This document shows, piece after piece, positions 1 to 64,000 of a stretch of 64,000 bases of DNA. The stretch is from Clostridia bacterium. Lineage in GTDB: Bacteria > Bacillota > Clostridia > Christensenellales > Borkfalkiaceae. Positions within the stretch are counted from its first letter, which is position 1; the number at the start of each line of letters is the position of its first letter. The translations under genes were made by a program, and so were the position numbers. The notes beneath the pieces are model-generated. The model was not told the origin of the DNA, searched no databases, and was given only the letters and a program-made list of their open reading frames with translations. The stretch spans positions 8,040 to 72,039 of the forward strand of contig JAFVTA010000061.1 in assembly GCA_017503525.1 (NCBI GenBank). Direction: 5' to 3'.

Positions 1-436
1 ACTCTTCCTCTAATCTGCCGTGCTTTAAGATAAACGCCTTGGCGTTTTCATACCCCCCGTCCAAGTAAATCGCCGCGACGACCGTTTCAAAGAGGCTGGA
101 GACCGTCTTTTTCCCGATATTCGCCCTGCCCCCGAAATACAAGAGGTATTCTTCTAACCCAAGCGCCTTTACCCCCTCTAACAATGCCTCTTCGCAAACG
201 AGGCGTTGGCGCTCTCTCGTGAGTACCCCCTCTTCGGCGTTCTCGTGCCGAGCGTACTGCCACTCCGTCACGACAAGCTGCAATACCGAATCGCCGAGGT
301 ATTCCATGCGTTCGTTGTCCCTGCCCCCGTTTGCGTTGGCGTACGAGGAATGGGTAAACGCCTCTTTTAAAAGCGCTTTGTTTTGAAAGGTATAGCCGAT
401 TTTTTCTTCGAGCTTAGCAAAGGGGAAGTTTCTCAT
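1..436 (-). CDS. rnc: Ribonuclease III, N-terminal part (gene runs off the left edge)
   Basis: Own translation from ATG 436..434: MRNFPFAKLEEKIGYTFQNKALLKEAFTHSSYANANGGRDNERMEYLGDSVLQLVVTEW... It carries the RNase III signature ERxEyLGDxvL. ATGA overlap with the plsX stop. Confidence 0.85.
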   Translation of the reverse strand, partial: MRNFPFAKLEEKIGYTFQNKALLKEAFTHSSYANANGGRDNERMEYLGDSVLQLVVTEWQYARHENAEEGVLTRERQRLVCEEALLEGVKALGLEEYLLYFGGRANIGKKTVSSLFETVVAAIYLDGGYENAKAFILKHGRLEEE

Positions 437-1476
437 TCCGCGATTTCCTGCGATTGCGCTTGAATCGCGTGCAAATCCACGCTGTCAATCATTTCCTTGA
501 TTTTCTCGGTCATGTTGCCGCGCGCTGCGCTTGCCGCCTGCGAAATGGATACCGCAAAACTGCGCGCCTTGGAGTTGCCGTGGCCTTTTACGACCGCTTT
601 GGTAAGCCCCAAGAACATAGCGCCGCCTACGCCCTCGTAGTCCAAGCCCTTTTTGATATTCTTCAAAATCTTACCCGACAGCAAAGCGCAAAGCATGGTG
701 AAAGGATTACGCTTAAATTCCCGTTTCATGATGGTAGACACCGCTTTACCGCAGCCCTCTACCGATTTCATAGCGATATTACCCGTAAACCCGTCCGCTA
801 CCATAACGTCCACGTCCCCGAACATGATATCTCTGCCTTCGCGGTTGCCCGCGTAGTTGATACAGTCGATTTTTTGTAAAAGCGCGTTGCTTTCCTGCTG
901 TAAAATCAAGCCCTTATGGTCTTCCGTGCCATTGTTCAAAAGCCCGATAGAGGGCTTTTCAATACCGTAAACGGTTTGCGCGTACGCGGACGCCATGAGC
1001 GCGAAATGCACGAGGTTAATGGGTTTGCATTCCAGGTTCGCTCCGCAGTCGCAAAGGAAAGTACCGCCCCCTCTGTGGTTGGGGATAATCGGACAAAGCG
1101 CAGGACGGGAAACCCCTTTCAATCTGCCCAAAATCAACACGCCTGCAGTCAACACCGCACCCGTCGAACCAGAGGACACCAGCCCGTCCGCTTTCCCCTC
1201 TTTCAAGAGGCGGAACGCCACTACCGTGGAGGAGTCCTTTTTGGTCTTTACCGCTTTGGTAGGCACTTCTTCCATGCCGATTACCTCGGTGGTATGTACG
1301 ATTTCCAAACGGGATGGATCGTACTTGCAAGCCGAAAGCTCCGCTTTGATTTGCGCCTTGTCGCCGCAAAGGATAAGGTACAAATCTTTATCTTTTTTCA
1401 GCGCCTCTACCGCGCCGAGCACTTGCTGTTTGGGGGCGAAATCGCCGCCCATCGCATCGATTACGATTTTGGTCAT
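433..1476 (-). CDS. plsX: Phosphate acyltransferase PlsX
   Basis: 347-aa ORF with MTKIVIDAMGGDFAP N-terminus and full-length PlsX-like sequence; sits directly upstream of rnc. Confidence 0.93.
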   Translation of the reverse strand: MTKIVIDAMGGDFAPKQQVLGAVEALKKDKDLYLILCGDKAQIKAELSACKYDPSRLEIVHTTEVIGMEEVPTKAVKTKKDSSTVVAFRLLKEGKADGLVSSGSTGAVLTAGVLILGRLKGVSRPALCPIIPNHRGGGTFLCDCGANLECKPINLVHFALMASAYAQTVYGIEKPSIGLLNNGTEDHKGLILQQESNALLQKIDCINYAGNREGRDIMFGDVDVMVADGFTGNIAMKSVEGCGKAVSTIMKREFKRNPFTMLCALLSGKILKNIKKGLDYEGVGGAMFLGLTKAVVKGHGNSKARSFAVSISQAASAARGNMTEKIKEMIDSVDLHAIQAQSQEIAE

Positions 1477-1497
1477 GGTTTTCTCCTAATTTTAGTA

Positions 1498-1635
1498 GAT
1501 ACAGTACGTAGCTTAAAGTGGGTAGTTGCGAGCAGTTCAAGGAGTGGGAGTACCCGTGCAGGGAGTGTACATAGACGTACACGACCAAACGGGCACGGAC
1601 CACGACGATGAAATGCGACGCATATACACGCTTTA
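1498..1635 (-). repeat. Family-1 structured intergenic repeat, copy 1 (138 nt)
   Basis: Aligns over 138 nt with 62496..62633. Its last 3 nt are the asnS stop codon. A helix with compensatory changes favours a minus-strand RNA. Confidence 0.6.
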
Positions 1636-3027
1636 ATATTCTAAATCGCCGAAGGTACGGGGATAAGGCACCACGTCGCGGATATTCGCAATACCCGTGA
1701 GGTACATAACCATACGCTCAAAACCCAAGCCGAACCCGCTGTGGGTCGTACCGCCGTAGCGGCGCAAATCCAAGTACCAAGAATAATCTTCGGGATTCAT
1801 GCCAAGCTCCTTGATACGGTTTACGAGCTTATCGTAATCGTCCTCTCTTTGCGAACCGCCGACAAGCTCCCCGATACCGGGCACGAGCAAGTCCGCCGCC
1901 GCAACCGTCTTCCCATCGGGATTTTGTTTCATATAGAACGCCTTGATTTCCTTGGGATAATCGGTGAGGAATACGGGTTTTTTGTAAACCTGTTCAGTCA
2001 AGAAACGCTCGTGTTCGCTCTGCAAATCCTTCCCCCAGAAAATATTTTTATCGTCGAATTTATCGGCGTTTTCTTTCAAGATTTCAATCGCGTCCGTATA
2101 GCTTAAACGAACGAATGCGTTTTCGGAAACGTTTTTCAGTCTTTCCAAAAGCCCCTTGTCTACAAACTGGTTCAAGAAAGCAAGCTCGTCCTTGCAGGTT
2201 TCGGATACGTAGTCGATAACGTATTTTACCATTGCCTCCGCAACGTCCATATCCCCTGCCAAATCGCAGAACGCCATTTCAGGCTCGATCATCCAAAATT
2301 CCGCCGCGTGTCTTGCGGTGTTGGAGTGCTCCGCGCGGAAGGTAGGCCCGAAGGTGTACACGTTGCCGAACGCCATAGCGTACGTTTCCGCGTTCAACTG
2401 CCCGGAAACGGTGAGCGCCGCGCGCTTGCCGAAGAAATCCGCTTTATAATCCACGGGCTTGCCGCTTTTTGCCACCTCGTCCAAATCCAAGGTCGTCACT
2501 TGGAACATTGCGCCTGCGCCTTCGCAATCGCTCCCCGTCAAAATGGGGGTATGCACGTAAACGAACCCTCTATCGTTGAAGAACTTATGAATCGCAATCG
2601 CCGCCTCGCTGCGGATACGGAACGCCGCGCCAAAGAGGTTGGTACGGGGACGAAGATAAGCGATTTCACGCAAAAATTCTACCGAGTGGCGTTTCTTTTG
2701 CAAGGGATAATCGGGGGTAGACTTACCTTCTACCTCAATGTTCGCCGCTTTAATTTCATAGGGCTGTTTGTTTTCGGGGGTGACCACCAAAGTACCCGTG
2801 ATAATCAGCGAACAGCCGACGTTTTCCTTTGCGATTTCGTCGTAATTTTCAAGATTTGCGCGCTCGAACACGATTTGCGTGTTTTTAAAACAGCTGCCGT
2901 CGTTCAACTCGATAAACCCAAACGCCTTGGAATCGCGAATGGTTTTCGCCCAACCGGCAACGGTGACCGTTTGCCCGTCCAGCGCCGCATAGTTTGCGTT
3001 CAGTTCTTTTAAATATCTTCTTTGCAT
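1633..3027 (-). CDS. asnS: Asparagine--tRNA ligase
   Basis: 464-aa ORF with N-terminal OB fold plus class II core ([27 protein letters not shown]), typical of AsnRS. Confidence 0.93.
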
Positions 3028-3101
3028 TTTGACCTGCCTTTTGTAAACGGGAAAAGTCGATTTCGCCCTTTGGCACTTTTCCCCTATAATATACTATTCT
3101 A

Positions 3102-3953
3102 TTATAGCATTCCTTTATGAAAAAGACAAGCGTTGGACGGCAGTTTATTTGTCGCATTTGCCATTTTTTTGCTGATTATGCCTTGAATCGGGCGATATTC
3201 GTCCGTGCGCAGGCGTTTGCGCGAAAGCAAAGCACCCCCTTGATAGCGTTCCAAATACAGTTCACTCTTCACGCCGTTTTTCGGCGAACGCAGCACCTCG
3301 TCCCTATCCCCCTCTTTCACAATGGGCGCAGGCGGCGGAATTTCTCCTAAAACTTTGCTCACGATTTCATAGCGGCTGCCGTCGTTTTTACCAAAAAAAG
3401 TCACGCGGAGCGCGCCGCCTTGCACCTTTGCCGAAATATACACGGGAAAGGCATGTTTGTTAAAAAGCTGCAAATCGCTGGACGAGGACACCATGGCATC
3501 GCGCGAGGGCTGTACGTAGGACACCCGCAAGGAATGAGGGTGGTATTCCGTCACCTCTAATCCGCTTTTTAAAGCGGCGTTATACAAGGTCGTGCTTACT
3601 TGGCAAACGCCGCCGCCCACCCCTAAAACGTACTCGCCGCCCACGATAATTTTTGCCTGCTGATAGCCAGCCTCCGCTGTGCGCCTGCCCACCCATTGAT
3701 TGAAGGAAAATTCCCCGTAGGCTTGCACCGTCGCCCCGTCGACTAACCCTGCCGCAATCGCGATATTCTCGCACCTGCCCCTATCCTCTTCGCTAAAATA
3801 GGTCGTATACGAGGACATTCTCTCCCAACCGTAGGGATTTTCGGCAGCGACAGGAATATTTTGCCCGTTCTGGCGGAAAATTCCAAAAAAAGCGCATAAA
3901 AAAGCGCCTGCAAACGCAAGCGCCGTTAATTTTTTAGCTATTGTTTTTACCAT
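3102..3953 (-). CDS. VanW domain protein with N-terminal membrane anchor
   Basis: 283-aa ORF with a hydrophobic N-terminus. GGGVCQVSTTLYNAALKSGLEV...HSLRVSYV resembles the VanW family core. Confidence 0.75.
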   Translation of the reverse strand: MVKTIAKKLTALAFAGAFLCAFFGIFRQNGQNIPVAAENPYGWERMSSYTTYFSEEDRGRCENIAIAAGLVDGATVQAYGEFSFNQWVGRRTAEAGYQQAKIIVGGEYVLGVGGGVCQVSTTLYNAALKSGLEVTEYHPHSLRVSYVQPSRDAMVSSSSDLQLFNKHAFPVYISAKVQGGALRVTFFGKNDGSRYEIVSKVLGEIPPPAPIVKEGDRDEVLRSPKNGVKSELYLERYQGGALLSRKRLRTDEYRPIQGIISKKMANATNKLPSNACLFHKGML

Positions 3954-3990
3954 ACTCTACCCCTATGTACGCGTACACGGTAGCCTCATT

Positions 3991-4815
3991 TTAAAAAATC
4001 TTCACTTTTTTGAGTAGGTTTTCGTCCACGCGGTAAACGGGCTGACCCAAGGTATGTTCTCCGTCCTCTCTATGGGTATCCGAACCGCCGCTGACAAACA
4101 AACCCCACTTTTTGGCAAGGCCGCAAAAATACTGCGTTTCCTCGACAGTATGAGAAGAATATACCCCCTCTATACCGTCCACGCCGTAATCGGCAAGCTC
4201 TTTTAAAAACTCTTCCCTGCCGTTGCCGTCCATGTAAATACGGCCGGGGTGCGCCACGCTTGCAACACCCCCAAGCGCATGAATACAGTCGATCGCCTGC
4301 TTGGGCGAAGGTCTGCCGTAATTGCAGTTGGCAGGCTTGCCGATATTGAGATAGGTCATATACACTTCCCCTTCCGTCATGGGCAGGTACAGCGCCGCGG
4401 CGCGCGCAATGTGCATGGTATGAAAGGGCGAAGTCGGGTCTTTGCGCATACTCTCCACGTCCGCCATCGTGACGGGAATACCAAGGGCGTTAAACTTCTT
4501 CACGCTCTCTTCCGCGCGGATTTGCGACGCCTCTTTTCGCTCTTGTAAAAACCGTTCGTACCCGCTCCCCTTTTGGCAGCCGTAGCCAAGGATATGGATT
4601 TTATTCAAGCCCTCGTACGCGGAAATTTCCCAGCCCGAAAGATAGGCAAGCCCGTACTTTTTCGCCGATGCCCGTTTGACTTCCTCGCCCGAAAGGGTAT
4701 CGTGGTCGGTGATCGCAAGCAGGTCAAGCCCCTTCTCTTTCGCCATAGCGCAAAGGTAGTCGGGAGAATATAGCCCGTCCGAATAGGTGCTATGCAGGTG
4801 TAAATCAGCGCGCAT
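3991..4815 (-). CDS. PHP-domain phosphoesterase (TrpH/YciV-like)
   Basis: 274-aa ORF with MRADLHLHSTYSDG and ITDHDT metal-binding motifs of the PHP fold. 1-nt overlap with the recF stop. Confidence 0.8.
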   Translation of the reverse strand: MRADLHLHSTYSDGLYSPDYLCAMAKEKGLDLLAITDHDTLSGEEVKRASAKKYGLAYLSGWEISAYEGLNKIHILGYGCQKGSGYERFLQERKEASQIRAEESVKKFNALGIPVTMADVESMRKDPTSPFHTMHIARAAALYLPMTEGEVYMTYLNIGKPANCNYGRPSPKQAIDCIHALGGVASVAHPGRIYMDGNGREEFLKELADYGVDGIEGVYSSHTVEETQYFCGLAKKWGLFVSGGSDTHREDGEHTLGQPVYRVDENLLKKVKIF

Positions 4816-5900
4816 TATCCCTTAATCCTCCCGTTTTCAATGCGGATTTTATTACATTCCGCACCGTACAAAACGCGCTCGGCATGGGTGCAGGTAAGCA
4901 CCGTTTGCACGTCCGCGATACATTTGAGCAATTTTTTTCTTCTCGGCAAATCCAGCTCGCTCATGACGTCGTCCAAAACGAGAATAGGGTTCTCCCCCGA
5001 AAGGGTTTTGAAAATTTGCACCTCGGAAAGTTTAAGCGCAAGCGCCGCCGTACGCATTTGACCCTGCGAGGCGTAAGATTTTGCATCCGCGCCCCCGATT
5101 AAAACGTCCAAATCGTCCCTATGCGGCCCGACCGTGGTAAACCCAAGGCGTAAATCCTTTTCGTAGTTATTCTCTAAACGGCGGAGTAAATTTTTGGAAA
5201 TTTCCTCTTCCGTCCCCTCGTATTTTCTTTCGGGTTTAATGACGAGTTCCTCTCCCCCGTCCGTTAAAAAGGCGTGGTATTCCTTGGCGCAGGGGGCAAG
5301 TTTCTCCACAAACTCCGCGCGTTTTTTGACGATAACGGCGGCGTATTTGCAAAGCTGTTCGTCCCATACGGGCAGAGTGTCCAGCACCATGGAAATATCC
5401 CGATTTTTCAATAAGGTATTGCGTTGGTCGAGAATTTTATTATACCGCAAAAGAGCAGTATAATAGGCGGGCGAGGTTTGGGAAATGGAAATATTCATAA
5501 ACCGCCTTCTCTCGTCGGGACCGTCTTGGATAAGACGGAGTTCTCCCGGGGAGAAGAAAACGCTGTTGATATGCCCCATGAGGTCGGCATTTTTGGAAAT
5601 TTTACTCCCGTTCACGCGGATTTCCCGTTTGTTTTCGTAAATATCCGCCTCAATCGTCACGTTGCCGTAGCGGTTTTCCGCTTCGGCGATAATTTTCGCG
5701 GACTCCGCGCCCATGCGAATGAGCTGTTTGTCGTGGCGGATACGGAGCGAAGTACCCGTGTAAAGGTAAAAGACGGCTTCGGCGCAGTTGGTTTTGCCCT
5801 GTCCGTTTTTGCCGAACAGAACGTTAAGCCCCTCCGAAAATTCAAACTTTTCGCTCTCGTAATTTCTGAAATTTTGCAGGAATAATTTTTTTATTTTCAT
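4815..5900 (-). CDS. recF: DNA replication/repair protein RecF
   Basis: 361-aa ORF with Walker A GKNGQGKTN, an SMC-like signature region and C-terminal LVLDDVMSELD. Confidence 0.92.
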   Translation of the reverse strand: MKIKKLFLQNFRNYESEKFEFSEGLNVLFGKNGQGKTNCAEAVFYLYTGTSLRIRHDKQLIRMGAESAKIIAEAENRYGNVTIEADIYENKREIRVNGSKISKNADLMGHINSVFFSPGELRLIQDGPDERRRFMNISISQTSPAYYTALLRYNKILDQRNTLLKNRDISMVLDTLPVWDEQLCKYAAVIVKKRAEFVEKLAPCAKEYHAFLTDGGEELVIKPERKYEGTEEEISKNLLRRLENNYEKDLRLGFTTVGPHRDDLDVLIGGADAKSYASQGQMRTAALALKLSEVQIFKTLSGENPILVLDDVMSELDLPRRKKLLKCIADVQTVLTCTHAERVLYGAECNKIRIENGRIKG

Positions 5901-6029
5901 AATCCTTAAAAAACCCGCCGAAATTGCTTTCTTTTCCTCGAAATTTGTATTATAATTATATCAAATAATTTTCAAAAAAACAAGCTTAACGGATAAGCAA
6001 GCGTAAAATTTTTTACGGGGGATTAAAAA

Positions 6030-7364
6030 ATGGCAGAACATTCTCAACTTCAATTTATTTGGAAGCAGATCAGCGAACGGGTGGAAAACCTCATTTCACC
6101 CATTTCCTATAACACCTATATCAAAACCCTCGAACCCGTGGATATCCTCGGGCGTATTCTCGTGCTCAAAGCGGAAACTCCCCTCGGCGCATCCACCATT
6201 ATGAAAAAGCATGCGGACAAGCTCCGCGATGCCATGGCGAAATGCGACCTCGGCGTAAAAGATTTCCGTTTGGTGGTAGAGGGCAGCGAGGAATTCCCCT
6301 TGGAATACGAAGAGGATGCGTCGGATAACTTCCAAGCCTCCCCTATTAACAAGAGCTTTACCTTCGATTCCTTCGTTGCGGGCGCAAACTCCAAGTTCGT
6401 CTACGCGGCGGCAAAGGCGGTTGCGGAAGCCCCCGGCGAAAGCTTTAACCCCCTGTTTATCTACGGGGAATCGGGGCTGGGCAAAACCCACCTTATGCAC
6501 GCGATTGCCAACCACATTTCTCAAAAATATCCCGAAAAGAAGGTGCTGTATACCACCTGTGAAAATTTCTTGAACGAGTTTATCGATTCGATCTCGCAAA
6601 AGAGCAGCGCAAAGTTCCGTTTCCACTACCGCAACGTGGACGTACTCATGATCGACGACGTGCAGTTCCTCAAAAACAAAACGCAGGTGCAGGAAGAATT
6701 TTTCCATACCTTCAACGAGTTGTCGGCGCAAAACAAGCAAATCGTGCTTTCTTCCGACAGACCCCCGAAGGAAATCGCAACCTTGGAAGAGCGTTTGAGA
6801 ATGCGCTTTGAAGGGGGCATGATTGCGGACATTCAACCGCCCGATCCCGAAACCAAGCTCGCTATTTTAAGAAGAAAGGCGATCGATAGAAAATGCCCTA
6901 TCCCCGACGAGGTGTTGGAGTTCTTGGCAAAGGATTCGGGGCACGACGTACGTACTTTGGAAGGGCGTTTGACGAAGGTGATCTTCGCAAGCAAGCTCCA
7001 CGAAGAACCCATTACCCTCGACCTTGCAAGAAAAGCTTTAAGCGAATCGGTGAACGAAACGGAAGAACAAGAGGACGTGACCCCCGAAAAAATCCTTTCG
7101 GCGGTTTGCGGATACTTTAAGCAAAAGAAGGAAGACTTGCTTGGCAAAAACAAAAAAGCCGACCTCGTCAAAGCGCGCCAAATTTGCGCGTACCTGCTTT
7201 GCGATATGTTAACCCTTCCCCTCGTTGCCGTAGGCAATATACTCGGCGGAAGAGATCATACTACCATTATGTACGCTCGCGACAAAATGGAAAAGCTTGC
7301 GTCCTTGAACGACAAGGTTGCAAAGGAAATCGACGATATTAAAAATATTATCCTCAAAAAATAA
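6030..7364 (+). CDS. dnaA: Chromosomal replication initiator DnaA
   Basis: 444-aa ORF with AAA+ Walker [11 protein letters not shown] and a C-terminal DNA-binding domain ([11 protein letters not shown]). Confidence 0.96.
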
Positions 7365-7401
7365 TCCATTTACGCCCCTTTTCAAGGGGCATAACTTTAT
7401 T

Positions 7402-9282
7402 ATGAACAATACGCAAAAAACTTTTCTTGAATATGCCGCGGATGCGGTCGTCGTAGGCGCAGGGCACGCAGGATGCGAGGCAGCCCTCGCTTTGGCGCGC
7501 ACGGGTATCAAGACGGCGCTTTTGACTTTGAATTTAGACAGTATCGCGTTTTTGCCCTGCAACCCCTCTATCGGCGGCACGGCAAAAGGCCACCTCGTAA
7601 GAGAAATCGACGCGCTTGGCGGTCAAATGGGCTTGGTAGCGGACGACACCGCGCTGCAAATCCGTATGCTCAACGTCGGCAAGGGCGCGGCGGTGCAATC
7701 CCTGCGCGCGCAATCGGATAAAAACGCATACCACCGTGAAATGAAACGGGTGCTTGAAAATACCGAAAATTTGCGCATTATCCAAGCCGAAGCAACGGAA
7801 ATTTTAACCGAAAACGGCAAATGCTGCGGCGTAAAAACGCAGTACGGCGGCATGATCACCTGCAAAGCGGTTATCCTTTGCACGGGGGTATACCTCAACG
7901 GCGAAACGATCACGGGTCACGTGGTACAAAAATCGGGCCCTAACGGCTTTGCGCCTGCAAACGAGCTTACAAACAGCCTTGTCAAGCTCGGTTTTTCCGT
8001 GCGCCGCTTTAAAACGGGTACGCCCGCAAGAGTGGATAGCCGCACGATCGACTATTCCAAGTGCGAAGTCCAAAACGGGGATATAGATATCTATCCTTTC
8101 TCCTTTATGCACGATACGCCCCCCGAAAATAAGCTCCCTTGCTATTTGACTTATACAAATTTAGACACGCATAAAATTATCACGGACAACCTCGACAGAT
8201 CCCCTCTTTACGACGGAACCATTCTGTCCACGGGGCCTCGGTACTGTCCGTCTATCGAAACCAAGGTAGTGCGTTTTAAGGACAAAGAACGCCACCAGAT
8301 CTTTATCGAACCCGAAGGCGCGGACACCTATGAAATGTATATCCAAGGCATGTCCACCTCTATGCCCCACGACGTACAGCGTGCAATGTACGCCTCGGTA
8401 GCGGGCTTGGAACATGCGGATATTATGCGCTACGGGTACGCGATCGAATACGATTGTATCGATACCTTGGACGTCTTACCCACCCTTGAATTTAAAAAGG
8501 TGGAAGGCGTGTACACCGCAGGTCAAATCAACGGCACTTCGGGCTACGAAGAGGCGGCGGCGCAAGGTCTTATGGCGGGCTTGAACGCCTCGCTCAAACT
8601 CCGCGGACTCCCCCCCTTCACGCTGCGCCGTGACGAGGCGTATATCGGCGTGCTTATCGACGATCTCGTCACCAAAGGCACGGACGAGCCTTACCGTATG
8701 ATGACTTCCCGCGCCGAACACCGCATTTGTCTGCGCCAAGACAACGCCGATTTCCGTTTGACGGAAAAGGGAAAAGCGGTCGGCTTGGTCAGCGAAGAAC
8801 GGTATAACCGCTACCTTGCCCGCAAGGCAAAATACGAGGAATTACTTGCTTCATTGCAGACACGGGTACCTCAAAAACAGGCGGCGCCCTTCCTAACGCG
8901 CTACGGCTACGCAGAACCTAGCGGTAGCGTTTCCTATGCGGATATGTTAAAACGCTCTATCTCGTTAAAGGATATTATGGCGGAATACGGCGTGTTTAAC
9001 GAATACTCCAAAGACGTTCTCGAAACGGCGGAAATCACCGTCAAGTACGAGGGCTATTTAAAGCAAGGAAACGAGCTTATTGAAAAGGCAAAACGCTTGG
9101 AAGACAAACTTTTGCCCGAGGGTATCGACTATACCTCGATTAAGGGCTTGCGATTAGAGGCGCAGGAAAAGCTCAATCGAATCCGCCCCTTCAATCTCGG
9201 TCAAGCAGGCAGAATTTCAGGAGTAAACCCTGCGGATATTTCCGTGCTTATGGTTTGGTTGGCTACTCAAGGAGAAAACTAA
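7402..9282 (+). CDS. mnmG: tRNA uridine 5-carboxymethylaminomethyl modification enzyme MnmG
   Basis: ORF 7318..9282 with start moved to ATG 7402 (MNNTQKTF...). FAD motif [12 protein letters not shown]; full-length GidA-like. Confidence 0.95.
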
Positions 9283-10340
9283 TGAAGAAAATACTTGCTT
9301 TGGCGTGCGCCGCAACGATTGGCGTAACCTCTTTTACAGCTTGCGATTTCAACCTTTTCAAAAAGAACGAAGGGACGGCGAAGAATATTATTTTGCTTAT
9401 CGGCGACGGTATGGGTGAAAACCATATCCAAAACGCCCTTACGTACTTCGAGCTTACCGAACCCCGTTTTATGGCGGACAGGCAGGGCAGTATCGCAACG
9501 AAATCAAAAAATAATGCCGTCACGGACAGCGCGGCGGCTGGTACGGCACTTGCCACAGGGCAAAAGGTGAACAACGGCGAGATTGCGTACCATAACGGTA
9601 AGAACATCCAAACGATTGCCGAACTTGCCAAAAAAGCAGGCAAAAAAGTAGGTATCGTAACAACGGATACCTTGGATGGCGCTACCCCCTCGGCATTCTC
9701 CGCGCACGCGAAAGATAGAGATGATAGCGACGATATCGTTTCTTGTCAATTAGCCACTGGCTTTGATTTATTCATCGGAGAGATGGACGACGGTTTTTAT
9801 AACAATTATGAAGCCGCATTTGAAAGTAAAGGATATTCCTTTGCGTCTTCCCCTGAAGAAATGGTAAGCTATGCAAGCAGTGACAAGCTGATTGCAACCC
9901 TCCCCAACGTGCGTTCTAATTATCGTGAGGATACGAAGTACGATTATCAATTAAAAGATATCGTTGCCTTTGCTACCGAGTTTTTGGATAATGAAAACGG
10001 TTACTTCCTTATGGTAGAAAGTGCGCATATTGATAAGTACAGCCACAACAACGAGATAGTAAACGCCCTTTGCGAAGTGCGTTCCTTCTTCGATACCATG
10101 GATTACTTATACGATACCGTAAGCGAGGATACGGCAATTATTCTCACCGCCGACCACGAAACGGGGCGTTTGAGCCTTGCCAAGTCCAAAGCCGAAGTGG
10201 ACAACTACCTTTACAACTCCTCGGGACATACGGGCGTAGACGTGCCTATCTTTATGAAAAACGTGCCCTACACGCTTACGGGCACGGTGCAAAATACCGA
10301 AGTGTTTGAAATTTGTAAGAAACTGTTTGGATTAACCTGA
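9282..10340 (+). CDS. Alkaline phosphatase family lipoprotein
   Basis: ORF 9255..10340 with start moved to ATG 9282 ([21 protein letters not shown] lipobox). GDGMG and TDSAAAGTALATG alkaline-phosphatase active-site motifs. Confidence 0.85.
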   Translation: MKKILALACAATIGVTSFTACDFNLFKKNEGTAKNIILLIGDGMGENHIQNALTYFELTEPRFMADRQGSIATKSKNNAVTDSAAAGTALATGQKVNNGEIAYHNGKNIQTIAELAKKAGKKVGIVTTDTLDGATPSAFSAHAKDRDDSDDIVSCQLATGFDLFIGEMDDGFYNNYEAAFESKGYSFASSPEEMVSYASSDKLIATLPNVRSNYREDTKYDYQLKDIVAFATEFLDNENGYFLMVESAHIDKYSHNNEIVNALCEVRSFFDTMDYLYDTVSEDTAIILTADHETGRLSLAKSKAEVDNYLYNSSGHTGVDVPIFMKNVPYTLTGTVQNTEVFEICKKLFGLT

Positions 10341-10612
10341 CGAGAGTCGAACTCGAAAGGTTTTGACGGCAAAAAATGGCATAATACTTCGTTGAACTTC
10401 TTGACAAACCGTCAGGGTTTGCCTGCGAAGTCCGCCTTGTCTTCTTCTCATTTTTTGCTCGTAAAAACTGCGCAGCACCTTAAAAGGAATATTTTTCAGC
10501 AGATTTTGGCGAAGGTGGACGCAGTTGTATATAAATACTACAAGAACGCATTTGACGAAATATGCGAAAAATAAACTTTTAAGGCTTACGAGTTCGACTC
10601 TCGTCAGGTTAA
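10332..10612 (+). ncRNA. Candidate structured RNA, clamp element copy A (281 nt)
   Basis: Perfect 24-bp closing stem (10332..10355 with 10589..10612). Interior is homologous to 39223..39444, including a 50-nt block (10521..10570) identical at 44/50 positions by hand count. A plus-strand intrinsic terminator follows. Confidence 0.5.
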
Positions 10613-10632
10613 GATAATCGTAATAAACGCAT

Positions 10633-10671
10633 ACCTGCCCCGTGGGATTTCCCACGGGGCAGGTGTTTTTT
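10633..10671. terminator. Intrinsic terminator between convergent units
   Basis: ACCTGCCCCGTGGG/CCCACGGGGCAGGT hairpin followed by a T-run on the plus strand; lies just past the stop of the minus-strand GT2 gene. Confidence 0.75.
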
Positions 10672-11602
10672 ACTCGTCTAAATTGTATTTGTCGGACAGG
10701 ATATATTTCGGTCGGTTTTGCACTTCCTTATAAATCATACTGGTGTGGATATTCGCAAGCCCTTGGCACACGAGCACGACCGCAGTCAGCGCGCCTGCCG
10801 TCGGGAACAGCCAAGCCGTCAATCCCCCGAAGGCGATGCCGTTGAGCGCCAGTACGATAAAGGCGATAAAGCAAGCTACGCTTGCAAATCCAAGCAATAA
10901 CCCAAGCTTAATGGGCAAAGTAAGGGTATAATCGGTGTTAGGAAATACCCCTGCTTCGGCAAGCTTGACCATTTTCTTGACCGTGTAATGGCTTGCACCT
11001 GCAATGCGTTCGGGGCGGTCAAACTCCACGCAGGTCTGCTTAAAGCCTACCCATGCCGCTTGCGCCCTAAGCAATCTATCGTGTTCGCCCATGGATAAAA
11101 TGGCGTTCACTACCTTTCTGTCGTACAGCTTAAAATCACCGCTGTTGCGCTGGATATCCATACCCGTAATCTTTCTCGTAAAGCCGTAGAAAAGCTTTGC
11201 CGTCGTGCGCTTGAACACCGTTTCGCCCTTGCGTTTACGGCGTTTTCCATGCACGATTTCGTAGCCTTCCTTCCACTTTTCAATCATTTCAAGGGCAACT
11301 TCGGGAGGATCTTGCAGGTCCGCATCCATGGCAATTACCGCATCGCCGTTTGCGTGCTCCATACCGCATAAAAGCGCCGCCTGCTGACCGAAATTACGGG
11401 AAAAATTGCATACCTTTACGCGCTTATCTTGATTTGCAAGCTCTTTTAAAATGCCTTTCGTTCCGTCTATGCTACCGTCGTTTACGAAAATGATTTCGTA
11501 TTCTTCGTTTAATCCGTTAAATAACGGCGTGACTGCATCGTAGAAAAAATGCAAGCTTTTCTCTTCGTTATATGCAGGAACGATAATCGAATATTTTGCC
11601 AT
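10670..11602 (-). CDS. Family 2 glycosyltransferase (polyprenyl-phosphate glycosyltransferase-like, two C-terminal TM helices)
   Basis: 310-aa ORF with YSIIVPAYNEE and DADLQDPPE GT-A motifs and a hydrophobic C-terminus, as in GtrB/DPM1-like enzymes. Confidence 0.85.
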   Translation of the reverse strand: MAKYSIIVPAYNEEKSLHFFYDAVTPLFNGLNEEYEIIFVNDGSIDGTKGILKELANQDKRVKVCNFSRNFGQQAALLCGMEHANGDAVIAMDADLQDPPEVALEMIEKWKEGYEIVHGKRRKRKGETVFKRTTAKLFYGFTRKITGMDIQRNSGDFKLYDRKVVNAILSMGEHDRLLRAQAAWVGFKQTCVEFDRPERIAGASHYTVKKMVKLAEAGVFPNTDYTLTLPIKLGLLLGFASVACFIAFIVLALNGIAFGGLTAWLFPTAGALTAVVLVCQGLANIHTSMIYKEVQNRPKYILSDKYNLDE

Positions 11603-11622
11603 AGTATTTACCTCTTTTCCTT

Positions 11623-11651
11623 ATTATACTATATACTATCCCGTTTGTCAA
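11623..11651 (-). promoter_or_regulatory. Sigma-70-type promoter of the GT2 gene
   Basis: Minus strand reads TTGACA-N17-TATAAT. Confidence 0.65.
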
Positions 11652-11770
11652 GGAAAAATCAAGGCGCTGCCTTATCTCCTCTATTCTATCCCTTGCATCT
11701 TTTTAAACTATGTAAATAACATAAAAAGTTAGCCGAGCTTTGTAAAAAGCTCGGCTTTTATTCTTTATAC

Positions 11771-11935
11771 AAAAAAGTGTCGATTACCAAACGATAACCG
11801 ACACCGTAAAGCGCCTTTATCGCTTAGCTGCGACACCAATCAATAAATAACCTAACCACAAGTTTTTTATAACGCGAAAAAGGTACACCTTACCTAAAAA
11901 GTATACTCGCCATTAAGCTATTTAATTGGAGTCGC
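11771..11935 (-). ncRNA. Candidate small RNA or leader with own promoter and intrinsic terminator
   Basis: Minus-strand TTGATT (11970..11965)-N17-TACAAT (11947..11942). Closing stem 11925..11935 with 11830..11840, extended by G-U pairs. 12-bp terminator hairpin 11777..11804 followed by U6. No ORF. Confidence 0.4.
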
Positions 11936-12030
11936 AATTACATTGTAGCACTTTTTTGCCGTGAAATCAAGGGAATAGAGGAAAATTTAAGAAAAAAGTT
12001 TTTTCGGGTACACGTAAAAACCGACGGGGT

Positions 12031-12495
12031 TTACCGTCGGTTTTCGTTTAGATAAGTTAATAATCCTTTTAAGCCTCGTTCGATATCGTTGTAGGTGGTC
12101 GTAAAATTCCCCGTATACCACGGGTCGGCGACCGACCCTCCGCCTGCAAACGACAGCAACATTTTACATTTATGCGCGTTGTTTGCGCCGACGATTTTTT
12201 GCGCTCGGCGTAAATTGCTCTCGTCCATGCAAAGGAGTAAATCGTAATATTCCCCGTCCTTTGCCGTCAAGAGCTGCGCCCGTTTCCCACCGCAAGAAAT
12301 GCCGTGCTTGGCAAGCTCCGCTTTTGCAGGGGGATAGATAGGATTGCCTATTCCATTCCAAATTTCCTCGGTGGAAACGGCAGACGAGGCGATTTCAAAC
12401 TCCTCTGCTCTATCCGCTACCATTGCCTTTAATTGAAATTCCGCCATGGGCGAACGGCAAATGTTGCCATGACATACGAACATGATTTTATGCAC
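12031..12495 (-). CDS. Low-molecular-weight protein-tyrosine phosphatase
   Basis: 154-aa ORF with the CX5R(S) P-loop in MFVCHGNICRSPMAE and a DP motif near the C-terminus. Confidence 0.9.
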   Translation of the reverse strand: MHKIMFVCHGNICRSPMAEFQLKAMVADRAEEFEIASSAVSTEEIWNGIGNPIYPPAKAELAKHGISCGGKRAQLLTAKDGEYYDLLLCMDESNLRRAQKIVGANNAHKCKMLLSFAGGGSVADPWYTGNFTTTYNDIERGLKGLLTYLNENRR

Positions 12496-12697
12496 CGCTC
12501 TGCTCCTTGCCGTCCGTTTCGGGCGTTTTTTCTTCGTTTTTTACGCTTGCTCTATGACAAGCCCCTGCGCTTGGGCAAGCGCTGCAACCGCAGCCGCAGC
12601 CCCCTTCGCCCTTGCGTTTTTTCCAAATAAGATAGGCGATAATGCCTATAAAGGCTATCGCTAAAATCACGATTAATATAATATCAATAGGTTCCAT
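12488..12697 (-). CDS. FeoB-associated Cys-rich small membrane protein
   Basis: 69-aa ORF directly downstream of feoB with one TM helix followed by GGCGCGCSACPSAGAC, as I recall for the FeoB-associated Cys-rich family. Confidence 0.7.
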   Translation of the reverse strand: MEPIDIILIVILAIAFIGIIAYLIWKKRKGEGGCGCGCSACPSAGACHRASVKNEEKTPETDGKEQSGA

Positions 12698-12759
12698 AGT
12701 TTCTCCTTATTCGCATACCTGCCCCCTTTGTTTTTACAGAGGGGGCAGGCGAGGTGCTT

Positions 12760-15069
12760 TTATTTCTTTGCGTTCAAAAGCCGCTTTTGGGCGTCTTTTT
12801 TATCCGCGTATTTGTTGTAGAACACGATACCGACCACAGCCATCGCCGCGACAACGAGCCAAATGACTACGGGCCAAACAAATTCGCCTACGGTATAGAC
12901 GATACTCGACACCAAGAAGGAAGTGAAAATCCAGAACAAAAGCGTCCATTTGAATTTTTCTTTGCCGATTTCCCCTCTTGCCGCCGCCACTGCCGCAAAG
13001 CAAGGAATGGTGAGCATGTTAAATGCGATAAAGGAAATCAAGCCTGCTACGCCGATACCCGTTGCCTCGATCATGACGACGACTTCGCGGATACCGTCTT
13101 CGCTGCTGCCGCCAAACGCCATGGGCGCAAGGCACGCTGCCAAGGTTCCAAACGCTGCGATAACGTCTTCTTTTGCAATCAAGCCAAGCATCGCCGCTAC
13201 GGCGAATACCCAACCGTTGGTATTGAGTTGGCTGCCAAACCCAAGCGGCGTAAAAATGGGTTGGATAAACTGACCCAAGGACGCGAGAATAGACAAATCC
13301 GTTCTTGCAAATTCCTCTTCGCCGATCGTGATATAGCCGACGTGCTTCCATTGCCAGTTGAAGTTGGACAAGAACCAAATGGCTACACAGGAAATCAAAA
13401 TAATGGTAAACGCTTTGGTAATGAAGTGCTTTGCTTTATCCCAAAGGTGGAGCATTAAGTTTTTAAACCCGGGCATATGGTAGGTGGGAAGCTCCATAAT
13501 GAACGGCGACGCCTCGCCGCGCTGGGTGGTGTTGCGCATGACAAGTAAGGAAATAAGCGCCGTCACCATACCAAGCAGGTACATGGAGTAAGTAATCACG
13601 TCTGCGTTCCCAAAATCGAACACTTGCACGATACCGCCTGCTACCGCAAGCAGAATGGGCAATTTTGCACCGCAAGAGAAGAAAGGAATTACGCGAACCG
13701 TCGCCTGTCTTTCCTTTTCGTCCGCCATGGTACGGGTATTAATCATTGCAGGTACGGAGCAGCCAAAGCCCATGATCATGGGCATGAACGCTCTGCCCGA
13801 AACGCCGAAACGGCGGAAAATTCTATCCAGCATGAACGCTACGCGCGCCATATAACCGCTATCTTCCAAAATCGAAAACAACAAGAAAAGTACGAGAATT
13901 TGAGGCAGGAAGGAAAGCACGGACGCTACGCCCCCCCAGATACCGTCTACAATCAAGCCTGCAAGAATAGGATTTGCGCCAAGCCCGTCTAACCCTAAAG
14001 ACAGCCACTCTTCTACCTTGCCTGTGAACAGCTCCATGGCATTAAATAAAATCACGCCGGGGGAGTTGATACCGCCTGCAAAGAAAATCGTTTTTACAGC
14101 GTTGCCCTCTACGCCGCACCACTCGCCAAACGCAGGAATAATACTGCCAAGGTATAAGAAGTTCTCCGAGAATGTGAGGTGGAAAATCGCGAACATGATC
14201 ACGAGGAAAATGGGAATCCCTGCCCATTTATGCGTGAGCACCTTATCCGCTTTATCCGATTTCGACAGCTCGTCATAGCTGGGTTTTCTCGCTCTTGTGA
14301 GCGTGGACGAGAAATGCGCGGTTATGTATTTATATCTCGCATCGGCAATCGCCGCTTCCATGTCCCCGTTGAAGGGGTCTTGGGTTAAGTTTTCGCGAAT
14401 AAACGCCTCTACCGCACGCGATTCCGCAGGGTGCGTTTGCACCTCGATAGCGTCCTTTTCCACAAGCTTTACCGCATGGAACAGGGGCGCTTCTACCTCT
14501 TTGAGCTTTAATGCGATTTCCGCGTTATTGATTGCGGACGAGAGCGCGGATTCCTTGAGCACGCTGCTCCCCTTGCGCCCGTTTTTGACCGCTTCTATCG
14601 CGCGCGTCATTAATTTTTCTACGTTGTTTCCCTTGAGCGCGGAAATTTCCACTACGGGCAAGCCGATTCTCTTTTCCAAGGTCTTTACGTCGATACGGTC
14701 GCCGTTCTTGTCGAGTACGTCCGTCATGTTGAGCGCGACGACCACAGGTACGTCAAGCTCCATAAGCTGGGTGGTCAAGTACAGGTTGCGCTCTAAGTTG
14801 GTCGCATCTACGATATTGATAACACAGTCGGGGTGCTCGTCAAGAATAAAGTTTCTTGCAATCACCTCTTCGGGCGTATAAGGCGAAAGAGAATAAATCC
14901 CGGGCAGGTCGACAATATCCACGGGCTCGTCGCCCTTTTTATACGTACCCGTCTTCTTGTCTACCGTCACCCCCGGCCAGTTGCCTACGTGCGCCGTACT
15001 GCCCGTGAGTTCATTAAACAACGTGGTCTTACCCGAGTTCGGGTTCCCCACTAATGCAAATCTTAACAT
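12760..15069 (-). CDS. feoB: Ferrous iron transporter FeoB
   Basis: 769-aa ORF with N-terminal G domain GNPNSGKTTLFN plus a polytopic membrane domain with Gate motifs. Confidence 0.95.
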   Translation of the reverse strand: MLRFALVGNPNSGKTTLFNELTGSTAHVGNWPGVTVDKKTGTYKKGDEPVDIVDLPGIYSLSPYTPEEVIARNFILDEHPDCVINIVDATNLERNLYLTTQLMELDVPVVVALNMTDVLDKNGDRIDVKTLEKRIGLPVVEISALKGNNVEKLMTRAIEAVKNGRKGSSVLKESALSSAINNAEIALKLKEVEAPLFHAVKLVEKDAIEVQTHPAESRAVEAFIRENLTQDPFNGDMEAAIADARYKYITAHFSSTLTRARKPSYDELSKSDKADKVLTHKWAGIPIFLVIMFAIFHLTFSENFLYLGSIIPAFGEWCGVEGNAVKTIFFAGGINSPGVILFNAMELFTGKVEEWLSLGLDGLGANPILAGLIVDGIWGGVASVLSFLPQILVLFLLFSILEDSGYMARVAFMLDRIFRRFGVSGRAFMPMIMGFGCSVPAMINTRTMADEKERQATVRVIPFFSCGAKLPILLAVAGGIVQVFDFGNADVITYSMYLLGMVTALISLLVMRNTTQRGEASPFIMELPTYHMPGFKNLMLHLWDKAKHFITKAFTIILISCVAIWFLSNFNWQWKHVGYITIGEEEFARTDLSILASLGQFIQPIFTPLGFGSQLNTNGWVFAVAAMLGLIAKEDVIAAFGTLAACLAPMAFGGSSEDGIREVVVMIEATGIGVAGLISFIAFNMLTIPCFAAVAAARGEIGKEKFKWTLLFWIFTSFLVSSIVYTVGEFVWPVVIWLVVAAMAVVGIVFYNKYADKKDAQKRLLNAKK

Positions 15070-15080
15070 ATTCTCTCCTT

Positions 15081-15302
15081 TTATTTCACTTCTACGTTTG
15101 CAGCCTCTGCTTTGCGCAAGGTCAACTCGTAGCCTCGAATTGCGATTTCAATCGGGTCGCCAAGGGGCGCTTTCTTTCGTAAATACACCTCTGCCCCGGG
15201 CGTAATGCCCATGTCAAACAAACGGCGGCGCACCGCCCCTTCACCGTGGACGGCAACTACCGTTGCCTGCTCCCCGATTTTAAGCTGCGATAAAAGTTTC
15301 AT
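15081..15302 (-). CDS. feoA: FeoA family protein
   Basis: 73-aa SH3-like FeoA ORF immediately upstream of feoB. Confidence 0.9.
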   Translation of the reverse strand: MKLLSQLKIGEQATVVAVHGEGAVRRRLFDMGITPGAEVYLRKKAPLGDPIEIAIRGYELTLRKAEAANVEVK

Positions 15303-15327
15303 ACTATCTCCTATATATGTATAATTT

Positions 15328-15440
15328 CTTAACCTTGGTTAAGTTTTTTATTCAAAGAAAAAGCGGATCTCTATCCGTATTACGAAATTGATTATACCAC
15401 TATTTTATGCCGTTGTCAAGAAAAATGAACCGCGGTTAAG
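15328..15440. promoter_or_regulatory. Two TTAACC-NN-GGTTAA-type palindromes upstream of feoA (candidate metalloregulator operators)
   Basis: CTTAACCttGGTTAAG at 15328..15343 and GAACCgcGGTTAAG at 15427..15440, in the feoA upstream region. Confidence 0.4.
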
Positions 15441-15513
15441 AAATTTTTGGAAAAATTTTTTTTGATATTTTTACGGCGAGGGAGTATCCCCCTCGCCGTT
15501 TCATTATTATATA

Positions 15514-16140
15514 TTATTCAGCCGTGATGAAGTTTACTTCCAAATCCGTTAAGTAGTGATTGCCGTCACCGATTTGGATTTTTTCCCAAGCTTCGCTCGT
15601 ACCCGTGTAGTTAACCGTCTTTAACTCCCAACAGTTGTGGAACGCATACGCACCGATCGTTTGCACGCCCGAACCAATCGTAATCGAACGCAACACTCTG
15701 CAATGATAGAACGCATTTTCGCCGATATAGGTGACGGAATCGGGAATAACGATTTCAAACATGTAATAGCATTGACTAAAGCAATTATCTTCCAATGTGG
15801 TCACCGAATTAGGTATAGTGACTTTTTGGATACCCCAAGATTGACGGTTATCGATAAACGTATCGCTTGCAATTGTCGTCACGGGAACGCCGTCGATTTC
15901 CGCCAAAATATTTGCCTCGTTTACACCCTCTTTACAGTCCACAAGGGAGTAATATGTACCGTCCGCGCTCAATTTGTAGGTAAGCCCGTCTTTCTCATAT
16001 CCCGTCTTACCGCCGAGTATATCGCCGATTTGATCCGCTAAGCCCGTAAGGCTACAACCTGTCAGCATAAGCGCCGACAAGCATGCGCAAAGTGCCACCA
16101 ACAATCTTTTTAACCAACCCGTTTTGTACGTCGTTTTCAT
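15514..16140 (-). CDS. Lipoprotein with BspA-type leucine-rich repeats
   Basis: 208-aa ORF with lipobox LTGCS and repeated IPxSVTxIgxxAFxxC units. Confidence 0.75.
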   Translation of the reverse strand: MKTTYKTGWLKRLLVALCACLSALMLTGCSLTGLADQIGDILGGKTGYEKDGLTYKLSADGTYYSLVDCKEGVNEANILAEIDGVPVTTIASDTFIDNRQSWGIQKVTIPNSVTTLEDNCFSQCYYMFEIVIPDSVTYIGENAFYHCRVLRSITIGSGVQTIGAYAFHNCWELKTVNYTGTSEAWEKIQIGDGNHYLTDLEVNFITAE

Positions 16141-16168
16141 AGAGTTTTCCTCCTAAAATTTTACAAAT

Positions 16169-16543
16169 TTATTCTTTCCCGATCGCCTGTTTCATCATGA
16201 AAAAGGTTTCGTTAGAAATCAAGTGTTCCATACGGCAAGCGTCCTCTTCCGCCGCCGCCGCGCCCACGCCGCAATGCTGCAGGTATTCGCGGATAATACA
16301 ATGCTTTTCGTACACGCTTTCCGCGTACGCTTTTCCCTCTTGGGTTAGGTACAGGTGTTTGCCTTCCTCGTATACGTACCCCTTTTCTACAAGCAACTTC
16401 ACCGCCTTATTCACCGCCGCCTGCGAAACGCCCATGCGCTTGGCTACGTCGATACGGTGCACGACGGAATATTCTTTGGCAAGCATTAAAATGCTCTCCA
16501 AATAATCCTCGCCCGATTGATTGTACTTTGCGTAAGTGTTCAT
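16169..16543 (-). CDS. DtxR/MntR family metal-dependent transcriptional regulator
   Basis: 124-aa ORF with GEDYLESI...VAKRMGVSQAAVNKAVKLLVEKGYV wHTH plus a dimerisation helix. Confidence 0.85.
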   Translation of the reverse strand: MNTYAKYNQSGEDYLESILMLAKEYSVVHRIDVAKRMGVSQAAVNKAVKLLVEKGYVYEEGKHLYLTQEGKAYAESVYEKHCIIREYLQHCGVGAAAAEEDACRMEHLISNETFFMMKQAIGKE

Positions 16544-16658
16544 AAAACTCCTGAAAGGATTAGTGAAAAAGTAAGAGTGAAGAGTGAAAAAGTGTGGTAA
16601 AATTTTTAATGCTTCCGCTCCTATTCACTTTTACTTTTTACCTATTACTTTGTTTGAT

Positions 16659-17693
16659 TTATAAAATCAAACACGCGTCGCCGAAGGAAAAGAAACGATA
16701 TTCTTTTTCGACTGCATATTTATACACGTCCAAAATTTCCTCTCTGCCCGTAAGACAAGCCACCAACATAATCAAGGTGCTTTCGGGTAAGTGGAAGTTC
16801 GTCACAAGCGCGTCCACGCACTTCATTTTATAGGGGGGATAGAGGAAAATTTCCGTATTTCCGCTGCAAGCGCGCACCAAACCGTTTTCGTCCGCTACGC
16901 TTTCCAGCGTGCGCACGGAAGTCGTGCCTACGGCGATTACCCGCCTGCCCTCTCGCTTGGCGCGGTTGATCTTTTCCGCCGCCTCCTCTTTGATTTCATA
17001 ATATTCAGAATGCATTTTGTGGTCGGTGATAATCTCTTCGCTAACGGGACGGAAGGTACCCAGCCCCACGTGCAAAAGCACTTCGGCGATTTCCACACCC
17101 TTGTCTTTGAGCGTTTTTAACAGCTCGTCCGTAAAATGCAACCCTGCGGTAGGCGCCGCCGCCGAACCGTCTACCTTACTGTATACGGTGTTGTAGCGCG
17201 CCTGGTCTTTAAGCTTTTCGCGGATATACGGGGGCAGGGGCATCGTCCCCACCTCGTTTAATACGTCCTCGAACGCGCCCTCATAGGCAAATTCCACGAT
17301 GCGTTCCCCCGTTTCGGTAATATCCTTAACGGTAAAAGACAATTTATCCCCGATTGTCATTTTTACCCCGATTTTACCCTTTTTTCCGGGGCGCATAAGC
17401 ACTTCCCAAGTATGCAAATCGTAGCGTTTTAAGAGTAAAACCTCCACCACGCCGCCGTGAGGCGTGAGCGCGTACATGCGCGCAGGGATTACCTTTGTAT
17501 TGTTGACTACGAGCAAATCCCCTGCCTGCAAATACTCCGCAATATCCCGAAATACTCTATCCTCGATACGCTTTTCGTCTTTTTTATACACGAGCAATCT
17601 CGACGAATCGCGAGGGTACGCAGGCGTTTGCGCAATTCGTTCCTCGGGCAAGTCGTAGTAAAAATCACTCTTTTTATACTGTACTTTTTGCAT
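16659..17693 (-). CDS. queA: S-adenosylmethionine:tRNA ribosyltransferase-isomerase
   Basis: ORF 16659..17708 starts at a TTG; I prefer ATG 17693 (MQKVQYKKSDFYYDLPEERIAQTP). Full-length QueA-like. Confidence 0.93.
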   Translation of the reverse strand: MQKVQYKKSDFYYDLPEERIAQTPAYPRDSSRLLVYKKDEKRIEDRVFRDIAEYLQAGDLLVVNNTKVIPARMYALTPHGGVVEVLLLKRYDLHTWEVLMRPGKKGKIGVKMTIGDKLSFTVKDITETGERIVEFAYEGAFEDVLNEVGTMPLPPYIREKLKDQARYNTVYSKVDGSAAAPTAGLHFTDELLKTLKDKGVEIAEVLLHVGLGTFRPVSEEIITDHKMHSEYYEIKEEAAEKINRAKREGRRVIAVGTTSVRTLESVADENGLVRACSGNTEIFLYPPYKMKCVDALVTNFHLPESTLIMLVACLTGREEILDVYKYAVEKEYRFFSFGDACLIL

Positions 17694-17694
17694 G

Positions 17695-18747
17695 TTAATT
17701 TTCTTCAAACATCGACATTTGTCTTCGCGCTTTCATACTCGGCTCGCAGCCCATATGCGCGTACCCGTCCTTGAGGCAAATTCTGCCCCTCGGCGTACGG
17801 GCGATAAACCCAAGCTGTAAAAGATAGGGCTCGTATACGTCCTCAATGGTGTTTGCGTCCTCGTTAATCGTCGCTGCCAGCGTTTCCAAGCCCGTAGGTC
17901 CGCCGCCGAATTTTTCAATCAACGCGCGGAGCAGGTTTCTATCCGTTTCGTCCAAGCCCAGCTCGTCAATCTCCAAACGGGCAAGCGCGAAACGCGCGTC
18001 CTCTCTCGTAATCGCCGCGTTCCCCTTAACCACGGAGAAATCGCGGACGCGTTTTAACAGTCTGTTGGCGATACGCGGCGTACCGCGGCTGCGTCGCGCA
18101 ATTTCCGCCGCCCCCTCGTCGTCAATGGCGATATCCAGCGCCTTTGCCGAACGGGTGACGATTTGTTTCAACTCGTTTGGCGTATACATTTCCAAACGGT
18201 TAATAATCCCAAAACGATCGCGAAGAGGCGCGGCAAGCATACCCACGCGCGTCGTCGCGCCGATCAGCGTAAATTTCTTCAACGCAAAACGAATATTCCG
18301 CGCGGACGGACCTTTGCCGACGATAATATCCAAGGCATAGTCCTCCATAGCGGAGTATAAAATTTCCTCAACCGAACGGTTTAACCGATGAATTTCGTCG
18401 ATAAATAGCACGTCCCCCTCGTTGAGGTTGGTCAAAATAGCGGCAAGATCCCCCGAACGCTCGATTGCAGGTCCGCTGGTGAGCTTTATCGCAACCCCCA
18501 GCTCGTTTGCGATAATATGCGAAAGGGTCGTTTTACCAAGCCCCGGAGGCCCGTACAAAAGGACGTGGTCAAGCGCCTCTCCGCGCGCTTTCGCGGCGGC
18601 GATATAAACGGCAAGATTTTCCTTCGCCTTTTGCTGACCGACGTAATCCGCCATAGTCTTGGGACGGAGAACGTTCTCTTCCGCATCGTATTCCGTTTTC
18701 GTGCCGACGATTAAACTCTCGTCCGCGCCGTACTCTTCGTCAAACAT
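17695..18747 (-). CDS. ruvB: Holliday junction branch migration ATPase RuvB
   Basis: 350-aa ORF with Walker [11 protein letters not shown] and RuvB-like domains. Confidence 0.96.
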
Positions 18748-18761
18748 AAATTCCCCTCTAA

Positions 18762-18890
18762 CTGGAAGTCCAGAAACTCAGTTTCTGGCGGATTGCAAAG
18801 GCAGAGCCTTGCCGAGGTGTGGAGCAGCGCTCCACAAAAAAGGTACCCCCTAAAAGCAACCGTTAGGTTGCGCACAACGCCGCAGGCGTT
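18762..18890 (-). repeat. Family-2 mosaic multi-hairpin repeat, copy 1 (ruvA-ruvB spacer)
   Basis: Five consecutive hairpins: 18876..18890, 18856..18871, 18819..18835, 18795..18812, 18770..18788. Same architecture as 58728..58846 and 61466..61588. Confidence 0.65.
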
Positions 18891-19503
18891 AAATCCCGCC
18901 CTGCAAAGCCTTCATAATCACTTCTTCCATCGAAGCCGCGCCGTTTTCGCGCGCTTTTTTCACGGCGTTCGTGCTTTCGGCTTTCGTAAAACCCAGCCCC
19001 ATCAGCGCGGATACCGCCTCTTCGTCCGCTTTGGAGAGTTTGATCGCAGGCGCGCTTTCCGCCGTGGCGGTCAGAGTATCTTCGCTCGCGCTCATAACCT
19101 CTACCGCGGAAATTTTGCCGTGCAATTCCAAAACGATTTTTTCCGCCGTCTTTTTCCCTAAGCCCTTGACGGCAGACAATCTCTTAACGTCCGCCGTAGC
19201 GATTGCAAGCGCAAATTCGTCCGCCGAAAGGGCAGCTAAAATAGCAATCCCAAGCTTGGGGCCGACCCCCGATACCGTAATCAGTTTTAAGAACAGCTCC
19301 TTTTCCTTCACGCTTTCAAAGCCGAACAAGGTCACGCCGTCCTCTTTAACCTGCAAATAGGTATACAGCTCGCCTACCGCACCTACCGTAAGTTTACGGA
19401 ATGCTCCGCCCGAACAGTACGCCTCATATCCCACGCCGTTGACGTCCAAAATCGCCGTTTCCGCCGTCGTGGTCAATACTTTTCCTCTTAAATACGCTAT
19501 CAT
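18889..19503 (-). CDS. ruvA: Holliday junction DNA helicase subunit RuvA
   Basis: 204-aa ORF with MIAYLRGKV N-terminus and HhH motifs (GVGPKLG, VKGLGKKTAEKI). Confidence 0.95.
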   Translation of the reverse strand: MIAYLRGKVLTTTAETAILDVNGVGYEAYCSGGAFRKLTVGAVGELYTYLQVKEDGVTLFGFESVKEKELFLKLITVSGVGPKLGIAILAALSADEFALAIATADVKRLSAVKGLGKKTAEKIVLELHGKISAVEVMSASEDTLTATAESAPAIKLSKADEEAVSALMGLGFTKAESTNAVKKARENGAASMEEVIMKALQGGI

Positions 19504-20207
19504 TTTTTATCCCCTTTGGGCAGTTTTACGGACGCTCGTCCTACCCCCGTCACGCCGCTAATACCCGTGGCATTTTGCAGGGCGTTTACGCTTTGCGCCG
19601 AGGAAAACCCCGCGCCTGATTTGGTGCGCTTAGATTCCTTTGCGCCTGCCGCCATCAATTCTTGATACGCGCTGGCAGGGGCGGCGTTGTTGCCCTTCGT
19701 TCTCGTCATATTGCCTACGGCAAACAGCTCGCCGAACCGACTGGCGTACCCGTGGCAAAGGGCAATCCCCAAAGCATCTGCCGCATCGTCGGGCTTGGGA
19801 ACAGCTTTTAAGCGCAGCATGGAAGTGACGACCGCCTGGATTTGCTTTTTGTCCGCTTTGCCGTATCCCGTCAACGCTTGCTTGATTTGCATGGGCGTGT
19901 ATTCGTATAATTTCCCGCATGCTTTCACGCAGGTTAAAAGGGCTACCCCTCTGGCGTGCGCTACTGCGATACCCGTCGTAATGTTCTTGGAAAAGAACAG
20001 CTCTTCCATAGCCACTTCGTCGGGCTTATATTTCTCTAAAATTTCGCGAAGACCGTCTTCGAGCATGGCAAGACGCACAGGCAAGCTCTCTTCCTTGGGG
20101 GTGACCACAACGCCGTGCGCCACCGCACGGAAGTTTCCGCGTTCGTCCTTTTCAATTACGCCGTACCCAAGAGTAGCAATCCCTGGGTCAATCCCTAAAA
20201 TAATCAT
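19500..20207 (-). CDS. ruvC: Crossover junction endodeoxyribonuclease RuvC with ~70-aa C-terminal extension
   Basis: 235-aa ORF with MIILGIDPG catalytic Asp motif and DAADALGIALCH. The tail after ~aa 165 is low complexity. Confidence 0.9.
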   Translation of the reverse strand: MIILGIDPGIATLGYGVIEKDERGNFRAVAHGVVVTPKEESLPVRLAMLEDGLREILEKYKPDEVAMEELFFSKNITTGIAVAHARGVALLTCVKACGKLYEYTPMQIKQALTGYGKADKKQIQAVVTSMLRLKAVPKPDDAADALGIALCHGYASRFGELFAVGNMTRTKGNNAAPASAYQELMAAGAKESKRTKSGAGFSSAQSVNALQNATGISGVTGVGRASVKLPKGDKK

Positions 20208-20240
20208 GCGCCTTTACAAACCCAAATAGTGTTTTACACT

Positions 20241-20269
20241 ATTATACCGCAAATTCACGCCCTTGTCAA
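20241..20269 (-). promoter_or_regulatory. Sigma-70-type promoter of the ruvCAB-queA operon
   Basis: Minus strand reads TTGACA-N17-TATAAT. Confidence 0.65.
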
Positions 20270-20334
20270 GCCTAACTTAACCACGGTTTTGCGATATTAT
20301 AGGATATTTTTACAAAAAAAGTGGCACACTCCCC

Positions 20335-20362
20335 TTGACAAACCCAAAAGCTATGTTATAAT
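20335..20362 (+). promoter_or_regulatory. Sigma-70-type promoter (extended -10) of the small ORF unit
   Basis: TTGACA-N16-TATAAT, with TGT directly before the -10 hexamer. Confidence 0.6.
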
Positions 20363-20472
20363 ACCCACGCGACGGACAGGGCGCGGACAAAATCCCGCCT
20401 GCTCTTTTTAAGGCTGTGCGGCACGGATACCTCGCGGCATTGCTCCTATTTTTTTTGAAAAGGAGACGGATT

Positions 20473-20673
20473 ATGAAATCTATGAAAGCGAAGGTTATCA
20501 TGTTGTTGCATTTGTTTGGACTCGACGTGCTCCTTTTAGGGCTTGTCGAGAAGCTACTGCTCGGGCTTAGCAAGAAGTTGGCGGCTCTCAAAGCCGCCGC
20601 AGAGGCTTCCCTAGCCCGATGCAGACAACGCAACGGACAGTTGTCCGAGAATTGCGCACATATAGGGGAATAA
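20473..20673 (+). CDS. Hypothetical 66-aa leucine-rich amphipathic protein
   Basis: AAGGAG RBS 8 nt before ATG 20473: MKSMKAKVIMLLHLFGLDVLLLGLVEKLLLGLSKKLAALKAAAEASLARCRQRNGQLSENCAHIGE. Has its own promoter and terminator. Confidence 0.45.
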   Translation: MKSMKAKVIMLLHLFGLDVLLLGLVEKLLLGLSKKLAALKAAAEASLARCRQRNGQLSENCAHIGE

Positions 20674-20684
20674 CCCAAAACAAA

Positions 20685-20726
20685 AACCCAAGCGTTTCTC
20701 TCCACGCTTGGGTTTTCTCTTTTTTC
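20685..20726 (+). terminator. Intrinsic terminator
   Basis: AACCCAAGCG/CGCTTGGGTT hairpin followed by a T-rich run. Confidence 0.75.
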
Positions 20727-20732
20727 TAAAAC

Positions 20733-20906
20733 TTATTCAGCTTTAATTGCGCCAACGGGGCAGCCGTCTTCGCAAGCACCGCAGTCTACGCATTCGTCGG
20801 TGATTACGTAAATACCCTTTGCTTCGTCAAAAACGATTGCGCCTACGGGGCAGGTATCTGCGCATGCGCCGCATGCTACGCATTCTTCAGTAATTTTATG
20901 TGCCAT
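20733..20906 (-). CDS. fdx: 2x[4Fe-4S] clostridial-type ferredoxin (57 aa, below the ORF-track cutoff)
   Basis: Own translation: [57 protein letters not shown]. Two CxxCxxCxxxCP motifs; GGGAGG RBS. Confidence 0.92.
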
Positions 20907-20976
20907 GGTTTTGTCCTCCCAAAATTTTATTTACTCTCTTATTATATCACACTTTTTACGATTAGTAAACTGTTTT

Positions 20977-22116
20977 TTATAAATTTTTTAAGGAATTTAC
21001 CGTTTCTACAAAGAGCGCCGCCGCCTGCAGGATTTCCTCTTCGGTATTTTCCCTGCCAAAGCTAATTCTAACGCTCTCTTTCGCCTGCTTTTGCGAACGC
21101 CCCATCGCCAAAAGTACGTGGCTGGGAAGTACCGACGCGCTGGCACAAGCCGCCCCCACCGAAATACATATCCCCTGCAAATCCAGCTTATACAGCAAAT
21201 CTACGTTATTCACGCCCTCGATTTGTAAGTTCAAAATGGCAGGCAAGCGATTTTCGCCGCCGTTGATTTTTACCCCGTCCAAACCAGAAATCGCTTGCAA
21301 GAACAGCTCGTTTAAGCAACGGCATCTCTCGTTCGTCTCGAACACGGTAGCCGCATTTTCCTCATACGCCGCCGTTAAACCCACGACCGCAGGTACGTTG
21401 GTCGTGCCGCCGCGCAAACCTCTTTCCTGCTCGCCACCGCCGATAAGGCGCTCGATTTTCACACCGCTTTTAATATACAGCGCGCCTACACCCTTCGGCC
21501 CGTAAAACTTATGCGCGGACAGGGAGAGCATATCCACTCCCCATTCGTTCACGTCTATCTTCATGTACGGCGCTGCTTGTACCGCGTCCGTAAAGAACAA
21601 CGCGCCGTATTCGTGGGAAAGCTTGGCAAGCTCTTGAATGGGTTGAATGACCCCCGTTTCATTGTTCACCGCCATGACGGCAACCAAGCCCGTATTGCTA
21701 TCCAACGCCGCTTTTAAGGCGTTAGGCTCGACCATGCCCCCTTCGTTTACGGGAAGATAGACGACCTCAAACCCCTCATTTTGCAATTTTTCCGCAGCGT
21801 ATAAAACGGCGTGGTGTTCGATAGAGGACAAAATCACCTTGGTTTTACCCTTCTGCTTTTGCGCGTACGCACAGCCGAGCATCGCCCAGTTATCCGCCTC
21901 CGTGCCGCCGCTGGTGAAGTAGATTTCCTTAGGTTTTGCGCCCAGAAGGCTCGCCAGCGTATCGCGTGCGCTATCAACGGCGTTGACCGCCTTGCGCCCT
22001 GCCGCGTGCGGAGAATCGGCATTGCCGAACTCCTCGGTAAAATAGGGCAGCATTTTCGCCAAAACCTTGCTATGTAACGGCGTCGTTGCCGCATGGTCAA
22101 GATAAATTCTTTTCAT
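20977..22116 (-). CDS. nifS: Cysteine desulfurase (NifS/IscS class V aminotransferase)
   Basis: ORF 20977..22311 with start moved to ATG 22116 (MKRIYLDHAATTP). SAHKFYGPKG PLP-lysine motif and active-site Cys loop GAACAS. Confidence 0.9.
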   Translation of the reverse strand: MKRIYLDHAATTPLHSKVLAKMLPYFTEEFGNADSPHAAGRKAVNAVDSARDTLASLLGAKPKEIYFTSGGTEADNWAMLGCAYAQKQKGKTKVILSSIEHHAVLYAAEKLQNEGFEVVYLPVNEGGMVEPNALKAALDSNTGLVAVMAVNNETGVIQPIQELAKLSHEYGALFFTDAVQAAPYMKIDVNEWGVDMLSLSAHKFYGPKGVGALYIKSGVKIERLIGGGEQERGLRGGTTNVPAVVGLTAAYEENAATVFETNERCRCLNELFLQAISGLDGVKINGGENRLPAILNLQIEGVNNVDLLYKLDLQGICISVGAACASASVLPSHVLLAMGRSQKQAKESVRISFGRENTEEEILQAAALFVETVNSLKNL

Positions 22117-22359
22117 ATTGTATATTATATAAGGTTTCTTTGTATTTGTCAATTCTTTCCTAACCAATGCGCCAAAATAAAATTTTTTTGCCAATGTGGT
22201 ACTTTTTTTCAAAAACCCCTTGAAAAATGTGAAAAAATATAATATAATGGTTGCAATTATCGGTTCTTTGTGTATCCATGAGGGATAGAGAACTGTTCCT
22301 TGGGGAAACACGCCCCATCTGCCGATAAAAATTTTGTCACTTTAAGGGGGATTTTAATT

Positions 22360-24420
22360 ATGAGTATGAACGGCGAAAACATTCGTAATATTGCGATTGT
22401 TGGACACAGCGGCGAGGGTAAAACTACCCTTTGCGAGGCAATGTTGTTTAACGGCGGCGTGATCGACCGCATGGGCAAAGTACCCGACGGGACGACCGTT
22501 TCCGACTACGACGATTTGGAAAAAGCAAAGAAGATGTCTATCTACACCTCTTGCTCCCACCTTGTTTGGAAAGACGTTAAGGTAAACCTTTTGGATTTGC
22601 CCGGCTACTACGATTTCGAGGGCGAACGCAACGAGGGCTTGCGCGCGGCAGGCGGCGCATGTCTTGTTATCGGCGCGAACGGCGTACTTCCTATCGGTGC
22701 GGAATCGATTATCGATTATTGCTTAAAGCTTGGTAAACCGCTCATTATCTTCATTAACGGTATGGATAAAGAAAACGCGAATTACCTCACTACCGTACAA
22801 GCGCTCCACGCAAAATACGCAGGTAAAATCGCGCCCATTCAAATCCCTATTATGGAAAACGGGAAAATGCAAGGCTGTATCAACGCTTTGCAGGAGCGCG
22901 CATACCTCTTCAAAGAGGGCGGCCCTCAAGAAATTCCCATTCCCGAAAACATGAAAGCGCAGGTTGAGGAAATGAAAGCCTCTCTTATGGAAACGGCTGC
23001 GGAAAATGACGAAGTGCTTTTGGATAAGTACTTTGAAACGGGCGATCTTACCCGCGAAGAAACCATTCAAGGTATCCGTATCGGTATCGCGTCGGTAAAT
23101 ACCATTCCCGTAATGGCTGGCTCGGCGCTCACCAACCGCGGCGTTATCAACCTCTTGAACGAAATCGTCACGTACATGCCCCAAGCGCACGAACGTATGA
23201 ACACCATGGCGGAAGACCTCGCAAACGGCGGTAAGGTCATTTCCCTCCGCACCGAAGCGGACGCTCCTTTCGCAGCGCAGGTTTTTAAGACGGTGATCGA
23301 CCCGTTCTCGGGTAAGCTTAGCTATTTGAAGAGCTTCCGCGGCGTTTTGAAGAGCGGTTCTACCGTTTGGAACTCGAATACCGAATGCGAAGAACGCATC
23401 GGTCAAGTTTACGTGCTCCGCGGTAAGAAAATGGAGCCCGTCGACCAGTTAGAGGCTGGCGATATCGGCGCGGTAAATAAGCTTGGCAATACCAACACGG
23501 GCGACACCCTTTGCGACCCTTCCGCGAAAGTTAAGCTCACCCCTATCTTCTTCCCGAAGCCCACTCTCTTCATGTCCGTTTCCGCGGAAAAGAAGGGCGA
23601 GGAAGACAAGGTATTCGCAGGGCTTGCAAAACTCAAAGAAGAAGATTACACCTTCTCGATTGAAAAGAACGCCGAAACGGGCGAAATGGTTATCGGCGGT
23701 CAAGGCGACGTGCAGATTGAAATGCTCGCCAAGAAAGTGAAGGCTCGCTATGGCGTGGATATGAAGCTCTCCGAACCCAAAATCGCGTACCGCGAAACCA
23801 TCCGCGGCACGACCGAGGCAGAAGGTAAGCATAAGAAACAATCGGGCGGCCATGGTCAATACGGGCATTGTAAGATTCGTTTCTCTCCTTGCGAAGAAGA
23901 ATTCGTATTCGACGAAGAAGTCGTTGGCGGCGCAGTACCCAAGAACTACTTCCCTGCAGTTGAAAAGGGTCTTCGCGAGGCAATGGAACACGGTCCTTTG
24001 GCAGGCTACCCCGTGACGGGGCTTAAGGCTGTCCTCTACGACGGCAGCTACCATGACGTAGACTCTAACGAGCTTTCGTTCAAAATGGCGGCGTCAATCG
24101 CGTTTAAGGAAGGCTTGAAGAACGCAAAACCCGTACTTCTCGAACCCATTTACAGCTTGAAGATTGCCGTTCCTTCCGATTACCTCGGCGACGTTATGGG
24201 CGACATCAACAAGCGCCGCGGCCGTATCATGGGTACGGATACCGAAGGCGAACGCTCGATTATCAACGCCGAAGTTCCCCTTGCGGAAATCAAGACGTAT
24301 ACTATGGAACTTCGTTCCCTCACGCGCGGCAGCGGCAAATTCGTTTCCGAATTTTTAGGCTACGAAGACGTACCCCCCATGCTGGTAGATAAAATCGTTG
24401 CCGAAGCGCAAAAAGCGTAA
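22360..24420 (+). CDS. Elongation factor G family GTPase (EF-G paralog)
   Basis: ORF 22300..24420 with start moved to ATG 22360 after GGGGG. G1 motif VGHSGEGKTT, DLPG, and EF-G domains II-V. Not located in the str operon. Confidence 0.85.
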   Translation: MSMNGENIRNIAIVGHSGEGKTTLCEAMLFNGGVIDRMGKVPDGTTVSDYDDLEKAKKMSIYTSCSHLVWKDVKVNLLDLPGYYDFEGERNEGLRAAGGACLVIGANGVLPIGAESIIDYCLKLGKPLIIFINGMDKENANYLTTVQALHAKYAGKIAPIQIPIMENGKMQGCINALQERAYLFKEGGPQEIPIPENMKAQVEEMKASLMETAAENDEVLLDKYFETGDLTREETIQGIRIGIASVNTIPVMAGSALTNRGVINLLNEIVTYMPQAHERMNTMAEDLANGGKVISLRTEADAPFAAQVFKTVIDPFSGKLSYLKSFRGVLKSGSTVWNSNTECEERIGQVYVLRGKKMEPVDQLEAGDIGAVNKLGNTNTGDTLCDPSAKVKLTPIFFPKPTLFMSVSAEKKGEEDKVFAGLAKLKEEDYTFSIEKNAETGEMVIGGQGDVQIEMLAKKVKARYGVDMKLSEPKIAYRETIRGTTEAEGKHKKQSGGHGQYGHCKIRFSPCEEEFVFDEEVVGGAVPKNYFPAVEKGLREAMEHGPLAGYPVTGLKAVLYDGSYHDVDSNELSFKMAASIAFKEGLKNAKPVLLEPIYSLKIAVPSDYLGDVMGDINKRRGRIMGTDTEGERSIINAEVPLAEIKTYTMELRSLTRGSGKFVSEFLGYEDVPPMLVDKIVAEAQKA

Positions 24421-24430
24421 GGCACACGTT

Positions 24431-24468
24431 AAAAGCCCTTTGGATCCCCCTCCAAAGGGCTTTTATTT
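24431..24468 (+). terminator. Intrinsic terminator
   Basis: AAAAGCCCTTTGGA/TCCAAAGGGCTTTT hairpin with T-rich tail. Confidence 0.8.
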
Positions 24469-24505
24469 GGTTGCGTTTGTTGGACGGTTGTGCTATAATA
24501 TACCT

Positions 24506-25024
24506 ATGAAATACGATTATATTTCCCTGTACAATGCGAATAAAGCGTTTTTAGATAAGCATCCGCTATTAAAGAGAGCGACGGTGCTTTTAAATCCCTT
24601 TTTGACAGCGTTCGTAAGCATTTGCTACGCCTTCTTTTGTCTGTACGCTTTACGGCAAGAGATACTTGATCCCAAAGCCAAGGTTGCACTTCTCTTCGTA
24701 CCTGCCCTTGCCTTTTTGACGGTCACTATCCTCCGCCTGGCAATCGAACGCCCCCGTCCGTATAATGAAAACGGCGCGAATATCCAGCCGATTGTTAAAA
24801 AATGCCGCGCAGATACGAAATCCTTTCCCAGCCGCCATATGGCGTGCGCGGCGGTGATCGCAGTCACTTTTTTACGCTTTTTGCCTTGGGTGGGCGTATT
24901 GCTTTTGGCGCTTAGCCTCGTCCTTGCGTACACCCGTTTCGCCCTTGGCTTGCACTACCCTTCCGACCTACTCGTAGGCGAAGGCGTAGGGCTTATGATA
25001 GGTTGTTTGATTTTTATAATATGA
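24506..25024 (+). CDS. PAP2 family phosphatase (membrane)
   Basis: ORF 24398..25024 with start moved to ATG 24506 (MKYDYISLY). PAP2 motifs KSFPSRH and GLHYPSD. Confidence 0.85.
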   Translation: MKYDYISLYNANKAFLDKHPLLKRATVLLNPFLTAFVSICYAFFCLYALRQEILDPKAKVALLFVPALAFLTVTILRLAIERPRPYNENGANIQPIVKKCRADTKSFPSRHMACAAVIAVTFLRFLPWVGVLLLALSLVLAYTRFALGLHYPSDLLVGEGVGLMIGCLIFII

Positions 25025-25710
25025 GAAGAATATTTTTTATCATTTTAGCCGTCGTATTCGTTATGTTCGGCGGTTGCAACAACGAGGATAAAGAGCTTGA
25101 GGCTTGGATTCAAGCGTATCGTGCAAGCAAACTCGATTCCTACCAAACGGAAAACGAGAAATACGCCGATTTTGAAGTGGATGTCGCCTTTCTTGGGGAC
25201 AGCTTAACGGACGGGTACGATTTGCCCAAATACTATCCGCAATACGTAGTCGTCAACCGCGGTATCGGCGGTGAAACGACGACGGGCTTGGAAGCGCGTA
25301 TGCAGGTTTCCCTCTACGATTTACAGCCTAAGGTGGCGGTGATGCTTATCGGCGCAAACAATATGTCCTCTATGTTCGATAATTACGAAAACCTGTTAAA
25401 GGGCATGGCCATGTATGCGCCGAATACCAAAGTTATCCTTCTGTCTCTCACTTGTATGAGCAAGGACTGGGGTAAGAATAACGAGCTTGCGGCGTATAAC
25501 AACGTCAAGATTAAAAAGTTTGCGGAACAGTATTCCTTCGCGTTTGTGGACTTGTACTCCCCGCTTATGAACTTGGCAACGGGTAAGATTTACGACGAAT
25601 ACACCACGGACGGCGGACATTTAACACCGCTTGGCTACCAAGTATTAACAGGGGAAATTACCCCCGTCATAGAAGAGCAGTTAGCCTTATGGCATGCGGA
25701 ACGTGAATAA
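25021..25710 (+). CDS. SGNH/GDSL hydrolase lipoprotein
   Basis: Start moved to ATG 25021 (MRRIFFIILAVVFVMFGGC lipobox). FLGDSLTDG block I and DGGHLT block V. Confidence 0.85.
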   Translation: MRRIFFIILAVVFVMFGGCNNEDKELEAWIQAYRASKLDSYQTENEKYADFEVDVAFLGDSLTDGYDLPKYYPQYVVVNRGIGGETTTGLEARMQVSLYDLQPKVAVMLIGANNMSSMFDNYENLLKGMAMYAPNTKVILLSLTCMSKDWGKNNELAAYNNVKIKKFAEQYSFAFVDLYSPLMNLATGKIYDEYTTDGGHLTPLGYQVLTGEITPVIEEQLALWHAERE

Positions 25711-25713
25711 GGA

Positions 25714-25746
25714 AAACGGGACGGATATCCGTCCCGTTTATTTTTT
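25714..25746. terminator. Bidirectional intrinsic terminator
   Basis: AAACGGGACGG/CCGTCCCGTTT hairpin between convergent genes. Confidence 0.8.
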
Positions 25747-25747
25747 A

Positions 25748-26587
25748 TCATTTCATTACGCCCATATCCAACAGCACGTCGGAAAGTAAGGCAAGCCGTT
25801 CGGGGGATAAAGTTTCCCCTCTTGCTTTTTCGTCCACGCCTGCTTGAGCTAACGCTTTCTTCGCCTCTTCGCGCGAAAGCTTAAAGAAATTGACGAGGTT
25901 GTTTTCCAAAGTTTTCCTGCGGTTCAAAAAAGCGCATTTCACCGTTTGTCGGTAGGCTTTTTCGTCCTTCACCGCAACCCTGCCCCTCTCGAATTGAATT
26001 TTTACCACCGCCGAATCCACGTTAGGACGGGGATAAAATAAATTCCGCGACACCCTCTTTACAATCGTCGCTTTGCCTTTTAAGGCAATCGCCGCGGTAA
26101 TCGAACCGTAGTCCGCCGTGTTCTCCTTGGCGCAAAAGCGGTTCGCTACTTCTTCTTGTACCATAATGGACAAGCCCTGCACCTTGTCGCTCTCTTCCAA
26201 AAGCTTGGTCACCAAAGGGGTCGTGATATAGTAGGGTAAATTCGCCACCACCGTGTATTCCTCAATCTCCTTTTCAAACTCTTTTAAATCCAGTTTGTTG
26301 AAGTCGCGGAAGATTACCTCTACGTTGTCAAGCCCTGCCAAAGTTTCCGCAAGTACGGGTTGCAAATCCCTATCAATATCAAACGCGTACACCTTTTTGG
26401 CTTTTTCCGCAAGCGCACGCGTAAGCGTGCCTGCGCCGCACCCGATCTCCACTACCGTCGTGTTTTCGTCTATTCCCGACGCGTCCACAATAGAACGGAG
26501 CAGGTTGGTATCGGATATGAAATTTTGACCGAATTGCTTTTTAAAATGGAAACCGTGTTTTTCTAACACGGTACGAAGTTCTTGCAT
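25748..26587 (-). CDS. rsmA: 16S rRNA (adenine1518/1519-N6)-dimethyltransferase
   Basis: 279-aa ORF with KKQFGQNFI and VVEIGCGAGTLT SAM motifs. Confidence 0.94.
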   Translation of the reverse strand: MQELRTVLEKHGFHFKKQFGQNFISDTNLLRSIVDASGIDENTTVVEIGCGAGTLTRALAEKAKKVYAFDIDRDLQPVLAETLAGLDNVEVIFRDFNKLDLKEFEKEIEEYTVVANLPYYITTPLVTKLLEESDKVQGLSIMVQEEVANRFCAKENTADYGSITAAIALKGKATIVKRVSRNLFYPRPNVDSAVVKIQFERGRVAVKDEKAYRQTVKCAFLNRRKTLENNLVNFFKLSREEAKKALAQAGVDEKARGETLSPERLALLSDVLLDMGVMK

Positions 26588-26596
26588 ACCTGCTCC

Positions 26597-27517
26597 TTAC
26601 GAATCAGTAATATAATCGCGGATATAAAGGGGAATATTGATACTTTCCGCCAAACGCTTGCACGCCTCGACTTCCTCTTCCCCGATACAATCGACGATAG
26701 AGAAACGGCAAGGCACGCCGTTTTTTCTGCACAGTTTGGCAAATTCAAGCAAGCCTTCAAACCCTGCCTCTTTGAACTGCGAACGGCAAATGGGTTGATA
26801 CTTCTCCGCGCAGGACGCGTTGAGAGAAATGTTGACGAAATCGATTTTCCCTTTTAAATCGGGTACGATATCCCGCTTGTTGATAAGGTTGCCCTGCCCG
26901 TTGGTGTTTAAACGGGTTTTTAAGCCCTTTTCATGGAAATAATCGCACAGCGCAACCATTTCCGCTACTCGATAAGTCGGCTCGCCAAAGCCGCAGAACA
27001 CGACTTCCTTGAACCTTGTCAAATCCCCAAACCCTTTCGCCGCGGCAATGACTTTCTCCGCCGTAGGGTCGCCGTTTTTTAACCATAAATAATTGCCGTA
27101 ATAGCTTGTACGCTCGTTGCGCACGCAAAAATCACAGCCGTTGGAGCACTTGTTCGTCAAATTCACGTACAAGTTGCCGTCTAACATATACAAATAGGTA
27201 TCCTTACGGTTTTCCTCTTTGTTATTTCCCTTATTTTGTTGATTTTTGTTGTTTTGCGCCTGCTGGTTATTATTCGGCTTATTTTTCTTGCCCCCTTGCT
27301 GGTTTTGGGGCTGCTGTTGCTTTTGAGGCTGGGGCTGTTTTTGTTCCTGGGAACGGTTTTCCTTGTTTTGAGGCTTATTCTGTCCTTGGGGCTTATTATT
27401 TTGTTGATTTTGCCCCTGTTGATTATGGTTATGCCCCCCTCTATGGTGGTGCCGTCTTTTTCTCCCCCCGTTTTCGCCTTGCGGACGGGGTTGTTGATTC
27501 TTCTTATTTTCTTCCAT
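26597..27517 (-). CDS. Radical SAM protein (TatD-associated type) with ~100-aa Q/N/K-rich N-terminal extension
   Basis: 306-aa ORF with CSNGCDFC CX3CX2C cluster motif. Directly downstream of tatD. N-terminus is runs of Q, N, K, G, P. Confidence 0.75.
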   Translation of the reverse strand: MEENKKNQQPRPQGENGGRKRRHHHRGGHNHNQQGQNQQNNKPQGQNKPQNKENRSQEQKQPQPQKQQQPQNQQGGKKNKPNNNQQAQNNKNQQNKGNNKEENRKDTYLYMLDGNLYVNLTNKCSNGCDFCVRNERTSYYGNYLWLKNGDPTAEKVIAAAKGFGDLTRFKEVVFCGFGEPTYRVAEMVALCDYFHEKGLKTRLNTNGQGNLINKRDIVPDLKGKIDFVNISLNASCAEKYQPICRSQFKEAGFEGLLEFAKLCRKNGVPCRFSIVDCIGEEEVEACKRLAESINIPLYIRDYITDS

Positions 27518-27521
27518 GTGG

Positions 27522-28313
27522 TTATTTCAGCTTGAAAAACAGCGTTTTTGCATTCTCAAAAATGCGTTTTGCAAGCGCCTCCTCTTCTTCTACTCGAAGT
27601 CTTGCCATGTTCTCCACGACGTACTTCACGTTTTTAGGTTCGTTGGGAAATACCCCTCTATACGGTACGGGGGTAAGATACGGACAGTCCGTTTCCGATA
27701 AAAGCAGGTGGGCAGGTATGCGTTCAACACATTCCTGTACCTTTCTCGCGTTTTTGAAGGTGGACGGACCGCCAAAGGAAAAATGCAAGCCGAGCGAGAT
27801 AAACTCCTGCATCATTTCCGCGGAATAGGAATAGCAGTGCATAAGACCGCCGTTGGCTAAAAGGTGCTTGTGCGCTTTTAACAGCTCCAAGGTTTCCTGC
27901 GCGGCGTCACGGCTATGCAGCACCACGGGCAAGCCAAGCTGGTTGGCAAGTTCTAACTGGCGGATAAACAGCTCCCTTTGCACTTCCCGTTCGGGATTGT
28001 CGTCGAAGTGGTAATCCAAGCCGATTTCCCCTACGGCAACGCACTTTTCATGGGCGCAGAGTTTGGCAATTTCGTCCAAATCGCCCTCTTGGTATTTCCC
28101 CAGCTCGCTGGGGTGAAAACCTGCGCAAAAATAAACTTCCTCAAAGCGGTCGGAAAGCTCCATGGCAATCCGCGAGGACGCAAGGTCGAACCCCGAACAA
28201 ATCATTCGTTCCACACCTGCCCCCTTGGCACGGCTTAACACCTCTTCTATTCCGCCGACGGAAAGGTACTCCTCGCCCGTCAAGTGGCAATGTACGTCGA
28301 TCAGCTTAACCAA
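27522..28313 (-). CDS. tatD: TatD family metal-dependent hydrolase
   Basis: 263-aa ORF with LIDVHCHL, GEIGLDYH and VLHSRDA motifs. Confidence 0.92.
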   Translation of the reverse strand: MVKLIDVHCHLTGEEYLSVGGIEEVLSRAKGAGVERMICSGFDLASSRIAMELSDRFEEVYFCAGFHPSELGKYQEGDLDEIAKLCAHEKCVAVGEIGLDYHFDDNPEREVQRELFIRQLELANQLGLPVVLHSRDAAQETLELLKAHKHLLANGGLMHCYSYSAEMMQEFISLGLHFSFGGPSTFKNARKVQECVERIPAHLLLSETDCPYLTPVPYRGVFPNEPKNVKYVVENMARLRVEEEEALAKRIFENAKTLFFKLK

Positions 28314-30291
28314 GACGAGTACCGCTTTGTACGTCTTTTTCAGGGGTCACAAGAGAAAGCGTACCCGTTTCGTCTTCCGCCGCCAAAATCATACCCTCGG
28401 ACATAATTCCGCATACCTTTCTAGGCGCAAGGTTGGTGACGAACACTACCTTTTTACCGACCATTTCCTCGGGACTGTAATGTTTAGCAATCCCCGACAC
28501 AATCGTACGGACTTCTTCGCCGAACTTCACCGTTTCTTTTAACAGCTTGTTGGACTTGGGTACAGGTTCGCAAGCGATAATTTCGCCCACTTTAAGCTCT
28601 ACCTTTACAAAATCGTCGAAGGTAATTTCGGGGGTTTTTTCTTGTACTTCTTCCACCTTGGGGTCCTCCTGTTTAGGCTCCGTTTTCGCCTGTTCCGCCG
28701 CGTATGCCGCAGCTTGCTCCGCACGGATTTTTTCAATCTCGGGCGCGAGGGTTTTAAAATCAATTCGAGCGAACAAGGGCGCAATCGCCGTCACCGTCAC
28801 GCTGTCGCGAATACCGAATTTTTCGCAATCTTCCAAACTTCTGCTTGCACCGCCGTACGCCGCGAAAATCTTTTCCGCCGTTTCGGGCATAAAGCTGTCG
28901 AGCAAGCTTGCGCCGATTTGAATTGCCTCGGCAAGGTTATACAGAACGTCGTTCAAACGGTTCTTTTTCGCCTCGTCCTTCGCAAGCGCCCAAGGCATGG
29001 TTTCGTCAATGTACTTGTTTGCACGTCTAAACAGCGAGAATACTTCCGAAATCGCGTCCGCGATACGCAGCTCGTCCGCCTTTGCGCGCACCTTGCTTAC
29101 CGTACCCGTGACCGTCGCTTTAAATTCCGCGTCGGGGTCTTCTTCATTTGCAGACAGGGATTTCACTACCGTGCCGCCGAAGTATTTGTCAATCATGGCA
29201 ATCGTTCTGCTCACGAGGTTGCCAAGCACGTTGGCAAGCTCGGTATTGAAACGCTCGGCAACAAGCTCCCAAGTAATTTGCCCGTCGTTGTCAAAAGGCA
29301 TTTCATGAAGCACGAAATAACGCACCGCGTCCACGCCGAATAAGCGCGCCAAATCGTCCGCGTAAATGACGTTGCCCTTGGATTTACTCATTTTGCCGTC
29401 ACCCTGCAACAGCCAAGGATGGCCGAATACCTGTTTAGGCAAAGGTTCGCCCAGCGCCATAAGGAAAATGGGCCAGTAAATGGTATGGAAACGCAAAATA
29501 TCCTTACCGATTAAGTGCAAATCCGCAGGCCAGAACTTCTTATACTGCTCGCTGTGGTTGCCGTCTACGTCGTAGCCGATACCCGTGATATAGTTGCTGA
29601 GCGCATCCATCCAAACGTAGGTGACGTGACGGGGGTCGAACTCCACGGGGATACCCCAAGTAAAGGAAGTACGGGATACGCACAAATCCTGCAAACCCTT
29701 TAAAAGGAAGTTGTTCATCATCTCGTTTTTACGGGATACGGGTTGAATAAACTCGGGGTGGGTGTTGATATGCTCGATGAGTTTGTCCGCATACTTGCCC
29801 ATTTTGAAGAAGTACGCCTCTTCGCGCGCAGGCTTAACCTCCCGTCCGCAATCGGGGCATTTTCCGTCCACGAGCTGGCTTTCCGTCCAGAAGGATTCGC
29901 AAGGCGTACAGTACATACCCTCGTAATAGCCCTTGTAAATATCCCCTTGGTCGTAGAATTTTTTGAACATTTTCCCGACCTGTTTCATATGGTCTTCGTC
30001 CGTCGTACGAATAAACTTATCGTAGGAAGTACCGACGAGATCCCAAATCCCCTTGATATCCCCTGCGATTTTATCCACGTAGGCTTGCGGCGTGACGCCT
30101 GCCGCCTCTGCTTTTTCTTGAATTTTTTGACCGTGCTCGTCCGTACCCGTTTGGAAAAATACCTCGTAGCCCTCTTTGCGCTTAAAGCACGCAATCGCGT
30201 CCGCGAGGATCGCCTCGTAAGTGTTGCCGATGTGAGGTTTTCCCGAAGTATAGGCGATAGCCGTCGTAATGTAATAAGGTTTCTTTGCCAT
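28306..30291 (-). CDS. metG: Methionine--tRNA ligase with C-terminal tRNA-binding (EMAP-like) domain
   Basis: ORF 28306..30333 with start moved to ATG 30291 after AAGGAG. HIGN and KMSKS motifs; zinc knuckle CPDCG. Confidence 0.95.
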   Translation of the reverse strand: MAKKPYYITTAIAYTSGKPHIGNTYEAILADAIACFKRKEGYEVFFQTGTDEHGQKIQEKAEAAGVTPQAYVDKIAGDIKGIWDLVGTSYDKFIRTTDEDHMKQVGKMFKKFYDQGDIYKGYYEGMYCTPCESFWTESQLVDGKCPDCGREVKPAREEAYFFKMGKYADKLIEHINTHPEFIQPVSRKNEMMNNFLLKGLQDLCVSRTSFTWGIPVEFDPRHVTYVWMDALSNYITGIGYDVDGNHSEQYKKFWPADLHLIGKDILRFHTIYWPIFLMALGEPLPKQVFGHPWLLQGDGKMSKSKGNVIYADDLARLFGVDAVRYFVLHEMPFDNDGQITWELVAERFNTELANVLGNLVSRTIAMIDKYFGGTVVKSLSANEEDPDAEFKATVTGTVSKVRAKADELRIADAISEVFSLFRRANKYIDETMPWALAKDEAKKNRLNDVLYNLAEAIQIGASLLDSFMPETAEKIFAAYGGASRSLEDCEKFGIRDSVTVTAIAPLFARIDFKTLAPEIEKIRAEQAAAYAAEQAKTEPKQEDPKVEEVQEKTPEITFDDFVKVELKVGEIIACEPVPKSNKLLKETVKFGEEVRTIVSGIAKHYSPEEMVGKKVVFVTNLAPRKVCGIMSEGMILAAEDETGTLSLVTPEKDVQSGTRLG

Positions 30292-30415
30292 AAAAGCACT
30301 CTCCTTTACCGCTTTGCATAATTTCCTTTTCATTATATACTTTTTTTATAAAAAAGTAAATCGTTTTTTTCCCCTTTGATACATTTTGTCCCGCCCCTTG
30401 CGCATATAGTATGGC

Positions 30416-31033
30416 ATGAACGCACTTTTTTCTTTGCTTTTCGCCATTTGTACCCTGCTCCTTTTGTATATCTCCCCCGAAACCTTCCTGCCTGCCCTCT
30501 TGGACGGAGCAAGCAAAGGCGCGGCGGTTTGCGTTTCCCTCGTCGCCACCTATTCCGTGTGGCTGGGGCTTATGCAGGTATGGGAAGACAGCGGCGTGAC
30601 GAGGGCGGTTTCCAAGCTCGTCAAGCCCTTTGCAAAACGGCTGTTCAAAACGGACGACGAAGAGGCGTTAAAAGCCGTTAGCATGAACATGTCCGTCAAC
30701 CTTTTAGGAATTTCGGGCGCGGCAACCCCCTACGGCGTAAAAGCCGCAAACCTCTTGGATAAAACGAAAAACGCCGAGTATTCCTCGGCAATGCTCTTCG
30801 TTTTAAACGCCACTTCCTTGCAGCTTATTCCCACCTCGATTATCGCAGTCCGCGTGGCGTTAAAGAGCGCAAACCCCACCGACATCGTTATCCCCACCAT
30901 TCTTGCCACCCTGCTGTCCACAATTTTAGGAATTATTTTAACCAAACTCTTTATTAAGGACGAAAAAGCAAGGGACACGGGTCGGGTTTGTATGCCGAAA
31001 AGGTTGCAAACAAAGGGGGCAGGTACGAGATGA
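30416..31033 (+). CDS. spmA: Nucleoside-recognition (Gate) domain membrane protein, SpmA-like
   Basis: 205-aa polytopic ORF, paired with an overlapping SpmB-like ORF. Confidence 0.8.
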   Translation: MNALFSLLFAICTLLLLYISPETFLPALLDGASKGAAVCVSLVATYSVWLGLMQVWEDSGVTRAVSKLVKPFAKRLFKTDDEEALKAVSMNMSVNLLGISGAATPYGVKAANLLDKTKNAEYSSAMLFVLNATSLQLIPTSIIAVRVALKSANPTDIVIPTILATLLSTILGIILTKLFIKDEKARDTGRVCMPKRLQTKGAGTR

Positions 31034-31545
31034 ATTATCTTTTGGGTCTAATCGTACCTATCATTTTTCTCGCCTCGTTTCTCTTTGCAATCTTTCGCAA
31101 GGTCAAAATTTACGACAGCTTCACGCAAGGGGTAAAGGGCGCAATCCCCCTCATTTTATCCATTTTTCCCTATATCGCCGCTGTCACCATGCTTTGTAAA
31201 CTGCTTGAGGTAAGCGGACTGGAAAAGGCGCTTACCAGCTGGGTTGCGCCCCTTTTTTCCTTTACGGGTATCCCCGAAGAAATCGCTCCCCTCGTGATTA
31301 TGAAGCCTCTTTCGGGGAGCGGCTCTATCGCCGTGTTAACGCAAATTTTAGAACGCTACGGCGTAGACAGCTACGCCGCGCGCTGCGCCTGCGTTGCCTA
31401 TGGCACTTCGGATACCGCCTTTTATATCGGCGCGGTGTACTTCGCAGGTTTGGAACGAAAAAAAATGACAACCGCGCTTGTCATTTCCCTGTTTTCCTTT
31501 CTTATTTCTGTGATTTTTAGCTGTTTCCTTTGCCGAATTATGTGA
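31030..31545 (+). CDS. spmB: Spore maturation protein B-like membrane protein
   Basis: ORF 30988..31545 with start moved to ATG 31030 (ATGA overlap with the spmA stop): MNYLLGLIVPIIFL... Confidence 0.8.
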   Translation: MNYLLGLIVPIIFLASFLFAIFRKVKIYDSFTQGVKGAIPLILSIFPYIAAVTMLCKLLEVSGLEKALTSWVAPLFSFTGIPEEIAPLVIMKPLSGSGSIAVLTQILERYGVDSYAARCACVAYGTSDTAFYIGAVYFAGLERKKMTTALVISLFSFLISVIFSCFLCRIM

Positions 31546-31674
31546 ATTTATGTGACAAAAGTGTGAAAATGTTATTTTTTCACACTTTTTGCTTATACCT
31601 ATTTGTTTTTAAAGAAAAAAATTTTTTGATAAATTTTCCTTTACTTTTTTGGTTGGGCGTGATAGAATATAGCT

Positions 31675-31785
31675 GTAAATCGGTTGGGGATACCCACCGT
31701 ATAAAACAGCTCATCATTTTCCCCCTTATCATATGATTACCGCCTTGAAATCGCTAAGATTTCGAGGCGGTAATCTTTTTTGTGT
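31675..31785 (+). ncRNA. Candidate small RNA with C-rich single-stranded stretch
   Basis: TTTACT-N17-(TGa)TAGAAT promoter at 31640..31668. 5' hairpin AGCUGU...ACAGCU enclosing CGGU(U)GGG-GAUA-CCCACCG. UUUUCCCCCUU stretch. 18-bp terminator hairpin 31735..31775 with one U-G pair, then T6. No ORF, no downstream plus-strand gene. Confidence 0.4.
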
Positions 31786-31797
31786 TTTCAACGCGTT

Positions 31798-33162
31798 TTA
31801 TAATACGCAATGCCCTCTTTCCTGGATAACGGCAATCACTTCGTCCACGAATTTATGGCAAAGCGCCTCGCTGTCCGCTTCGACCATAACGCGCACGACG
31901 GGTTCCGTACCCGATTCGCGTACCAAAATTCTGCCGTTCGCGCCAAGCGCTTTTTCTACGCGCTCAACCGCCGCGCAAACGTCCTTATCCCCGCGCGCCG
32001 CTTTCTTATCCTTGACCCGAACGTTTTTGAGCACTTGGGGATACACTTTCATAGGCGAGGCAAGCTTGGAGAGGGTAGTTTTTTGATCCAGCATAGCTTG
32101 CATGACCTTTAAGCTGGTTAAAATCCCGTCCCCTGTGCAGGCGTACTTGGAAAAGATAATATGCCCCGACTGTTCTCCGCCTAAAATATACCCTTTCTCA
32201 TTCATGCGCTCGTATACGTACTTATCCCCCACCGCCGTCTTTTCGTAAGCAATCCCCAGCTCGTCAAGCGCCTTATACAAGCCGAAGTTAGACATCACGG
32301 TGGTGACGAGGGTATTATCGATTAGTTCTCCGCGCCCCTTCATATACCGTGCGTAAATATACATGATTTGGTCGCCGTCGACGAGGTTTCCCTTTTCGTC
32401 TACACACAAACACCTATCCGCATCGCCGTCAAAGGCAAACCCGATATCCAAGCCCTTCTCCGCGACGAATTTTTGCAAGTTTTCAATATGCGTAGAACCG
32501 CAACCTTTGTTGATATTCGTACCGTCTGGCTCTGCGCCGATTACAAAGGTAGTTGCCCCCAAAGCGTCAAATACCGTTTTGGCAATCTCCCAAGCACTCC
32601 CGTTGGCGCAGTCCAAGCCCACCTTAATCCCCTTGAAGGAATAAATCCCCAGCGAAATTAAATACCCCACGTAGCGGTTTCTGCCGGCTACGTAGTCCAC
32701 CGTCTTGCCGATATCCGCACCCATGGCGTAGGGTACTTCCTTGTTGCCGTCAAGGTACGCTTCGACAAGCTCAATCACCCCCTCGTCTATTTTTTCGCCT
32801 TGACCGTTAAACAGCTTAATGCCGTTGTCGTAAAAGGGGTTATGGCTGGCGGAAATCATAATACCGCAATCAAACCCTTCGGCGCGTACTACGTACGCCA
32901 CCGACGGCGTGGTAGTCACGTGGAGCATATACGCGTCCGCGCCCGATGCCACCAAGCCCCCGACAAGGGCATACTCGAACATATAACTGGAACGCCGAGT
33001 GTCCTTTCCAAGCACCACCCTCGCCCGACCGTTTTCTCCGCGTTGGCGTTTGAGCTCGGTAAAATACCAGCCCAAAAACCGCCCGACCTTAAAAGCGCGC
33101 TCCGCCGTTAAAACGTTGTTCGCCTCACCGCGAAACCCGTCCGTTCCAAAATATTTACCCAT
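31798..33162 (-). CDS. glmM: Phosphoglucosamine mutase
   Basis: 454-aa ORF with MGKYFGTDGFRG and the active-site loop SASHNP. Confidence 0.96.
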   Translation of the reverse strand: MGKYFGTDGFRGEANNVLTAERAFKVGRFLGWYFTELKRQRGENGRARVVLGKDTRRSSYMFEYALVGGLVASGADAYMLHVTTTPSVAYVVRAEGFDCGIMISASHNPFYDNGIKLFNGQGEKIDEGVIELVEAYLDGNKEVPYAMGADIGKTVDYVAGRNRYVGYLISLGIYSFKGIKVGLDCANGSAWEIAKTVFDALGATTFVIGAEPDGTNINKGCGSTHIENLQKFVAEKGLDIGFAFDGDADRCLCVDEKGNLVDGDQIMYIYARYMKGRGELIDNTLVTTVMSNFGLYKALDELGIAYEKTAVGDKYVYERMNEKGYILGGEQSGHIIFSKYACTGDGILTSLKVMQAMLDQKTTLSKLASPMKVYPQVLKNVRVKDKKAARGDKDVCAAVERVEKALGANGRILVRESGTEPVVRVMVEADSEALCHKFVDEVIAVIQERGHCVL

Positions 33163-33164
33163 TC

Positions 33165-33812
33165 CTATCCCCTCTTTTTTACAATTTCGCCCTGTTTTTT
33201 ATAAATGGAATTTTCCGCAACCACGCCTCGCACCGAGGAAAGCGGATACACACTGCTCCCCCTGCCGATAACCGTACCGGGATTAAGCACACTATTACAA
33301 CCGATTTCCACAAAATCGCCAAGCATAGCACCAGCCTTTTTAAGCCCGTTATCCACGCCGTCTACGCGCACGGGCGTTTTGTCCGATTTGACGTTAGAAG
33401 TGATAGAGCCTGCACCCATGTGCGCCTTGAAACCCAAAATGCTATCCCCGACGTAGTTGTAGTGAGGCACTTGTACACCGTCGAATAGGATAACGTTTTT
33501 TAATTCCGTAGAATTGCCTACCACGCACCCTTCACCGATTAGCGCACTGCCTCTAATAAAAGCGCAGTGGCGCACTTCGGTGTTTGCGCCGATAATGCAC
33601 GGCGCGTGGATGGTAGCGGTAGGCGCGATATTCGCGCTCTTATGCACCCAGACCTCGGGGGATATTTCCTTATAATCCGCGCCTAAATACCGACCTCGTT
33701 CGCGTATAAAATCTTTTATTGCGGACAACGCCTGCCAAGGATAGTCAAAACATTGCAAATAAGCCTTTGCTATCGTATGGTCTAAATCAAATAACTCTTG
33801 AACGGTATACAT
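33165..33812 (-). CDS. Left-handed beta-helix (hexapeptide repeat) transferase-like protein
   Basis: ORF 33165..33893 with start moved to ATG 33812 (MYTVQELF). Repeated [LIV]-G-x4 hexapeptides. Adjacent to glmM, so possibly GlmU-C-terminal-like. Confidence 0.65.
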   Translation of the reverse strand: MYTVQELFDLDHTIAKAYLQCFDYPWQALSAIKDFIRERGRYLGADYKEISPEVWVHKSANIAPTATIHAPCIIGANTEVRHCAFIRGSALIGEGCVVGNSTELKNVILFDGVQVPHYNYVGDSILGFKAHMGAGSITSNVKSDKTPVRVDGVDNGLKKAGAMLGDFVEIGCNSVLNPGTVIGRGSSVYPLSSVRGVVAENSIYKKQGEIVKKRG

Positions 33813-33902
33813 ACTATATAAGTATGCGCATATTGTATCGTTTTGCGAATAAAAAAATAACCCCTCGCCTTTTAACAGGCGAGGGGTTCGCATTTTTAAG
33901 GA

Positions 33903-35681
33903 TTAGTTTGCGCAATTCTTTTTAAGGATTTCAAGGTTTTCCATGATTTCCTTAGGCATCTTGTCGCCGAAGTTTTCTGCGTAGTAAGCGGTGATTTCTT
34001 CCGCTTCCGCCGCCCAACGAGCTTTGTCAACTACAAGGAGCTTATCAAGCGTTGCCGCATCGATATCGCAGTTTTCGATATTGATATCCTTTGCGTAAGG
34101 AAGGTAGCCGATTGCCGTTTCCTGTGCATCAACCTTGTTTTCGCAACGGTCCAAAATCCAGTCAAGCACGCGCATGTTATCGCCGAAGCCGGGCCACATG
34201 AAGTTGCCGTTTTCGTCTTGACGGAACCAGTTAACGTTGAAGATCTTGGGCTGCTTTTCAGCAGGAACTTTCGCACCCATATCGATCCAGTGCTGGAAGT
34301 AGCGATCTACGGAGTAGCCCATGAAAGGTTTCATTGCCATGGGGTCGTGGCGAAGTACGCCTACTGCACCCGTAGCAGCCGCCGTCGTTTCAGAGGACAT
34401 GATCGTACCAACGAACGTACCGTGGTTCCAGTCGCGGGATTGATATACGAGAGGCGTGGTGGTTGCTCTTCTGCCGCCGAAGATAATCGCGGAAAGAGGC
34501 ACGCCTTCCTTGGAGTTGAATGCAGGGGAAATGCAAGGGCAGTTTTCTGCAGGTGCGGTGAAACGGGAGTTGGGGTGCGCTGCATTGCGGCCGCAATCAG
34601 GCGTCCAAGGCTTACCCGTCCAGTCGATAAGGTTTGCAGGAGCTTGCTTGGTCAATTTTTCCCACCAAACGGTGTTATCCGCAGGGTTGAGCGCAACGTT
34701 GGTGAAAATCGTACCCTTTCTCGTGGAAGCCAACGCGTTGGGGTTGGATTTTTCGTTGGTACCGGGAGCAACGCCGAAGAAACCGTTTTCGGGGTTGCAA
34801 GCCCAAAGTCTGCCGTCTTCGCCTACGCGGATCCAAGCGATATCGTCGCCTACGCACTGTACTTCGTAGCCAGCATCAAGATACTGCTTGGGAGGAATGA
34901 GCATTGCGAGGTTGGTCTTACCGCAAGCGGAAGGGAACGCTGCCGCAACGTATTTCATTTCCTTGTCTTGAGGACGCTTTACGCCCAAGATAAGCATGTG
35001 TTCTGCCATCCAGCCTTCCTTTCTGCCGAGGTTGGTAGCGATACGAAGAGCAAAGCACTTTTTACCGAGAAGTACGTTGCCGCCGTAAGCGGAGTTCACG
35101 GAAATAATCGTGTTGTCTTCGGGGAAGTGCATGATATATCTCTTTTCGGGGTCTACGTTGCACTTCGCGTGGAAACCTTTAACGAAGTCGCCGTCTGCGC
35201 CGAGCGCGTCAAGGCACATTTTGCCTACTCTCGTCATGATCATCATGTTGAGTACGACGTAAATGGAATCGGTGATTTCAATACCGATTTTGGAGAAAGG
35301 AGAACCTACTACGCCCATGGAATAGGGAATAACGTACATCGTTCTGCCTTTGTAAGCGCCTTTTGCGATTTCGTTAACCATCGCGTAAGCGTCTTTGGGC
35401 GCTTTCCATTTAACGATGGAATGAGGAAGCGCATCTTCTTCATTTTCACAGCAAATAAAGGTTCTATCTTCTACACGCGCAACGTCGTTTTCAGCCGTTC
35501 TGTGGTAGTAGCAGTCGGGAAGAAGTTCTTGGTTGAGCTTAATCATTTCGCCCGTAGCGCAAGCTTCTTCTCTCAAAGCGTCTCTCTGTGCGTCGCTGCC
35601 GTCAATCCAAACGACTTTGTCAGGCTGAACAAACGCTTGGCAATCTGCAACGAATTGGAGCACTTTCTTGTTGTTGGTCAT
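33903..35681 (-). CDS. pckG: Phosphoenolpyruvate carboxykinase (GTP)
   Basis: 592-aa ORF with kinase-1a loop SACGKTNLAM and GTP-PEPCK-type sequence throughout. Confidence 0.93.
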   Translation of the reverse strand: MTNNKKVLQFVADCQAFVQPDKVVWIDGSDAQRDALREEACATGEMIKLNQELLPDCYYHRTAENDVARVEDRTFICCENEEDALPHSIVKWKAPKDAYAMVNEIAKGAYKGRTMYVIPYSMGVVGSPFSKIGIEITDSIYVVLNMMIMTRVGKMCLDALGADGDFVKGFHAKCNVDPEKRYIMHFPEDNTIISVNSAYGGNVLLGKKCFALRIATNLGRKEGWMAEHMLILGVKRPQDKEMKYVAAAFPSACGKTNLAMLIPPKQYLDAGYEVQCVGDDIAWIRVGEDGRLWACNPENGFFGVAPGTNEKSNPNALASTRKGTIFTNVALNPADNTVWWEKLTKQAPANLIDWTGKPWTPDCGRNAAHPNSRFTAPAENCPCISPAFNSKEGVPLSAIIFGGRRATTTPLVYQSRDWNHGTFVGTIMSSETTAAATGAVGVLRHDPMAMKPFMGYSVDRYFQHWIDMGAKVPAEKQPKIFNVNWFRQDENGNFMWPGFGDNMRVLDWILDRCENKVDAQETAIGYLPYAKDINIENCDIDAATLDKLLVVDKARWAAEAEEITAYYAENFGDKMPKEIMENLEILKKNCAN

Positions 35682-35884
35682 AATTCTATCTCCTTTATGA
35701 ATGATAAATATTTTTTTCTAATTTTACCGTAAAAACCGTACCTTGGCGCGAAAACGCCCAGTCCCCAATTTTCACCAAATACATTATATCATAAATAAAC
35801 GCGCTTGTAAACTGTTTTAAGAAAAAATTTTTTCACTCTTCATAATATTTTGTTTCCTTTTTAAAAATTCATACGGTATTACGA

Positions 35885-35913
35885 TTGACAAAATCCCTCT
35901 ATCGCGTTATACT
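35885..35913 (+). promoter_or_regulatory. Sigma-70-type promoter of proBAC
   Basis: TTGACA-N17-TATACT. Confidence 0.6.
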
Positions 35914-35965
35914 ATATCTAAAAAATGATTTACACGGCGTTATCGAATCGAAAAAAGGAATTGTT

Positions 35966-36736
<771 letters not shown>

Positions 36737-36738
36737 TT

Positions 36739-37977
36739 ATGGCTACAACGCAGGAAATTTTACAGCGGGCGAAAAAGGCGGCAAGTCAGCTTGCCTGCCT
36801 TACCCCCGAACTTAAAAACGAGGCGCTTTTGAAAATGGCGGACGAGTTAGAGCGCAGAAAAGAAGAAATTTTATCCGCCAACGCCGTGGATGTCGAAACG
36901 GCAAAATCCGTCCTCGGCGCGGTAATGATCGACCGACTTGCCTTAAACGAAAAGCGTATTTCCGCTATGGCGCAGGGCATACGCGAAGTGGCGGCTTTGC
37001 CCGATCCTATCGGCAAAGTTCTGGAGGAAAACACCCTACCCAACGGACTGTTCGTGCAAAAAAAGCGCGTACCCTTGGGGGTGGTCGGGATTATTTACGA
37101 AAGCCGTCCCAACGTCACTTCGGATGCAGGCGCATTGTGCTTTAAAAGCGGCAACGTTTGCGTTTTGCGCGGGGGCAGGGATGCGTTCAACTCCTCTTTC
37201 GCCCTTGTGACGATACTGCGCGATACCCTCTCCTCTATGGGGTTAAACCCTGACTTTATCAACGTGTTAGAGGATACTTCCAGGGCAAGCGCCGCCGAAC
37301 TTATGACGGCGGTCGGCTTGGTGGATGCGCTCATTCCAAGAGGGGGTGCAGGGCTAATCCGCGCTTGCGTGGAGAACGCCAAAGTCCCCTGCATTCAAAC
37401 GGGTACAGGCATTTGCCATATCTACGTAGACAAGCACGCAAACGTGGAAAAGGCGCTGAATATTTTAGACAACGCCAAAACTTCCCGACCTTCCGTTTGC
37501 AACGCCGCAGAGGTCTGCCTCGTGCATAAAGAGATTGCGGAAACCTTCCTGCCCCTTATGCAGGAACGCTTGCAAGGCAGGGTAGAACTCCGTTTGGACG
37601 AGAAAGCAGGTCAAATTATCCAAGGTAAAAAGGCAACCGCGCAGGATTTCGACACCGAATTTTTGGATTATATCCTTGCCGTCAAAGTGGTGGATAGCGA
37701 AGAAGAGGCGATTGCGCATATCGCCCAACATTCCACGGGTCACAGCGATTGTATCGTAAGCGAAAACGAACAGGCGCAGGATATATTCACCCTTTGCGTA
37801 GACAGCGCGGCGGTGTACGTCAACGCCTCCACCCGTTTCACGGACGGCGGAGAGTTTGGGAAGGGCTGTGAAATCGGCATTTCCACGCAAAAACTGCACG
37901 CGCGCGGTCCCATGGGTTTAGAAGAGCTTTGTTCTTATAAATATATCGTAAAAGGAACGGGGCAGGTACGAGGTTAA
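36739..37977 (+). CDS. proA: Gamma-glutamyl phosphate reductase
   Basis: ORF 36622..37977 with start moved to ATG 36739 ([14 protein letters not shown]). Aldehyde dehydrogenase fold with catalytic Cys in SRPSVCNA. Confidence 0.93.
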
Positions 37978-37980
37978 GGT

Positions 37981-38781
37981 ATGATTATGGAATACGAATT
38001 TGGTTTTATCGGTTGCGGAAATATGGGCGGAGCGCTGGCTAGCGCTTGCTTAAAGTCCGTCAAACCCAAAAAAATCGCCGTATGCGATTACGACGAACAA
38101 AAGGTAAACAATTTCAAAGCGCTTGGCGCAAAAGGCGCTACTGCGCAGGAAATCGCGGCAAACGCAAGATTTATCGTGCTTGGGGTAAAACCCCAAGTCA
38201 TGGAAAGCGCCCTCTCCCCCATCGCGCAAGCGTTGCAACAACGCACGGACGCGGTGATTATCACCATGGGCGCAGGCGTATCCATTTCCGCTATCCGTTC
38301 CTTTATCGGTGCGGATTTGCCCGTGATCCGCATTATGCCCAACACCCCTGCCCTCGTTGGCGAGGCTATGATCCTCTATTCGGTTGAGGGTGTGGACGAA
38401 CGGGAAGAAAAGGCATTCTTAAAGGGCTTTGCTATGGCAGGCAAGTTTGACAAAATCCCCGAAAGCGAAATCGATGCGGCAAGCGCGCTGTCGGGCTGCG
38501 GTCCTGCGTTCGTGTACGCGTTCGCGCGCGGACTGGTCAAGGGCGCTTGCAAAAGCGGAGTCCCCGAAGACAAGGCGTTTGCCTACACGGCGCAAACCCT
38601 CATAGGGGCGGCAAAAATGCTGTCCGCCTACGGCGACCCCGATACCTTGATTAAAAACGTATGCTCCCCAGGGGGAACGACGATTGAAGGGATTAAGGCG
38701 CTGGAAAAAGCGGACTTTGACAATATTACCGCCTCGGCTGTCACCGCCGCTTATAAACGAACATTAGAACTTAAAAAATAA
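37981..38781 (+). CDS. proC: Pyrroline-5-carboxylate reductase
   Basis: 266-aa ORF with GFIGCGNMG Rossmann motif and C-terminal SPGGTT. Confidence 0.93.
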   Translation: MIMEYEFGFIGCGNMGGALASACLKSVKPKKIAVCDYDEQKVNNFKALGAKGATAQEIAANARFIVLGVKPQVMESALSPIAQALQQRTDAVIITMGAGVSISAIRSFIGADLPVIRIMPNTPALVGEAMILYSVEGVDEREEKAFLKGFAMAGKFDKIPESEIDAASALSGCGPAFVYAFARGLVKGACKSGVPEDKAFAYTAQTLIGAAKMLSAYGDPDTLIKNVCSPGGTTIEGIKALEKADFDNITASAVTAAYKRTLELKK

Positions 38782-38784
38782 AAT

Positions 38785-38812
38785 AAAGCCTCGCTATTGC
38801 GAGGCTTTTATT
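38785..38812. terminator. Intrinsic terminator between convergent genes
   Basis: AAAGCCTCGC/GCGAGGCTTT hairpin. Confidence 0.7.
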
Positions 38813-39182
38813 ATAACGGTATTCCAAAGAAATTATCCTTGCCCGAATTTAATTCCAACAAAAGGATAGAGGCGATAAACGCTCGGCGTTCGTCGATACT
38901 CGCTCTCTTAAATAAGTGCTTGCGTTTAAAAGCGCGGTATTGCTTGGGATATAACGCCTTAACGGACGGAAACCCGTACACGCCGTCTACGCAAGTGACA
39001 AGATTGATTTCTTCACCGCCCGACACCTCGCGCCAGTCGAAAAAGTTTTTGTCCTTTTTATAACGGCAGATATACACGCAGCTGCTATCTCCGCCCTTTT
39101 GATAGGAATACTCAAAGACAAAGCCCTTTTCCATCAAAGGCAGGGTTAATAATTTAATTTTTTCTGCGGATTGTACTTCCAT
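38811..39182 (-). CDS. Hypothetical protein (123 aa)
   Basis: ORF 38811..39206. I prefer ATG 39182 (MEVQSAEKIKLL...) with AAGGA upstream, because earlier codons would lie inside the clamp-element stem. No recognisable domain. Confidence 0.5.
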   Translation of the reverse strand: MEVQSAEKIKLLTLPLMEKGFVFEYSYQKGGDSSCVYICRYKKDKNFFDWREVSGGEEINLVTCVDGVYGFPSVKALYPKQYRAFKRKHLFKRASIDERRAFIASILLLELNSGKDNFFGIPL

Positions 39183-39195
39183 AGTTATCCTTTTA

Positions 39196-39471
39196 TAGCC
39201 AATCAAGACCGAATTGAATCAGGTTTTTGATGGCAGATTTTCTCTAATACTGCGTTAAAATCCTCGGTAAACCGTTTGGTTGCCCTGCGGTTTTGCCTTG
39301 TCTTATCCAAAATCTGCTCGGCAAAACCTGCAAGGCATCTCAAAGCAAGGATTTTTCGATAGATTTTGACAAAGGCGGTTGCAGTTGTATCGACATACTA
39401 CAAGAACGCATTTGGCGAAATATACGGAAAAGACTGCTTTGAGACTGGTTCAATTCGGTCTTGATTGGCTA
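39196..39471 (+). ncRNA. Candidate structured RNA, clamp element copy B (276 nt)
   Basis: 27-bp closing stem (39196..39222 with 39445..39471) with one pair, T39219-G39448, that is U-G only on the plus strand. Interior homologous to copy A. Plus-strand terminator immediately 3'. Confidence 0.5.
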
Positions 39472-39500
39472 AAGGGGCGTTTTTACGCCCCTTTTGTTGT
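39471..39500 (+). terminator. Intrinsic terminator after clamp element B
   Basis: AAAGGGGCG/CGCCCCTTT hairpin followed by TTTTGTTGTT. Confidence 0.7.
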
Positions 39501-39524
39501 TCAACCCATACATGGGTGGTTTCT

Positions 39525-41345
39525 TTATTCCAAAATAGCCTTGATACGGCGGATACCCGAACCGCTGCTTTGTTCTTTTTGGATTTTAAAATGGCCAAGC
39601 TTACCCGTCGATTCTACGTGAGGACCGCCGCAAATTTCTTTAGAGAAATCGCCGATGGTGTAAGTCTTAACCACTTCGCCGTACTTGCTTTCAAACAAGC
39701 CCGTGAACCCTTCCGCTTTCGCCTCTTCCAAAGAAATTTCCTTCATGACCACGGGAATATCCGCTTTGATTACCTCGTTTACAAGGTCCTCTACCGCTTT
39801 GATTTGTTCGGGGGTCATGGGTTGGGGAAGATTGAAGTCGAAACGCAATCTTTCCTCGGTAATGTTGGAACCCTTTTGATTTACGTCGGGAGAACATACC
39901 TTTTTAAGCGCCGCGTGGAGCAAGTGGGTTGCCGTATGGAGCGCCGTCGTAGCCTCTTTATGGTCGGCAAGACCGCAAGCGAATTTACCTTCGCTCCCTG
40001 CCTTACTCTTGCTTTGGTGTTCTTCAAACGCCGCTTTGTAGCCGTCCAAATCTACCGTGAACCCACGCTCTTTTGCCATTTCGTCCGTGATTTCCACGGG
40101 GAAACCGTAGGTATCGTACAAACGGAAAGCTTGCTTGCCGTTAATCACCTTTTCGGGAACGTAGCTAGGATCGTTTTGCGCCATAAACATGTTCTTGCGC
40201 TCGATACCGCTAATGCACTTTTCAAATTCCTTTAAGCCCTGCTGTAAGGTCTTGTTGAACTTCGCCTCTTCTTTGTTGAGCTCTTCGGCAATCTTGTCCG
40301 CGTTGATTTTTAATTCGGGATATACATCTTGGTACTCCTCGATAAACGCCTTAGAAATGGTTGCAAGACTGCCTTCAGGCAGGTCGATTTTTCTTCCGTA
40401 GCGCACCGCGCGTCTAATAATTCTGCGCAAAATATACCCTTGGTCGGTGTTGGAAGGCACGATACCCTTTTCGTCGCCGAGCATAAAGGTCGCCGTACGC
40501 GTGTGGTCCAACAGCACGCGGAAGGATTTGGTCGTTTCCTCGTTATCGTCATAGTTCTTGCCCGTAAGCGAGGAGATTACTTTAATCGCATTTTCAAACA
40601 AGTCCGTTTCGTATACGCTGGACTTCCCGTTCAATACGCAAAGCGCGCGCTCTAAACCCATACCCGTGTCCACGTTCTTTTGCGAAAGTTCGGTGTACGA
40701 ACCGTCCGCTTGCTTGTTAAAGCGCATGAATACGTCGTTCCAAATTTCAAGGAATGCGCCGCAGTTGCAATCGGGATTACAGGTAGGCGAGCACTTGGGC
40801 TTACGGATAACGAACATTTCGGTGTCCGTACCGCAAGGGCCGGTCAAGCCGGCAGGCCCCCACCAGTTGTTTTCACGGGGCATGAAATAGATATTTTCTT
40901 TCTTGATGCCCGCCTTTTCCCAAAGCTCCGCCGCCTCGTTGTCGCAGGGCAGGGTTTCGTCCCCGCCGAATACGGTTACGGCAATTTTATCGGCGGGAAT
41001 GTTCAAATACTTCTCGCCCGTCAAAAATTCATAACTCCAAGGGATCATTTCTTCCTTGAAATAATCGCCCAGCGACCAGTTGCCGAGCATTTCAAAGAAG
41101 GTGCAGTGTCTTTCGTCGCCAACATCGTCGATATCCCCCGTACGCACGCACTTTTGCACGTCGGTAAGACGGTTGCCCGCAGGGTGCTTTTCACCAAGCA
41201 AATAAGGCACGAGGGGGTGCATACCCGCCGTCGTAAACAGTACGGTAGGATCGTTTTCGGGGATCAAGGATGCGGAAGGGATTACTTTATGCCCGCGGTC
41301 TTTGAAAAAGCCCAAATATAATTCTCTTAAATCTTTTGCTTTCAT
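39525..41345 (-). CDS. alaS: Alanine--tRNA ligase, short form ending after the editing domain
   Basis: ORF 39525..41408 with start moved to ATG 41345 (MKAKDLRELYLGFF). Class II core FTTAGMHP, editing-site HTATHLLH and CGGPHV. 606 aa. Confidence 0.9.
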   Translation of the reverse strand: MKAKDLRELYLGFFKDRGHKVIPSASLIPENDPTVLFTTAGMHPLVPYLLGEKHPAGNRLTDVQKCVRTGDIDDVGDERHCTFFEMLGNWSLGDYFKEEMIPWSYEFLTGEKYLNIPADKIAVTVFGGDETLPCDNEAAELWEKAGIKKENIYFMPRENNWWGPAGLTGPCGTDTEMFVIRKPKCSPTCNPDCNCGAFLEIWNDVFMRFNKQADGSYTELSQKNVDTGMGLERALCVLNGKSSVYETDLFENAIKVISSLTGKNYDDNEETTKSFRVLLDHTRTATFMLGDEKGIVPSNTDQGYILRRIIRRAVRYGRKIDLPEGSLATISKAFIEEYQDVYPELKINADKIAEELNKEEAKFNKTLQQGLKEFEKCISGIERKNMFMAQNDPSYVPEKVINGKQAFRLYDTYGFPVEITDEMAKERGFTVDLDGYKAAFEEHQSKSKAGSEGKFACGLADHKEATTALHTATHLLHAALKKVCSPDVNQKGSNITEERLRFDFNLPQPMTPEQIKAVEDLVNEVIKADIPVVMKEISLEEAKAEGFTGLFESKYGEVVKTYTIGDFSKEICGGPHVESTGKLGHFKIQKEQSSGSGIRRIKAILE

Positions 41346-41427
41346 AAGGTTTGTCCTTCTTTTTGATTTTCGCTTTTCATTATATATGCCTGCCCCCCAG
41401 TTTGTCAAGCAAACGCAAGGGGTACGC

Positions 41428-42876
41428 TTAATTTTTCGTCAATTCATAGCCCGTTTTGCTGTCTTTCACCGCATATCCAAGCTCTAAAAGCTTGGCTCTA
41501 AGCTCGTCGCTCTTCGCCCAGTCACGATTTTGTCTGGCTTCCCAGCGTTCCTTAGCGATTTCTTGTACCTCAGCAGGGATATCCGCCGCGTTTTTACTAT
41601 CGTACCAAGCCAAATACTCGCTCGGGTTTTTCTTGAACAATCCCAACAGCTCGTAGGTCTTTCTCACCGCAATCGAAAGGGACAACGCCTCGAATAAATC
41701 CCCCGATTTCCCTGCGGTAAGCAGTTTTTTTATTTCCTTGAAATACCCGAAAAGGTTGGAAAGAGCCAGGGCAGTGTTGAAGTCATCGCTCATGCATTCG
41801 TCAAATTCGCGCTCCACTTTGCCTGCGCTCTCCGCCGCGCGCGTCGCATCGTCCATGCTTAAAGTGAACTCCATGCCGCGCACCTTGTCCATGACTTTAT
41901 CCAGCACCGCAAGGGTGGTGTAAAATTCGTAGAGGTGCTTTTCCGCTTCGGGGAATAACTCGTTTGTAATGTTGATATCGTTTCGGTAGTTGGTTTGCAA
42001 AAGCGCAAACTTCACCGCCTCGTCCGAATATTTTTCCAAAAGGTCGGCAAGGAGTAAGCTATTTCCCAAGGACTTGCTCATTTTTTGACCGTTGACTTTA
42101 ATCAAGCCGTTGTGTGTCCAGTATTTTACGAACTGCTTGCCCGTCAACGCTTCCGTCTGCGCGATTTCATTCTCGTGGTGAGGGAAAATCAAATCTCTGC
42201 CGCCGCCGTGAATGTCGATTTGTTCGCCAAACGCCTCTCTGTTCATTGCCGAGCATTCGATATGCCAGCCCGGTCTGCCTTTTCCCCAAGGGGAATCCCA
42301 AGAAATCTCGCCCGGCTTTGCGCTCTTCCAAAGCGCGAAGTCGTAGGCGTTCTTTTTCTCATCGTCGTTATCCACGCGCACGCCGTCCAACGCGTCCTCA
42401 ATGTTGCGGTTGGAAAGCTTACCGTACCCGGGGAAGGACGCCACGTCAAAGTACACGTCCCCGTTCTTCGTAGGGTATGCGTGTCCTTTTTCAATGAGCT
42501 TGGTGACAAATTCGATAATGTTTTCGATATTCTCCGTCGCCTTTAACCATACGTCGGGATCGTCCACCTCGAACTTATCCATGATTTTATTGATGTTTTC
42601 TATCATTTTAGCAGCGTATTCGTCCGCAGGAATCCCCGTTTCACGGGATTTTGCGATAATCTTATCGTCTACGTCCGTATAGTTGCGCGCATAGGTGACG
42701 TCGTAGCCCAAGCGTTTGAGATATTTACGCATAATATCGTAAATAAGCGCTTGATAGCCATGCCCGATATGCGCCTCGCCCGATACCGTAATACCGCAGG
42801 CGTACATTTTTACCTTGTTGCCTTCCAGCGGCTCAAATTCTTCCTTTCTCTTGGTATAAGAATTGTATATTTTCAT
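41428..42876 (-). CDS. cysS: Cysteine--tRNA ligase
   Basis: 482-aa ORF with HIGH-type AHIGHG and KMSKS motifs. Confidence 0.95.
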   Translation of the reverse strand: MKIYNSYTKRKEEFEPLEGNKVKMYACGITVSGEAHIGHGYQALIYDIMRKYLKRLGYDVTYARNYTDVDDKIIAKSRETGIPADEYAAKMIENINKIMDKFEVDDPDVWLKATENIENIIEFVTKLIEKGHAYPTKNGDVYFDVASFPGYGKLSNRNIEDALDGVRVDNDDEKKNAYDFALWKSAKPGEISWDSPWGKGRPGWHIECSAMNREAFGEQIDIHGGGRDLIFPHHENEIAQTEALTGKQFVKYWTHNGLIKVNGQKMSKSLGNSLLLADLLEKYSDEAVKFALLQTNYRNDINITNELFPEAEKHLYEFYTTLAVLDKVMDKVRGMEFTLSMDDATRAAESAGKVEREFDECMSDDFNTALALSNLFGYFKEIKKLLTAGKSGDLFEALSLSIAVRKTYELLGLFKKNPSEYLAWYDSKNAADIPAEVQEIAKERWEARQNRDWAKSDELRAKLLELGYAVKDSKTGYELTKN

Positions 42877-42909
42877 AATCTTTCTCCTTTCACCTCGTAC
42901 ATGGTAGGC

Positions 42910-43554
42910 TCATTTCTTTTCATTCCGTTTTGCTTCCGCTTCGCTTGCCAGCTCTTTCGCCAGCTGCTCTTTTGCCTCGTGGGAGAGTGCAAGCGCAGCC
43001 GTCATACCGCTTTTCACAGGGTCTTCCGTTTCAGGCGTGCGAATCCGCACGATACGTCCGGGAACACCTACGACGGTCGCGTACGGGGGCACTTCCTTTA
43101 ACACCACCGCGCCCGCGCCGATTTTCGCGCCCTTGCCGACGGTAAAACCGCCCAGCACCTTTGCCCCTGCCGAAAGGGTGACGTTCTCCATAATGGTGGG
43201 GTGACGCTTGCCGTGCTCCTTGCCCGTCCCGCCCAAGGTGACTCCTTGGTAAATGACCGTGCCCTTATGCACTTCCGCCGTTTCTCCGATCACCACGCCG
43301 CTGCCGTGGTCAATGAACACGCCCGCCTCGATTTTCGCCGCAGGGTGGATTTCTACCCCCGTGAAAAACCTCGCCGTTTGGCTTAAAATGCGCGCGATGA
43401 GTTTGAGTTTAATCTTATAGAAGAAGTGCGCAACCCTGTGCCACGACAAAGCGTGCACGCCCGAATAGGTGAGCAATACCTCAAAGGAGTTGCGCGCCGC
43501 TGGGTCGTTGGCTTTTGCCGCTTTGATATCCTCTCGTAAACTTTTAAAAAACAT
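42910..43554 (-). CDS. cysE: Serine O-acetyltransferase
   Basis: 214-aa ORF with SAT N-terminal helices plus hexapeptide repeats (GVVIGETAEV) and a charged C-terminal tail. Confidence 0.9.
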   Translation of the reverse strand: MFFKSLREDIKAAKANDPAARNSFEVLLTYSGVHALSWHRVAHFFYKIKLKLIARILSQTARFFTGVEIHPAAKIEAGVFIDHGSGVVIGETAEVHKGTVIYQGVTLGGTGKEHGKRHPTIMENVTLSAGAKVLGGFTVGKGAKIGAGAVVLKEVPPYATVVGVPGRIVRIRTPETEDPVKSGMTAALALSHEAKEQLAKELASEAEAKRNEKK

Positions 43555-43805
43555 AACCGTTCTCCAAAAAATAAACGCCTTTACACCATGTTGGCGTAAA
43601 GGCGTATTTCAACGCTGTTCCACTTTACTTCAAAAAAGCCGAAGGCTTTTTCCTTTTTCGTCCTATCACGGCGGACCCACCGCACCTTACAACGCGAAAA
43701 CGCACTTTCCCAACCCCTCTTACCCTAACGCGCTTTCAGCCCACGGCGCGCCTCTCTGTCACGGCAGAGGGAAAAGGTACTCTTTTTCCGCTCGGTATTT
43801 ATTTT
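43555..43805 (-). ncRNA. T-box riboswitch leader of cysE-cysS (candidate Cys specifier UGC)
   Basis: Minus strand has an AGAGAG stem-I element (plus 43751..43760), a UGC triplet in GAAAGUGCG (plus ~43702..43704), the T-box-like GGUGCGGUGGGUCCGCCGUGAUAGG (plus 43668..43690) and the terminator AAAAAGCCUUCGGCUUUUUU (plus 43632..43651). Promoter TTGCCT-N17-TATAAT at plus 43811..43839. Confidence 0.8.
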
Positions 43806-43850
43806 TCATTATTATAGCATATGCGCGTATAAAAGGCAAGTGTTTTTAAA

Positions 43851-44025
43851 GGCTATATCATAGAAAACGATTGATTAGTGATTTATCACGGTTTGACGAG
43901 GAAAACACAAAAAAGACCAGCGTTTTTTGAGGGCGCATACCCCCAGCGGTATGAAACCGAGGAAAACGCGAAGTATTTTGCAGGGTTTTTCCGTCAAAAA
44001 TCAATCGGGTGAGGTGATAGAGCCT
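43851..44025. other. 175-nt rod-like imperfect hairpin element
   Basis: GGCTATATCA/TGATAGAGCC, CGATTGATT/AATCAATCG and TTTGACG/CGTCAAA pair end to end. Lies between the T-box promoter and the stop of the 44027..44653 gene. Confidence 0.4.
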
Positions 44026-44026
44026 A

Positions 44027-44653
44027 TTACTTAATAAACAAATTTTCCACTTTATACTCTTTCAAAGCCGCGTCGATCATACCGCGGTTATACACCTTGC
44101 GGGTAAGCAGGTACGAGATGACGACGTCCTTCACGATCGCCATATCCATAACCTCGCCGCACAGCGCAAGCAATGCAACGGTATCCTCGTAGGAAAAATT
44201 CCCCGTCAACGCAAGGGAAAGCACGAGGTTTTTCGAGGGCAAGAACTTGCCCTTGCAAATCCCCTGCCAAATTTCCGCGGATACGTTTAAACTTTCAAGC
44301 GCGCCTTCTTCCGTCAAGCCGTACTTATCAAGCAACGTCTTTAAGCCCTTGTAGACGGCGTATTTGGAGTAATGCTCCTTGATACGGGCAAACAGCCCAA
44401 GCGTACGGAACGAGAAGGAAAACGTGATATCCGTCATGCGCGTTTTTAACTCGGCAAGTAAGGATTTTTTCTCTTTTTGCTCTGCAAGACACATGGTTTC
44501 GGGGGGCAGGGTATAGGCGTACACTCTGCCGTACTCGTCCGTTTTCGTGCGTTGCATGACGGGCATTTCATACCCGGGCAAAATACAAAGCTTATCGTAA
44601 TTTGCATATTTTTCGCAAAAATATTCGTCTAAATCGGTTAAAAAATCGTACAT
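44027..44653 (-). CDS. Hypothetical protein with possible C-terminal HTH
   Basis: 208-aa ORF. The C-terminal part (LNVSAEIWQGICKGKFLPSKNLVLSLA) looks XRE-HTH-like; no other recognisable domain. Confidence 0.55.
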   Translation of the reverse strand: MYDFLTDLDEYFCEKYANYDKLCILPGYEMPVMQRTKTDEYGRVYAYTLPPETMCLAEQKEKKSLLAELKTRMTDITFSFSFRTLGLFARIKEHYSKYAVYKGLKTLLDKYGLTEEGALESLNVSAEIWQGICKGKFLPSKNLVLSLALTGNFSYEDTVALLALCGEVMDMAIVKDVVISYLLTRKVYNRGMIDAALKEYKVENLFIK

Positions 44654-44852
44654 TTTTTCTTCCGCCTACCCTTTCTTTCCTCTATTATACCACAGTTTTA
44701 TGTAAAACCGCAAGCAAAAATCAAGCAAAAGAAAATTTCATTTTTTTGTGAAAATTACAAAAAAAATTACAAAACCACCCCCGTTCGGTTGCAAATTTTT
44801 CATTTTTATGATAAATTATATGTGAAAAAAACACAAAAAGGAGTAAACACCT

Positions 44853-45611
44853 ATGAAAAGGGATCGTATTGATAAAGTTGCGGAAGTTTTAGACAAACGC
44901 GGTAAGCTGACTTTTGAACAGCTGGAAGAGTTCTTCCCCCACGTTTCGCAAATGACCTTGCGCAGAGATTTGTTTCAATTAGAAGAGGAAGGCAAGATTA
45001 TTCGTATCCGCGGCGGCGCAATGTCCGTACGCGAAGTACAAAAGACTTCGGGCGAGCATTACACCAAGAAAACGACCATTCACACGGATGAAAAAATTGT
45101 GATCGCGCAAAAAGCAGCGGATTTAATCGACGAGGGCGCATCCATTTTCATTGACGGCGGCACGACAGCGCTGTATCTGGCTAAGGAAATGCCCGATCGT
45201 CCCTGCAACGTGTTCACCAACGGCTTGGCGGTTGCCAGCGAGCTTGCGAAAAAGAAAAACGTAGTGGTAAACGTGCTCGGCGGACAGCTCATCAAGGAAA
45301 ACCTGTCCACGGCATCCTCTTTCTCCTCGCTGTATTTCACGGACACGAATTTCGAGCTTGCGATTATCTCCGCGGCGGCGTTCACCCCCGAAAACGGGTT
45401 CTCGTGCAGCTCGCAGGTAGAGGCGGAGCTGCTCCGCGTAATCTGCAAGAAGGCGAAGTTCTTGTACATGATGCTGGATAGCTCGAAAATCGGCAAAATC
45501 AAGCCCTACACCTTTGCGCGGGCGGAGGATATCAACGTTTTGATTACGGACGAGGAATTCCCCGATGCGCTTAAAGAGGATTTCAAGGCAAAGGATATCG
45601 TTGTTATTTAA
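44853..45611 (+). CDS. DeoR family transcriptional regulator
   Basis: 252-aa ORF with N-terminal wHTH (LEEFFPHVSQMTLRRDLFQLEEEGKIIRIRGGA) and a C-terminal DeoR sugar-binding domain. Confidence 0.88.
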   Translation: MKRDRIDKVAEVLDKRGKLTFEQLEEFFPHVSQMTLRRDLFQLEEEGKIIRIRGGAMSVREVQKTSGEHYTKKTTIHTDEKIVIAQKAADLIDEGASIFIDGGTTALYLAKEMPDRPCNVFTNGLAVASELAKKKNVVVNVLGGQLIKENLSTASSFSSLYFTDTNFELAIISAAAFTPENGFSCSSQVEAELLRVICKKAKFLYMMLDSSKIGKIKPYTFARAEDINVLITDEEFPDALKEDFKAKDIVVI

Positions 45612-45650
45612 AAAATCGCGTTTCGCTTATTTGCGAAACGCGATTACTTT

Positions 45651-46772
45651 TTATAGAACCTTTTTATACGCCCTTCTGCGTTTGTGCTGCACGTTGTCAA
45701 ACCGCTTCCAAACCGCCTGTATAGCGGTATTGCTTTCCAAATTAAGGTTGGTTTCCATATATTGTACGGACGGCTCTGCCAACATTCCGCCGATGACGGA
45801 TAAAAAGAGCACACTCAACCCCGTCTTTCGGTACCGCGGCATAATCCCCACTAAAGCAAGATCGATAGATTCAGGCTTTCTAATGGCTCTTAATAAACGA
45901 ACGAGGCAGGCAGGTGTGAGTTTACCACCGCTTTTTTGTATGGCTTTACCAAATCCGGGGATACAAACCCCGAAGGCAACGACTTCCTCGTTTTCGTCAC
46001 AAACGACAGTCAAATACTTACGATTGAGTACCATCATAAACTGGCTGGTCATCTGCTTTTGCATTTCGGGCGTATAGGGCACAACCCCGTAAAGCCCCTT
46101 ATAGCACTCGTCAATGCACCTAAAAATCCCTTCCCCGTATTTTTTGATAAAGGCGCGCTTCCCCATGCCTTCACCAGCAATATGCAAGTTGTGTTTTTTA
46201 AGTGTGTGGTCGAGCAGTTTCTGCATCCTCTCATCCACCTTTTCCGAGGCGAACAGCCGAGATTCTACCCAGTCTACATCTTTAGCGTATCCACAGCCCT
46301 CAATCAAATCTGCATAGTAGGGATAATTGTACTGTTCTTCAAAGGTGGAAAGATATTCAAACCCCTCTATCAACAGTCCTTCGCGCTCCAAATCGCTATA
46401 TCCAAGAGGCCCTACCAGCTCTTCCATGCAAAGTTGGCGCGCCCACTCTTCCACGGCACGAAACAAAGCCTTTGCCGTCTCCGCATTCTCTTCACAGTCA
46501 AAACGGGTAAAACGCGCTTGCTTTGTTTGATAAATTCGATTATAATCCTTTTGAATGATACCTTGGATACGCCCAACAATCACACCGTCCCTCTCCGCTA
46601 AAAAGAACACGGACTTGCAGGTCTTGCAATATATATTCTTGCTGGTAAATATCTTGCGTTCGTCACCGTATAAAGGGGGTACGAAATAAGGATTGCCTTT
46701 ATACAGGCGCAAAGGATATTCTACAAATTCTCTTCTTTGTTTTTTCGTTTGAACTTCAATAATCTTTAGCAT
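45651..46772 (-). CDS. GNAT-fold acyltransferase-like protein
   Basis: 373-aa ORF. Assignment is from overall resemblance to the ~370-aa clostridial N-acetyltransferase family (MLKIIEV...YKGNPYFVPPL) and is not motif-proven. Confidence 0.5.
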   Translation of the reverse strand: MLKIIEVQTKKQRREFVEYPLRLYKGNPYFVPPLYGDERKIFTSKNIYCKTCKSVFFLAERDGVIVGRIQGIIQKDYNRIYQTKQARFTRFDCEENAETAKALFRAVEEWARQLCMEELVGPLGYSDLEREGLLIEGFEYLSTFEEQYNYPYYADLIEGCGYAKDVDWVESRLFASEKVDERMQKLLDHTLKKHNLHIAGEGMGKRAFIKKYGEGIFRCIDECYKGLYGVVPYTPEMQKQMTSQFMMVLNRKYLTVVCDENEEVVAFGVCIPGFGKAIQKSGGKLTPACLVRLLRAIRKPESIDLALVGIMPRYRKTGLSVLFLSVIGGMLAEPSVQYMETNLNLESNTAIQAVWKRFDNVQHKRRRAYKKVL

Positions 46773-46888
46773 TTTTCTCGAAAAAGAGTTTTATTTGAAA
46801 TATTATACCATATAATTCCCCAAAAGTCAAGCATTGTGTAGAAAAAATCGCGTAAGGCATTACCTTACGCGATTTTGAGTATTTGATT

Positions 46889-47782
46889 TTAGTTCTTCAT
46901 TGCCGCAACTTGTTTAGCAACTTCTTCGCTCAAATCTTCGCTCTTCTTTTCAAGGCCTTCGCCCATTACGAAGAACGCAAACTTGTTAACGGAAACGCCT
47001 GCGGATTTAAGAAGGTCGGAAATTTTCTTGGAGTCGTCCTTAATGAACGCTTGTTCCAAAAGACAGTTTTCTTCGTAGAATTTCTTAATTCTGCCCAAAA
47101 CCATTTTTTCAGCGATCGCTTCGGGTTTGCCTTCGTTCATCGCTTGCTGTTTAAGCACTTCCTTTTCCTTTGCAATCGTTTCTTCGGAAACTTCTTCCTT
47201 AGTAAGGTAAGCAGGCTTCGTGAACGCGATTTGCAAGGTGATATCGTGCGCTACTTCTTTAGCCGCATCGGTAGCCGCGCCGTTCATGTCAAGCAAAACG
47301 CCGAGCTTGCCGCCAAGGTGGATATAGCTTTCAAGGAAACCTTCGGTGACGAATTTTTCAAATCTTCTAACAGCGATCTTTTCACCGATGATAGCGATTT
47401 TACCCTTAAGGTATTCTTCAACCGTGCCGTTTGCTGCGGTGTTGCAAGCAAGCAATTCTTCAACGCTTGCAGGGCTGCACTTTGCCACGACTTTAGCAAC
47501 TTCGTTTGCGATTTCCAAGAATTGAGGGTTCTTAGCAACGAAGTCGGATTCGCAGTTCAATTCTACCATAACGCCCGTGTTGCCGTCGATAACGCAAGCT
47601 ACGATACCTTCCGCAGCGATACGGGATGCTTTCTTTTCAGCCTTCGCGATACCTCTTTCTCTCAACAAATCAGCCGCTTTGCTCATGTCGCCGTCAGCGT
47701 CGGTCAATGCTTTTTTGCAGTCCATAACGCCTGCGCCCGTCTTTTCGCGGAGCGCCATTACGTCTTTAGCCGTGAATGCCAT
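46889..47782 (-). CDS. tsf: Translation elongation factor Ts
   Basis: 297-aa ORF with the UBA-like N-terminus LREKTGAGVMDCKKAL. Confidence 0.96.
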   Translation of the reverse strand: MAFTAKDVMALREKTGAGVMDCKKALTDADGDMSKAADLLRERGIAKAEKKASRIAAEGIVACVIDGNTGVMVELNCESDFVAKNPQFLEIANEVAKVVAKCSPASVEELLACNTAANGTVEEYLKGKIAIIGEKIAVRRFEKFVTEGFLESYIHLGGKLGVLLDMNGAATDAAKEVAHDITLQIAFTKPAYLTKEEVSEETIAKEKEVLKQQAMNEGKPEAIAEKMVLGRIKKFYEENCLLEQAFIKDDSKKISDLLKSAGVSVNKFAFFVMGEGLEKKSEDLSEEVAKQVAAMKN

Positions 47783-47809
47783 AATTTTTTTTCTCCTTAT
47801 ATTTTAAGA

Positions 47810-48568
47810 TTACTCGTTTTCAGCTGCAACAACTTCTTCAATGGAAGTAGGTTCAGCTTCAACTACGGGAGCAACCAAAGCTTCTTCGCCTTGGTTTGCT
47901 TCGATAACTGCGTTTGCGATAACAGACGCGATAAGCTTGATTGCGCGGATAGCGTCGTCGTTGCCGGGGATTACGTAGTCAACTTCGTCGGGATCGCAGT
48001 TGGTATCGGTGATTGCAACGATCTTGATACCGAGTTTCTTCGCTTCTTTGATAGCGATGTCTTCATTGTGGGGGTCAACCACGAACATAACGCCGGGCAT
48101 AGCCTTCATGGTCTTGATACCGCCAAGGTTAGCCTGCAATTTGCCCATTTCTTTCTTCAAAAGCATAACTTCTTTCTTGGGAAGAAGATCGAAATCGCCG
48201 TTTGCTTCCATAGCTTCGAGCTTTTCAAGACGCTCAACGCGGCTTCTCATCGTTTTGAAGTTGGTCAAGCAACCGCCAAGCCAACGACTGTTAACGTAGT
48301 ACTGACCGCAACGTTCTGCCTCTTCTTTGATTGCGTCTTGCGCTTGTTTCTTCGTACCAACGAAAAGGACGGTCTTGCCTGCCTTAACGCTGTCGCAAAC
48401 GAAGGAGTACGCTTCTTCAATCAAGTTCGCGGTAAGCTGCAAGTCGATAATGTGAATATCGTTTCTTGCCGCGAAGATATACTTCTTCATTTTGGGATTC
48501 CACTTTCTCGTCTGGTGACCAAAGTGAACGCCTGCTTCCAAGAGCTGCTTCATAGTGATAACTGCCAT
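47810..48568 (-). CDS. rpsB: 30S ribosomal protein S2
   Basis: 252-aa ORF: [27 protein letters not shown]. Confidence 0.97.
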
Positions 48569-48790
48569 AATTCAAACCTCCGTTGTTCCTCCTCGCGTTG
48601 TGTTGGCTCGTAATGACGCCTGCATTGAAAGATTTTACAGGCACGGATTACGCACAATAGGCGAGTGTGAATTTTTAGCTATATTATTTTAACATAAAGG
48701 CAATCTAAACGCAAGCTATTTTATAGCCTTTTTATCCTTTTTTTGCCTTTTTTCAAAGAAAAAAGCGAGGAAAATCCTCGCTCTTATCGA

Positions 48791-49549
48791 TTATTCTAAT
48801 TCCAACGCCTCGTCGCTGTTTTCGTACTCTTCGTACTGGTGGCAAAACTCCGCAAATACCTCGTCCAACAGCTGTTCATCTTCCAAAGGCTGTAAAATCG
48901 CCTCGTCCCCCTCGCCTTGGAGTGCGAAGATAATTACTTCGTCCTCTTCCTCTTCCGATTCGGGTTCGGCTTTTTGGAAACAGCAATACATGTCGCCGCG
49001 GTATTCAATCGTCGCGATATGGTACAGCTTTTCAATCGTGCCGTCGTCTGCCTCTAACTCGAAAATTCTGTCCTCTTCTTCATAAACTTCGTTATTCATA
49101 ATAGGTTCCTCCACCTTTTTATTTTTTTGTTTTTGACGGGAAAGATAGCTTTCCAAAATGTACGAGGCTGCTATCGAATCAATCGTCTTTTTTCGATCCT
49201 GACACTTAATTCCGCCCATGATTTGCGTTTCGCGCGCCTGCATGGTCGTGAACCGTTCGTCCTCAAGCTCAATCGGCAAATCGGTTTTTTGGCGCAGGTA
49301 TTCGATAAACTCTCTCGTTTTGATTACCTGTATCCCTTCCGTTCCGTCGAATTGAAAGGGAATCCCGCATACGATTACCCCTGCCCCCTTTTCTTTGGCA
49401 AGCCTTGCAAGCGCTTGCGCGTCCGCGCCGATATCACGGGTGCGCGTAAAGGTTTCGCAGGGCATAGCGTATTCGTTGAACGGGTCGGATACCGCCACGC
49501 CGATTCGTTTGTTGCCTATGTCGAAGGCGATTACTCTTTTTCCTATCAT
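48791..49549 (-). CDS. ruvX: RuvX/YqgF putative pre-16S rRNA nuclease fused in frame to a DUF1292-like acidic domain
   Basis: ORF 48791..49567 with start moved to ATG 49549 (MIGKRVIAFDIGNKRIGVAVSD). After ~aa 145 the frame continues without a stop into MNNEVYEEEDRIFELEADDGTIEKLYHI..., preceded by an internal GGAGG. Confidence 0.8.
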   Translation of the reverse strand: MIGKRVIAFDIGNKRIGVAVSDPFNEYAMPCETFTRTRDIGADAQALARLAKEKGAGVIVCGIPFQFDGTEGIQVIKTREFIEYLRQKTDLPIELEDERFTTMQARETQIMGGIKCQDRKKTIDSIAASYILESYLSRQKQKNKKVEEPIMNNEVYEEEDRIFELEADDGTIEKLYHIATIEYRGDMYCCFQKAEPESEEEEDEVIIFALQGEGDEAILQPLEDEQLLDEVFAEFCHQYEEYENSDEALELE

Positions 49550-49650
49550 GCTTTTATTATAACACAACTATGCTCCCCCGTCAAACTTTTTCGGGCGTAT
49601 ATTCTCTAAATTCTTTCACATACTATCTGCAAAACCACAGGGAGGTTATT

Positions 49651-49890
49651 ATGGAAAAATTTGCAATCGGTTTACTGCTCGGCGGAGTGGGCGGAGCCTT
49701 GCTCGTCGCGAATAACTATAAAATGCGCACCCTTGTGAAAAAGGGTCAAGACGAGGTCATGGCAAAGGTCAACGAGTTCATGGACGGTAAAATCAAAGCC
49801 ATGGAAGAGGGCGTAGAAGAGATCCAAGAAAAAGCCGAAGAAAAGACGGAAAGCGTGAAACGTAAAATGAGAAAAAAGACGGAAGAATAA
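49651..49890 (+). CDS. YtxH-like small protein
   Basis: GGGAGG RBS before ATG 49651. 79 aa with a glycine-zipper TM N-terminus and a charged helical tail. Confidence 0.7.
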   Translation: MEKFAIGLLLGGVGGALLVANNYKMRTLVKKGQDEVMAKVNEFMDGKIKAMEEGVEEIQEKAEEKTESVKRKMRKKTEE

Positions 49891-49892
49891 AA

Positions 49893-49932
49893 GAATACCC
49901 CACCCGTGTACGCATACACGGGTGGGGTATTC
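49893..49932. terminator. 18-bp perfect palindromic hairpin (left boundary of AT-rich islet)
   Basis: GAATACCCCACCCGTGTA-cgca-TACACGGGTGGGGTATTC followed by T6. Its 30-nt core recurs at 50741..50772. Confidence 0.75.
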
Positions 49933-49936
49933 TTTT

Positions 49937-50230
49937 TTACTTATTTGCTTTTCTCAAATCATCAACCAATAGCTTAATATGCAAAATCTGTTCTTCCGTC
50001 AAACCTTCCCCGTCAATCGGACAACTTGTCGTTCTACCCAAAAGCAAATCTGTCGTTATCCCAAAAAAGTCTGCCATCCTTTCCAACATTTCAATAGACG
50101 GTAAAACATTATCGTTTTCCCAATTTGAAACACATTGTTTTGTCACACAAAGTCTTTTCGCAAAATCTACTTGGCTCAACCCTCTTTGTTGGCGAAACGT
50201 TTTGATATTTTCATTTAATACCTTTCTCAT
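49937..50230 (-). CDS. XRE family HTH transcriptional regulator
   Basis: 97-aa ORF: FRQQRGLSQVDFAKRLCVTKQCVSNWENDNVLPSIEMLERMADFFG. Confidence 0.88.
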   Translation of the reverse strand: MRKVLNENIKTFRQQRGLSQVDFAKRLCVTKQCVSNWENDNVLPSIEMLERMADFFGITTDLLLGRTTSCPIDGEGLTEEQILHIKLLVDDLRKANK

Positions 50231-50275
50231 AATACCCCCTAAATCAATTATTACAATACAATTATAAAAAATTGC

Positions 50276-50304
50276 TTGACTTTATAAAAATACTATGGTA
50301 TACT
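50276..50304 (+). promoter_or_regulatory. Sigma-70-type promoter of the zinc-ribbon gene
   Basis: TTGACT-N17-TATACT. Confidence 0.6.
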
Positions 50305-50346
50305 AATAATTGACTAAGGTCTATCTATTTTTTTTGGAGGTTTTTT

Positions 50347-50718
50347 ATGAAGTGCTTTATTCATGGAGCAAAAGAAGCAGTCGCAGCATGTCGCACCTGC
50401 GGGAAAGGTATGTGTTCGGAATGTTCGGCTTATAGCGGACACACTGGTGTTTGTCCTGAATGTCGAAAGAAGGAATTTGAAGCAGAGTGCAGAACTAAAG
50501 AAAACAGTATTAAGGAATTAACTAGGAATATTGCTCTTTGGGTGTTCCTGTCCATTATCCTTTGCTTTACTATCATTATCCCTATTATCGGCATTGTAAA
50601 AATTCTTATCTACGTACACGAGAAAAAGCAACTCTTATCCCGTGTTGAAACCCTTTATAAAGAAATTCAAAAACTTAACAATGCTCTTAAACGCAACGGA
50701 GCAAACGCTTTTATTTAA
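50347..50718 (+). CDS. Zinc-ribbon (B-box-like) membrane protein
   Basis: 123-aa ORF with CxxHxnCxxCxxxxCxxC...CPEC cysteine pattern, one TM helix and a C-terminal coiled-coil-like tail. Confidence 0.65.
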   Translation: MKCFIHGAKEAVAACRTCGKGMCSECSAYSGHTGVCPECRKKEFEAECRTKENSIKELTRNIALWVFLSIILCFTIIIPIIGIVKILIYVHEKKQLLSRVETLYKEIQKLNNALKRNGANAFI

Positions 50719-50740
50719 TTTACATAGCTTAACGCATTTA

Positions 50741-50772
50741 AACCCACCCGTGTATGCATACACGGGTGGGTT
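50741..50772. terminator. Palindromic hairpin (right boundary of AT-rich islet)
   Basis: AACCCACCCGTGTATGCATACACGGGTGGGTT. One mismatch to the 30-nt core of the hairpin at 49893..49932. Confidence 0.7.
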
Positions 50773-50775
50773 ATT

Positions 50776-51417
50776 TTATTCCATTCTCAATTTTTCGTTT
50801 TCACTTTTTAACCGTGCGTTTTCCGCTCGCAGGCGTTCGTTTTCCGCCTTTAAGGCTTGCGCTAATCTATCGTACAACGCGTTGATTTCGCTCTCCAAGC
50901 GACGGCGCAAAAAATCGTTCTTGGGCAGGGGATTCTTTTCCTGCTTTTCATTCGCCTTTTGCACGCGCTCCGCCTCGTCCGCTAAACCAAGCTGTTTGGC
51001 AATCTCCGCGATACGCTCGGGCTCTTTTTTGAGCGTGTTGCGATACTTATTCTGCAAACGGAGCATGAGCTTATCGTCACCGCCCGAAAGGTTAAAAATC
51101 GCTCTGCGCACGGATATGCCCTTGCTCTTTTCCGCAAGGATACTTCTAATCACCTCGTCCGTTTCCTCTTCCGTGAACTCGCGGATTTTTTCCACGGAAA
51201 GTTCCGACCCGTCCAGGAGTTTTACGATGCGCTCGTCCTCTTTCTCATTTTTCATGAGCGCGTAATAATAGTTGCGCACGCTCCCCTTTGCTCTGCCGTG
51301 CCGAACGCCGTAGCTTTCAAATAAATAAGTAAGCGTCTTGCCCTTGCGTTTGCCTTCTTTGATAAATTCGACTAAATTTTTCGCCTCTTCTTCCGTGTAG
51401 CCGTTGATTTTATTCAT
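50776..51417 (-). CDS. Hypothetical protein with two Myb/SANT-like (RsfA-like) repeats and C-terminal coiled coil
   Basis: 213-aa ORF with YTEEEAKNLVEFI... and FTEEETDEVIRSI... repeats and the tail RLRAENARLKSENEKLRME. Confidence 0.45.
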   Translation of the reverse strand: MNKINGYTEEEAKNLVEFIKEGKRKGKTLTYLFESYGVRHGRAKGSVRNYYYALMKNEKEDERIVKLLDGSELSVEKIREFTEEETDEVIRSILAEKSKGISVRRAIFNLSGGDDKLMLRLQNKYRNTLKKEPERIAEIAKQLGLADEAERVQKANEKQEKNPLPKNDFLRRRLESEINALYDRLAQALKAENERLRAENARLKSENEKLRME

Positions 51418-51507
51418 AGCACATCTCCCAAATTATGTTTGTAGAGAAATTATTGACCGATTTTCCTCTTTTATACTTTTTCGCAGGAAAAAATCATATA
51501 CTATTTT

Positions 51508-52422
51508 ATGAAAATTTATTTTTTATCCGCAATCCCCTGCGCCCTTACCCTAAACGGCGTTTATTTCGGGCTTACCGACCGCTTTGAACGGTTTGCCGAA
51601 ATCCATTTAGCCGATAAAATTTTCGCTGAATTTATCCCCGAAAACGCACAGCCTATCCGTTTCTTTATCACCGAACGCTTACCTAGCGTGCCGCCGCAAG
51701 GCTGCGAAGTATACCTGCTCCCCGACGGGCTCGCGGTATTCGCGCGCGATTTCCCGCCCTTGCCAGCCCCTCTAACCGTGATTGCGCAGGCTCGTTTTCC
51801 TCAAGGGCTCGTCACCGTTTTTTCGCAAGGCGGGGTACAGGTATCGATTGAAAATAGCTTTGGACTTTTCACCTCGTACCTGCCCCCTTCCTTTTCCGTT
51901 TGCGAACTCACCTATCATGAAGGGCTGTTCTTCCTAAAAGGGCAAAACTGCCTTGCCGTTTACACGCAAAAAGGCAGGCAGGTGTTGCTGGAAGAGGTGC
52001 TTTCCTTTGAAATAGAGAACGGCGAACTAAAAGCCGTGCTCCCCCTTTCCGACTGTTTAGGAAGAAACGCAAATTGTGTTTGGGCGATTGACGAGGAAGG
52101 CTGCATACAAAAATCCTGCACGCTTACGCAAGCGCGGACGCACGGCGGCGACGGGAACGAGGCGGACATTCTTAAAGAGCTGTTGCCCTATGCTTTTTTT
52201 GAAAGCGTGCTCATCGGCGCGGACTTTACGCCCTTTTTATCAAACGAATTGCAAACCAAGGCAGGCGCGCTTACCGCGTTTTTGGGGGAGTTCAAGGCGG
52301 TCGTTCCCACAGACGATCCATTTGTATGTAGGCTAATCTATCAAAAGCAAGAACGCTTATTCGAGGCGCGAGATTTCAAGGTTTGCGTCGAAAAGGATAA
52401 AATTACCGACGTCACGGGCTAA
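51508..52422 (+). CDS. Hypothetical protein (304 aa)
   Basis: Long ORF with native-like composition and no recognisable domain. Confidence 0.6.
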   Translation: MKIYFLSAIPCALTLNGVYFGLTDRFERFAEIHLADKIFAEFIPENAQPIRFFITERLPSVPPQGCEVYLLPDGLAVFARDFPPLPAPLTVIAQARFPQGLVTVFSQGGVQVSIENSFGLFTSYLPPSFSVCELTYHEGLFFLKGQNCLAVYTQKGRQVLLEEVLSFEIENGELKAVLPLSDCLGRNANCVWAIDEEGCIQKSCTLTQARTHGGDGNEADILKELLPYAFFESVLIGADFTPFLSNELQTKAGALTAFLGEFKAVVPTDDPFVCRLIYQKQERLFEARDFKVCVEKDKITDVTG

Positions 52423-52528
52423 AATAGATAAAAAAAACCACCCTCAAACGCTTGACTTGGGGTGGTTTTTGTTATACAATACAATGGCGTTAGGAGTATC
52501 CTACGCAAAAGTAAAAAGGAGAAAGCAT

Positions 52529-52762
52529 ATGAAAAAAGTAATTTGCAAGAAGGTATACGATACCGAAACTTCCACCTTTATTAAAAAGGTGACCTACGGT
52601 GTATTCGGCTGTGCGGACGGCTGGGAAGAATGTCTTTTCCAAACGGAAAGCGGACACTACTTCCTCTACACCAACGGCGGTGCGGAAAGTAAATATCCGC
52701 AGGAAAACATTACGCGCATGAGCGCGGAAAAGAAAGACGCTTGGCTTAAAGCCAACGCATAA
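52529..52762 (+). CDS. Hypothetical small protein (77 aa)
   Basis: AAGGAG RBS before ATG 52529 (MKKVICKKVYDTETSTF...). A terminator follows. Confidence 0.55.
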   Translation: MKKVICKKVYDTETSTFIKKVTYGVFGCADGWEECLFQTESGHYFLYTNGGAESKYPQENITRMSAEKKDAWLKANA

Positions 52763-52796
52763 AAAATAGGTATGCCCCAAGGCATACCTATTTTTT
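52761..52796. terminator. Bidirectional intrinsic terminator
   Basis: AATAGGTATGCC/GGCATACCTATT hairpin flanked by A- and T-runs. Confidence 0.8.
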
Positions 52797-52797
52797 A

Positions 52798-53670
52798 TTA
52801 ATATTTCTTAACGCTTACTTTCTTGATCACGATTGCGGTGTTCGGCGTATTGAAGGTCTTTTTCGTCTTCTTACTGCCGACAAACACGTCGTCTTGGTCA
52901 ACGAGCATTTCCGTTTCCGTCACGAAATCGTCTTCGCTTTCAAAGGTTGCGATAAATTCGTCCAAGTCCGCTTTGAATTCTTTCAATTCCTCTACGCTGT
53001 CTTCGTCCGCCAAGTTTGCAAAGGTGCAGTACTTGGTATTATTCGTTTCACCCTCGGAAAGCGTAATGAAGAACATGGACGTTGCGCTGTTGTACTTATA
53101 CGCTCTCGAAGCAAGCTGTCCTTCCTTTTCCTTCTTCAAGTAAGGGGAATACACCTTTGCGGAGGTATCCTTATCGAAGTAGTACATGGTAAGCGCGCCG
53201 AACGTTTCCTTTAAATGGCCGTTCTTTACGCTAAAATTATTATCGGAAAATTCGCCATATACGGTGTAGGTAGGCGCGGATTTATCGTTGTTCATCCATA
53301 CGCTTACGGGGAAATCGCCGTAGTTGTCAAAGGTTTTAATCGTATCGTAATAGGGTTTATAGGTCAGCCCGTTATCCGCGGAATAGCTGTACGCACCCGT
53401 GTACATTCTCGTATACGAACTGGAGTTGTAATCGTGCACGCAAAGCCCATCGTAATACCCGTTGCCTGCAAGCCAAAGGAATTGATTTACCGTCGAGGGC
53501 GCAAGCTTTCTATAAAGCTCGTATTCAAGCGTATAGGTTTTGCCGTTGAACTCGATTTCCATTTCCACTTTGGGGCGTGCGGTTTCGCAAGCGGTAGCCG
53601 TAGCCAAACAGCCGAAAATGCTGACAGCGGATAATGCGGTGCAAAGTATCTTCTTCATGGTTTTATTCAT
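52798..53670 (-). CDS. Cyclophilin-type peptidyl-prolyl isomerase lipoprotein
   Basis: ORF 52798..53703 with start moved to ATG 53670 after AGGAGA. Signal/lipobox FGCLATATAC. APSTVNQFLWLAGNGYYDG resembles the cyclophilin motif. Confidence 0.75.
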   Translation of the reverse strand: MNKTMKKILCTALSAVSIFGCLATATACETARPKVEMEIEFNGKTYTLEYELYRKLAPSTVNQFLWLAGNGYYDGLCVHDYNSSSYTRMYTGAYSYSADNGLTYKPYYDTIKTFDNYGDFPVSVWMNNDKSAPTYTVYGEFSDNNFSVKNGHLKETFGALTMYYFDKDTSAKVYSPYLKKEKEGQLASRAYKYNSATSMFFITLSEGETNNTKYCTFANLADEDSVEELKEFKADLDEFIATFESEDDFVTETEMLVDQDDVFVGSKKTKKTFNTPNTAIVIKKVSVKKY

Positions 53671-53788
53671 AGTTTCGTAATCTCCTAATCGCGAAAAACG
53701 CAAAGCGCGCTTTTCCTATAATACTATTTTACCCATAAATCCCCTTTCTGTCAATCGCTTTTAAGCACTTTTTGAAAGGTTGAAAAAT

Positions 53789-53823
53789 AAAAAAGCAAAC
53801 ACACGAGTGTGTTTGCTTTTTTT
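53789..53823. terminator. Bidirectional intrinsic terminator after rplL
   Basis: AAGCAAACACAC/GTGTGTTTGCTT hairpin with flanking A/T runs. Confidence 0.8.
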
Positions 53824-53835
53824 GAAGTAAAAAAC

Positions 53836-54207
53836 TTATTTAAGTTCAGCGGTAGCGCCGTTTTCTTTAAGTTTTGCAACGAACGCTTCTGCGTCAGCTT
53901 TAGGCATAGCTTCTTTGATAACGCCCATAGCTTCAACAGCTTTCTTAGCATCAGCAAGGCCAAGACCGGTAGCTTCACGAACAACCTTAATGATTGCGAT
54001 CTTGTTAGCGCCGATGTCCTTAAGAACAACGTCGAATTCCGTCTTTTCTTCAGCTGCGGGAGCTGCTTCTGCTGCTGCGCCGCCTGCTGCAGGAGCTGCT
54101 GCAACTGCTGCGCTTACGCCAAATTCTTCTTCCAATGCTTTTACGAGTTCGTTCAATTCAAGAACGGTCATAGCTTTTACTTCTTCAATGAGTTTCTGTA
54201 CGTCCAT
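53836..54207 (-). CDS. rplL: 50S ribosomal protein L7/L12
   Basis: 123-aa ORF with an Ala-rich hinge and C-terminal [26 protein letters not shown]. Confidence 0.97.
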
Positions 54208-54256
54208 TTTTTTAATCCTCCGATTTTTTTTAATAATGATTTTTTAATTTAGATAA

Positions 54257-54757
54257 TTAGTTGCTTTCTTTTGCTTTTGCAATCTGATCCAAAACACCAA
54301 CGAATTTGGACAGCGACGACTGGAAGCAACCAAGCATTTTCGCAATGAGAGTTTCCTTGGAAGGAATTGCGGAAAGCGCTTTAACGCCAGCCTTGTCGAG
54401 ATATTTGTTTTCTACGAACGCGCACTTGGGCATAACCTTGTCCGCCAATGCGGGGTTTGCTTTCGTTTCCTTTGCGAAAACTGCTGCGCCGCTCGTTTCG
54501 TCCGCACAGAATACCGTTGCGGTCGTACCGTTGAGATCGCCGTCGAAATCGGTAATACCAAGTTCGTTGAACGCACGTCTAACAAGGGTGTTTTTGTAAA
54601 CCTTGTATTCGCAGTTTGCTTCTTTGAACTTGTTGCGGAGAGCCGTGACTTCCAAAACCGTAAGCTTGTTATAATCTGCAAGCACGATGGATTTGCTGTT
54701 TTGAATCTTCGCTTTGATTTCTTCGACAATTTTTGCCTTTACTTCTACGTTTGCCAT
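54257..54757 (-). CDS. rplJ: 50S ribosomal protein L10
   Basis: 166-aa ORF upstream of rplL. Confidence 0.96.
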   Translation of the reverse strand: MANVEVKAKIVEEIKAKIQNSKSIVLADYNKLTVLEVTALRNKFKEANCEYKVYKNTLVRRAFNELGITDFDGDLNGTTATVFCADETSGAAVFAKETKANPALADKVMPKCAFVENKYLDKAGVKALSAIPSKETLIAKMLGCFQSSLSKFVGVLDQIAKAKESN

Positions 54758-55008
54758 AAATTTTTTACCTCCTTTAAGCGGAAACCGCCTGACATAAAAA
54801 ATACCTTACACCGCAGCGGCATAAGGACACAATACTTGTAATAAGTTTATTGCCTACGCCTCGGCGAGCGGTTGCCCATCAAACCTTTCGGTACTCACTT
54901 TCTACGGTTTCGTTGATTTTTACTATGTTATTATATCATCTCCGTCAAAGGCAGTCAACTAATTTTAACCGCCTTTGACGAGATTTTTTCATTTTTTCCT
55001 AATTTCGA
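54758..55008 (-). ncRNA. Probable L10 (rplJL) leader / rplA terminator region
   Basis: 250-nt untranslated spacer between rplA and rplJ with several hairpins. This is the position where the L10 leader is known in Bacillota; the structure was not verified. Confidence 0.45.
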
Positions 55009-55695
55009 TTAAAGTTTAGGAAGAACCTTTACGCCAGGGCCCATGGTGGAAGCAAGCGTCACGCTCTTAAGGTAGGTACCTTTTGCAGCTGCGGGCTTCG
55101 CTTTAACGATAGCATCCATAAGCGCGGTGTAGTTTTCTACAAGCTTTTCTTGACCAAAGCTCTTCTTACCGATAGGGCAGTGGATAATTGCGGTTTTGTC
55201 AAGTCTGTATTCAACTTTACCAGCCTTAACTTCTGCAATTGCCTTTTCAACGTCCATGGTGACGGTACCCGACTTAGGGTTAGGCATCAAGCCTTTAGGA
55301 CCAAGGACACGACCGATACGACCTACCATCCCCATCATGTCAGGGGTGGTGATCATAACGTCGAAATCGAACCAGTTTTCGTTTTGGATTTTAGCGATAA
55401 GCTCTTCTGCGCCAACATAGTCTGCGCCTGCAGCCTGCGCTGCGTCTGCTTTCGCACCCTTTGCGATAACCAAAACTCTCTTGGTTTTACCGGTACCGTG
55501 GGGAAGAACGAGTACGCCACGAACCTGTTGGTCAGCCTGACGGGGGTCAACGCCCAAACGAACGTGAAGTTCGATGGTTTCGTCGAATTTCGCCTTAGCC
55601 GTTTCCAACAAAACGGACATAGCCTCAGCTGCTTCGTACTGTTTTGCTAAATCAAATGCTTTTACGCTGTCTTGATATTTCTTTCCGTGTTTCAT
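55009..55695 (-). CDS. rplA: 50S ribosomal protein L1
   Basis: 228-aa ORF with MKHGKKYQ N-terminus. Confidence 0.97.
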
Positions 55696-55714
55696 TTTCT
55701 ACCGCCTCCTTGAC

Positions 55715-56140
55715 TTACTCTTCGACGGTGACGCCCATGCTGCGAGCGGTACCTGCGATCATGCTCATTGCGCTTTCAAGGCTGGTGCAGTTCAAGTCGG
55801 GCATTTTCGTCTTTGCGATTTCTTCAACCTGAGCTTTGGTCAGCTTACCAACTTTAACGGAGTTGGGTTTAGCGCTTGCCGTTTCAAGACCGAGGGCTTT
55901 CTTGATCAAAACGGGAGCGGGAGGGGTCTTCAAAATAAACGTGAAGGAACGATCTTGATAAATCGTCACAACAACGGGAATGATAAGACCGGGTTTGTCT
56001 GCCGTCTTTGCATTAAATTCCTTGGTAAAGCCGGGAAGGTTGATACCGAAGGGACCAAGCGTAGAACCTACGGGAGGAGCCGGGGTAGCTTTACCGGCAG
56101 GAAGCTGCAATTTTACGACTGCTGTAATCTTCTTTGCCAT
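55715..56140 (-). CDS. rplK: 50S ribosomal protein L11
   Basis: ORF 55715..56170 with start moved to ATG 56140 ([25 protein letters not shown]). Confidence 0.97.
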
Positions 56141-56224
56141 AATAATATTTCTCCTTAGTGGTTTTTGCAAAACGCCTTGAATAGATTTGACGTTTCTCCC
56201 ACTTATTTAACAAATCAAAACGGA

Positions 56225-56779
56225 TTATTCTTCCGTCGTTTCGGGGATTTCCCCTTCAACCTTTTTAATCTGGATAAATTCCACTTCTACGTCCGTTGTT
56301 CTGCCGAACATGGTGGTGGTAATCTTCGCCTTTTGCGCCGACTGGTTGACTTCCTTCACCGTACCAAAGAAGCCCTTCAAAGGACCGTCCTCAATGGATA
56401 CGCTGTCGCCTACGGAGAAGATTTCGTCCGTTGCGTATTCTTCCAAGCGCATTTTGCGGATTTCGTCGGTTTTCATGGGAATAGGTCTGCCTTGAGGTCC
56501 GCAGAAGCCCGTCACACCGCGCGTGCTGGTCACGTAGTACCAGATTTGGTTGGTGTAGATCATTTTAATGAAAACGTAGCAAGGAAGGAGCTTTCTTTCC
56601 ACTACCTTCAGCTTACCGTTCTTTTCTTCAACGACCTGCTCCATGGGAATTTTTAAATCAACGATATAATCGCCCAGATTGTTGTTTTCAATTAATTTTT
56701 CCAAGCTGTCTTTAACCATTGCCTCATACCCGGAATAGGTATGAAGAATGTACCACTTGGGTTCTTCGTTCATCGGCAT
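56225..56779 (-). CDS. nusG: Transcription termination/antitermination factor NusG
   Basis: 184-aa ORF with KWYILHTYSGYE NGN domain and a C-terminal KOW. Confidence 0.96.
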   Translation of the reverse strand: MPMNEEPKWYILHTYSGYEAMVKDSLEKLIENNNLGDYIVDLKIPMEQVVEEKNGKLKVVERKLLPCYVFIKMIYTNQIWYYVTSTRGVTGFCGPQGRPIPMKTDEIRKMRLEEYATDEIFSVGDSVSIEDGPLKGFFGTVKEVNQSAQKAKITTTMFGRTTDVEVEFIQIKKVEGEIPETTEE

Positions 56780-56794
56780 AGTTTTCCCTCCGAA

Positions 56795-57016
56795 TTACGA
56801 GATTAAGCCAAGCAACCAGCCCAAAAGCGCGTCAACGCCCGTCACGACCGCAAGGAAAGCGGCAACAACGACCAAAACGACGCCCGTCGTTTTTACAACG
56901 GTGGAGAATTTAGGCCACGTCACTCTCTTAAGTTCGGAGAACGTTTCCTTAAACTTCGCGCCTACGCGACGGAAAAAGCCGGGTTTCTTGTTCTTGGATT
57001 TAGTAGCGTTTGCCAT
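56795..57016 (-). CDS. secE: Preprotein translocase subunit SecE
   Basis: 73-aa ORF with ELKRVTWP and a C-terminal TM helix. Confidence 0.93.
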   Translation of the reverse strand: MANATKSKNKKPGFFRRVGAKFKETFSELKRVTWPKFSTVVKTTGVVLVVVAAFLAVVTGVDALLGWLLGLIS

Positions 57017-57084
57017 GTTGGATACCTCATGCGCGTATGTTTAAAATAGAAAGGCTCGTCCTCTCTATCTTAAACTTTGCGGAA

Positions 57085-57249
57085 TTATTTGGATTCTTTG
57101 TGTTCGGTGTGCTTTTTGCAGAACGGGCAGTATTTAGACATAACCAATCTGTCGGGATCGTTCTTTTTGTTCTTAATACTGTCGTAGTTTCTATGCTTGC
57201 ATTCCGTACATTCAAACGTGATTTTCGCTCTAGCGGTTTTAACTGCCAT
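57085..57249 (-). CDS. rpmG: 50S ribosomal protein L33
   Basis: ORF 57085..57267 with start moved to ATG 57249 ([22 protein letters not shown]...[14 protein letters not shown]). Confidence 0.95.
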
Positions 57250-57498
57250 AATAAAAACTCCATACAAAAAATTACACCCCTCTACGGGTGCGTGAGATTA
57301 GTTTAACACACTTTCGAGGGGTTGTCAATCTTTTTTGAAAGCTTTTTGTAAGTTTTTTTATATTTTTGAGAAAAATATTTTTTCCCTATACGCTACAATA
57401 TTATAATAGCGTTTTGGCATATCAAGTTTAAGTTATAGTGCCATTTTGGCGTATCAATAGAACATGTATCCCCACGCCCAAGCGTGGGAATACTATTT

Positions 57499-57651
57499 TT
57501 ATACCTCTTCTATGTACACTCTAAACTCTTTTCCGCCGGGCAAAAGAAAGGTGAACACCCCTTCTTCTTCGTCTTTGTAAACGCCTACGATATTCTCCTG
57601 CAAAAGTGCCTTTAAGGTTGCTTGAAAGTCTTTTTTCGTTAAGTTGTTCAT
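57499..57651 (-). CDS. Hypothetical 50-aa protein (below the ORF-track cutoff)
   Basis: Own translation: MNNLTKKDFQATLKALLQENIVGVYKDEEEGVFTFLLPGGKEFRVYIEEV. AAGGAG RBS. Divergent from the double-HTH genes. Confidence 0.5.
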   Translation of the reverse strand: MNNLTKKDFQATLKALLQENIVGVYKDEEEGVFTFLLPGGKEFRVYIEEV

Positions 57652-57709
57652 TTTGTTTCTCCTTGTTGTTTCTTTTTAGTCTTGCGCATGACTTGTATGA
57701 TTATTATAC

Positions 57710-57753
57710 CACCTATAACGGAAACTTGCAAGCAAAAATTTCCGTTATAGGTG
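57710..57753. promoter_or_regulatory. Perfect 15-bp inverted repeat with 14-nt spacer in a divergent promoter region
   Basis: CACCTATAACGGAAA (57710..57724) and TTTCCGTTATAGGTG (57739..57753), abutting a GATAAT -10-like hexamer. Confidence 0.5.
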
Positions 57754-57786
57754 ATAATGTTGCTATAGGAGCGTGTCTTTGTTTGT

Positions 57787-58227
57787 ATGAATTTGTCGAA
57801 ATTTGCCGAAAGTTTGACTGAACTTATCGAAGAATCAAAATTAACCCCGTCGACGCTTGCCGATACAATCGGTTGCGGTCGCGGAACAATCAGCCGTTAT
57901 TTAAGCGGACAAAAAATGCCGAGAATTGAAATGCTTGTGCGTATTGCCGATTTCTTTGCCTGCTCCGTGGATTATGTCTTGGGCAGAGAAACGGAAAAAT
58001 ATCCGCGCGTGTTTATCCCTTGCCCTTCCTTTCAAGCGCGTTTGCCTATTCTTTGCAAGGAATTAGGCATTACGAAATATAAACTGCAAAAGGCTACGGG
58101 TATTGCGGAATCCGCCATTTACAATTGGCAACGAGGCGAAGGAACGCCCAACTTGGAAAACATAATTAAAATTGCGAACGCTTTTGATTGTTCGGTAGAC
58201 TTTGTTATTGGGCGCAGTAAAGTGTAA
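57787..58227 (+). CDS. Double HTH_XRE domain protein
   Basis: 146-aa ORF with two Cro/C1-type HTH units (LADTIGCGRGTISRYLSG and LQKATGIAESAIYNWQRG). Confidence 0.8.
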   Translation: MNLSKFAESLTELIEESKLTPSTLADTIGCGRGTISRYLSGQKMPRIEMLVRIADFFACSVDYVLGRETEKYPRVFIPCPSFQARLPILCKELGITKYKLQKATGIAESAIYNWQRGEGTPNLENIIKIANAFDCSVDFVIGRSKV

Positions 58228-58228
58228 T

Positions 58229-58678
58229 ATGGAACACGTATCCTCTTTCCCCGATAGATTATTAGAACAAATGACCTTAAACGGGTACAATGCGCAGGGA
58301 TTAGCAAAGCAAATTGCCTGCTCGCATTCCACTATCTATAATTTATTAAACGATAAATATAAACAACCCTCTACGGAAATTTTCTTTTCGATTATTGAGC
58401 ATTTTAACTGTTCCGCGGATTATATGCTTGGATTTTTAGAATTTCCTTTTGAGGGCGCGGTATACCACCCTCCCCTCCGCATATACGGTGCGCGTATTCG
58501 CGAATTGTTAAAAGCGCGAAAGGAAAAACAAAAAACCTTTATCGAAAATATGCATATATCATCCAACCTTGCATACCAGTGGCTTTCCGACAAAGCCTTA
58601 CCCACAATAGAATATCTTATCAAACTTGCAAACTATTTTGATATAACTGTAGACGTTTTTATACAAAGAACGAAATAA
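58229..58678 (+). CDS. Double HTH_XRE domain protein (tandem paralog)
   Basis: ORF 58202..58678 with start moved to ATG 58229 (1 nt after the upstream stop codon, TAAtATG). Two HTH units (LAKQIACSHSTIYNLLND and ENMHISSNLAYQWLSD). Confidence 0.8.
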   Translation: MEHVSSFPDRLLEQMTLNGYNAQGLAKQIACSHSTIYNLLNDKYKQPSTEIFFSIIEHFNCSADYMLGFLEFPFEGAVYHPPLRIYGARIRELLKARKEKQKTFIENMHISSNLAYQWLSDKALPTIEYLIKLANYFDITVDVFIQRTK

Positions 58679-58680
58679 AC

Positions 58681-58721
58681 AAGCAGGCTTTTGACCGCGG
58701 TCAAAAGCCTGCTTTATTTTT
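58681..58721 (+). terminator. Intrinsic terminator
   Basis: AAGCAGGCTTTTGACC/GGTCAAAAGCCTGCTT hairpin with T-run. Confidence 0.85.
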
Positions 58722-58727
58722 GTATTA

Positions 58728-58846
58728 AACGCCGTTCGGCGTTGGGGGCGCAACCTTTCGGTTGCTTTTTTGGGTACCGTTTCCGTGGGCTTTGCCCACA
58801 CCCAGCAGGGCACGCGCCCTGCACGGCGCAAGGGCTCACAGCCCTT
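58728..58846 (+). repeat. Family-2 mosaic multi-hairpin repeat, copy 3
   Basis: Hairpins at 58728..58743, 58750..58765, 58785..58799, 58805..58822 and 58830..58846. The last one contains the aminotransferase stop codon. Confidence 0.6.
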
Positions 58847-60038
58847 GACCCAAGCCGTACTCTTTCGCAAGTTCCTTGAAAAGCGGAAGTGCTTTTTCAA
58901 TGCGTTCCGTTTGCACGCAGTACGCAATACGTACCCAGCCGTCTGCGCCGAAATCCGCGCCGTTGACAAGCAATAATTCGTACTTCTTCGCGCGCTCGCA
59001 AAACGCTTGCCCGTCCGCTTCGGGCGATTTCATAAATAAGTAAAACGCGCCGTCGGGATACACGCAGGTAAATCCGCATTCCTTTAACCCGTTGTACAAT
59101 AAATCCCTGTTTCTCTTATATACGCTTAAATCCGCCGTCATGCCGTCGCATTCCGCCGCCATTCTTTGGAACAGCGCAGGCGCGCACACGTAGCCAAGCT
59201 CTCTGCCTGCCCCGCATACCGCAAAGTATACCGCTTTTGCATCCGTCGCTTTGGGATTGACCGCAATATACCCGATACGCTCGCCCGGGGTGGACAAGGA
59301 TTTGGAATACGAATAGCATACGATACTATTCTCATAATACGCCATTACGCTGGGAACCTTCGTGCCCTTATCGTACACGAGCTCTCTGTACGGTTCGTCT
59401 GAAATTAAGTAAATCGGCGCGCCGTATTCTTTGGACTTTCTCCCCAAAAGCGCAGACAGCATTTTTATCGTTTCCTCACCGTATACTACCCCCGAAGGGT
59501 TGTTGGGAGAGTTGATGATCACCCCTTTCACACGGGGGGTAAGCGCCTTTTCCAGCGCCTCAAAATCGGGCAATAAGGTGTCGGGGTCGGACTGCAATAC
59601 CGTAAGCTTTGCCCCTGCCCCTGCCACAAACACCGCGTATTCGGGGAAATAGGGCGCAAAGACGATAAATTCGTCCCCCTCGCAACGCAACGCGCGCAGA
59701 GTAATCGTCAAAGATGCCGCCGCGCCGCAGGTCATATATAAATCGTCGCCCGAAAGGGGTACTCCAAAGCGCTTGGTATAGTTTTGCGCAATTTTCTCGC
59801 GCACTTCCTTATCCCCCTGCGCCGAAGTATAGCCGTGCAACGCTACGGACGGGATTTCTTCCGTCAAACGGCGAATGGTTTCATTCACCTTATCGGGAGC
59901 AGGCACGGACGGATTGCCGATGGAAAAGTCAAAGACGTTTTCCGCGCCGATTTGTTCGCTTCTTGCTTTCGCGTATTCAAATATTTCGCGTATCGTAGAC
60001 CGCTTACTGCCCAAGCGGTATGCTCTTTCGTTATACAT
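58836..60038 (-). CDS. Class I/II pyridoxal-phosphate aminotransferase (aspartate/alanine type)
   Basis: 400-aa ORF with SYSKSLSTPGERIGY PLP-lysine region and NPSGVVY. Confidence 0.88.
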   Translation of the reverse strand: MYNERAYRLGSKRSTIREIFEYAKARSEQIGAENVFDFSIGNPSVPAPDKVNETIRRLTEEIPSVALHGYTSAQGDKEVREKIAQNYTKRFGVPLSGDDLYMTCGAAASLTITLRALRCEGDEFIVFAPYFPEYAVFVAGAGAKLTVLQSDPDTLLPDFEALEKALTPRVKGVIINSPNNPSGVVYGEETIKMLSALLGRKSKEYGAPIYLISDEPYRELVYDKGTKVPSVMAYYENSIVCYSYSKSLSTPGERIGYIAVNPKATDAKAVYFAVCGAGRELGYVCAPALFQRMAAECDGMTADLSVYKRNRDLLYNGLKECGFTCVYPDGAFYLFMKSPEADGQAFCERAKKYELLLVNGADFGADGWVRIAYCVQTERIEKALPLFKELAKEYGLGQGL

Positions 60039-60065
60039 AGTTCTCTTCTCCGTTTATGAAGACTT

Positions 60066-61424
60066 TCAATACAAATTAAAGAACGCCTTCGTGCCCGAAA
60101 GCAGTTTTTCGTCCAAACTCCAAACGCCGTTCTTTTCGATAACGCCGAAAGAGCACTCCTTTGCCGCCTCGAACAAATCCTCGCCGTCGTAGCCTACGAT
60201 TTTATCCGACATATCCTCTAAAATGCGTTTCGCCTCGGGCGTGAAACGGGAAGTCGTGATAAAAATGCCTCGGCAGTTTTGCTTTTTGTCCTTCACTTGA
60301 CGGCAAGCGCATGCGCCGATAAACTGCTGCAACAGCGTTTCTCCCACTACCCACAGTTTCTCGTCACCCTTTTCCGGGTTCCAGTTCTTCGACTGTATGT
60401 AGATGGTTTCTCTAAAACCAAGCTTATCCGTAAGCTCGATTTCCCCGTCAATACCGCCGTCGCGGTCGCCGCCGCTGATTTTTAAGCCTTCAAGCCTTCT
60501 GCCGTTCTTCAAGGAATACCTTTCGAGAAGATATACCGAATAGTACTCAAAATACTCACCGCCAAGCTTGCGCATGCGTTTTAAAAACTCCTCGCAAAGC
60601 TTTTCATTCGCCGTCAACGGCTTTTGCAAAGGTTTCTTAATCGTGCGCGCGCTCGTGCGCGTGACGGGCTTAACAACCCCCTTTTTGGGCGCGTTTTGCT
60701 TTATTTCGGGTTCTTTCTTGGGCTCGGGTTTTTCTTCCTTTTTAGCCTCGTTTACAGCCTCTTTCTTCTCTTCCGCTTTGACAGGTTTTTTGTCCCCGAA
60801 TAAAAAGCTCATGTCCATCACTACGGCGGGTTTTGCCACTTCCGTTTTTTCTTGAACAACGAGCGCGGTTTCTTCCTTTGCCTCTTCCTTTACGGGCTCG
60901 GCAACGGGCGTTTCCTCCGTCTTTGCCTTGGGTTTTCTGCCCCGCTTTTTAGGCGCAGGCACTTTCTCCTCTTCGGGGATCGGCTCCGGCGCGGTTTCGG
61001 GCGTCATCGGCGCAACGGGCGCAATCGGCTGTAAGGGCGCAGGGGGAAGGGGCTGTGCCTCTTCCTTTTTCTCCGCCTTGGGTTTTCTGCCCCGTTTTTT
61101 GGGCGCAGGCGTTTCCTCTTGGACGGGCGGAGCGGTGATTGCGCGCGCTTTTAACGCGTACATACCCCCGTCGTACATGATATCGCCGTCCTTTTTCATA
61201 ATGTCCAGTACAGAACCTACTCTGCCCTTGACGTCGTTGATGTTTTCGGTGTCCTCGCCTGCGTATTTTTCGGCGTAAATTTTGGATACCTCTTCAATAA
61301 GTTCGTTATGCTTAAACGGTTTTTCCGCAAGCAAATCGGTAATCAGTTTTTTGGTTGCGTCCTTTTTTTCCGCGCGGGTGACGGGCGCAAGCTCTTTTAC
61401 TTCTTGTTTTTTCGTTCTTGCCAT
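60066..61424 (-). CDS. Mrr-like restriction endonuclease with wHTH N-domain and K/E/P/A-rich linker carrying two AT-hook-like repeats
   Basis: 452-aa ORF. C-terminus has GGDRDGGIDGEIEL...IYIQSKNW (D...QxK nuclease core). PAPKKRGRKPKA occurs twice, encoded by 36-nt direct repeats at 60925..60960 and 61075..61110. Confidence 0.7.
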   Translation of the reverse strand: MARTKKQEVKELAPVTRAEKKDATKKLITDLLAEKPFKHNELIEEVSKIYAEKYAGEDTENINDVKGRVGSVLDIMKKDGDIMYDGGMYALKARAITAPPVQEETPAPKKRGRKPKAEKKEEAQPLPPAPLQPIAPVAPMTPETAPEPIPEEEKVPAPKKRGRKPKAKTEETPVAEPVKEEAKEETALVVQEKTEVAKPAVVMDMSFLFGDKKPVKAEEKKEAVNEAKKEEKPEPKKEPEIKQNAPKKGVVKPVTRTSARTIKKPLQKPLTANEKLCEEFLKRMRKLGGEYFEYYSVYLLERYSLKNGRRLEGLKISGGDRDGGIDGEIELTDKLGFRETIYIQSKNWNPEKGDEKLWVVGETLLQQFIGACACRQVKDKKQNCRGIFITTSRFTPEAKRILEDMSDKIVGYDGEDLFEAAKECSFGVIEKNGVWSLDEKLLSGTKAFFNLY

Positions 61425-61465
61425 ACAATTTTCCTTTTTGAATTTTACACACTCCCCATAAAACT

Positions 61466-61588
61466 CGCGCTATGCGCGTCAAACGTCTGCGGCGTTAAAA
61501 GCGCAAAACTGCGTTTTGCTTATAGGGGGGCCGTTTTCGTGGAGCGCTGCTCCACACCTCGCCAGAAACTGAGTTTCTGGACTTCCAG
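61466..61588 (+). repeat. Family-2 mosaic multi-hairpin repeat, copy 2
   Basis: Hairpins at 61466..61478, 61482..61496, 61503..61519, 61539..61555 and 61562..61580. Lacks the fourth hairpin of copies 1 and 3. Confidence 0.65.
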
Positions 61589-61591
61589 AAG

Positions 61592-62317
61592 TTATTCTTC
61601 GTATAACCGAATCAGCTCGCCTAAATTATCGAACTTGCTTTCGGTTTTTTCGGAAAGGTAGGCTTTGACAAGGCGCAGAGCGCGTTTGTTGCCCCCTGCA
61701 AGCGCATCTTCCCGATAGGTCAAGCCCGCGCATTTGCGCAAGGCGTAATAGGTGGACAGGCTGGCCCTCTCGCCTGCCGTTGCGCGGTCGAACGAGGTGA
61801 ACCGTCCGTCCGCAAAATCAAAATACAATTTCTCGCCGATATCCCCTTCGCATTCCTCCAAGAAGGATAAATCCAGGGGGTATCCGCTTTCTCTAAGCGC
61901 CGTCAATACGAAAGTGAGCACCCCTTCCGCAGGGTCGTCTTGGGAGAGTGCAAGGGATTTCAAACCCTCCGCAAGCCCTACGAATAAGCCTTCGTATTTT
62001 TCATTTTCGTATAAAATCGCAAGGCAGATTTCCGCCATGGCGCACGCCGCGTAAAAACGGACTACGTCGTAGCGCAGGGCAAAAAAGCTTTCGTGCAGGT
62101 ACGCGTTCGTCATCGTGTACCTGCCCCCTTTTTCCGCGAGAATATACTCGCAAAAGCAAAAGGGCTGGGCGGCAAACGCCAGCTTGGCTTTGGGCTTTTT
62201 CACCCCCCTTGCCCCTACCGTGATTTTGCCTAAAGACGGGGAAAACAAGGTAAGCAGTTTATCGTTGTCTTTGTAGTCGATAGACTGTAATACGATTGCC
62301 TCCGTCTTAATTTCCAT
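61592..62317 (-). CDS. recO: DNA repair protein RecO
   Basis: ORF 61592..62323 starts at a GTG; I prefer ATG 62317 (MEIKTEAIVLQSIDYKDNDKLLTLFS). Confidence 0.9.
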   Translation of the reverse strand: MEIKTEAIVLQSIDYKDNDKLLTLFSPSLGKITVGARGVKKPKAKLAFAAQPFCFCEYILAEKGGRYTMTNAYLHESFFALRYDVVRFYAACAMAEICLAILYENEKYEGLFVGLAEGLKSLALSQDDPAEGVLTFVLTALRESGYPLDLSFLEECEGDIGEKLYFDFADGRFTSFDRATAGERASLSTYYALRKCAGLTYREDALAGGNKRALRLVKAYLSEKTESKFDNLGELIRLYEE

Positions 62318-62319
62318 AA

Positions 62320-62433
62320 TCACTTTCTCCGCATTAAATCGTAGTAGAGCATGTAGTAGTTGATACTGCCCGTTTTTTCAAATAACTCCCAAGCCATTTT
62401 CGCCGCGCCGTTTTCCTGCTGTTTGTCGTGCAT
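62320..62433 (-). CDS. yqzL: YqzL-like small protein (37 aa, below the ORF-track cutoff)
   Basis: Own translation after GGGAGGA: MHDKQQENGAAKMAWELFEKTGSINYYMLYYDLMRRK. Sits in the era-yqzL-recO position known from Bacillota. Confidence 0.7.
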   Translation of the reverse strand: MHDKQQENGAAKMAWELFEKTGSINYYMLYYDLMRRK

Positions 62434-62495
62434 AGCCCCGTCCTCCCAACACTATTTTGCGAAGGGGATTACGATTTTATGCGAAACCGCTTTCC

Positions 62496-62633
62496 GATAC
62501 AGCACGAAACTTAAAGTGAGTAGATGCGAGCAGTTCAAGGCGCAGGAGCACCCCCGACGGGAGTTTACTAATCCGTACACGAGCAAGGGGGCGCGCACTG
62601 CAACGTAGAAATGCGACGCATATACACGCTTTA
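62496..62633 (-). repeat. Family-1 structured intergenic repeat, copy 2 (138 nt)
   Basis: Aligns with 1498..1635. Ends 2 nt before the era stop codon (62635..62637). Confidence 0.6.
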
Positions 62634-62634
62634 C

Positions 62635-63525
62635 TTACTCTTTGTAATCCTCGTACCCGTACTCTTTAATAAGCCCCGGCTTATCCCGCCAGTCCTCTTT
62701 CACCTTGACGTAGGTGGTGAGAAATACTTTCGCACCCAAGAATTTCTCCATGTCCTGGCGCGCAAAAGAGGATACTTCCTTAATCGCCTTGCCTTGCTTG
62801 CCGATTAAGATTGCTTTGTGGTTGGCGCGCTCGCACACGATATCCAAGTTGACGTCGTATACGCCGTTCTCCTGCAAAGCAAAGCGGTTGATGACAATCG
62901 CGATACCGTGAGGGATTTCTTTGTCGAATTTAAGCAAAATTTTCTCGCGCATGATTTCCGAAATCATGAACTTCTCACTCTTATCCGAAACGATATCGTC
63001 CAAGAACACCCTTTCGCCTTCGGGCATTTTTTCCACCAAAAACTCCTTTAAGGCACGGATATTCTTGCCCTTTCTCGCCGATACGGGGAAAACGTCCAAA
63101 TCCAAGTCCGCGTCCGCAAACTTCGCCATATCCAAAGGAATATTCTCCTTGGGCATGATATCGATTTTCGTGTACGCTACCGCCATGGGGATATCCAACG
63201 CTTTGTATTTTCTAATCAACTCAAAATCTTCCTCGTTAATCCCCTCATGGCCGTCCAAAACGAACAAAATATAGTCCACCGACTTCGCGCTCATGTCGGT
63301 GGTACGCATCATCATATCCGTTAAGGCGTTTCTCGCCTTGTAAATCCCAGGCGTATCCACGAAAACAATTTGATAATCCTCTTCCGTTAACACCCCCAAA
63401 ATGCGATCTCTCGTCGTTTGGGGCTTAGGCGAAACAATGGAAACCTTCTCCCCCACCAACACGTTGATAAGGGTACTTTTCCCCGCGTTTGCTTTGCCGA
63501 TAACCGCTACGTATCCACTTCTCAT
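62635..63525 (-). CDS. era: GTPase Era
   Basis: 296-aa ORF with GKANAGKSTL G1 motif, DTPG and a C-terminal KH domain. Confidence 0.96.
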   Translation of the reverse strand: MRSGYVAVIGKANAGKSTLINVLVGEKVSIVSPKPQTTRDRILGVLTEEDYQIVFVDTPGIYKARNALTDMMMRTTDMSAKSVDYILFVLDGHEGINEEDFELIRKYKALDIPMAVAYTKIDIMPKENIPLDMAKFADADLDLDVFPVSARKGKNIRALKEFLVEKMPEGERVFLDDIVSDKSEKFMISEIMREKILLKFDKEIPHGIAIVINRFALQENGVYDVNLDIVCERANHKAILIGKQGKAIKEVSSFARQDMEKFLGAKVFLTTYVKVKEDWRDKPGLIKEYGYEDYKE

Positions 63526-63528
63526 AAC

Positions 63529-64000
63529 TTACCTCACAATCCCAAGCACGCCAAGGATTTCTTCCTCACGCGCGCGCATCTCGCTCTTCTCCTCGTCCGT
63601 CATGTGGTCGTATCCAAGGCAGTGCAAAATGCCGTGCACCAACAAATAGTGCAATTCTCTTTCGTACGAATGCCCGTACTCTTCCGCCTGCTCTCTCGCC
63701 CTTGCAACGCAAATGGCAATAGAACCAAACAGCAAATTCCCTTCTTCGTCGATATCCCAAGGATAATCCTTTCCAAGGATAGGCTCTCCCTTGACAAGGT
63801 CAAGGGCAGGATAGCTCAACACGTCCGTCACCTTGTCGATTCCGCGCGTTTCGCGATTTAGCCTTTGGATTTCTTCGCCGTCCACAAACACAAGCTCTAC
63901 GGCAAGCGGAATATCCGCCTGCACCTTCTCCCCGACCGCCTTTTCCAGCGCGCGGAGCGCGTGTTTAGGAAACTCCTCTTCCTCGCAATAGACGGTAAAG
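63529..64000 (-). CDS. ybeY: rRNA maturation RNase YbeY (N-terminus beyond the right edge)
   Basis: HGILHCLGYDH zinc motif. The frame stays open upstream of the ORF-track start (63924) to the window end (…FTVYCEEEEFPKHALRALEKAVGEKVQADIP…). Confidence 0.9.
   Translation of the reverse strand, partial: FTVYCEEEEFPKHALRALEKAVGEKVQADIPLAVELVFVDGEEIQRLNRETRGIDKVTDVLSYPALDLVKGEPILGKDYPWDIDEEGNLLFGSIAICVARAREQAEEYGHSYERELHYLLVHGILHCLGYDHMTDEEKSEMRAREEEILGVLGIVR

Follow-up and report, generated by a model that had tools for sequence, protein, structure and literature searches.

The window, i.e. the whole 64,000-nt stretch of DNA analysed, was scanned at 26 ORFs, all of housekeeping type and none encoding a transposase. 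Two elements bounded by long inverted repeats, copies A and B, were studied in it (Table 1). Copy A is situated in the 3′ UTR of a phosphatase gene, upstream of the terminator; the original prediction had it starting on the phosphatase stop codon. The stop codon (TGA, 10338-10340) lies within the left arm; the last sense codon of the phosphatase gene (ACC, 10335-10337) and its stop are therefore supplied by the element. Copy B is antisense to both flanking genes, alaS and a 123-aa gene. The third, decayed relative was recognized from a weak nhmmer match and by reading of the sequence, and has imperfect ends (TA-GGCTCTATCA...TGATATAGCC).

Table 1. Positions of the two copies, their parts and the adjoining host features in the window
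Feature	Position	Strand	Remarks
Left TA of copy A	10333..10334	.	Putative target-site duplication; empty sites L017, L018, L019
Copy A body, class A, 275 nt between TA dinucleotides	10335..10609	+	Missing at the orthologous site of three sister genomes
Left terminal inverted repeat of copy A, ACCTGACGAGAGTCGAACTCG	10335..10355	+	Recurs at unrelated sites
5′ domain of copy A	10359..10469	+	Helix P2 around an apical hairpin
3′ domain of copy A	10478..10584	+	Long imperfect hairpin closed by CCTTAAAAG/CTTTTAAGG; includes the 50-nt conserved block
Right terminal inverted repeat of copy A	10589..10609	+	tRNA-like T-arm and acceptor strand: ACGAG TTCGACT CTCGT CAGGT(TA)
Right TA of copy A	10610..10611	.	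Empty-site comparison
Host intrinsic terminator, phosphatase/glycosyltransferase convergent pair	10631..10666	+	Outside the element; same hairpin at empty sites L017-L020
Left TA of copy B	39196..39197	.	Empty-site comparison
Copy B body, class B	39198..39469	+	Missing at the orthologous site in L026, L027, L028
Right TA of copy B	39470..39471	.	Empty-site comparison
Host terminator hairpin of alaS (minus-strand gene)	39471..39494	.	Copy B lies in the T-tract
Third, decayed relative, 5′ domain only	43851..44026	-	nhmmer E 0.006; boundaries approximate

The arms of copy A (10332-10355 and 10589-10612) are complementary over 24 bp with no mismatch, confirming the predicted perfect stem, and were lengthened by the repeat finder to 28 nt (96%). 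For copy B, for which a 27-bp stem had been claimed, arms of 27 nt were indeed found (39196-39222 and 39445-39471; 96%), but the sole mismatch makes one of the pairs a plus-strand U-G. Homology between the two interiors was confirmed by nhmmer (E = 1.8e-25), blastn (72.8% identity across 191 nt) and alignment, with 44 of 50 positions identical between 10521-10570 and 39381-39430. The stems had been described as entirely different. Their identity is only about 45%, but a TA-RCC tip, a GTTCRAYTC/GARTYGAAC motif and AG-GTTTT at the inner end are common to both.

Both sites were found empty in sister species. At the A site of L017, L018, and L019, the stop codon of the phosphatase orthologue is followed by approximately 10 nt and the same terminator, with the element absent; these sites match the window minus the element and one TA in length and reading frame. 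The same stop-codon-to-terminator junction was present in L020, followed by a different downstream gene. Removal of the element and one TA from the A site gives the frame GGA TTA AGA TAA (GLR*), and this restored end agrees with homologues finishing LK or LR. At the B site, L026-L028 carry CCCCTTTTTCAAAAGG, and the window carries CCCCTT[TA]...[TA]TAAAAGG. These junctions are consistent with duplication of a TA target, and fit equally an element that itself ends in TA inserted beside a TA. L015 was considered as an empty site for the window at ~49.9 kb and was dropped because of its differing upstream context.

Copy B has the same orientation in the other assemblies of its species (L029-L031). 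This bears on the possibility of an inverton, in which a recombinase flips the segment between the inverted repeats. Long inverted repeats around ~225 bp of intergenic DNA would suit such a switch, but it is barely conceivable here: the B locus has one orientation across four independent assemblies, both orientations of any one locus were not seen in the assemblies, no internal promoter was found, no recombinase gene was present among the neighbouring ORFs scanned, copies are far from randomly oriented with respect to genes, and the presence/absence pattern and TA flanks indicate transposition.

MAGs of Candidatus Scatosoma and related Clostridia contain approximately 20 further copies, scattered over unrelated sites, and the family totals at least 20 copies in at least 5 MAG lineages. 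Scanning with a 20-mer of the core gave 13 genomic and 3 metagenomic loci, every one from Scatosoma or a Clostridia MAG and each with different flanking genes. Because almost all copies were recovered with this exact 20-mer as bait, the apparent conservation of the block is biased. The copies are 275-279 nt long, below the MITE limit of about 500 bp, and have no coding capacity; the classes differ by 1-nt indels, which would be unexpected for a conserved ORF. Plasmid and phage collections searched by BLAST with copy A yielded no match, the viral scan with the class-B terminus gave nothing, and a search of papers for four element sequences found none.

The termini of the copies fall into three conserved classes of inverted repeats, A, B, and C, which are 25-27 bp long and all conform to TA-RCC...AG-RTTTT; TA-ACCTGACGAGAGTCGAACTCG, TA-GCCAATCAAGACCGAATTGAAYCAG, and TA-ACCAAAGCAATATAATCTAAGCC are among the sequences. 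Class-A termini occur in 8 copies, class-B termini in 7, and class-C termini in 2 (L004 and L008), at unrelated loci. The left terminus of copy A, for example, recurs in L002, L004, L006, L008, L009, L010, and L011. Among the 15 copies having both ends, 14 are flanked by TA on both sides, the exception being L009 (GA...TC in place of TA...TA), and in 11 the right TA is followed by A. One interior is common to the three classes, and a mosaic copy (L013b) carries a class-A-like interior within class-B ends. Internal-deletion forms of 126-159 nt (n = 3; at least one, L005, joined at short direct repeats), mini-hairpins of ~31-34 nt (n = 2), and nested copies were also found, and in L032 the sequence TTGGCTA is the remnant of a microhomology deletion.

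Conserved termini, TA flanks, empty sites, deletion derivatives, and nested copies together indicate a MITE family. Copies A and B are thus very likely to be members of a non-autonomous DNA transposon family specific to Candidatus Scatosoma and related gut Clostridia. The original prediction had held that the termini were not conserved inverted repeats of transposase type, and had named further copies with conserved termini and target-site duplications as evidence that would speak against it. Such copies were what we found: their termini are conserved, and TA flanks them, at sites unrelated to each other, and the two copies in the window are themselves insertions relative to sister species.

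The distribution of sequence divergence along the element deserves separate mention. MITE termini are ordinarily the best-conserved part. Between the present classes, the termini are the most divergent part and the interior is conserved, which goes against the MITE reading. So do the terminal changes that are often mirrored in both arms (L008, L009, L013b, and the ACTC/GCTC lineage), which are unexplained by sequence-specific binding of a transposase.

Terminator-like hairpins do follow both copies, as predicted for the plus strand, but they are the host genes' own and pre-existing, since they are present at the empty sites too. Promoter scans of both strands of A and B found none, and inspection by eye revealed only wrongly spaced hexamers. 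Family members were located inside operons, in 3′ UTRs, in terminator T-tracts, and beside unrelated genes; of the 12 copies lying no more than 100 nt before a start codon, 11 were in sense and 1 in antisense orientation. Replication strand was considered as the cause of this bias and rejected, because the GC skew around the copies was positive in 11 cases versus negative in 8. The GC skew of the window showed no switch at dnaA.

Folding of copies A and B gave minimum free energies of -110 (z = -9.5) and -118 kcal/mol (z = -11.0), respectively, far below those of shuffles, with about equal values for the minus strands (z = -10.3 and -11.2). In the 5′ domain, helix P2 (GGTTTT.ACGGCAAAAAATG with CATTTTTTGC.CGT.AAAAC) encloses the apical hairpin; compensatory changes preserve this helix in all three classes. 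The 3′ domain has 36 pairs, and 97.4% of the cells in the alignment are paired. Changes on both sides were found at 14 of these 36 pairs versus 6.1 ± 1.2 in shuffles (0 of 500 shuffles equalled this), and slid controls gave 1-3 such pairs. A further pairing count gave 26 pairs changed on both sides, against 17.8 ± 2.1 for shuffles. The diverged copy L020 retains the nested 3′ hairpin through new compensations. These comparisons of aligned copies point to a real interior structure of two independent hairpin domains, closed by the terminal stem and kept by compensation across all three terminal classes, and from this we infer that the fold has a function.

The predicted presence of compensated internal helices with wobbles preferring the plus strand was upheld for the interior as a whole, but not for the three helices originally named. 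In those, 88% of cells are paired, and changes on both sides were seen at 2 pairs, against 2.0 for shuffles (459/500); the proposed crossing of helices has no covariation support, and the inter-domain helix GTCCGCCTT/AAGGTGGAC is impossible in L020. Regarding the strand, a test by counts of G-U versus A-C in RNAalifold structures was discarded as biased, given that 72 G-U and 8 A-C also come out of the minus-strand fold. Strand preference was judged instead from pairs that the long hairpin keeps in a fixed register; among pairs varying on one side, plus-strand G-U occurred at 9 pairs versus 3 singleton A-C cells. The minimum free energy of the interior was lower on the plus than on the minus strand in 14 of 15 copies. 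After control for base composition the plus-strand preference is modest, and z is equal on both strands. For the terminal stem, the MAFFT cross-class alignment is offset by one column, so its statistics understate pairing; script counts made per class gave 11 plus-strand versus 11 minus-strand G-U mismatches, with no preference for either strand.

In agreement with the predicted absence from known RNA classes, Rfam scans at the gathering threshold, which covered tmRNA, tRNA, group I introns, ribozymes, HEARO, ROOL, and GOLLD among other families, detected only an L10 leader elsewhere in the window, and copy A gave only noise even when E values up to 10 were admitted. The original prediction had proposed a new class of stand-alone structured RNA, either a noncoding RNA gene or a cis-regulatory RNA, with the stem as a sequence-independent clamp and the copies as paralogous genes. 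Interior covariation, plus-strand wobbles, sense-orientation bias, and an interior kept while the class stems differ would all be expected of such an RNA, as would the Rfam result. As a non-mobile gene it is nevertheless largely refuted by the genome comparisons, and we regard it as very improbable: A and B are clean insertions with TA on both sides, termini are conserved within classes at unrelated loci, neither strand has a promoter, truncated and nested copies exist, and the copies stand in operons, 3′ UTRs, and T-tracts beside unrelated genes.

A related alternative combines mobility with RNA function. The interior would be a functional plus-strand RNA module carried on interchangeable transposon ends, in other words a mobile structured-RNA gene. 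The compensated two-domain fold, the plus-strand wobbles, and the sense orientation of 11 of 12 gene-proximal copies are compatible with it, and we consider it possible though unlikely. If it were true, RNase III would free the module from host transcripts at the 24-27 bp stem, class A might be freed by tRNA-processing enzymes at its acceptor/T-arm end, and the module would act alone, e.g. as an intergenic processing or insulator signal or as a cofactor of its own mobilisation.

The resemblance of class-A ends to an acceptor stem plus T-arm also raises the question of a tRNA- or tmRNA-derived element, excised by RNase P/RNase Z or moved through RNA in a SINE-like manner. The right arm (ACGAG-TTCGACT-CTCGT-CAGGTTA) has all conserved T-loop positions, the left end TAACCTG finishes a 7-bp acceptor stem, and the sense bias would be accounted for. 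In the viral scan, the class-A terminal 21-mer matched only phage tmRNA and tRNA genes, at their 3′ ends, and no elements. At an 80% threshold, ARAGORN reported most class-A copies as tRNAs with ~207-nt introns that span the element exactly, but these calls were on both strands, and the default setting found 0 in the window and 0 in the 15 copies. The tmRNA mode at low thresholds gave inconsistent tag peptides on both strands and was dismissed as noise. Furthermore, classes B and C have no T-arm hairpin yet resemble class A in orientation bias and in the behaviour of their copies, a cloverleaf would be much less stable than the 24-bp duplex, and exact TA duplication indicates a DNA transposase. 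Such an origin is accordingly judged highly improbable.

The strand preference and structural conservation could be explained without RNA if the copies were single-strand-DNA elements, i.e. palindromes of REPIN/RAYT type or derived from IS200/IS605, mobilised by a Y1 HUH transposase through recognition of folded hairpins. Compensated hairpins with G-T wobbles confined to one strand, arms that change in mirror fashion, and a class-independent interior would be accounted for. Those families, however, are not characterised by long inverted repeats at the ends or by symmetric TA flanks; IS200/IS605 elements have subterminal hairpins and lack terminal repeats and duplication. The orientation of the copies is not tied to local GC skew (positive in 11 cases, negative in 8), and no Y1 transposase was seen among the scanned window ORFs. 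We did not find the copies to belong to either family, and movement of this kind is improbable.

Returning to the MITE reading, IS630-family elements such as ISY100 insert only at TA, which is duplicated, and inverted repeats of 24 bp are enough in cis (PMC2170065). The present copies likewise fit insertion into TA with duplication of these 2 bp, and a transposase of IS630/Tc1-mariner type acting in trans is the most likely agent; as no transposase was found, this assignment is based solely on the TA flanks. No cognate autonomous element was found in the window or in ~250 kb of copy-bearing loci. In the proposed mechanism, a DDE transposase of this type would bind the inverted repeats in trans and excise the element, which would be inserted at TA through a 2-bp staggered cut, with repair copying the TA. 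The three classes with one interior would imply related transposases or recombination between subfamilies. Once inserted, the element would most likely be co-transcribed with host genes, and its RNA fold would have to be tolerated by the host. RNase III could cut the 24-27 bp stem, which is long enough for the perfect duplex of about two helical turns that the enzyme needs, and could thereby separate the messages on either side, as has been suggested for the Correia, ERIC, and bcr1 repeats.

The analysis adds a repeat family without match in Rfam, the plasmid and phage collections, or the papers searched, in an uncultured genus of gut Clostridia. The element breaks MAG assemblies (several contigs end within a copy), sits between tightly packed genes, rewrites gene ends, as seen with the phosphatase that terminates within copy A, and marks recent genome change at the species level. 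With three terminal classes and one conserved fold, it makes a good system in which to ask if repeats of this sort are parasites that are tolerated because selection has kept them harmless within mRNA, or RNA processing signals that have been domesticated.

Several known systems are close to this family. Stowaway MITEs of plants, derived from Tc1/mariner, target TA, measure a few hundred bp, carry terminal inverted repeats, and have strong structure potential; they differ in being eukaryotic and unrelated in sequence, and are not known for internal domains that covary. RUP of Streptococcus pneumoniae, a MITE that an IS630-family transposase moves in trans (PMC2229807), shares TA insertion and the 2-bp duplication with the present element, as do IS630-Spn1 and ISY100 (PMC2229807; PMC2170065); its cognate IS is known by inverted-repeat similarity, and none was found here. 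Correia, ERIC, and RUP all combine TA termini with highly paired transcripts (PMC2229807). ERIC (IRU) of enterobacteria is also co-transcribed with flanking genes, and its effect on mRNA varies with its orientation, a precedent for orientation bias (PMC2229807). It is, however, a 127-bp imperfect palindrome with 7 bp inverted repeats, from a different phylum and without sequence similarity.

The Correia (NEMIS) elements of Neisseria are likewise non-coding and intergenic, with terminal inverted repeats of ~24-26 bp and TA termini with duplication, and they are co-transcribed with their neighbours, the long RNA stem being a proposed RNase III target (PMC2229807). They are simple foldbacks of 100-155 bp, some with an IHF site, and share no sequence similarity with the present element, which is ~275 bp long and has two independent internal hairpin domains and three terminal classes. 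The bcr1 element of the Bacillus cereus group is, like ours, an interspersed repeat of Firmicutes; it is transcribed, as ours may be, and in its predicted RNA compensatory changes keep a cruciform with two independent stem-loops (PMC3184786). It differs in length (~155 bp), in having 5-bp direct repeats instead of TA, and in sequence. On present evidence, the family represents neither a new RNA class nor a new mobility mechanism. It is a known kind of element, unusual only in its conserved interior fold, and is a clear addition to the few bacterial MITEs, such as ERIC, Correia, and bcr1, whose internal structure seems to be under selection.

The two copies of the element in the window, A and B, were homologous in their interiors as originally predicted (nhmmer E value 1.8e-25; blastn 72.8% over 191 nt), with 44 of 50 positions identical in the 50-nt block. 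The closing stem of copy A (10332-10355 with 10589-10612) was likewise borne out, pairing perfectly and being extended to 28 nt at 96% by a repeat finder; the arms of copy B (39196-39222 and 39445-39471) were 27 nt long, with a single mismatch that reads as U-G on the plus strand. Both copies folded much better than shuffled sequence, with z of about -9.5 to -11 on both strands. No Rfam match to the element was found.

With the 20-mer ATACTACAAGAACGCATTTG as bait, scanning one genome per species detected 13 loci, all in Candidatus Scatosoma MAGs and one goat-caecum Clostridia MAG, and a metagenome scan added 3 further loci; nearly all copies were obtained by exact match to this 20-mer. Flanking genes differed for every copy, genomic or metagenomic, and the adjoining genes include those we take to be dnaK, topA, uvrA, dnaB and trmL, and pnp. 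Contig ends fell within the element, frequently at an identical internal position, in the fetched loci L001 and L012 (locus position 1), L003 (locus end), L014, L020 (locus end), and L030 and L031 (position 1). With so many contigs broken inside it, the repeat fragments MAG assemblies built from short reads, and its copy number is an underestimate.

The termini, which had been thought not to be conserved, were conserved within classes across copies. Class A (TA followed by ACCTGACGAGAGTCGAACTCG) was found in 8 copies, class B (TA followed by GCCAATCAAGACCGAATTGAAYCAG) in 7, and class C (TA followed by ACCAAAGCAATATAATCTAAGCC(C)AG) had a homologous, more diverged interior; all three start with TA followed by RCC and run into AG followed by RTTTT. 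Two classes can coexist in one genome, and one copy in L013 (L013b) combined class-B ends with a class-A-like interior. TA was present on both sides in 14 of the 15 complete copies. In a class-A copy at L009 3375-3653, the outermost TA...TA was replaced by GA...TC, a mirrored change by which the terminal base pair is retained; in L008, L013b and the ACTC/GCTC lineage, positions further inside the terminal repeats were altered in the same mirrored way. Such changes are not accounted for by sequence-specific binding of a transposase.

Empty sites were available for both window copies. At the A site, phosphatase orthologues (75-83% identity) had the stop codon, about 10 nt and the same terminator hairpin, and lacked the element; the window reads TTTGGAT[TA]ACC...GGT[TA]AGATAATCGTAATAAACGC and L017 reads TTTAACTTGAAATAATCGTAATAAACGC. 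Removal of the element and one TA gives GGA TTA AGA TAA (GLR and stop), with the length and frame of homologues ending in LK or LR; the window phosphatase ends in LFGLT, ACC TGA being supplied by copy A. At the B site, where the window has CCCCTT[TA]...[TA]TAAAAGG, CCCCTTTTTCAAAAGG...ATG comes after the alaS terminator in three sister genomes. The terminators initially noted after both copies are those of the host, as the same hairpins were present at empty sites. Copy B was complete and in the same orientation in another same-species assembly, and two more such assemblies break inside it, the retained end keeping that orientation. Adjoining copy B is a gene (38811-39182, minus strand) for a 123-aa protein that lacks a Pfam domain yet is widely conserved, which had 333 homologues at E < 1e-10 and lay between alaS and proC in all contigs examined. 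Conserved termini together with target duplications, which the original prediction had itself named as the mark of a MITE, identify the element as a new family within a familiar type, the TA-targeting bacterial MITE; its terminal classes number three, and support for its conserved fold is unusually good.

Decayed and rearranged copies were also found. At the B site of a sister species (L032 1-140), the element was reduced to its final 7 nt (TTGGCTA), joined to the host at a TTGA microhomology, and the alaS terminator was lost too; this is an old shared insertion later removed by imprecise deletion, with TTGGCTA as the remnant. Three internal-deletion forms measured 126-159 nt, at least one of which (L005) has its junction at short direct repeats. 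Class-A terminal sequence alone made up two mini-hairpins (about 31-34 nt), TAACCTGACGAG-cgtggaa-CTCGTTAGGTTA and TAACCT-TTCGAGTTCGACTCTCGTCAGGTTA, which are either solo ends or products of extreme internal deletion. Within the goat-caecum MAG, class-A copies abutted class-C copies at two places, in tandem at one and inverted at the other, and the class-C left terminus was missing in L008; this suggests insertion into or beside other copies. The third relative in the window retained P2, the long-range helix closing the 5' domain (GACGGAAAAAC/GTTTTCCTCGTC), and an apical hairpin (CATACCGCTGGGGGTATG), and lay in sense orientation just past the stop codon of a minus-strand gene (44027-44653). In L013, comparison of 3066-3129 with 2880-2960 showed a partial duplicate, about 180 nt away, of the L013b left end together with about 40 nt of the flank upstream of it; it arose either by local duplication or through misassembly.

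Coordinates of the element copies, their derivatives and one further RNA feature
Feature	Location	Strand	Remarks
Copy A	window 10332-10612
Copy B	window 39196-39471
Decayed third relative, 5' domain only	window ~43851-44026	minus	imperfect ends, TA followed by GGCTCTATCA...TGATATAGCC
Mini-hairpin	L001 6805-6854
Mini-hairpin	L003 4059-4091
Abutting class-A and class-C copies	L008 3833-4365
Abutting class-A and class-C copies	L004 3295-3795
Ribosomal protein L10 leader	window 54788-54925	minus	only window Rfam hit at gathering threshold (44.5 bits vs 44)

Other features were noted beside the copies. In L013, five or more GTGAATTG / CAATTCAC motifs, 10-25 nt from one another, flank a class-B copy lying upstream of a dprA-like gene (about 3990-4140 and 4425-4470, minus strand); this array may be a set of binding sites and has no relation to the element. 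Window 4815-9282 groups a recF-like gene (minus), dnaA (6030-7364, plus) and mnmG (plus), with mostly minus-strand genes downstream; GC skew was negative throughout the 64-kb window, with no switch at dnaA.

The element is more than a simple foldback and has three parts, namely the terminal stem, a 5' domain with a long-range closing helix, and a 3' domain forming a long imperfect hairpin. Over 14 copies drawn from classes A, B and C, 97.4% of cells were paired for the 36 pairs of the 3' domain, and double-sided changes affected 14 pairs versus 6.1 ± 1.2 in shuffled (0/500) and 1-3 in slid controls. All cell counts given here overstate independent events, because copies share ancestry. The diverged copy L020, found via nhmmer and not the 20-mer, kept the 3' hairpin, whose central helix carried new compensations. 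The 5' domain helix was GCAAAAAATG/CATTTTTTGC in class A, GCAGATTTT/AAAATCTGC in class B and GCGAAGAATTTA/TAAATTCTTTCGC in class C. A whole-element model from a MAFFT alignment gave 26 double-sided pairs versus 17.8 ± 2.1 shuffled (0/500). G-A and T-T mismatches were conserved across classes, and their persistence indicates that the palindromes are not simply homogenised.

The three helices originally predicted, GTCCGCCTT/AAGGTGGAC, AACTGCG/CGCAGTT and GGCAAA/TTTGCC, were paired in 88% of cells, but their double-sided changes were at chance (2 vs 2.0; 459/500). The nested 3' hairpin is a competitor of the first helix, which is unable to form in L020; with this and covariation at chance, the pseudoknot proposed from the crossing helices is unsupported. 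Among one-sided variable pairs, plus-strand G-U occurred at 9 pairs and was the majority state at 3, and A-C in 3 singleton cells only. In 14 of 15 copies the plus strand gave the lower interior MFE, a modest folding preference; shuffle-normalised z-scores were equal on both strands, and the terminal stem showed no strand asymmetry (11 vs 11).

Of the copies positioned up to 100 nt upstream of a start codon, 11 were in sense orientation and one, window copy B, was antisense (two-sided binomial p ~0.006), several copies lying 0-10 nt from a start codon or between neighbouring genes. Local GC skew was positive around 11 copies and negative around 8; the bias thus does not track skew, and transcription rather than replication is its likely cause. 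As the termini are palindromic, the bias must come from the interior, in which no promoter or internal terminator accounting for it was found.

The class-A right arm (window 10589-10611), ACGAG-TTCGACT-CTCGT-CAGGTTA, is a canonical T-arm with a 7-nt acceptor strand, whose stem is completed by the left end. In a viral scan, its 21-mer matched only 3' ends of phage tmRNA and tRNA genes, being identical to those of tmRNA genes and one tRNA-Leu on phage contigs (L021 3632-4045, L022, L025, L024, L023 6387-6460). ARAGORN called most class-A copies intron-containing tRNAs at a relaxed threshold and found no tRNA or tmRNA at default settings. The hairpin is absent from classes B and C, which behave like class A, class B keeping only the loop motif GGTTCAATTC without the stem; for these reasons the tRNA-like end is a lead, not a mechanism.

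Insertion exclusively at TA with a 2-bp duplication is a property of the IS630/Tc1-mariner family, for which 24-bp inverted repeats are enough in cis (PMC2170065), and the TA flanks of the element match it. RUP, a pneumococcal MITE, is thought to be mobilised by IS630-Spn1 on similar grounds (PMC2229807). Given these family properties and the RUP precedent, an IS630/Tc1-mariner-type transposase probably mobilises the element in trans; none was found among the 26 window ORFs or in the fetched loci. For mRNA effects that depend on orientation, ERIC is a precedent (PMC2229807). The compensated two-domain fold has its precedent in bcr1, a transcribed Firmicutes repeat whose two-stem cruciform is maintained by compensatory changes (PMC3184786).

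Follow-up and report, generated by a model that had tools for sequence, protein, structure and literature searches.

A mobile DNA element without a transposase gene, and with a conserved interior fold, beside the alaS terminator of a Clostridia bacterium

The window analysed here, a stretch of 64,000 nucleotides from an uncultured gut Clostridia bacterium, is chromosomal and carries housekeeping genes, among them dnaA, recF, mnmG, aminoacyl-tRNA synthetase genes, ruvABC and proBAC. The recF (minus strand) and dnaA (plus strand) genes diverge at 4818-7361, and the window therefore probably spans the chromosomal replication origin; GC skew is negative across the whole window despite this probable origin. 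A Pfam search of 40 ORFs in the window uncovered no transposase, reverse transcriptase or recombinase. Between alaS and a gene for a conserved hypothetical protein of 123 aa lies a mobile DNA element of about 276 bp, termed copy B, which has no transposase gene of its own and sits beside the alaS terminator. Another copy of the same element, copy A, is located elsewhere in the window. The relevant features are as follows.

38811..39182, minus strand: gene for the 123-aa conserved hypothetical protein (333 homologues; synteny)
39196..39471, plus strand: copy B, mobile element (inverted repeat; nhmmer family profile, E=5e-94; missing at the orthologous site in L007 and L008)
39196..39222, plus strand: left arm of copy B, the 5' strand of closing stem P1, B-type, TA-GCCAATCAAGACCGAATTGAATCAG
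39223..39328, plus strand: 5' domain of copy B (12-copy consensus fold mapped to the window)
39223-39242 / 39307-39328, plus strand: long-range helix P2, enclosing P3 and P4 (consensus fold)
39254-39263 / 39289-39297, plus strand: helix P3 (consensus fold)
39266-39273 / 39278-39285, plus strand: hairpin P4 (consensus fold)
39329..39337, plus strand: small hairpin P5, UGC-NNN-GCA, invariant among the copies and hence uninformative
39338..39444, plus strand: 3' long hairpin domain (P6-P8), with conserved U·G and G·U pairs (inverted repeat, consensus fold)
39338-39347 / 39435-39444, plus strand: helix P6 (consensus fold)
39352-39380 / 39404-39431, plus strand: helix P7 (consensus fold)
39384-39390 / 39395-39401, plus strand: apical helix P8 (consensus fold)
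39395..39414, plus strand: the block with the highest conservation, ATACTACAAGAACGCATTTG (copies A and B agree at 29 of 30 positions, flanks counted)
39445..39471, plus strand: right arm of copy B, the 3' strand of P1 (inverted-repeat match)
39471..39494, no strand assigned: alaS intrinsic-terminator hairpin, outside the element (terminator scan; present in element-free L007 and L008)
39525..41408, minus strand: alaS, a short alanyl-tRNA synthetase gene whose terminator flanks copy B (Pfam tRNA-synt_2c and tRNA_SAD; 606 aa in L004)
10333..10611, plus strand: copy A, with A-type arms TA-ACCTGACGAGAGTCGAACTCGAAAG (inverted repeat; profile search; empty site in L033)

The alaS product is short (606-627 aa) and of the same length across the lineage; Pfam identifies its catalytic domain and the second additional domain (tRNA_SAD), and no other. 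The 123-aa protein has no match in Pfam or in the PDB. An earlier note on this DNA had called its gene an orphan, a description that does not hold considering its 333 homologues in metagenome-assembled genomes (MAGs) of uncultured Clostridia. Three other assemblies contain the exact protein, again with copy B adjoining its gene. Copy B is antisense to this gene, 13 nt upstream of its ATG, and is inserted directly beside the alaS terminator stem.

The core of copy B (39198-39469) is bordered by two TA dinucleotides, at 39196-39197 and 39470-39471. The two arms, 27 nt each and 96% complementary, enclose 222 nt, and no match of this kind occurred in 100 shuffles. The 27-bp closing stem described in the earlier note (39196..39222 with 39445..39471) is thereby confirmed, as is its sole non-Watson-Crick pair, T39219·G39448 (...GAATCAG versus ...GAACCAG). 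Copy A has a closely similar layout, with arms of 28 nt each (10332-10359 and 10585-10612) enclosing 225 nt. It lies within the final codons of an alkaline phosphatase gene, with a strong terminator downstream; the phosphatase ORF extends 9 nt into the element, which supplies the stop codon TGA (10338-10340), such that the protein ends ..GLT. The neighbours of the two copies are alaS, the 123-aa gene, the phosphatase gene and a GT2 glycosyltransferase gene. Their interiors are 74-79% identical, and the block GCAGTTGTAT-N4-ATACTACAAGAACGCATTTGRCGAAATAT is nearly invariant. Their arms differ at about 14 of 27 positions, and yet each arm pair remains almost perfectly complementary.

How did copy B come to occupy this site? 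The order cysS-alaS-123aa-proC is kept in GCA_045605705 and GCA_045611525, in which the 123-aa proteins are 85% and 80% identical, respectively, and the alaS-123aa spacer is only about 165 nt. Alignment shows no copy B in this spacer in either genome. In these relatives, the terminator hairpin is followed directly by ...TTTTATACAAGGAATACGGT-ATG, while the window reads ...CCCCTTT-A/GCCAATC...GATTGGC/TA-TAAAAGGATAACT-ATG, with the element between the slashes. Copy A is likewise missing in GCA_045605705 (L033), where a 50-nt spacer holds the same terminator. When copy A and one TA are excised in silico, the phosphatase ends ..GLR-TAA, and five homologues end ..L(K/R) at their stop codon. At both sites, removing the element plus one TA restores the contiguous arrangement seen in the relatives. 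Copy B is a recent insertion, from a family of elements of Ca. Scatosoma and related uncultured gut and rumen Clostridia. The two empty sites are independent, and both insertions fit a TA target duplication of the kind made by IS630/Tc1-mariner elements. Since TA is palindromic and lengthens the stem, such a duplication looks the same as an insertion into T^A that duplicates nothing.

The terminators downstream of both copies belong to the host sites, since they are present in relatives that lack the element. This result bears directly on the proposal, made in the earlier note, that copy B is a free-standing small-RNA gene on the plus strand with its own promoter, TTGTAC-N17-TATAGC, and with the downstream hairpin as its terminator. 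The strong plus-strand fold, the better folding of the interior on that strand and the plus-strand terminator-like hairpin after both copies are all consistent with such a gene. Indeed, the hairpin AAAGGGGCG..CGCCCCTTT and its T-run at 39471-39494 score as a plus-strand terminator; the hairpin is, however, the alaS terminator of the host and not a part of the element, and both terminators already exist in relatives whose loci are missing the element. The promoter matches 7/12 of the consensus, was not called above chance by the scan, and straddles the insertion junction, with its -10 box spanning flank and element. Other copies have no conserved upstream sequence. Clean empty sites in relatives together with fitting target duplications, which the earlier note had listed among the outcomes that would refute its reading, were found for both copies, and a small-RNA gene with its own signals now appears very improbable. 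Disruption of the T-tract of the alaS terminator by the insertion was considered and set aside, since a simple scan fails to call this hairpin in the relative as well.

The least probable of the alternatives is that copy B is a cis-regulatory leader or an invertible switch for the 123-aa gene. The short distance to the ATG would suit a leader, and long inverted repeats are also found in invertible segments. However, the orthologous leaders lack the element, even in relatives whose 123-aa protein is 80-85% identical. Moreover, four independent assemblies (the window, L004, L005 and L006) all show one and the same orientation, and no invertase or recombinase gene lies nearby. The same element also occurs in unrelated contexts, and the weak minus-strand TTTACC-N16-TATTAG that had been put forward as a promoter is not conserved among the copies.

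The family extends beyond the window. Three metagenome contigs were recovered with a 20-mer taken from the conserved block, and 23 loci with an 18-mer in a scan of 185,579 species genomes. A profile search (nhmmer) retained 14 of these 23, the other nine being chance matches in unrelated taxa, and all 14 are in Ca. Scatosoma MAGs or in goat-caecum "Clostridia bacterium". The family comprises at least 12 full-length copies along with truncated forms, in four MAG species and one metagenome, and includes elements of a third arm type, C, whose core has diverged further. The genomes with an empty alaS site carry copies elsewhere, at eight loci in GCA_045605705 and two in GCA_045611525. Dispersed copies at non-orthologous sites are thus seen in the eight loci of GCA_045605705, in three further MAG species and in the metagenome. 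BLASTN against plasmid and phage collections gave no match to the element, and scans of viral contigs gave none to the core 20-mer or the B-type arm.

The full-length copies have several properties expected of a MITE. They measure 272-279 bp, contain no transposase ORF, and end in inverted repeats of 27-28 nt whose arms are 95% paired (12 copies). Their only ORFs, of 46-49 aa, are not conserved, and substitutions track pairing rather than codons. TA...TA flanks are present in 11 of the 12, and beyond the TA there is no consensus except a tendency to T-TA-A. The element is therefore mobile, present in multiple copies, inserted at TA and devoid of any protein gene. The view in the earlier note that it is an autonomous, transposable kind of element and not a feature of one locus is supported by copies A and B and by the family as a whole.

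Several derivative arrangements were encountered. Internally deleted forms occur in L013, L016 and L020, and contigs end inside the element in L005, L006, L010 and L026; the family breaks metagenome assemblies of this lineage. Solo-arm hairpins (TAACCTGACGAG...CTCGTTAGGTTA) without an interior are found at 6824-6851 of L010 and 4061-4088 of L014, and may be footprints left by excision or A-type elements reduced to a minimum. A-type and C-type elements abut in L021 (3835-4377) and L015 (3299-3795), one pair in tandem and the other head-to-head. This arrangement suggests that one element inserted into, or beside, the other, and it offers a route to mosaic copies.

The RNA fold has a z value of about -11 to -12.5 relative to shuffles, on either strand. 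For the analysis of pairing, the 12 copies were re-aligned with the arms ungapped, and arms and interior were analysed separately (nhmmer, MAFFT/RNAalifold and pair counts). The 12-copy consensus contains 104 pairs, made up of P1 and seven interior helices. In the closing stem (27 pairs counted), 95.1% of cells are paired, versus 21-41% when the 3' partner is slid by 1-3 columns, and 17 of the 27 pairs have changes on both sides. In the interior (78 pairs counted), 94.1% of cells are paired, versus 41-48% after the same slide, and 27 of 78 pairs have double changes, versus 5-9 when slid; within the 5' domain, helices 1, 3 and 4 contribute 7, 5 and 5 double-change pairs. On four of five measures, the observed value was reached by 0-1 of 500 shuffles for the closing stem and by 0 of 500 for the interior. 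The fifth measure, the number of further standard pair types, is not above shuffles, 398 of 500 reaching it for the closing stem and 246 of 500 for the interior. These counts refer to 12 copies representing about 6-7 independent lineages, all ascertained through a conserved 18-mer or 20-mer, and to a consensus structure that came from the very sequences used for counting.

Compensatory substitutions preserve the multi-helix fold of the interior. Copies A and B match no Rfam 15 family at the gathering score, and E<=10 gives only chance-level matches. This structurally constrained, MITE-like family is new.

On which strand does the constraint act? In the interior helices, read on the plus strand, G·U cells outnumber A·C cells by 75 to 15 and include conserved G·U pairs. 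Of the 12 copies, 11 have an interior that is more stable as the plus strand; the consensus fold of the reverse complement has fewer pairs. The suggestion that the plus strand is the better-folding strand of the interior is thus borne out, both by the excess of G·U over A·C and by the sense orientation of most copies. The closing stem behaves differently, with 4 G·U versus 7 A·C across the family, a symmetric count. The pair T39219·G39448, which the earlier note had singled out as U-G on the plus strand and A-C on the minus strand, cannot serve as a strand indicator: it arose by a C-to-T change private to copy B, the other B-type copies having C.

The orientation of the copies points in the same direction. 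Ten of 11 informative copies are sense to the neighbouring genes, typically in the short gap that follows a stop codon and precedes the next ribosome-binding site, with copy B as the antisense exception. Replication-strand bias as the cause of this orientation is unsupported by local GC skew. Neither a palindromic TA target nor a pair of identical ends could determine orientation, and the bias therefore argues for selection acting through the transcript. This RNA-level argument does not extend to copy B itself, since copy B is antisense to its neighbours.

These observations also allow a purely selfish DNA MITE to be weighed. On this account, the fold is a by-product of palindromic ancestry or of hairpin-mediated correction in a single-stranded DNA intermediate, the RNA has no role, and the sense bias reflects only the avoidance of polar effects. 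The strand-symmetric mismatches of the closing stem would be expected in that case, as would the decay of T-loop-like and stem positions after insertion and the absence of both promoter and terminator inside the element. It is difficult to see, however, how palindromic ancestry would give an interior that is a multi-branch fold rather than a simple palindrome, with its 27 double-change pairs. Correction of hairpin mismatches would remove the G·U pairs, and yet these exceed A·C pairs by 5:1 and some are conserved; and the 10:1 orientation bias needs an effect at the level of the transcript. We regard a purely selfish element as unlikely, though it has to be taken seriously.

The arms present a different problem. 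The tips, TA-RCC, are the only sequence common to arm types A, B and C. The arms covary freely among the three types, and double compensation is also found within a subtype, as in the B-type copy L027b (AAGA/TCTT) and in L021 (A/T). In addition, L027b is a mosaic with B arms and an A-like 5' domain, so that arms and core behave as exchangeable modules. All of this would fit a mobile element recognised by its structure, in which an enzyme reads a folded single strand of DNA or RNA, as with IS200/IS605 ends or integron attC sites, and requires only hairpin ends and TA-RCC, with arms that need merely pair. However, neither an HUH enzyme nor any other candidate was seen, and there is no replication-strand bias. 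IS200/IS605 elements make no target duplication and have asymmetric ends, and a TA target with symmetric inverted repeats is characteristic of classic DDE cut-and-paste transposition; recognition by structure is therefore improbable. A retron msr/msd was also considered and rejected, as there is no reverse transcriptase among the neighbours or in the window.

The A-type arm has a further peculiarity. The right arm of copy A (10585-10611), ACGAG-TTCGACT-CTCGT-CAGGTTA, pairs with the 5' TAACCTG and has the form of a canonical T-arm plus acceptor strand, a perfect mimic of the 3' half of a tRNA. Its segment ACGAG-TTCGACT-CTCGT-CAGGT is identical at 22 of 22 positions to phage tmRNA 3' ends, and a 21-mer, CGAGTTCGACTCTCGTCAGGT, is shared with a phage tRNA-Leu gene; in viral contigs this 21-mer occurs only at the 3' ends of tmRNA genes and of the tRNA-Leu gene (L035 3636-3656, L037 6391-6411, L038 1549-1569). 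The likeness to tRNA and tmRNA 3' halves is limited to this arm type. The geometry is loose in the B-type arm, including that of copy B, and absent in the C-type arm; T-loop positions mutate freely in individual copies, and the remainder of the element has no tmRNA similarity. Identity as a tRNA or tmRNA gene was rejected, with ARAGORN calling no gene at the element in the window or the family loci. The tRNA-like arm might be a relic of the origin of the element or a processing signal in master copies.

The reading that we favour, with a probability of roughly two in three (0.68), is that copy B is a non-autonomous, MITE-like insertion of about 272 bp plus a duplicated TA, whose core is constrained as RNA and which was moved in trans. 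How would such an element move? Presumably a DDE transposase of the IS630/Tc1-mariner type, which duplicates TA, would be provided in trans and would recognise the ends; the class is assigned only from the TA duplication and the inverted repeats. Searches of the window (Pfam, 40 ORFs), of related loci totalling about 250 kb and of collections of plasmids and phages gave no autonomous partner with matching ends, and a parent transposase was not revealed by fuzzy arm searches, by terminal 14-mers or by long-range inverted repeats in 12 loci. In addition, the A, B and C arms differ at about half of their positions, which is awkward for a single sequence-specific transposase.

The non-autonomous, RNA-constrained element would presumably owe its interior to selection at the RNA level. 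Promoter scans of the copies found sites at or below the shuffle level, and there is no terminator inside the element; without signals of its own, the element would be transcribed within host operon transcripts. Orientation-dependent selection would then retain the sense copies. The near-perfect 27-bp stem could form a double-stranded RNA substrate, as Correia elements do for RNase III. Such a substrate might shield the host mRNA from the inserted sequence, or it might set the folded core free.

Perhaps the element goes further and is itself a promoter-less mobile RNA gene, its ends serving both as transposon termini and as an RNA processing stalk of about 27 bp that frees a folded RNA of about 220 nt from whichever host operon transcript contains it. 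The stalk would then be a substrate for RNase III or, in A-type copies, a tRNA-like minihelix for RNase P/Z. An internal-loop motif that hardly varies, ACUACAAGAACGCAUUUG, might be the binding site of a protein or have a function in trans, perhaps in mobilising the element itself. Such a gene would explain why the arms change freely but continue to pair, as well as the excess of sense copies and the near-invariant core motif. We consider this extension tentative and, on balance, doubtful.

Copy B itself would seem to affect its locus from the other strand. The distance from the terminator to the 123-aa ATG is only about 25 nt in the relatives, and the 123-aa gene is therefore probably reached by read-through; in the window, such a transcript crosses the reverse complement of the element. 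The minus-strand transcript that reads through from alaS into the 123-aa gene thus likely gains a 276-nt hairpin, and production of a plus-strand RNA from copy B is unlikely.

Three known systems invite comparison. RUP of pneumococcus is a 107-bp repeat whose inverted repeats match those of IS630-Spn1, and IS630/Tc1-mariner-style transposition has been proposed for it (PMC2229807). The family described here resembles RUP and other IS630-derived MITEs in being non-coding, with terminal inverted repeats, TA insertion and TA flanks, and in having many dispersed intergenic copies in a Firmicute that are presumed to be mobilised in trans (PMC2229807). It differs in its size (about 276 bp), in having an interior fold better conserved than its arms, and in that a parent IS is known for RUP and none for this family. 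In the Correia (NEMIS) repeats of Neisseria, the RNA hairpin formed by the repeat is a substrate of RNase III, and the repeats are co-transcribed with neighbouring genes (PMC2229807). These elements share inverted repeats of about 26 bp and a TA target with the present family (PMC2229807), in which RNase III processing is predicted by analogy only. However, Correia elements are near-palindromes of 104-157 bp without a separate structured core, and have no sequence similarity to the element. Finally, bcr1 of the Bacillus cereus group is a transcribed mobile repeat in which RNA structure is kept by compensatory changes (PMC3184786). Like the present element, it is a mobile repeat of a Firmicute with a compensated fold (PMC3184786), but its sequence is unrelated, it is about 155 bp long, and it has a 5-bp direct-repeat target, in contrast to the TA target and interchangeable arm subtypes of the present family.

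Small bacterial jumping elements are usually taken for remnants of insertion sequences, with nothing of importance but their ends. Here the reverse is true: an interior of about 220 nt is conserved and constrained on one strand, while the ends diverge in coordination and swap between subtypes. If the RNA fold is functional, a non-coding RNA could spread through genomes by making use of host transcription. For annotation, copy B is an insertion polymorphism, and should be recorded as a repeat and not as a regulatory RNA of the 123-aa gene.

Other repeats were noticed in the window and related loci. A second small repeat family, CTGGAAGTCCAGAAACTCAGTTTCTGGCG..., is found at 18762-18849 (plus strand) and 61525-61588 (minus strand) of the window, at about 683-790 of L007 and at about 9842-9945 of L008. 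In the two relatives, a copy roughly 100 nt long occupies the stretch from the alaS stop codon to its terminator; the window has none there, and the repeat therefore constitutes another insertion polymorphism at the alaS locus. A recurrent motif, GGGGCAGGTACGAG, occurs at 31008-31034, 37951-37977, 12711-12733, 51868-51898 and 62110-62131 (the last three as the reverse complement) and also in the stem of the 10631-10666 terminator. The copy at 37951-37977, the only one compared with a start codon, ends just before the ATG at 37981, and the motif may be an unusual shared translation-initiation or processing signal. Lastly, a palindromic repeat, AAAACTTAACCATGGTTAAGTTTT, is present in several copies at 1679-2771 of L026, and a related imperfect pair occupies 15323-15445 of the window.
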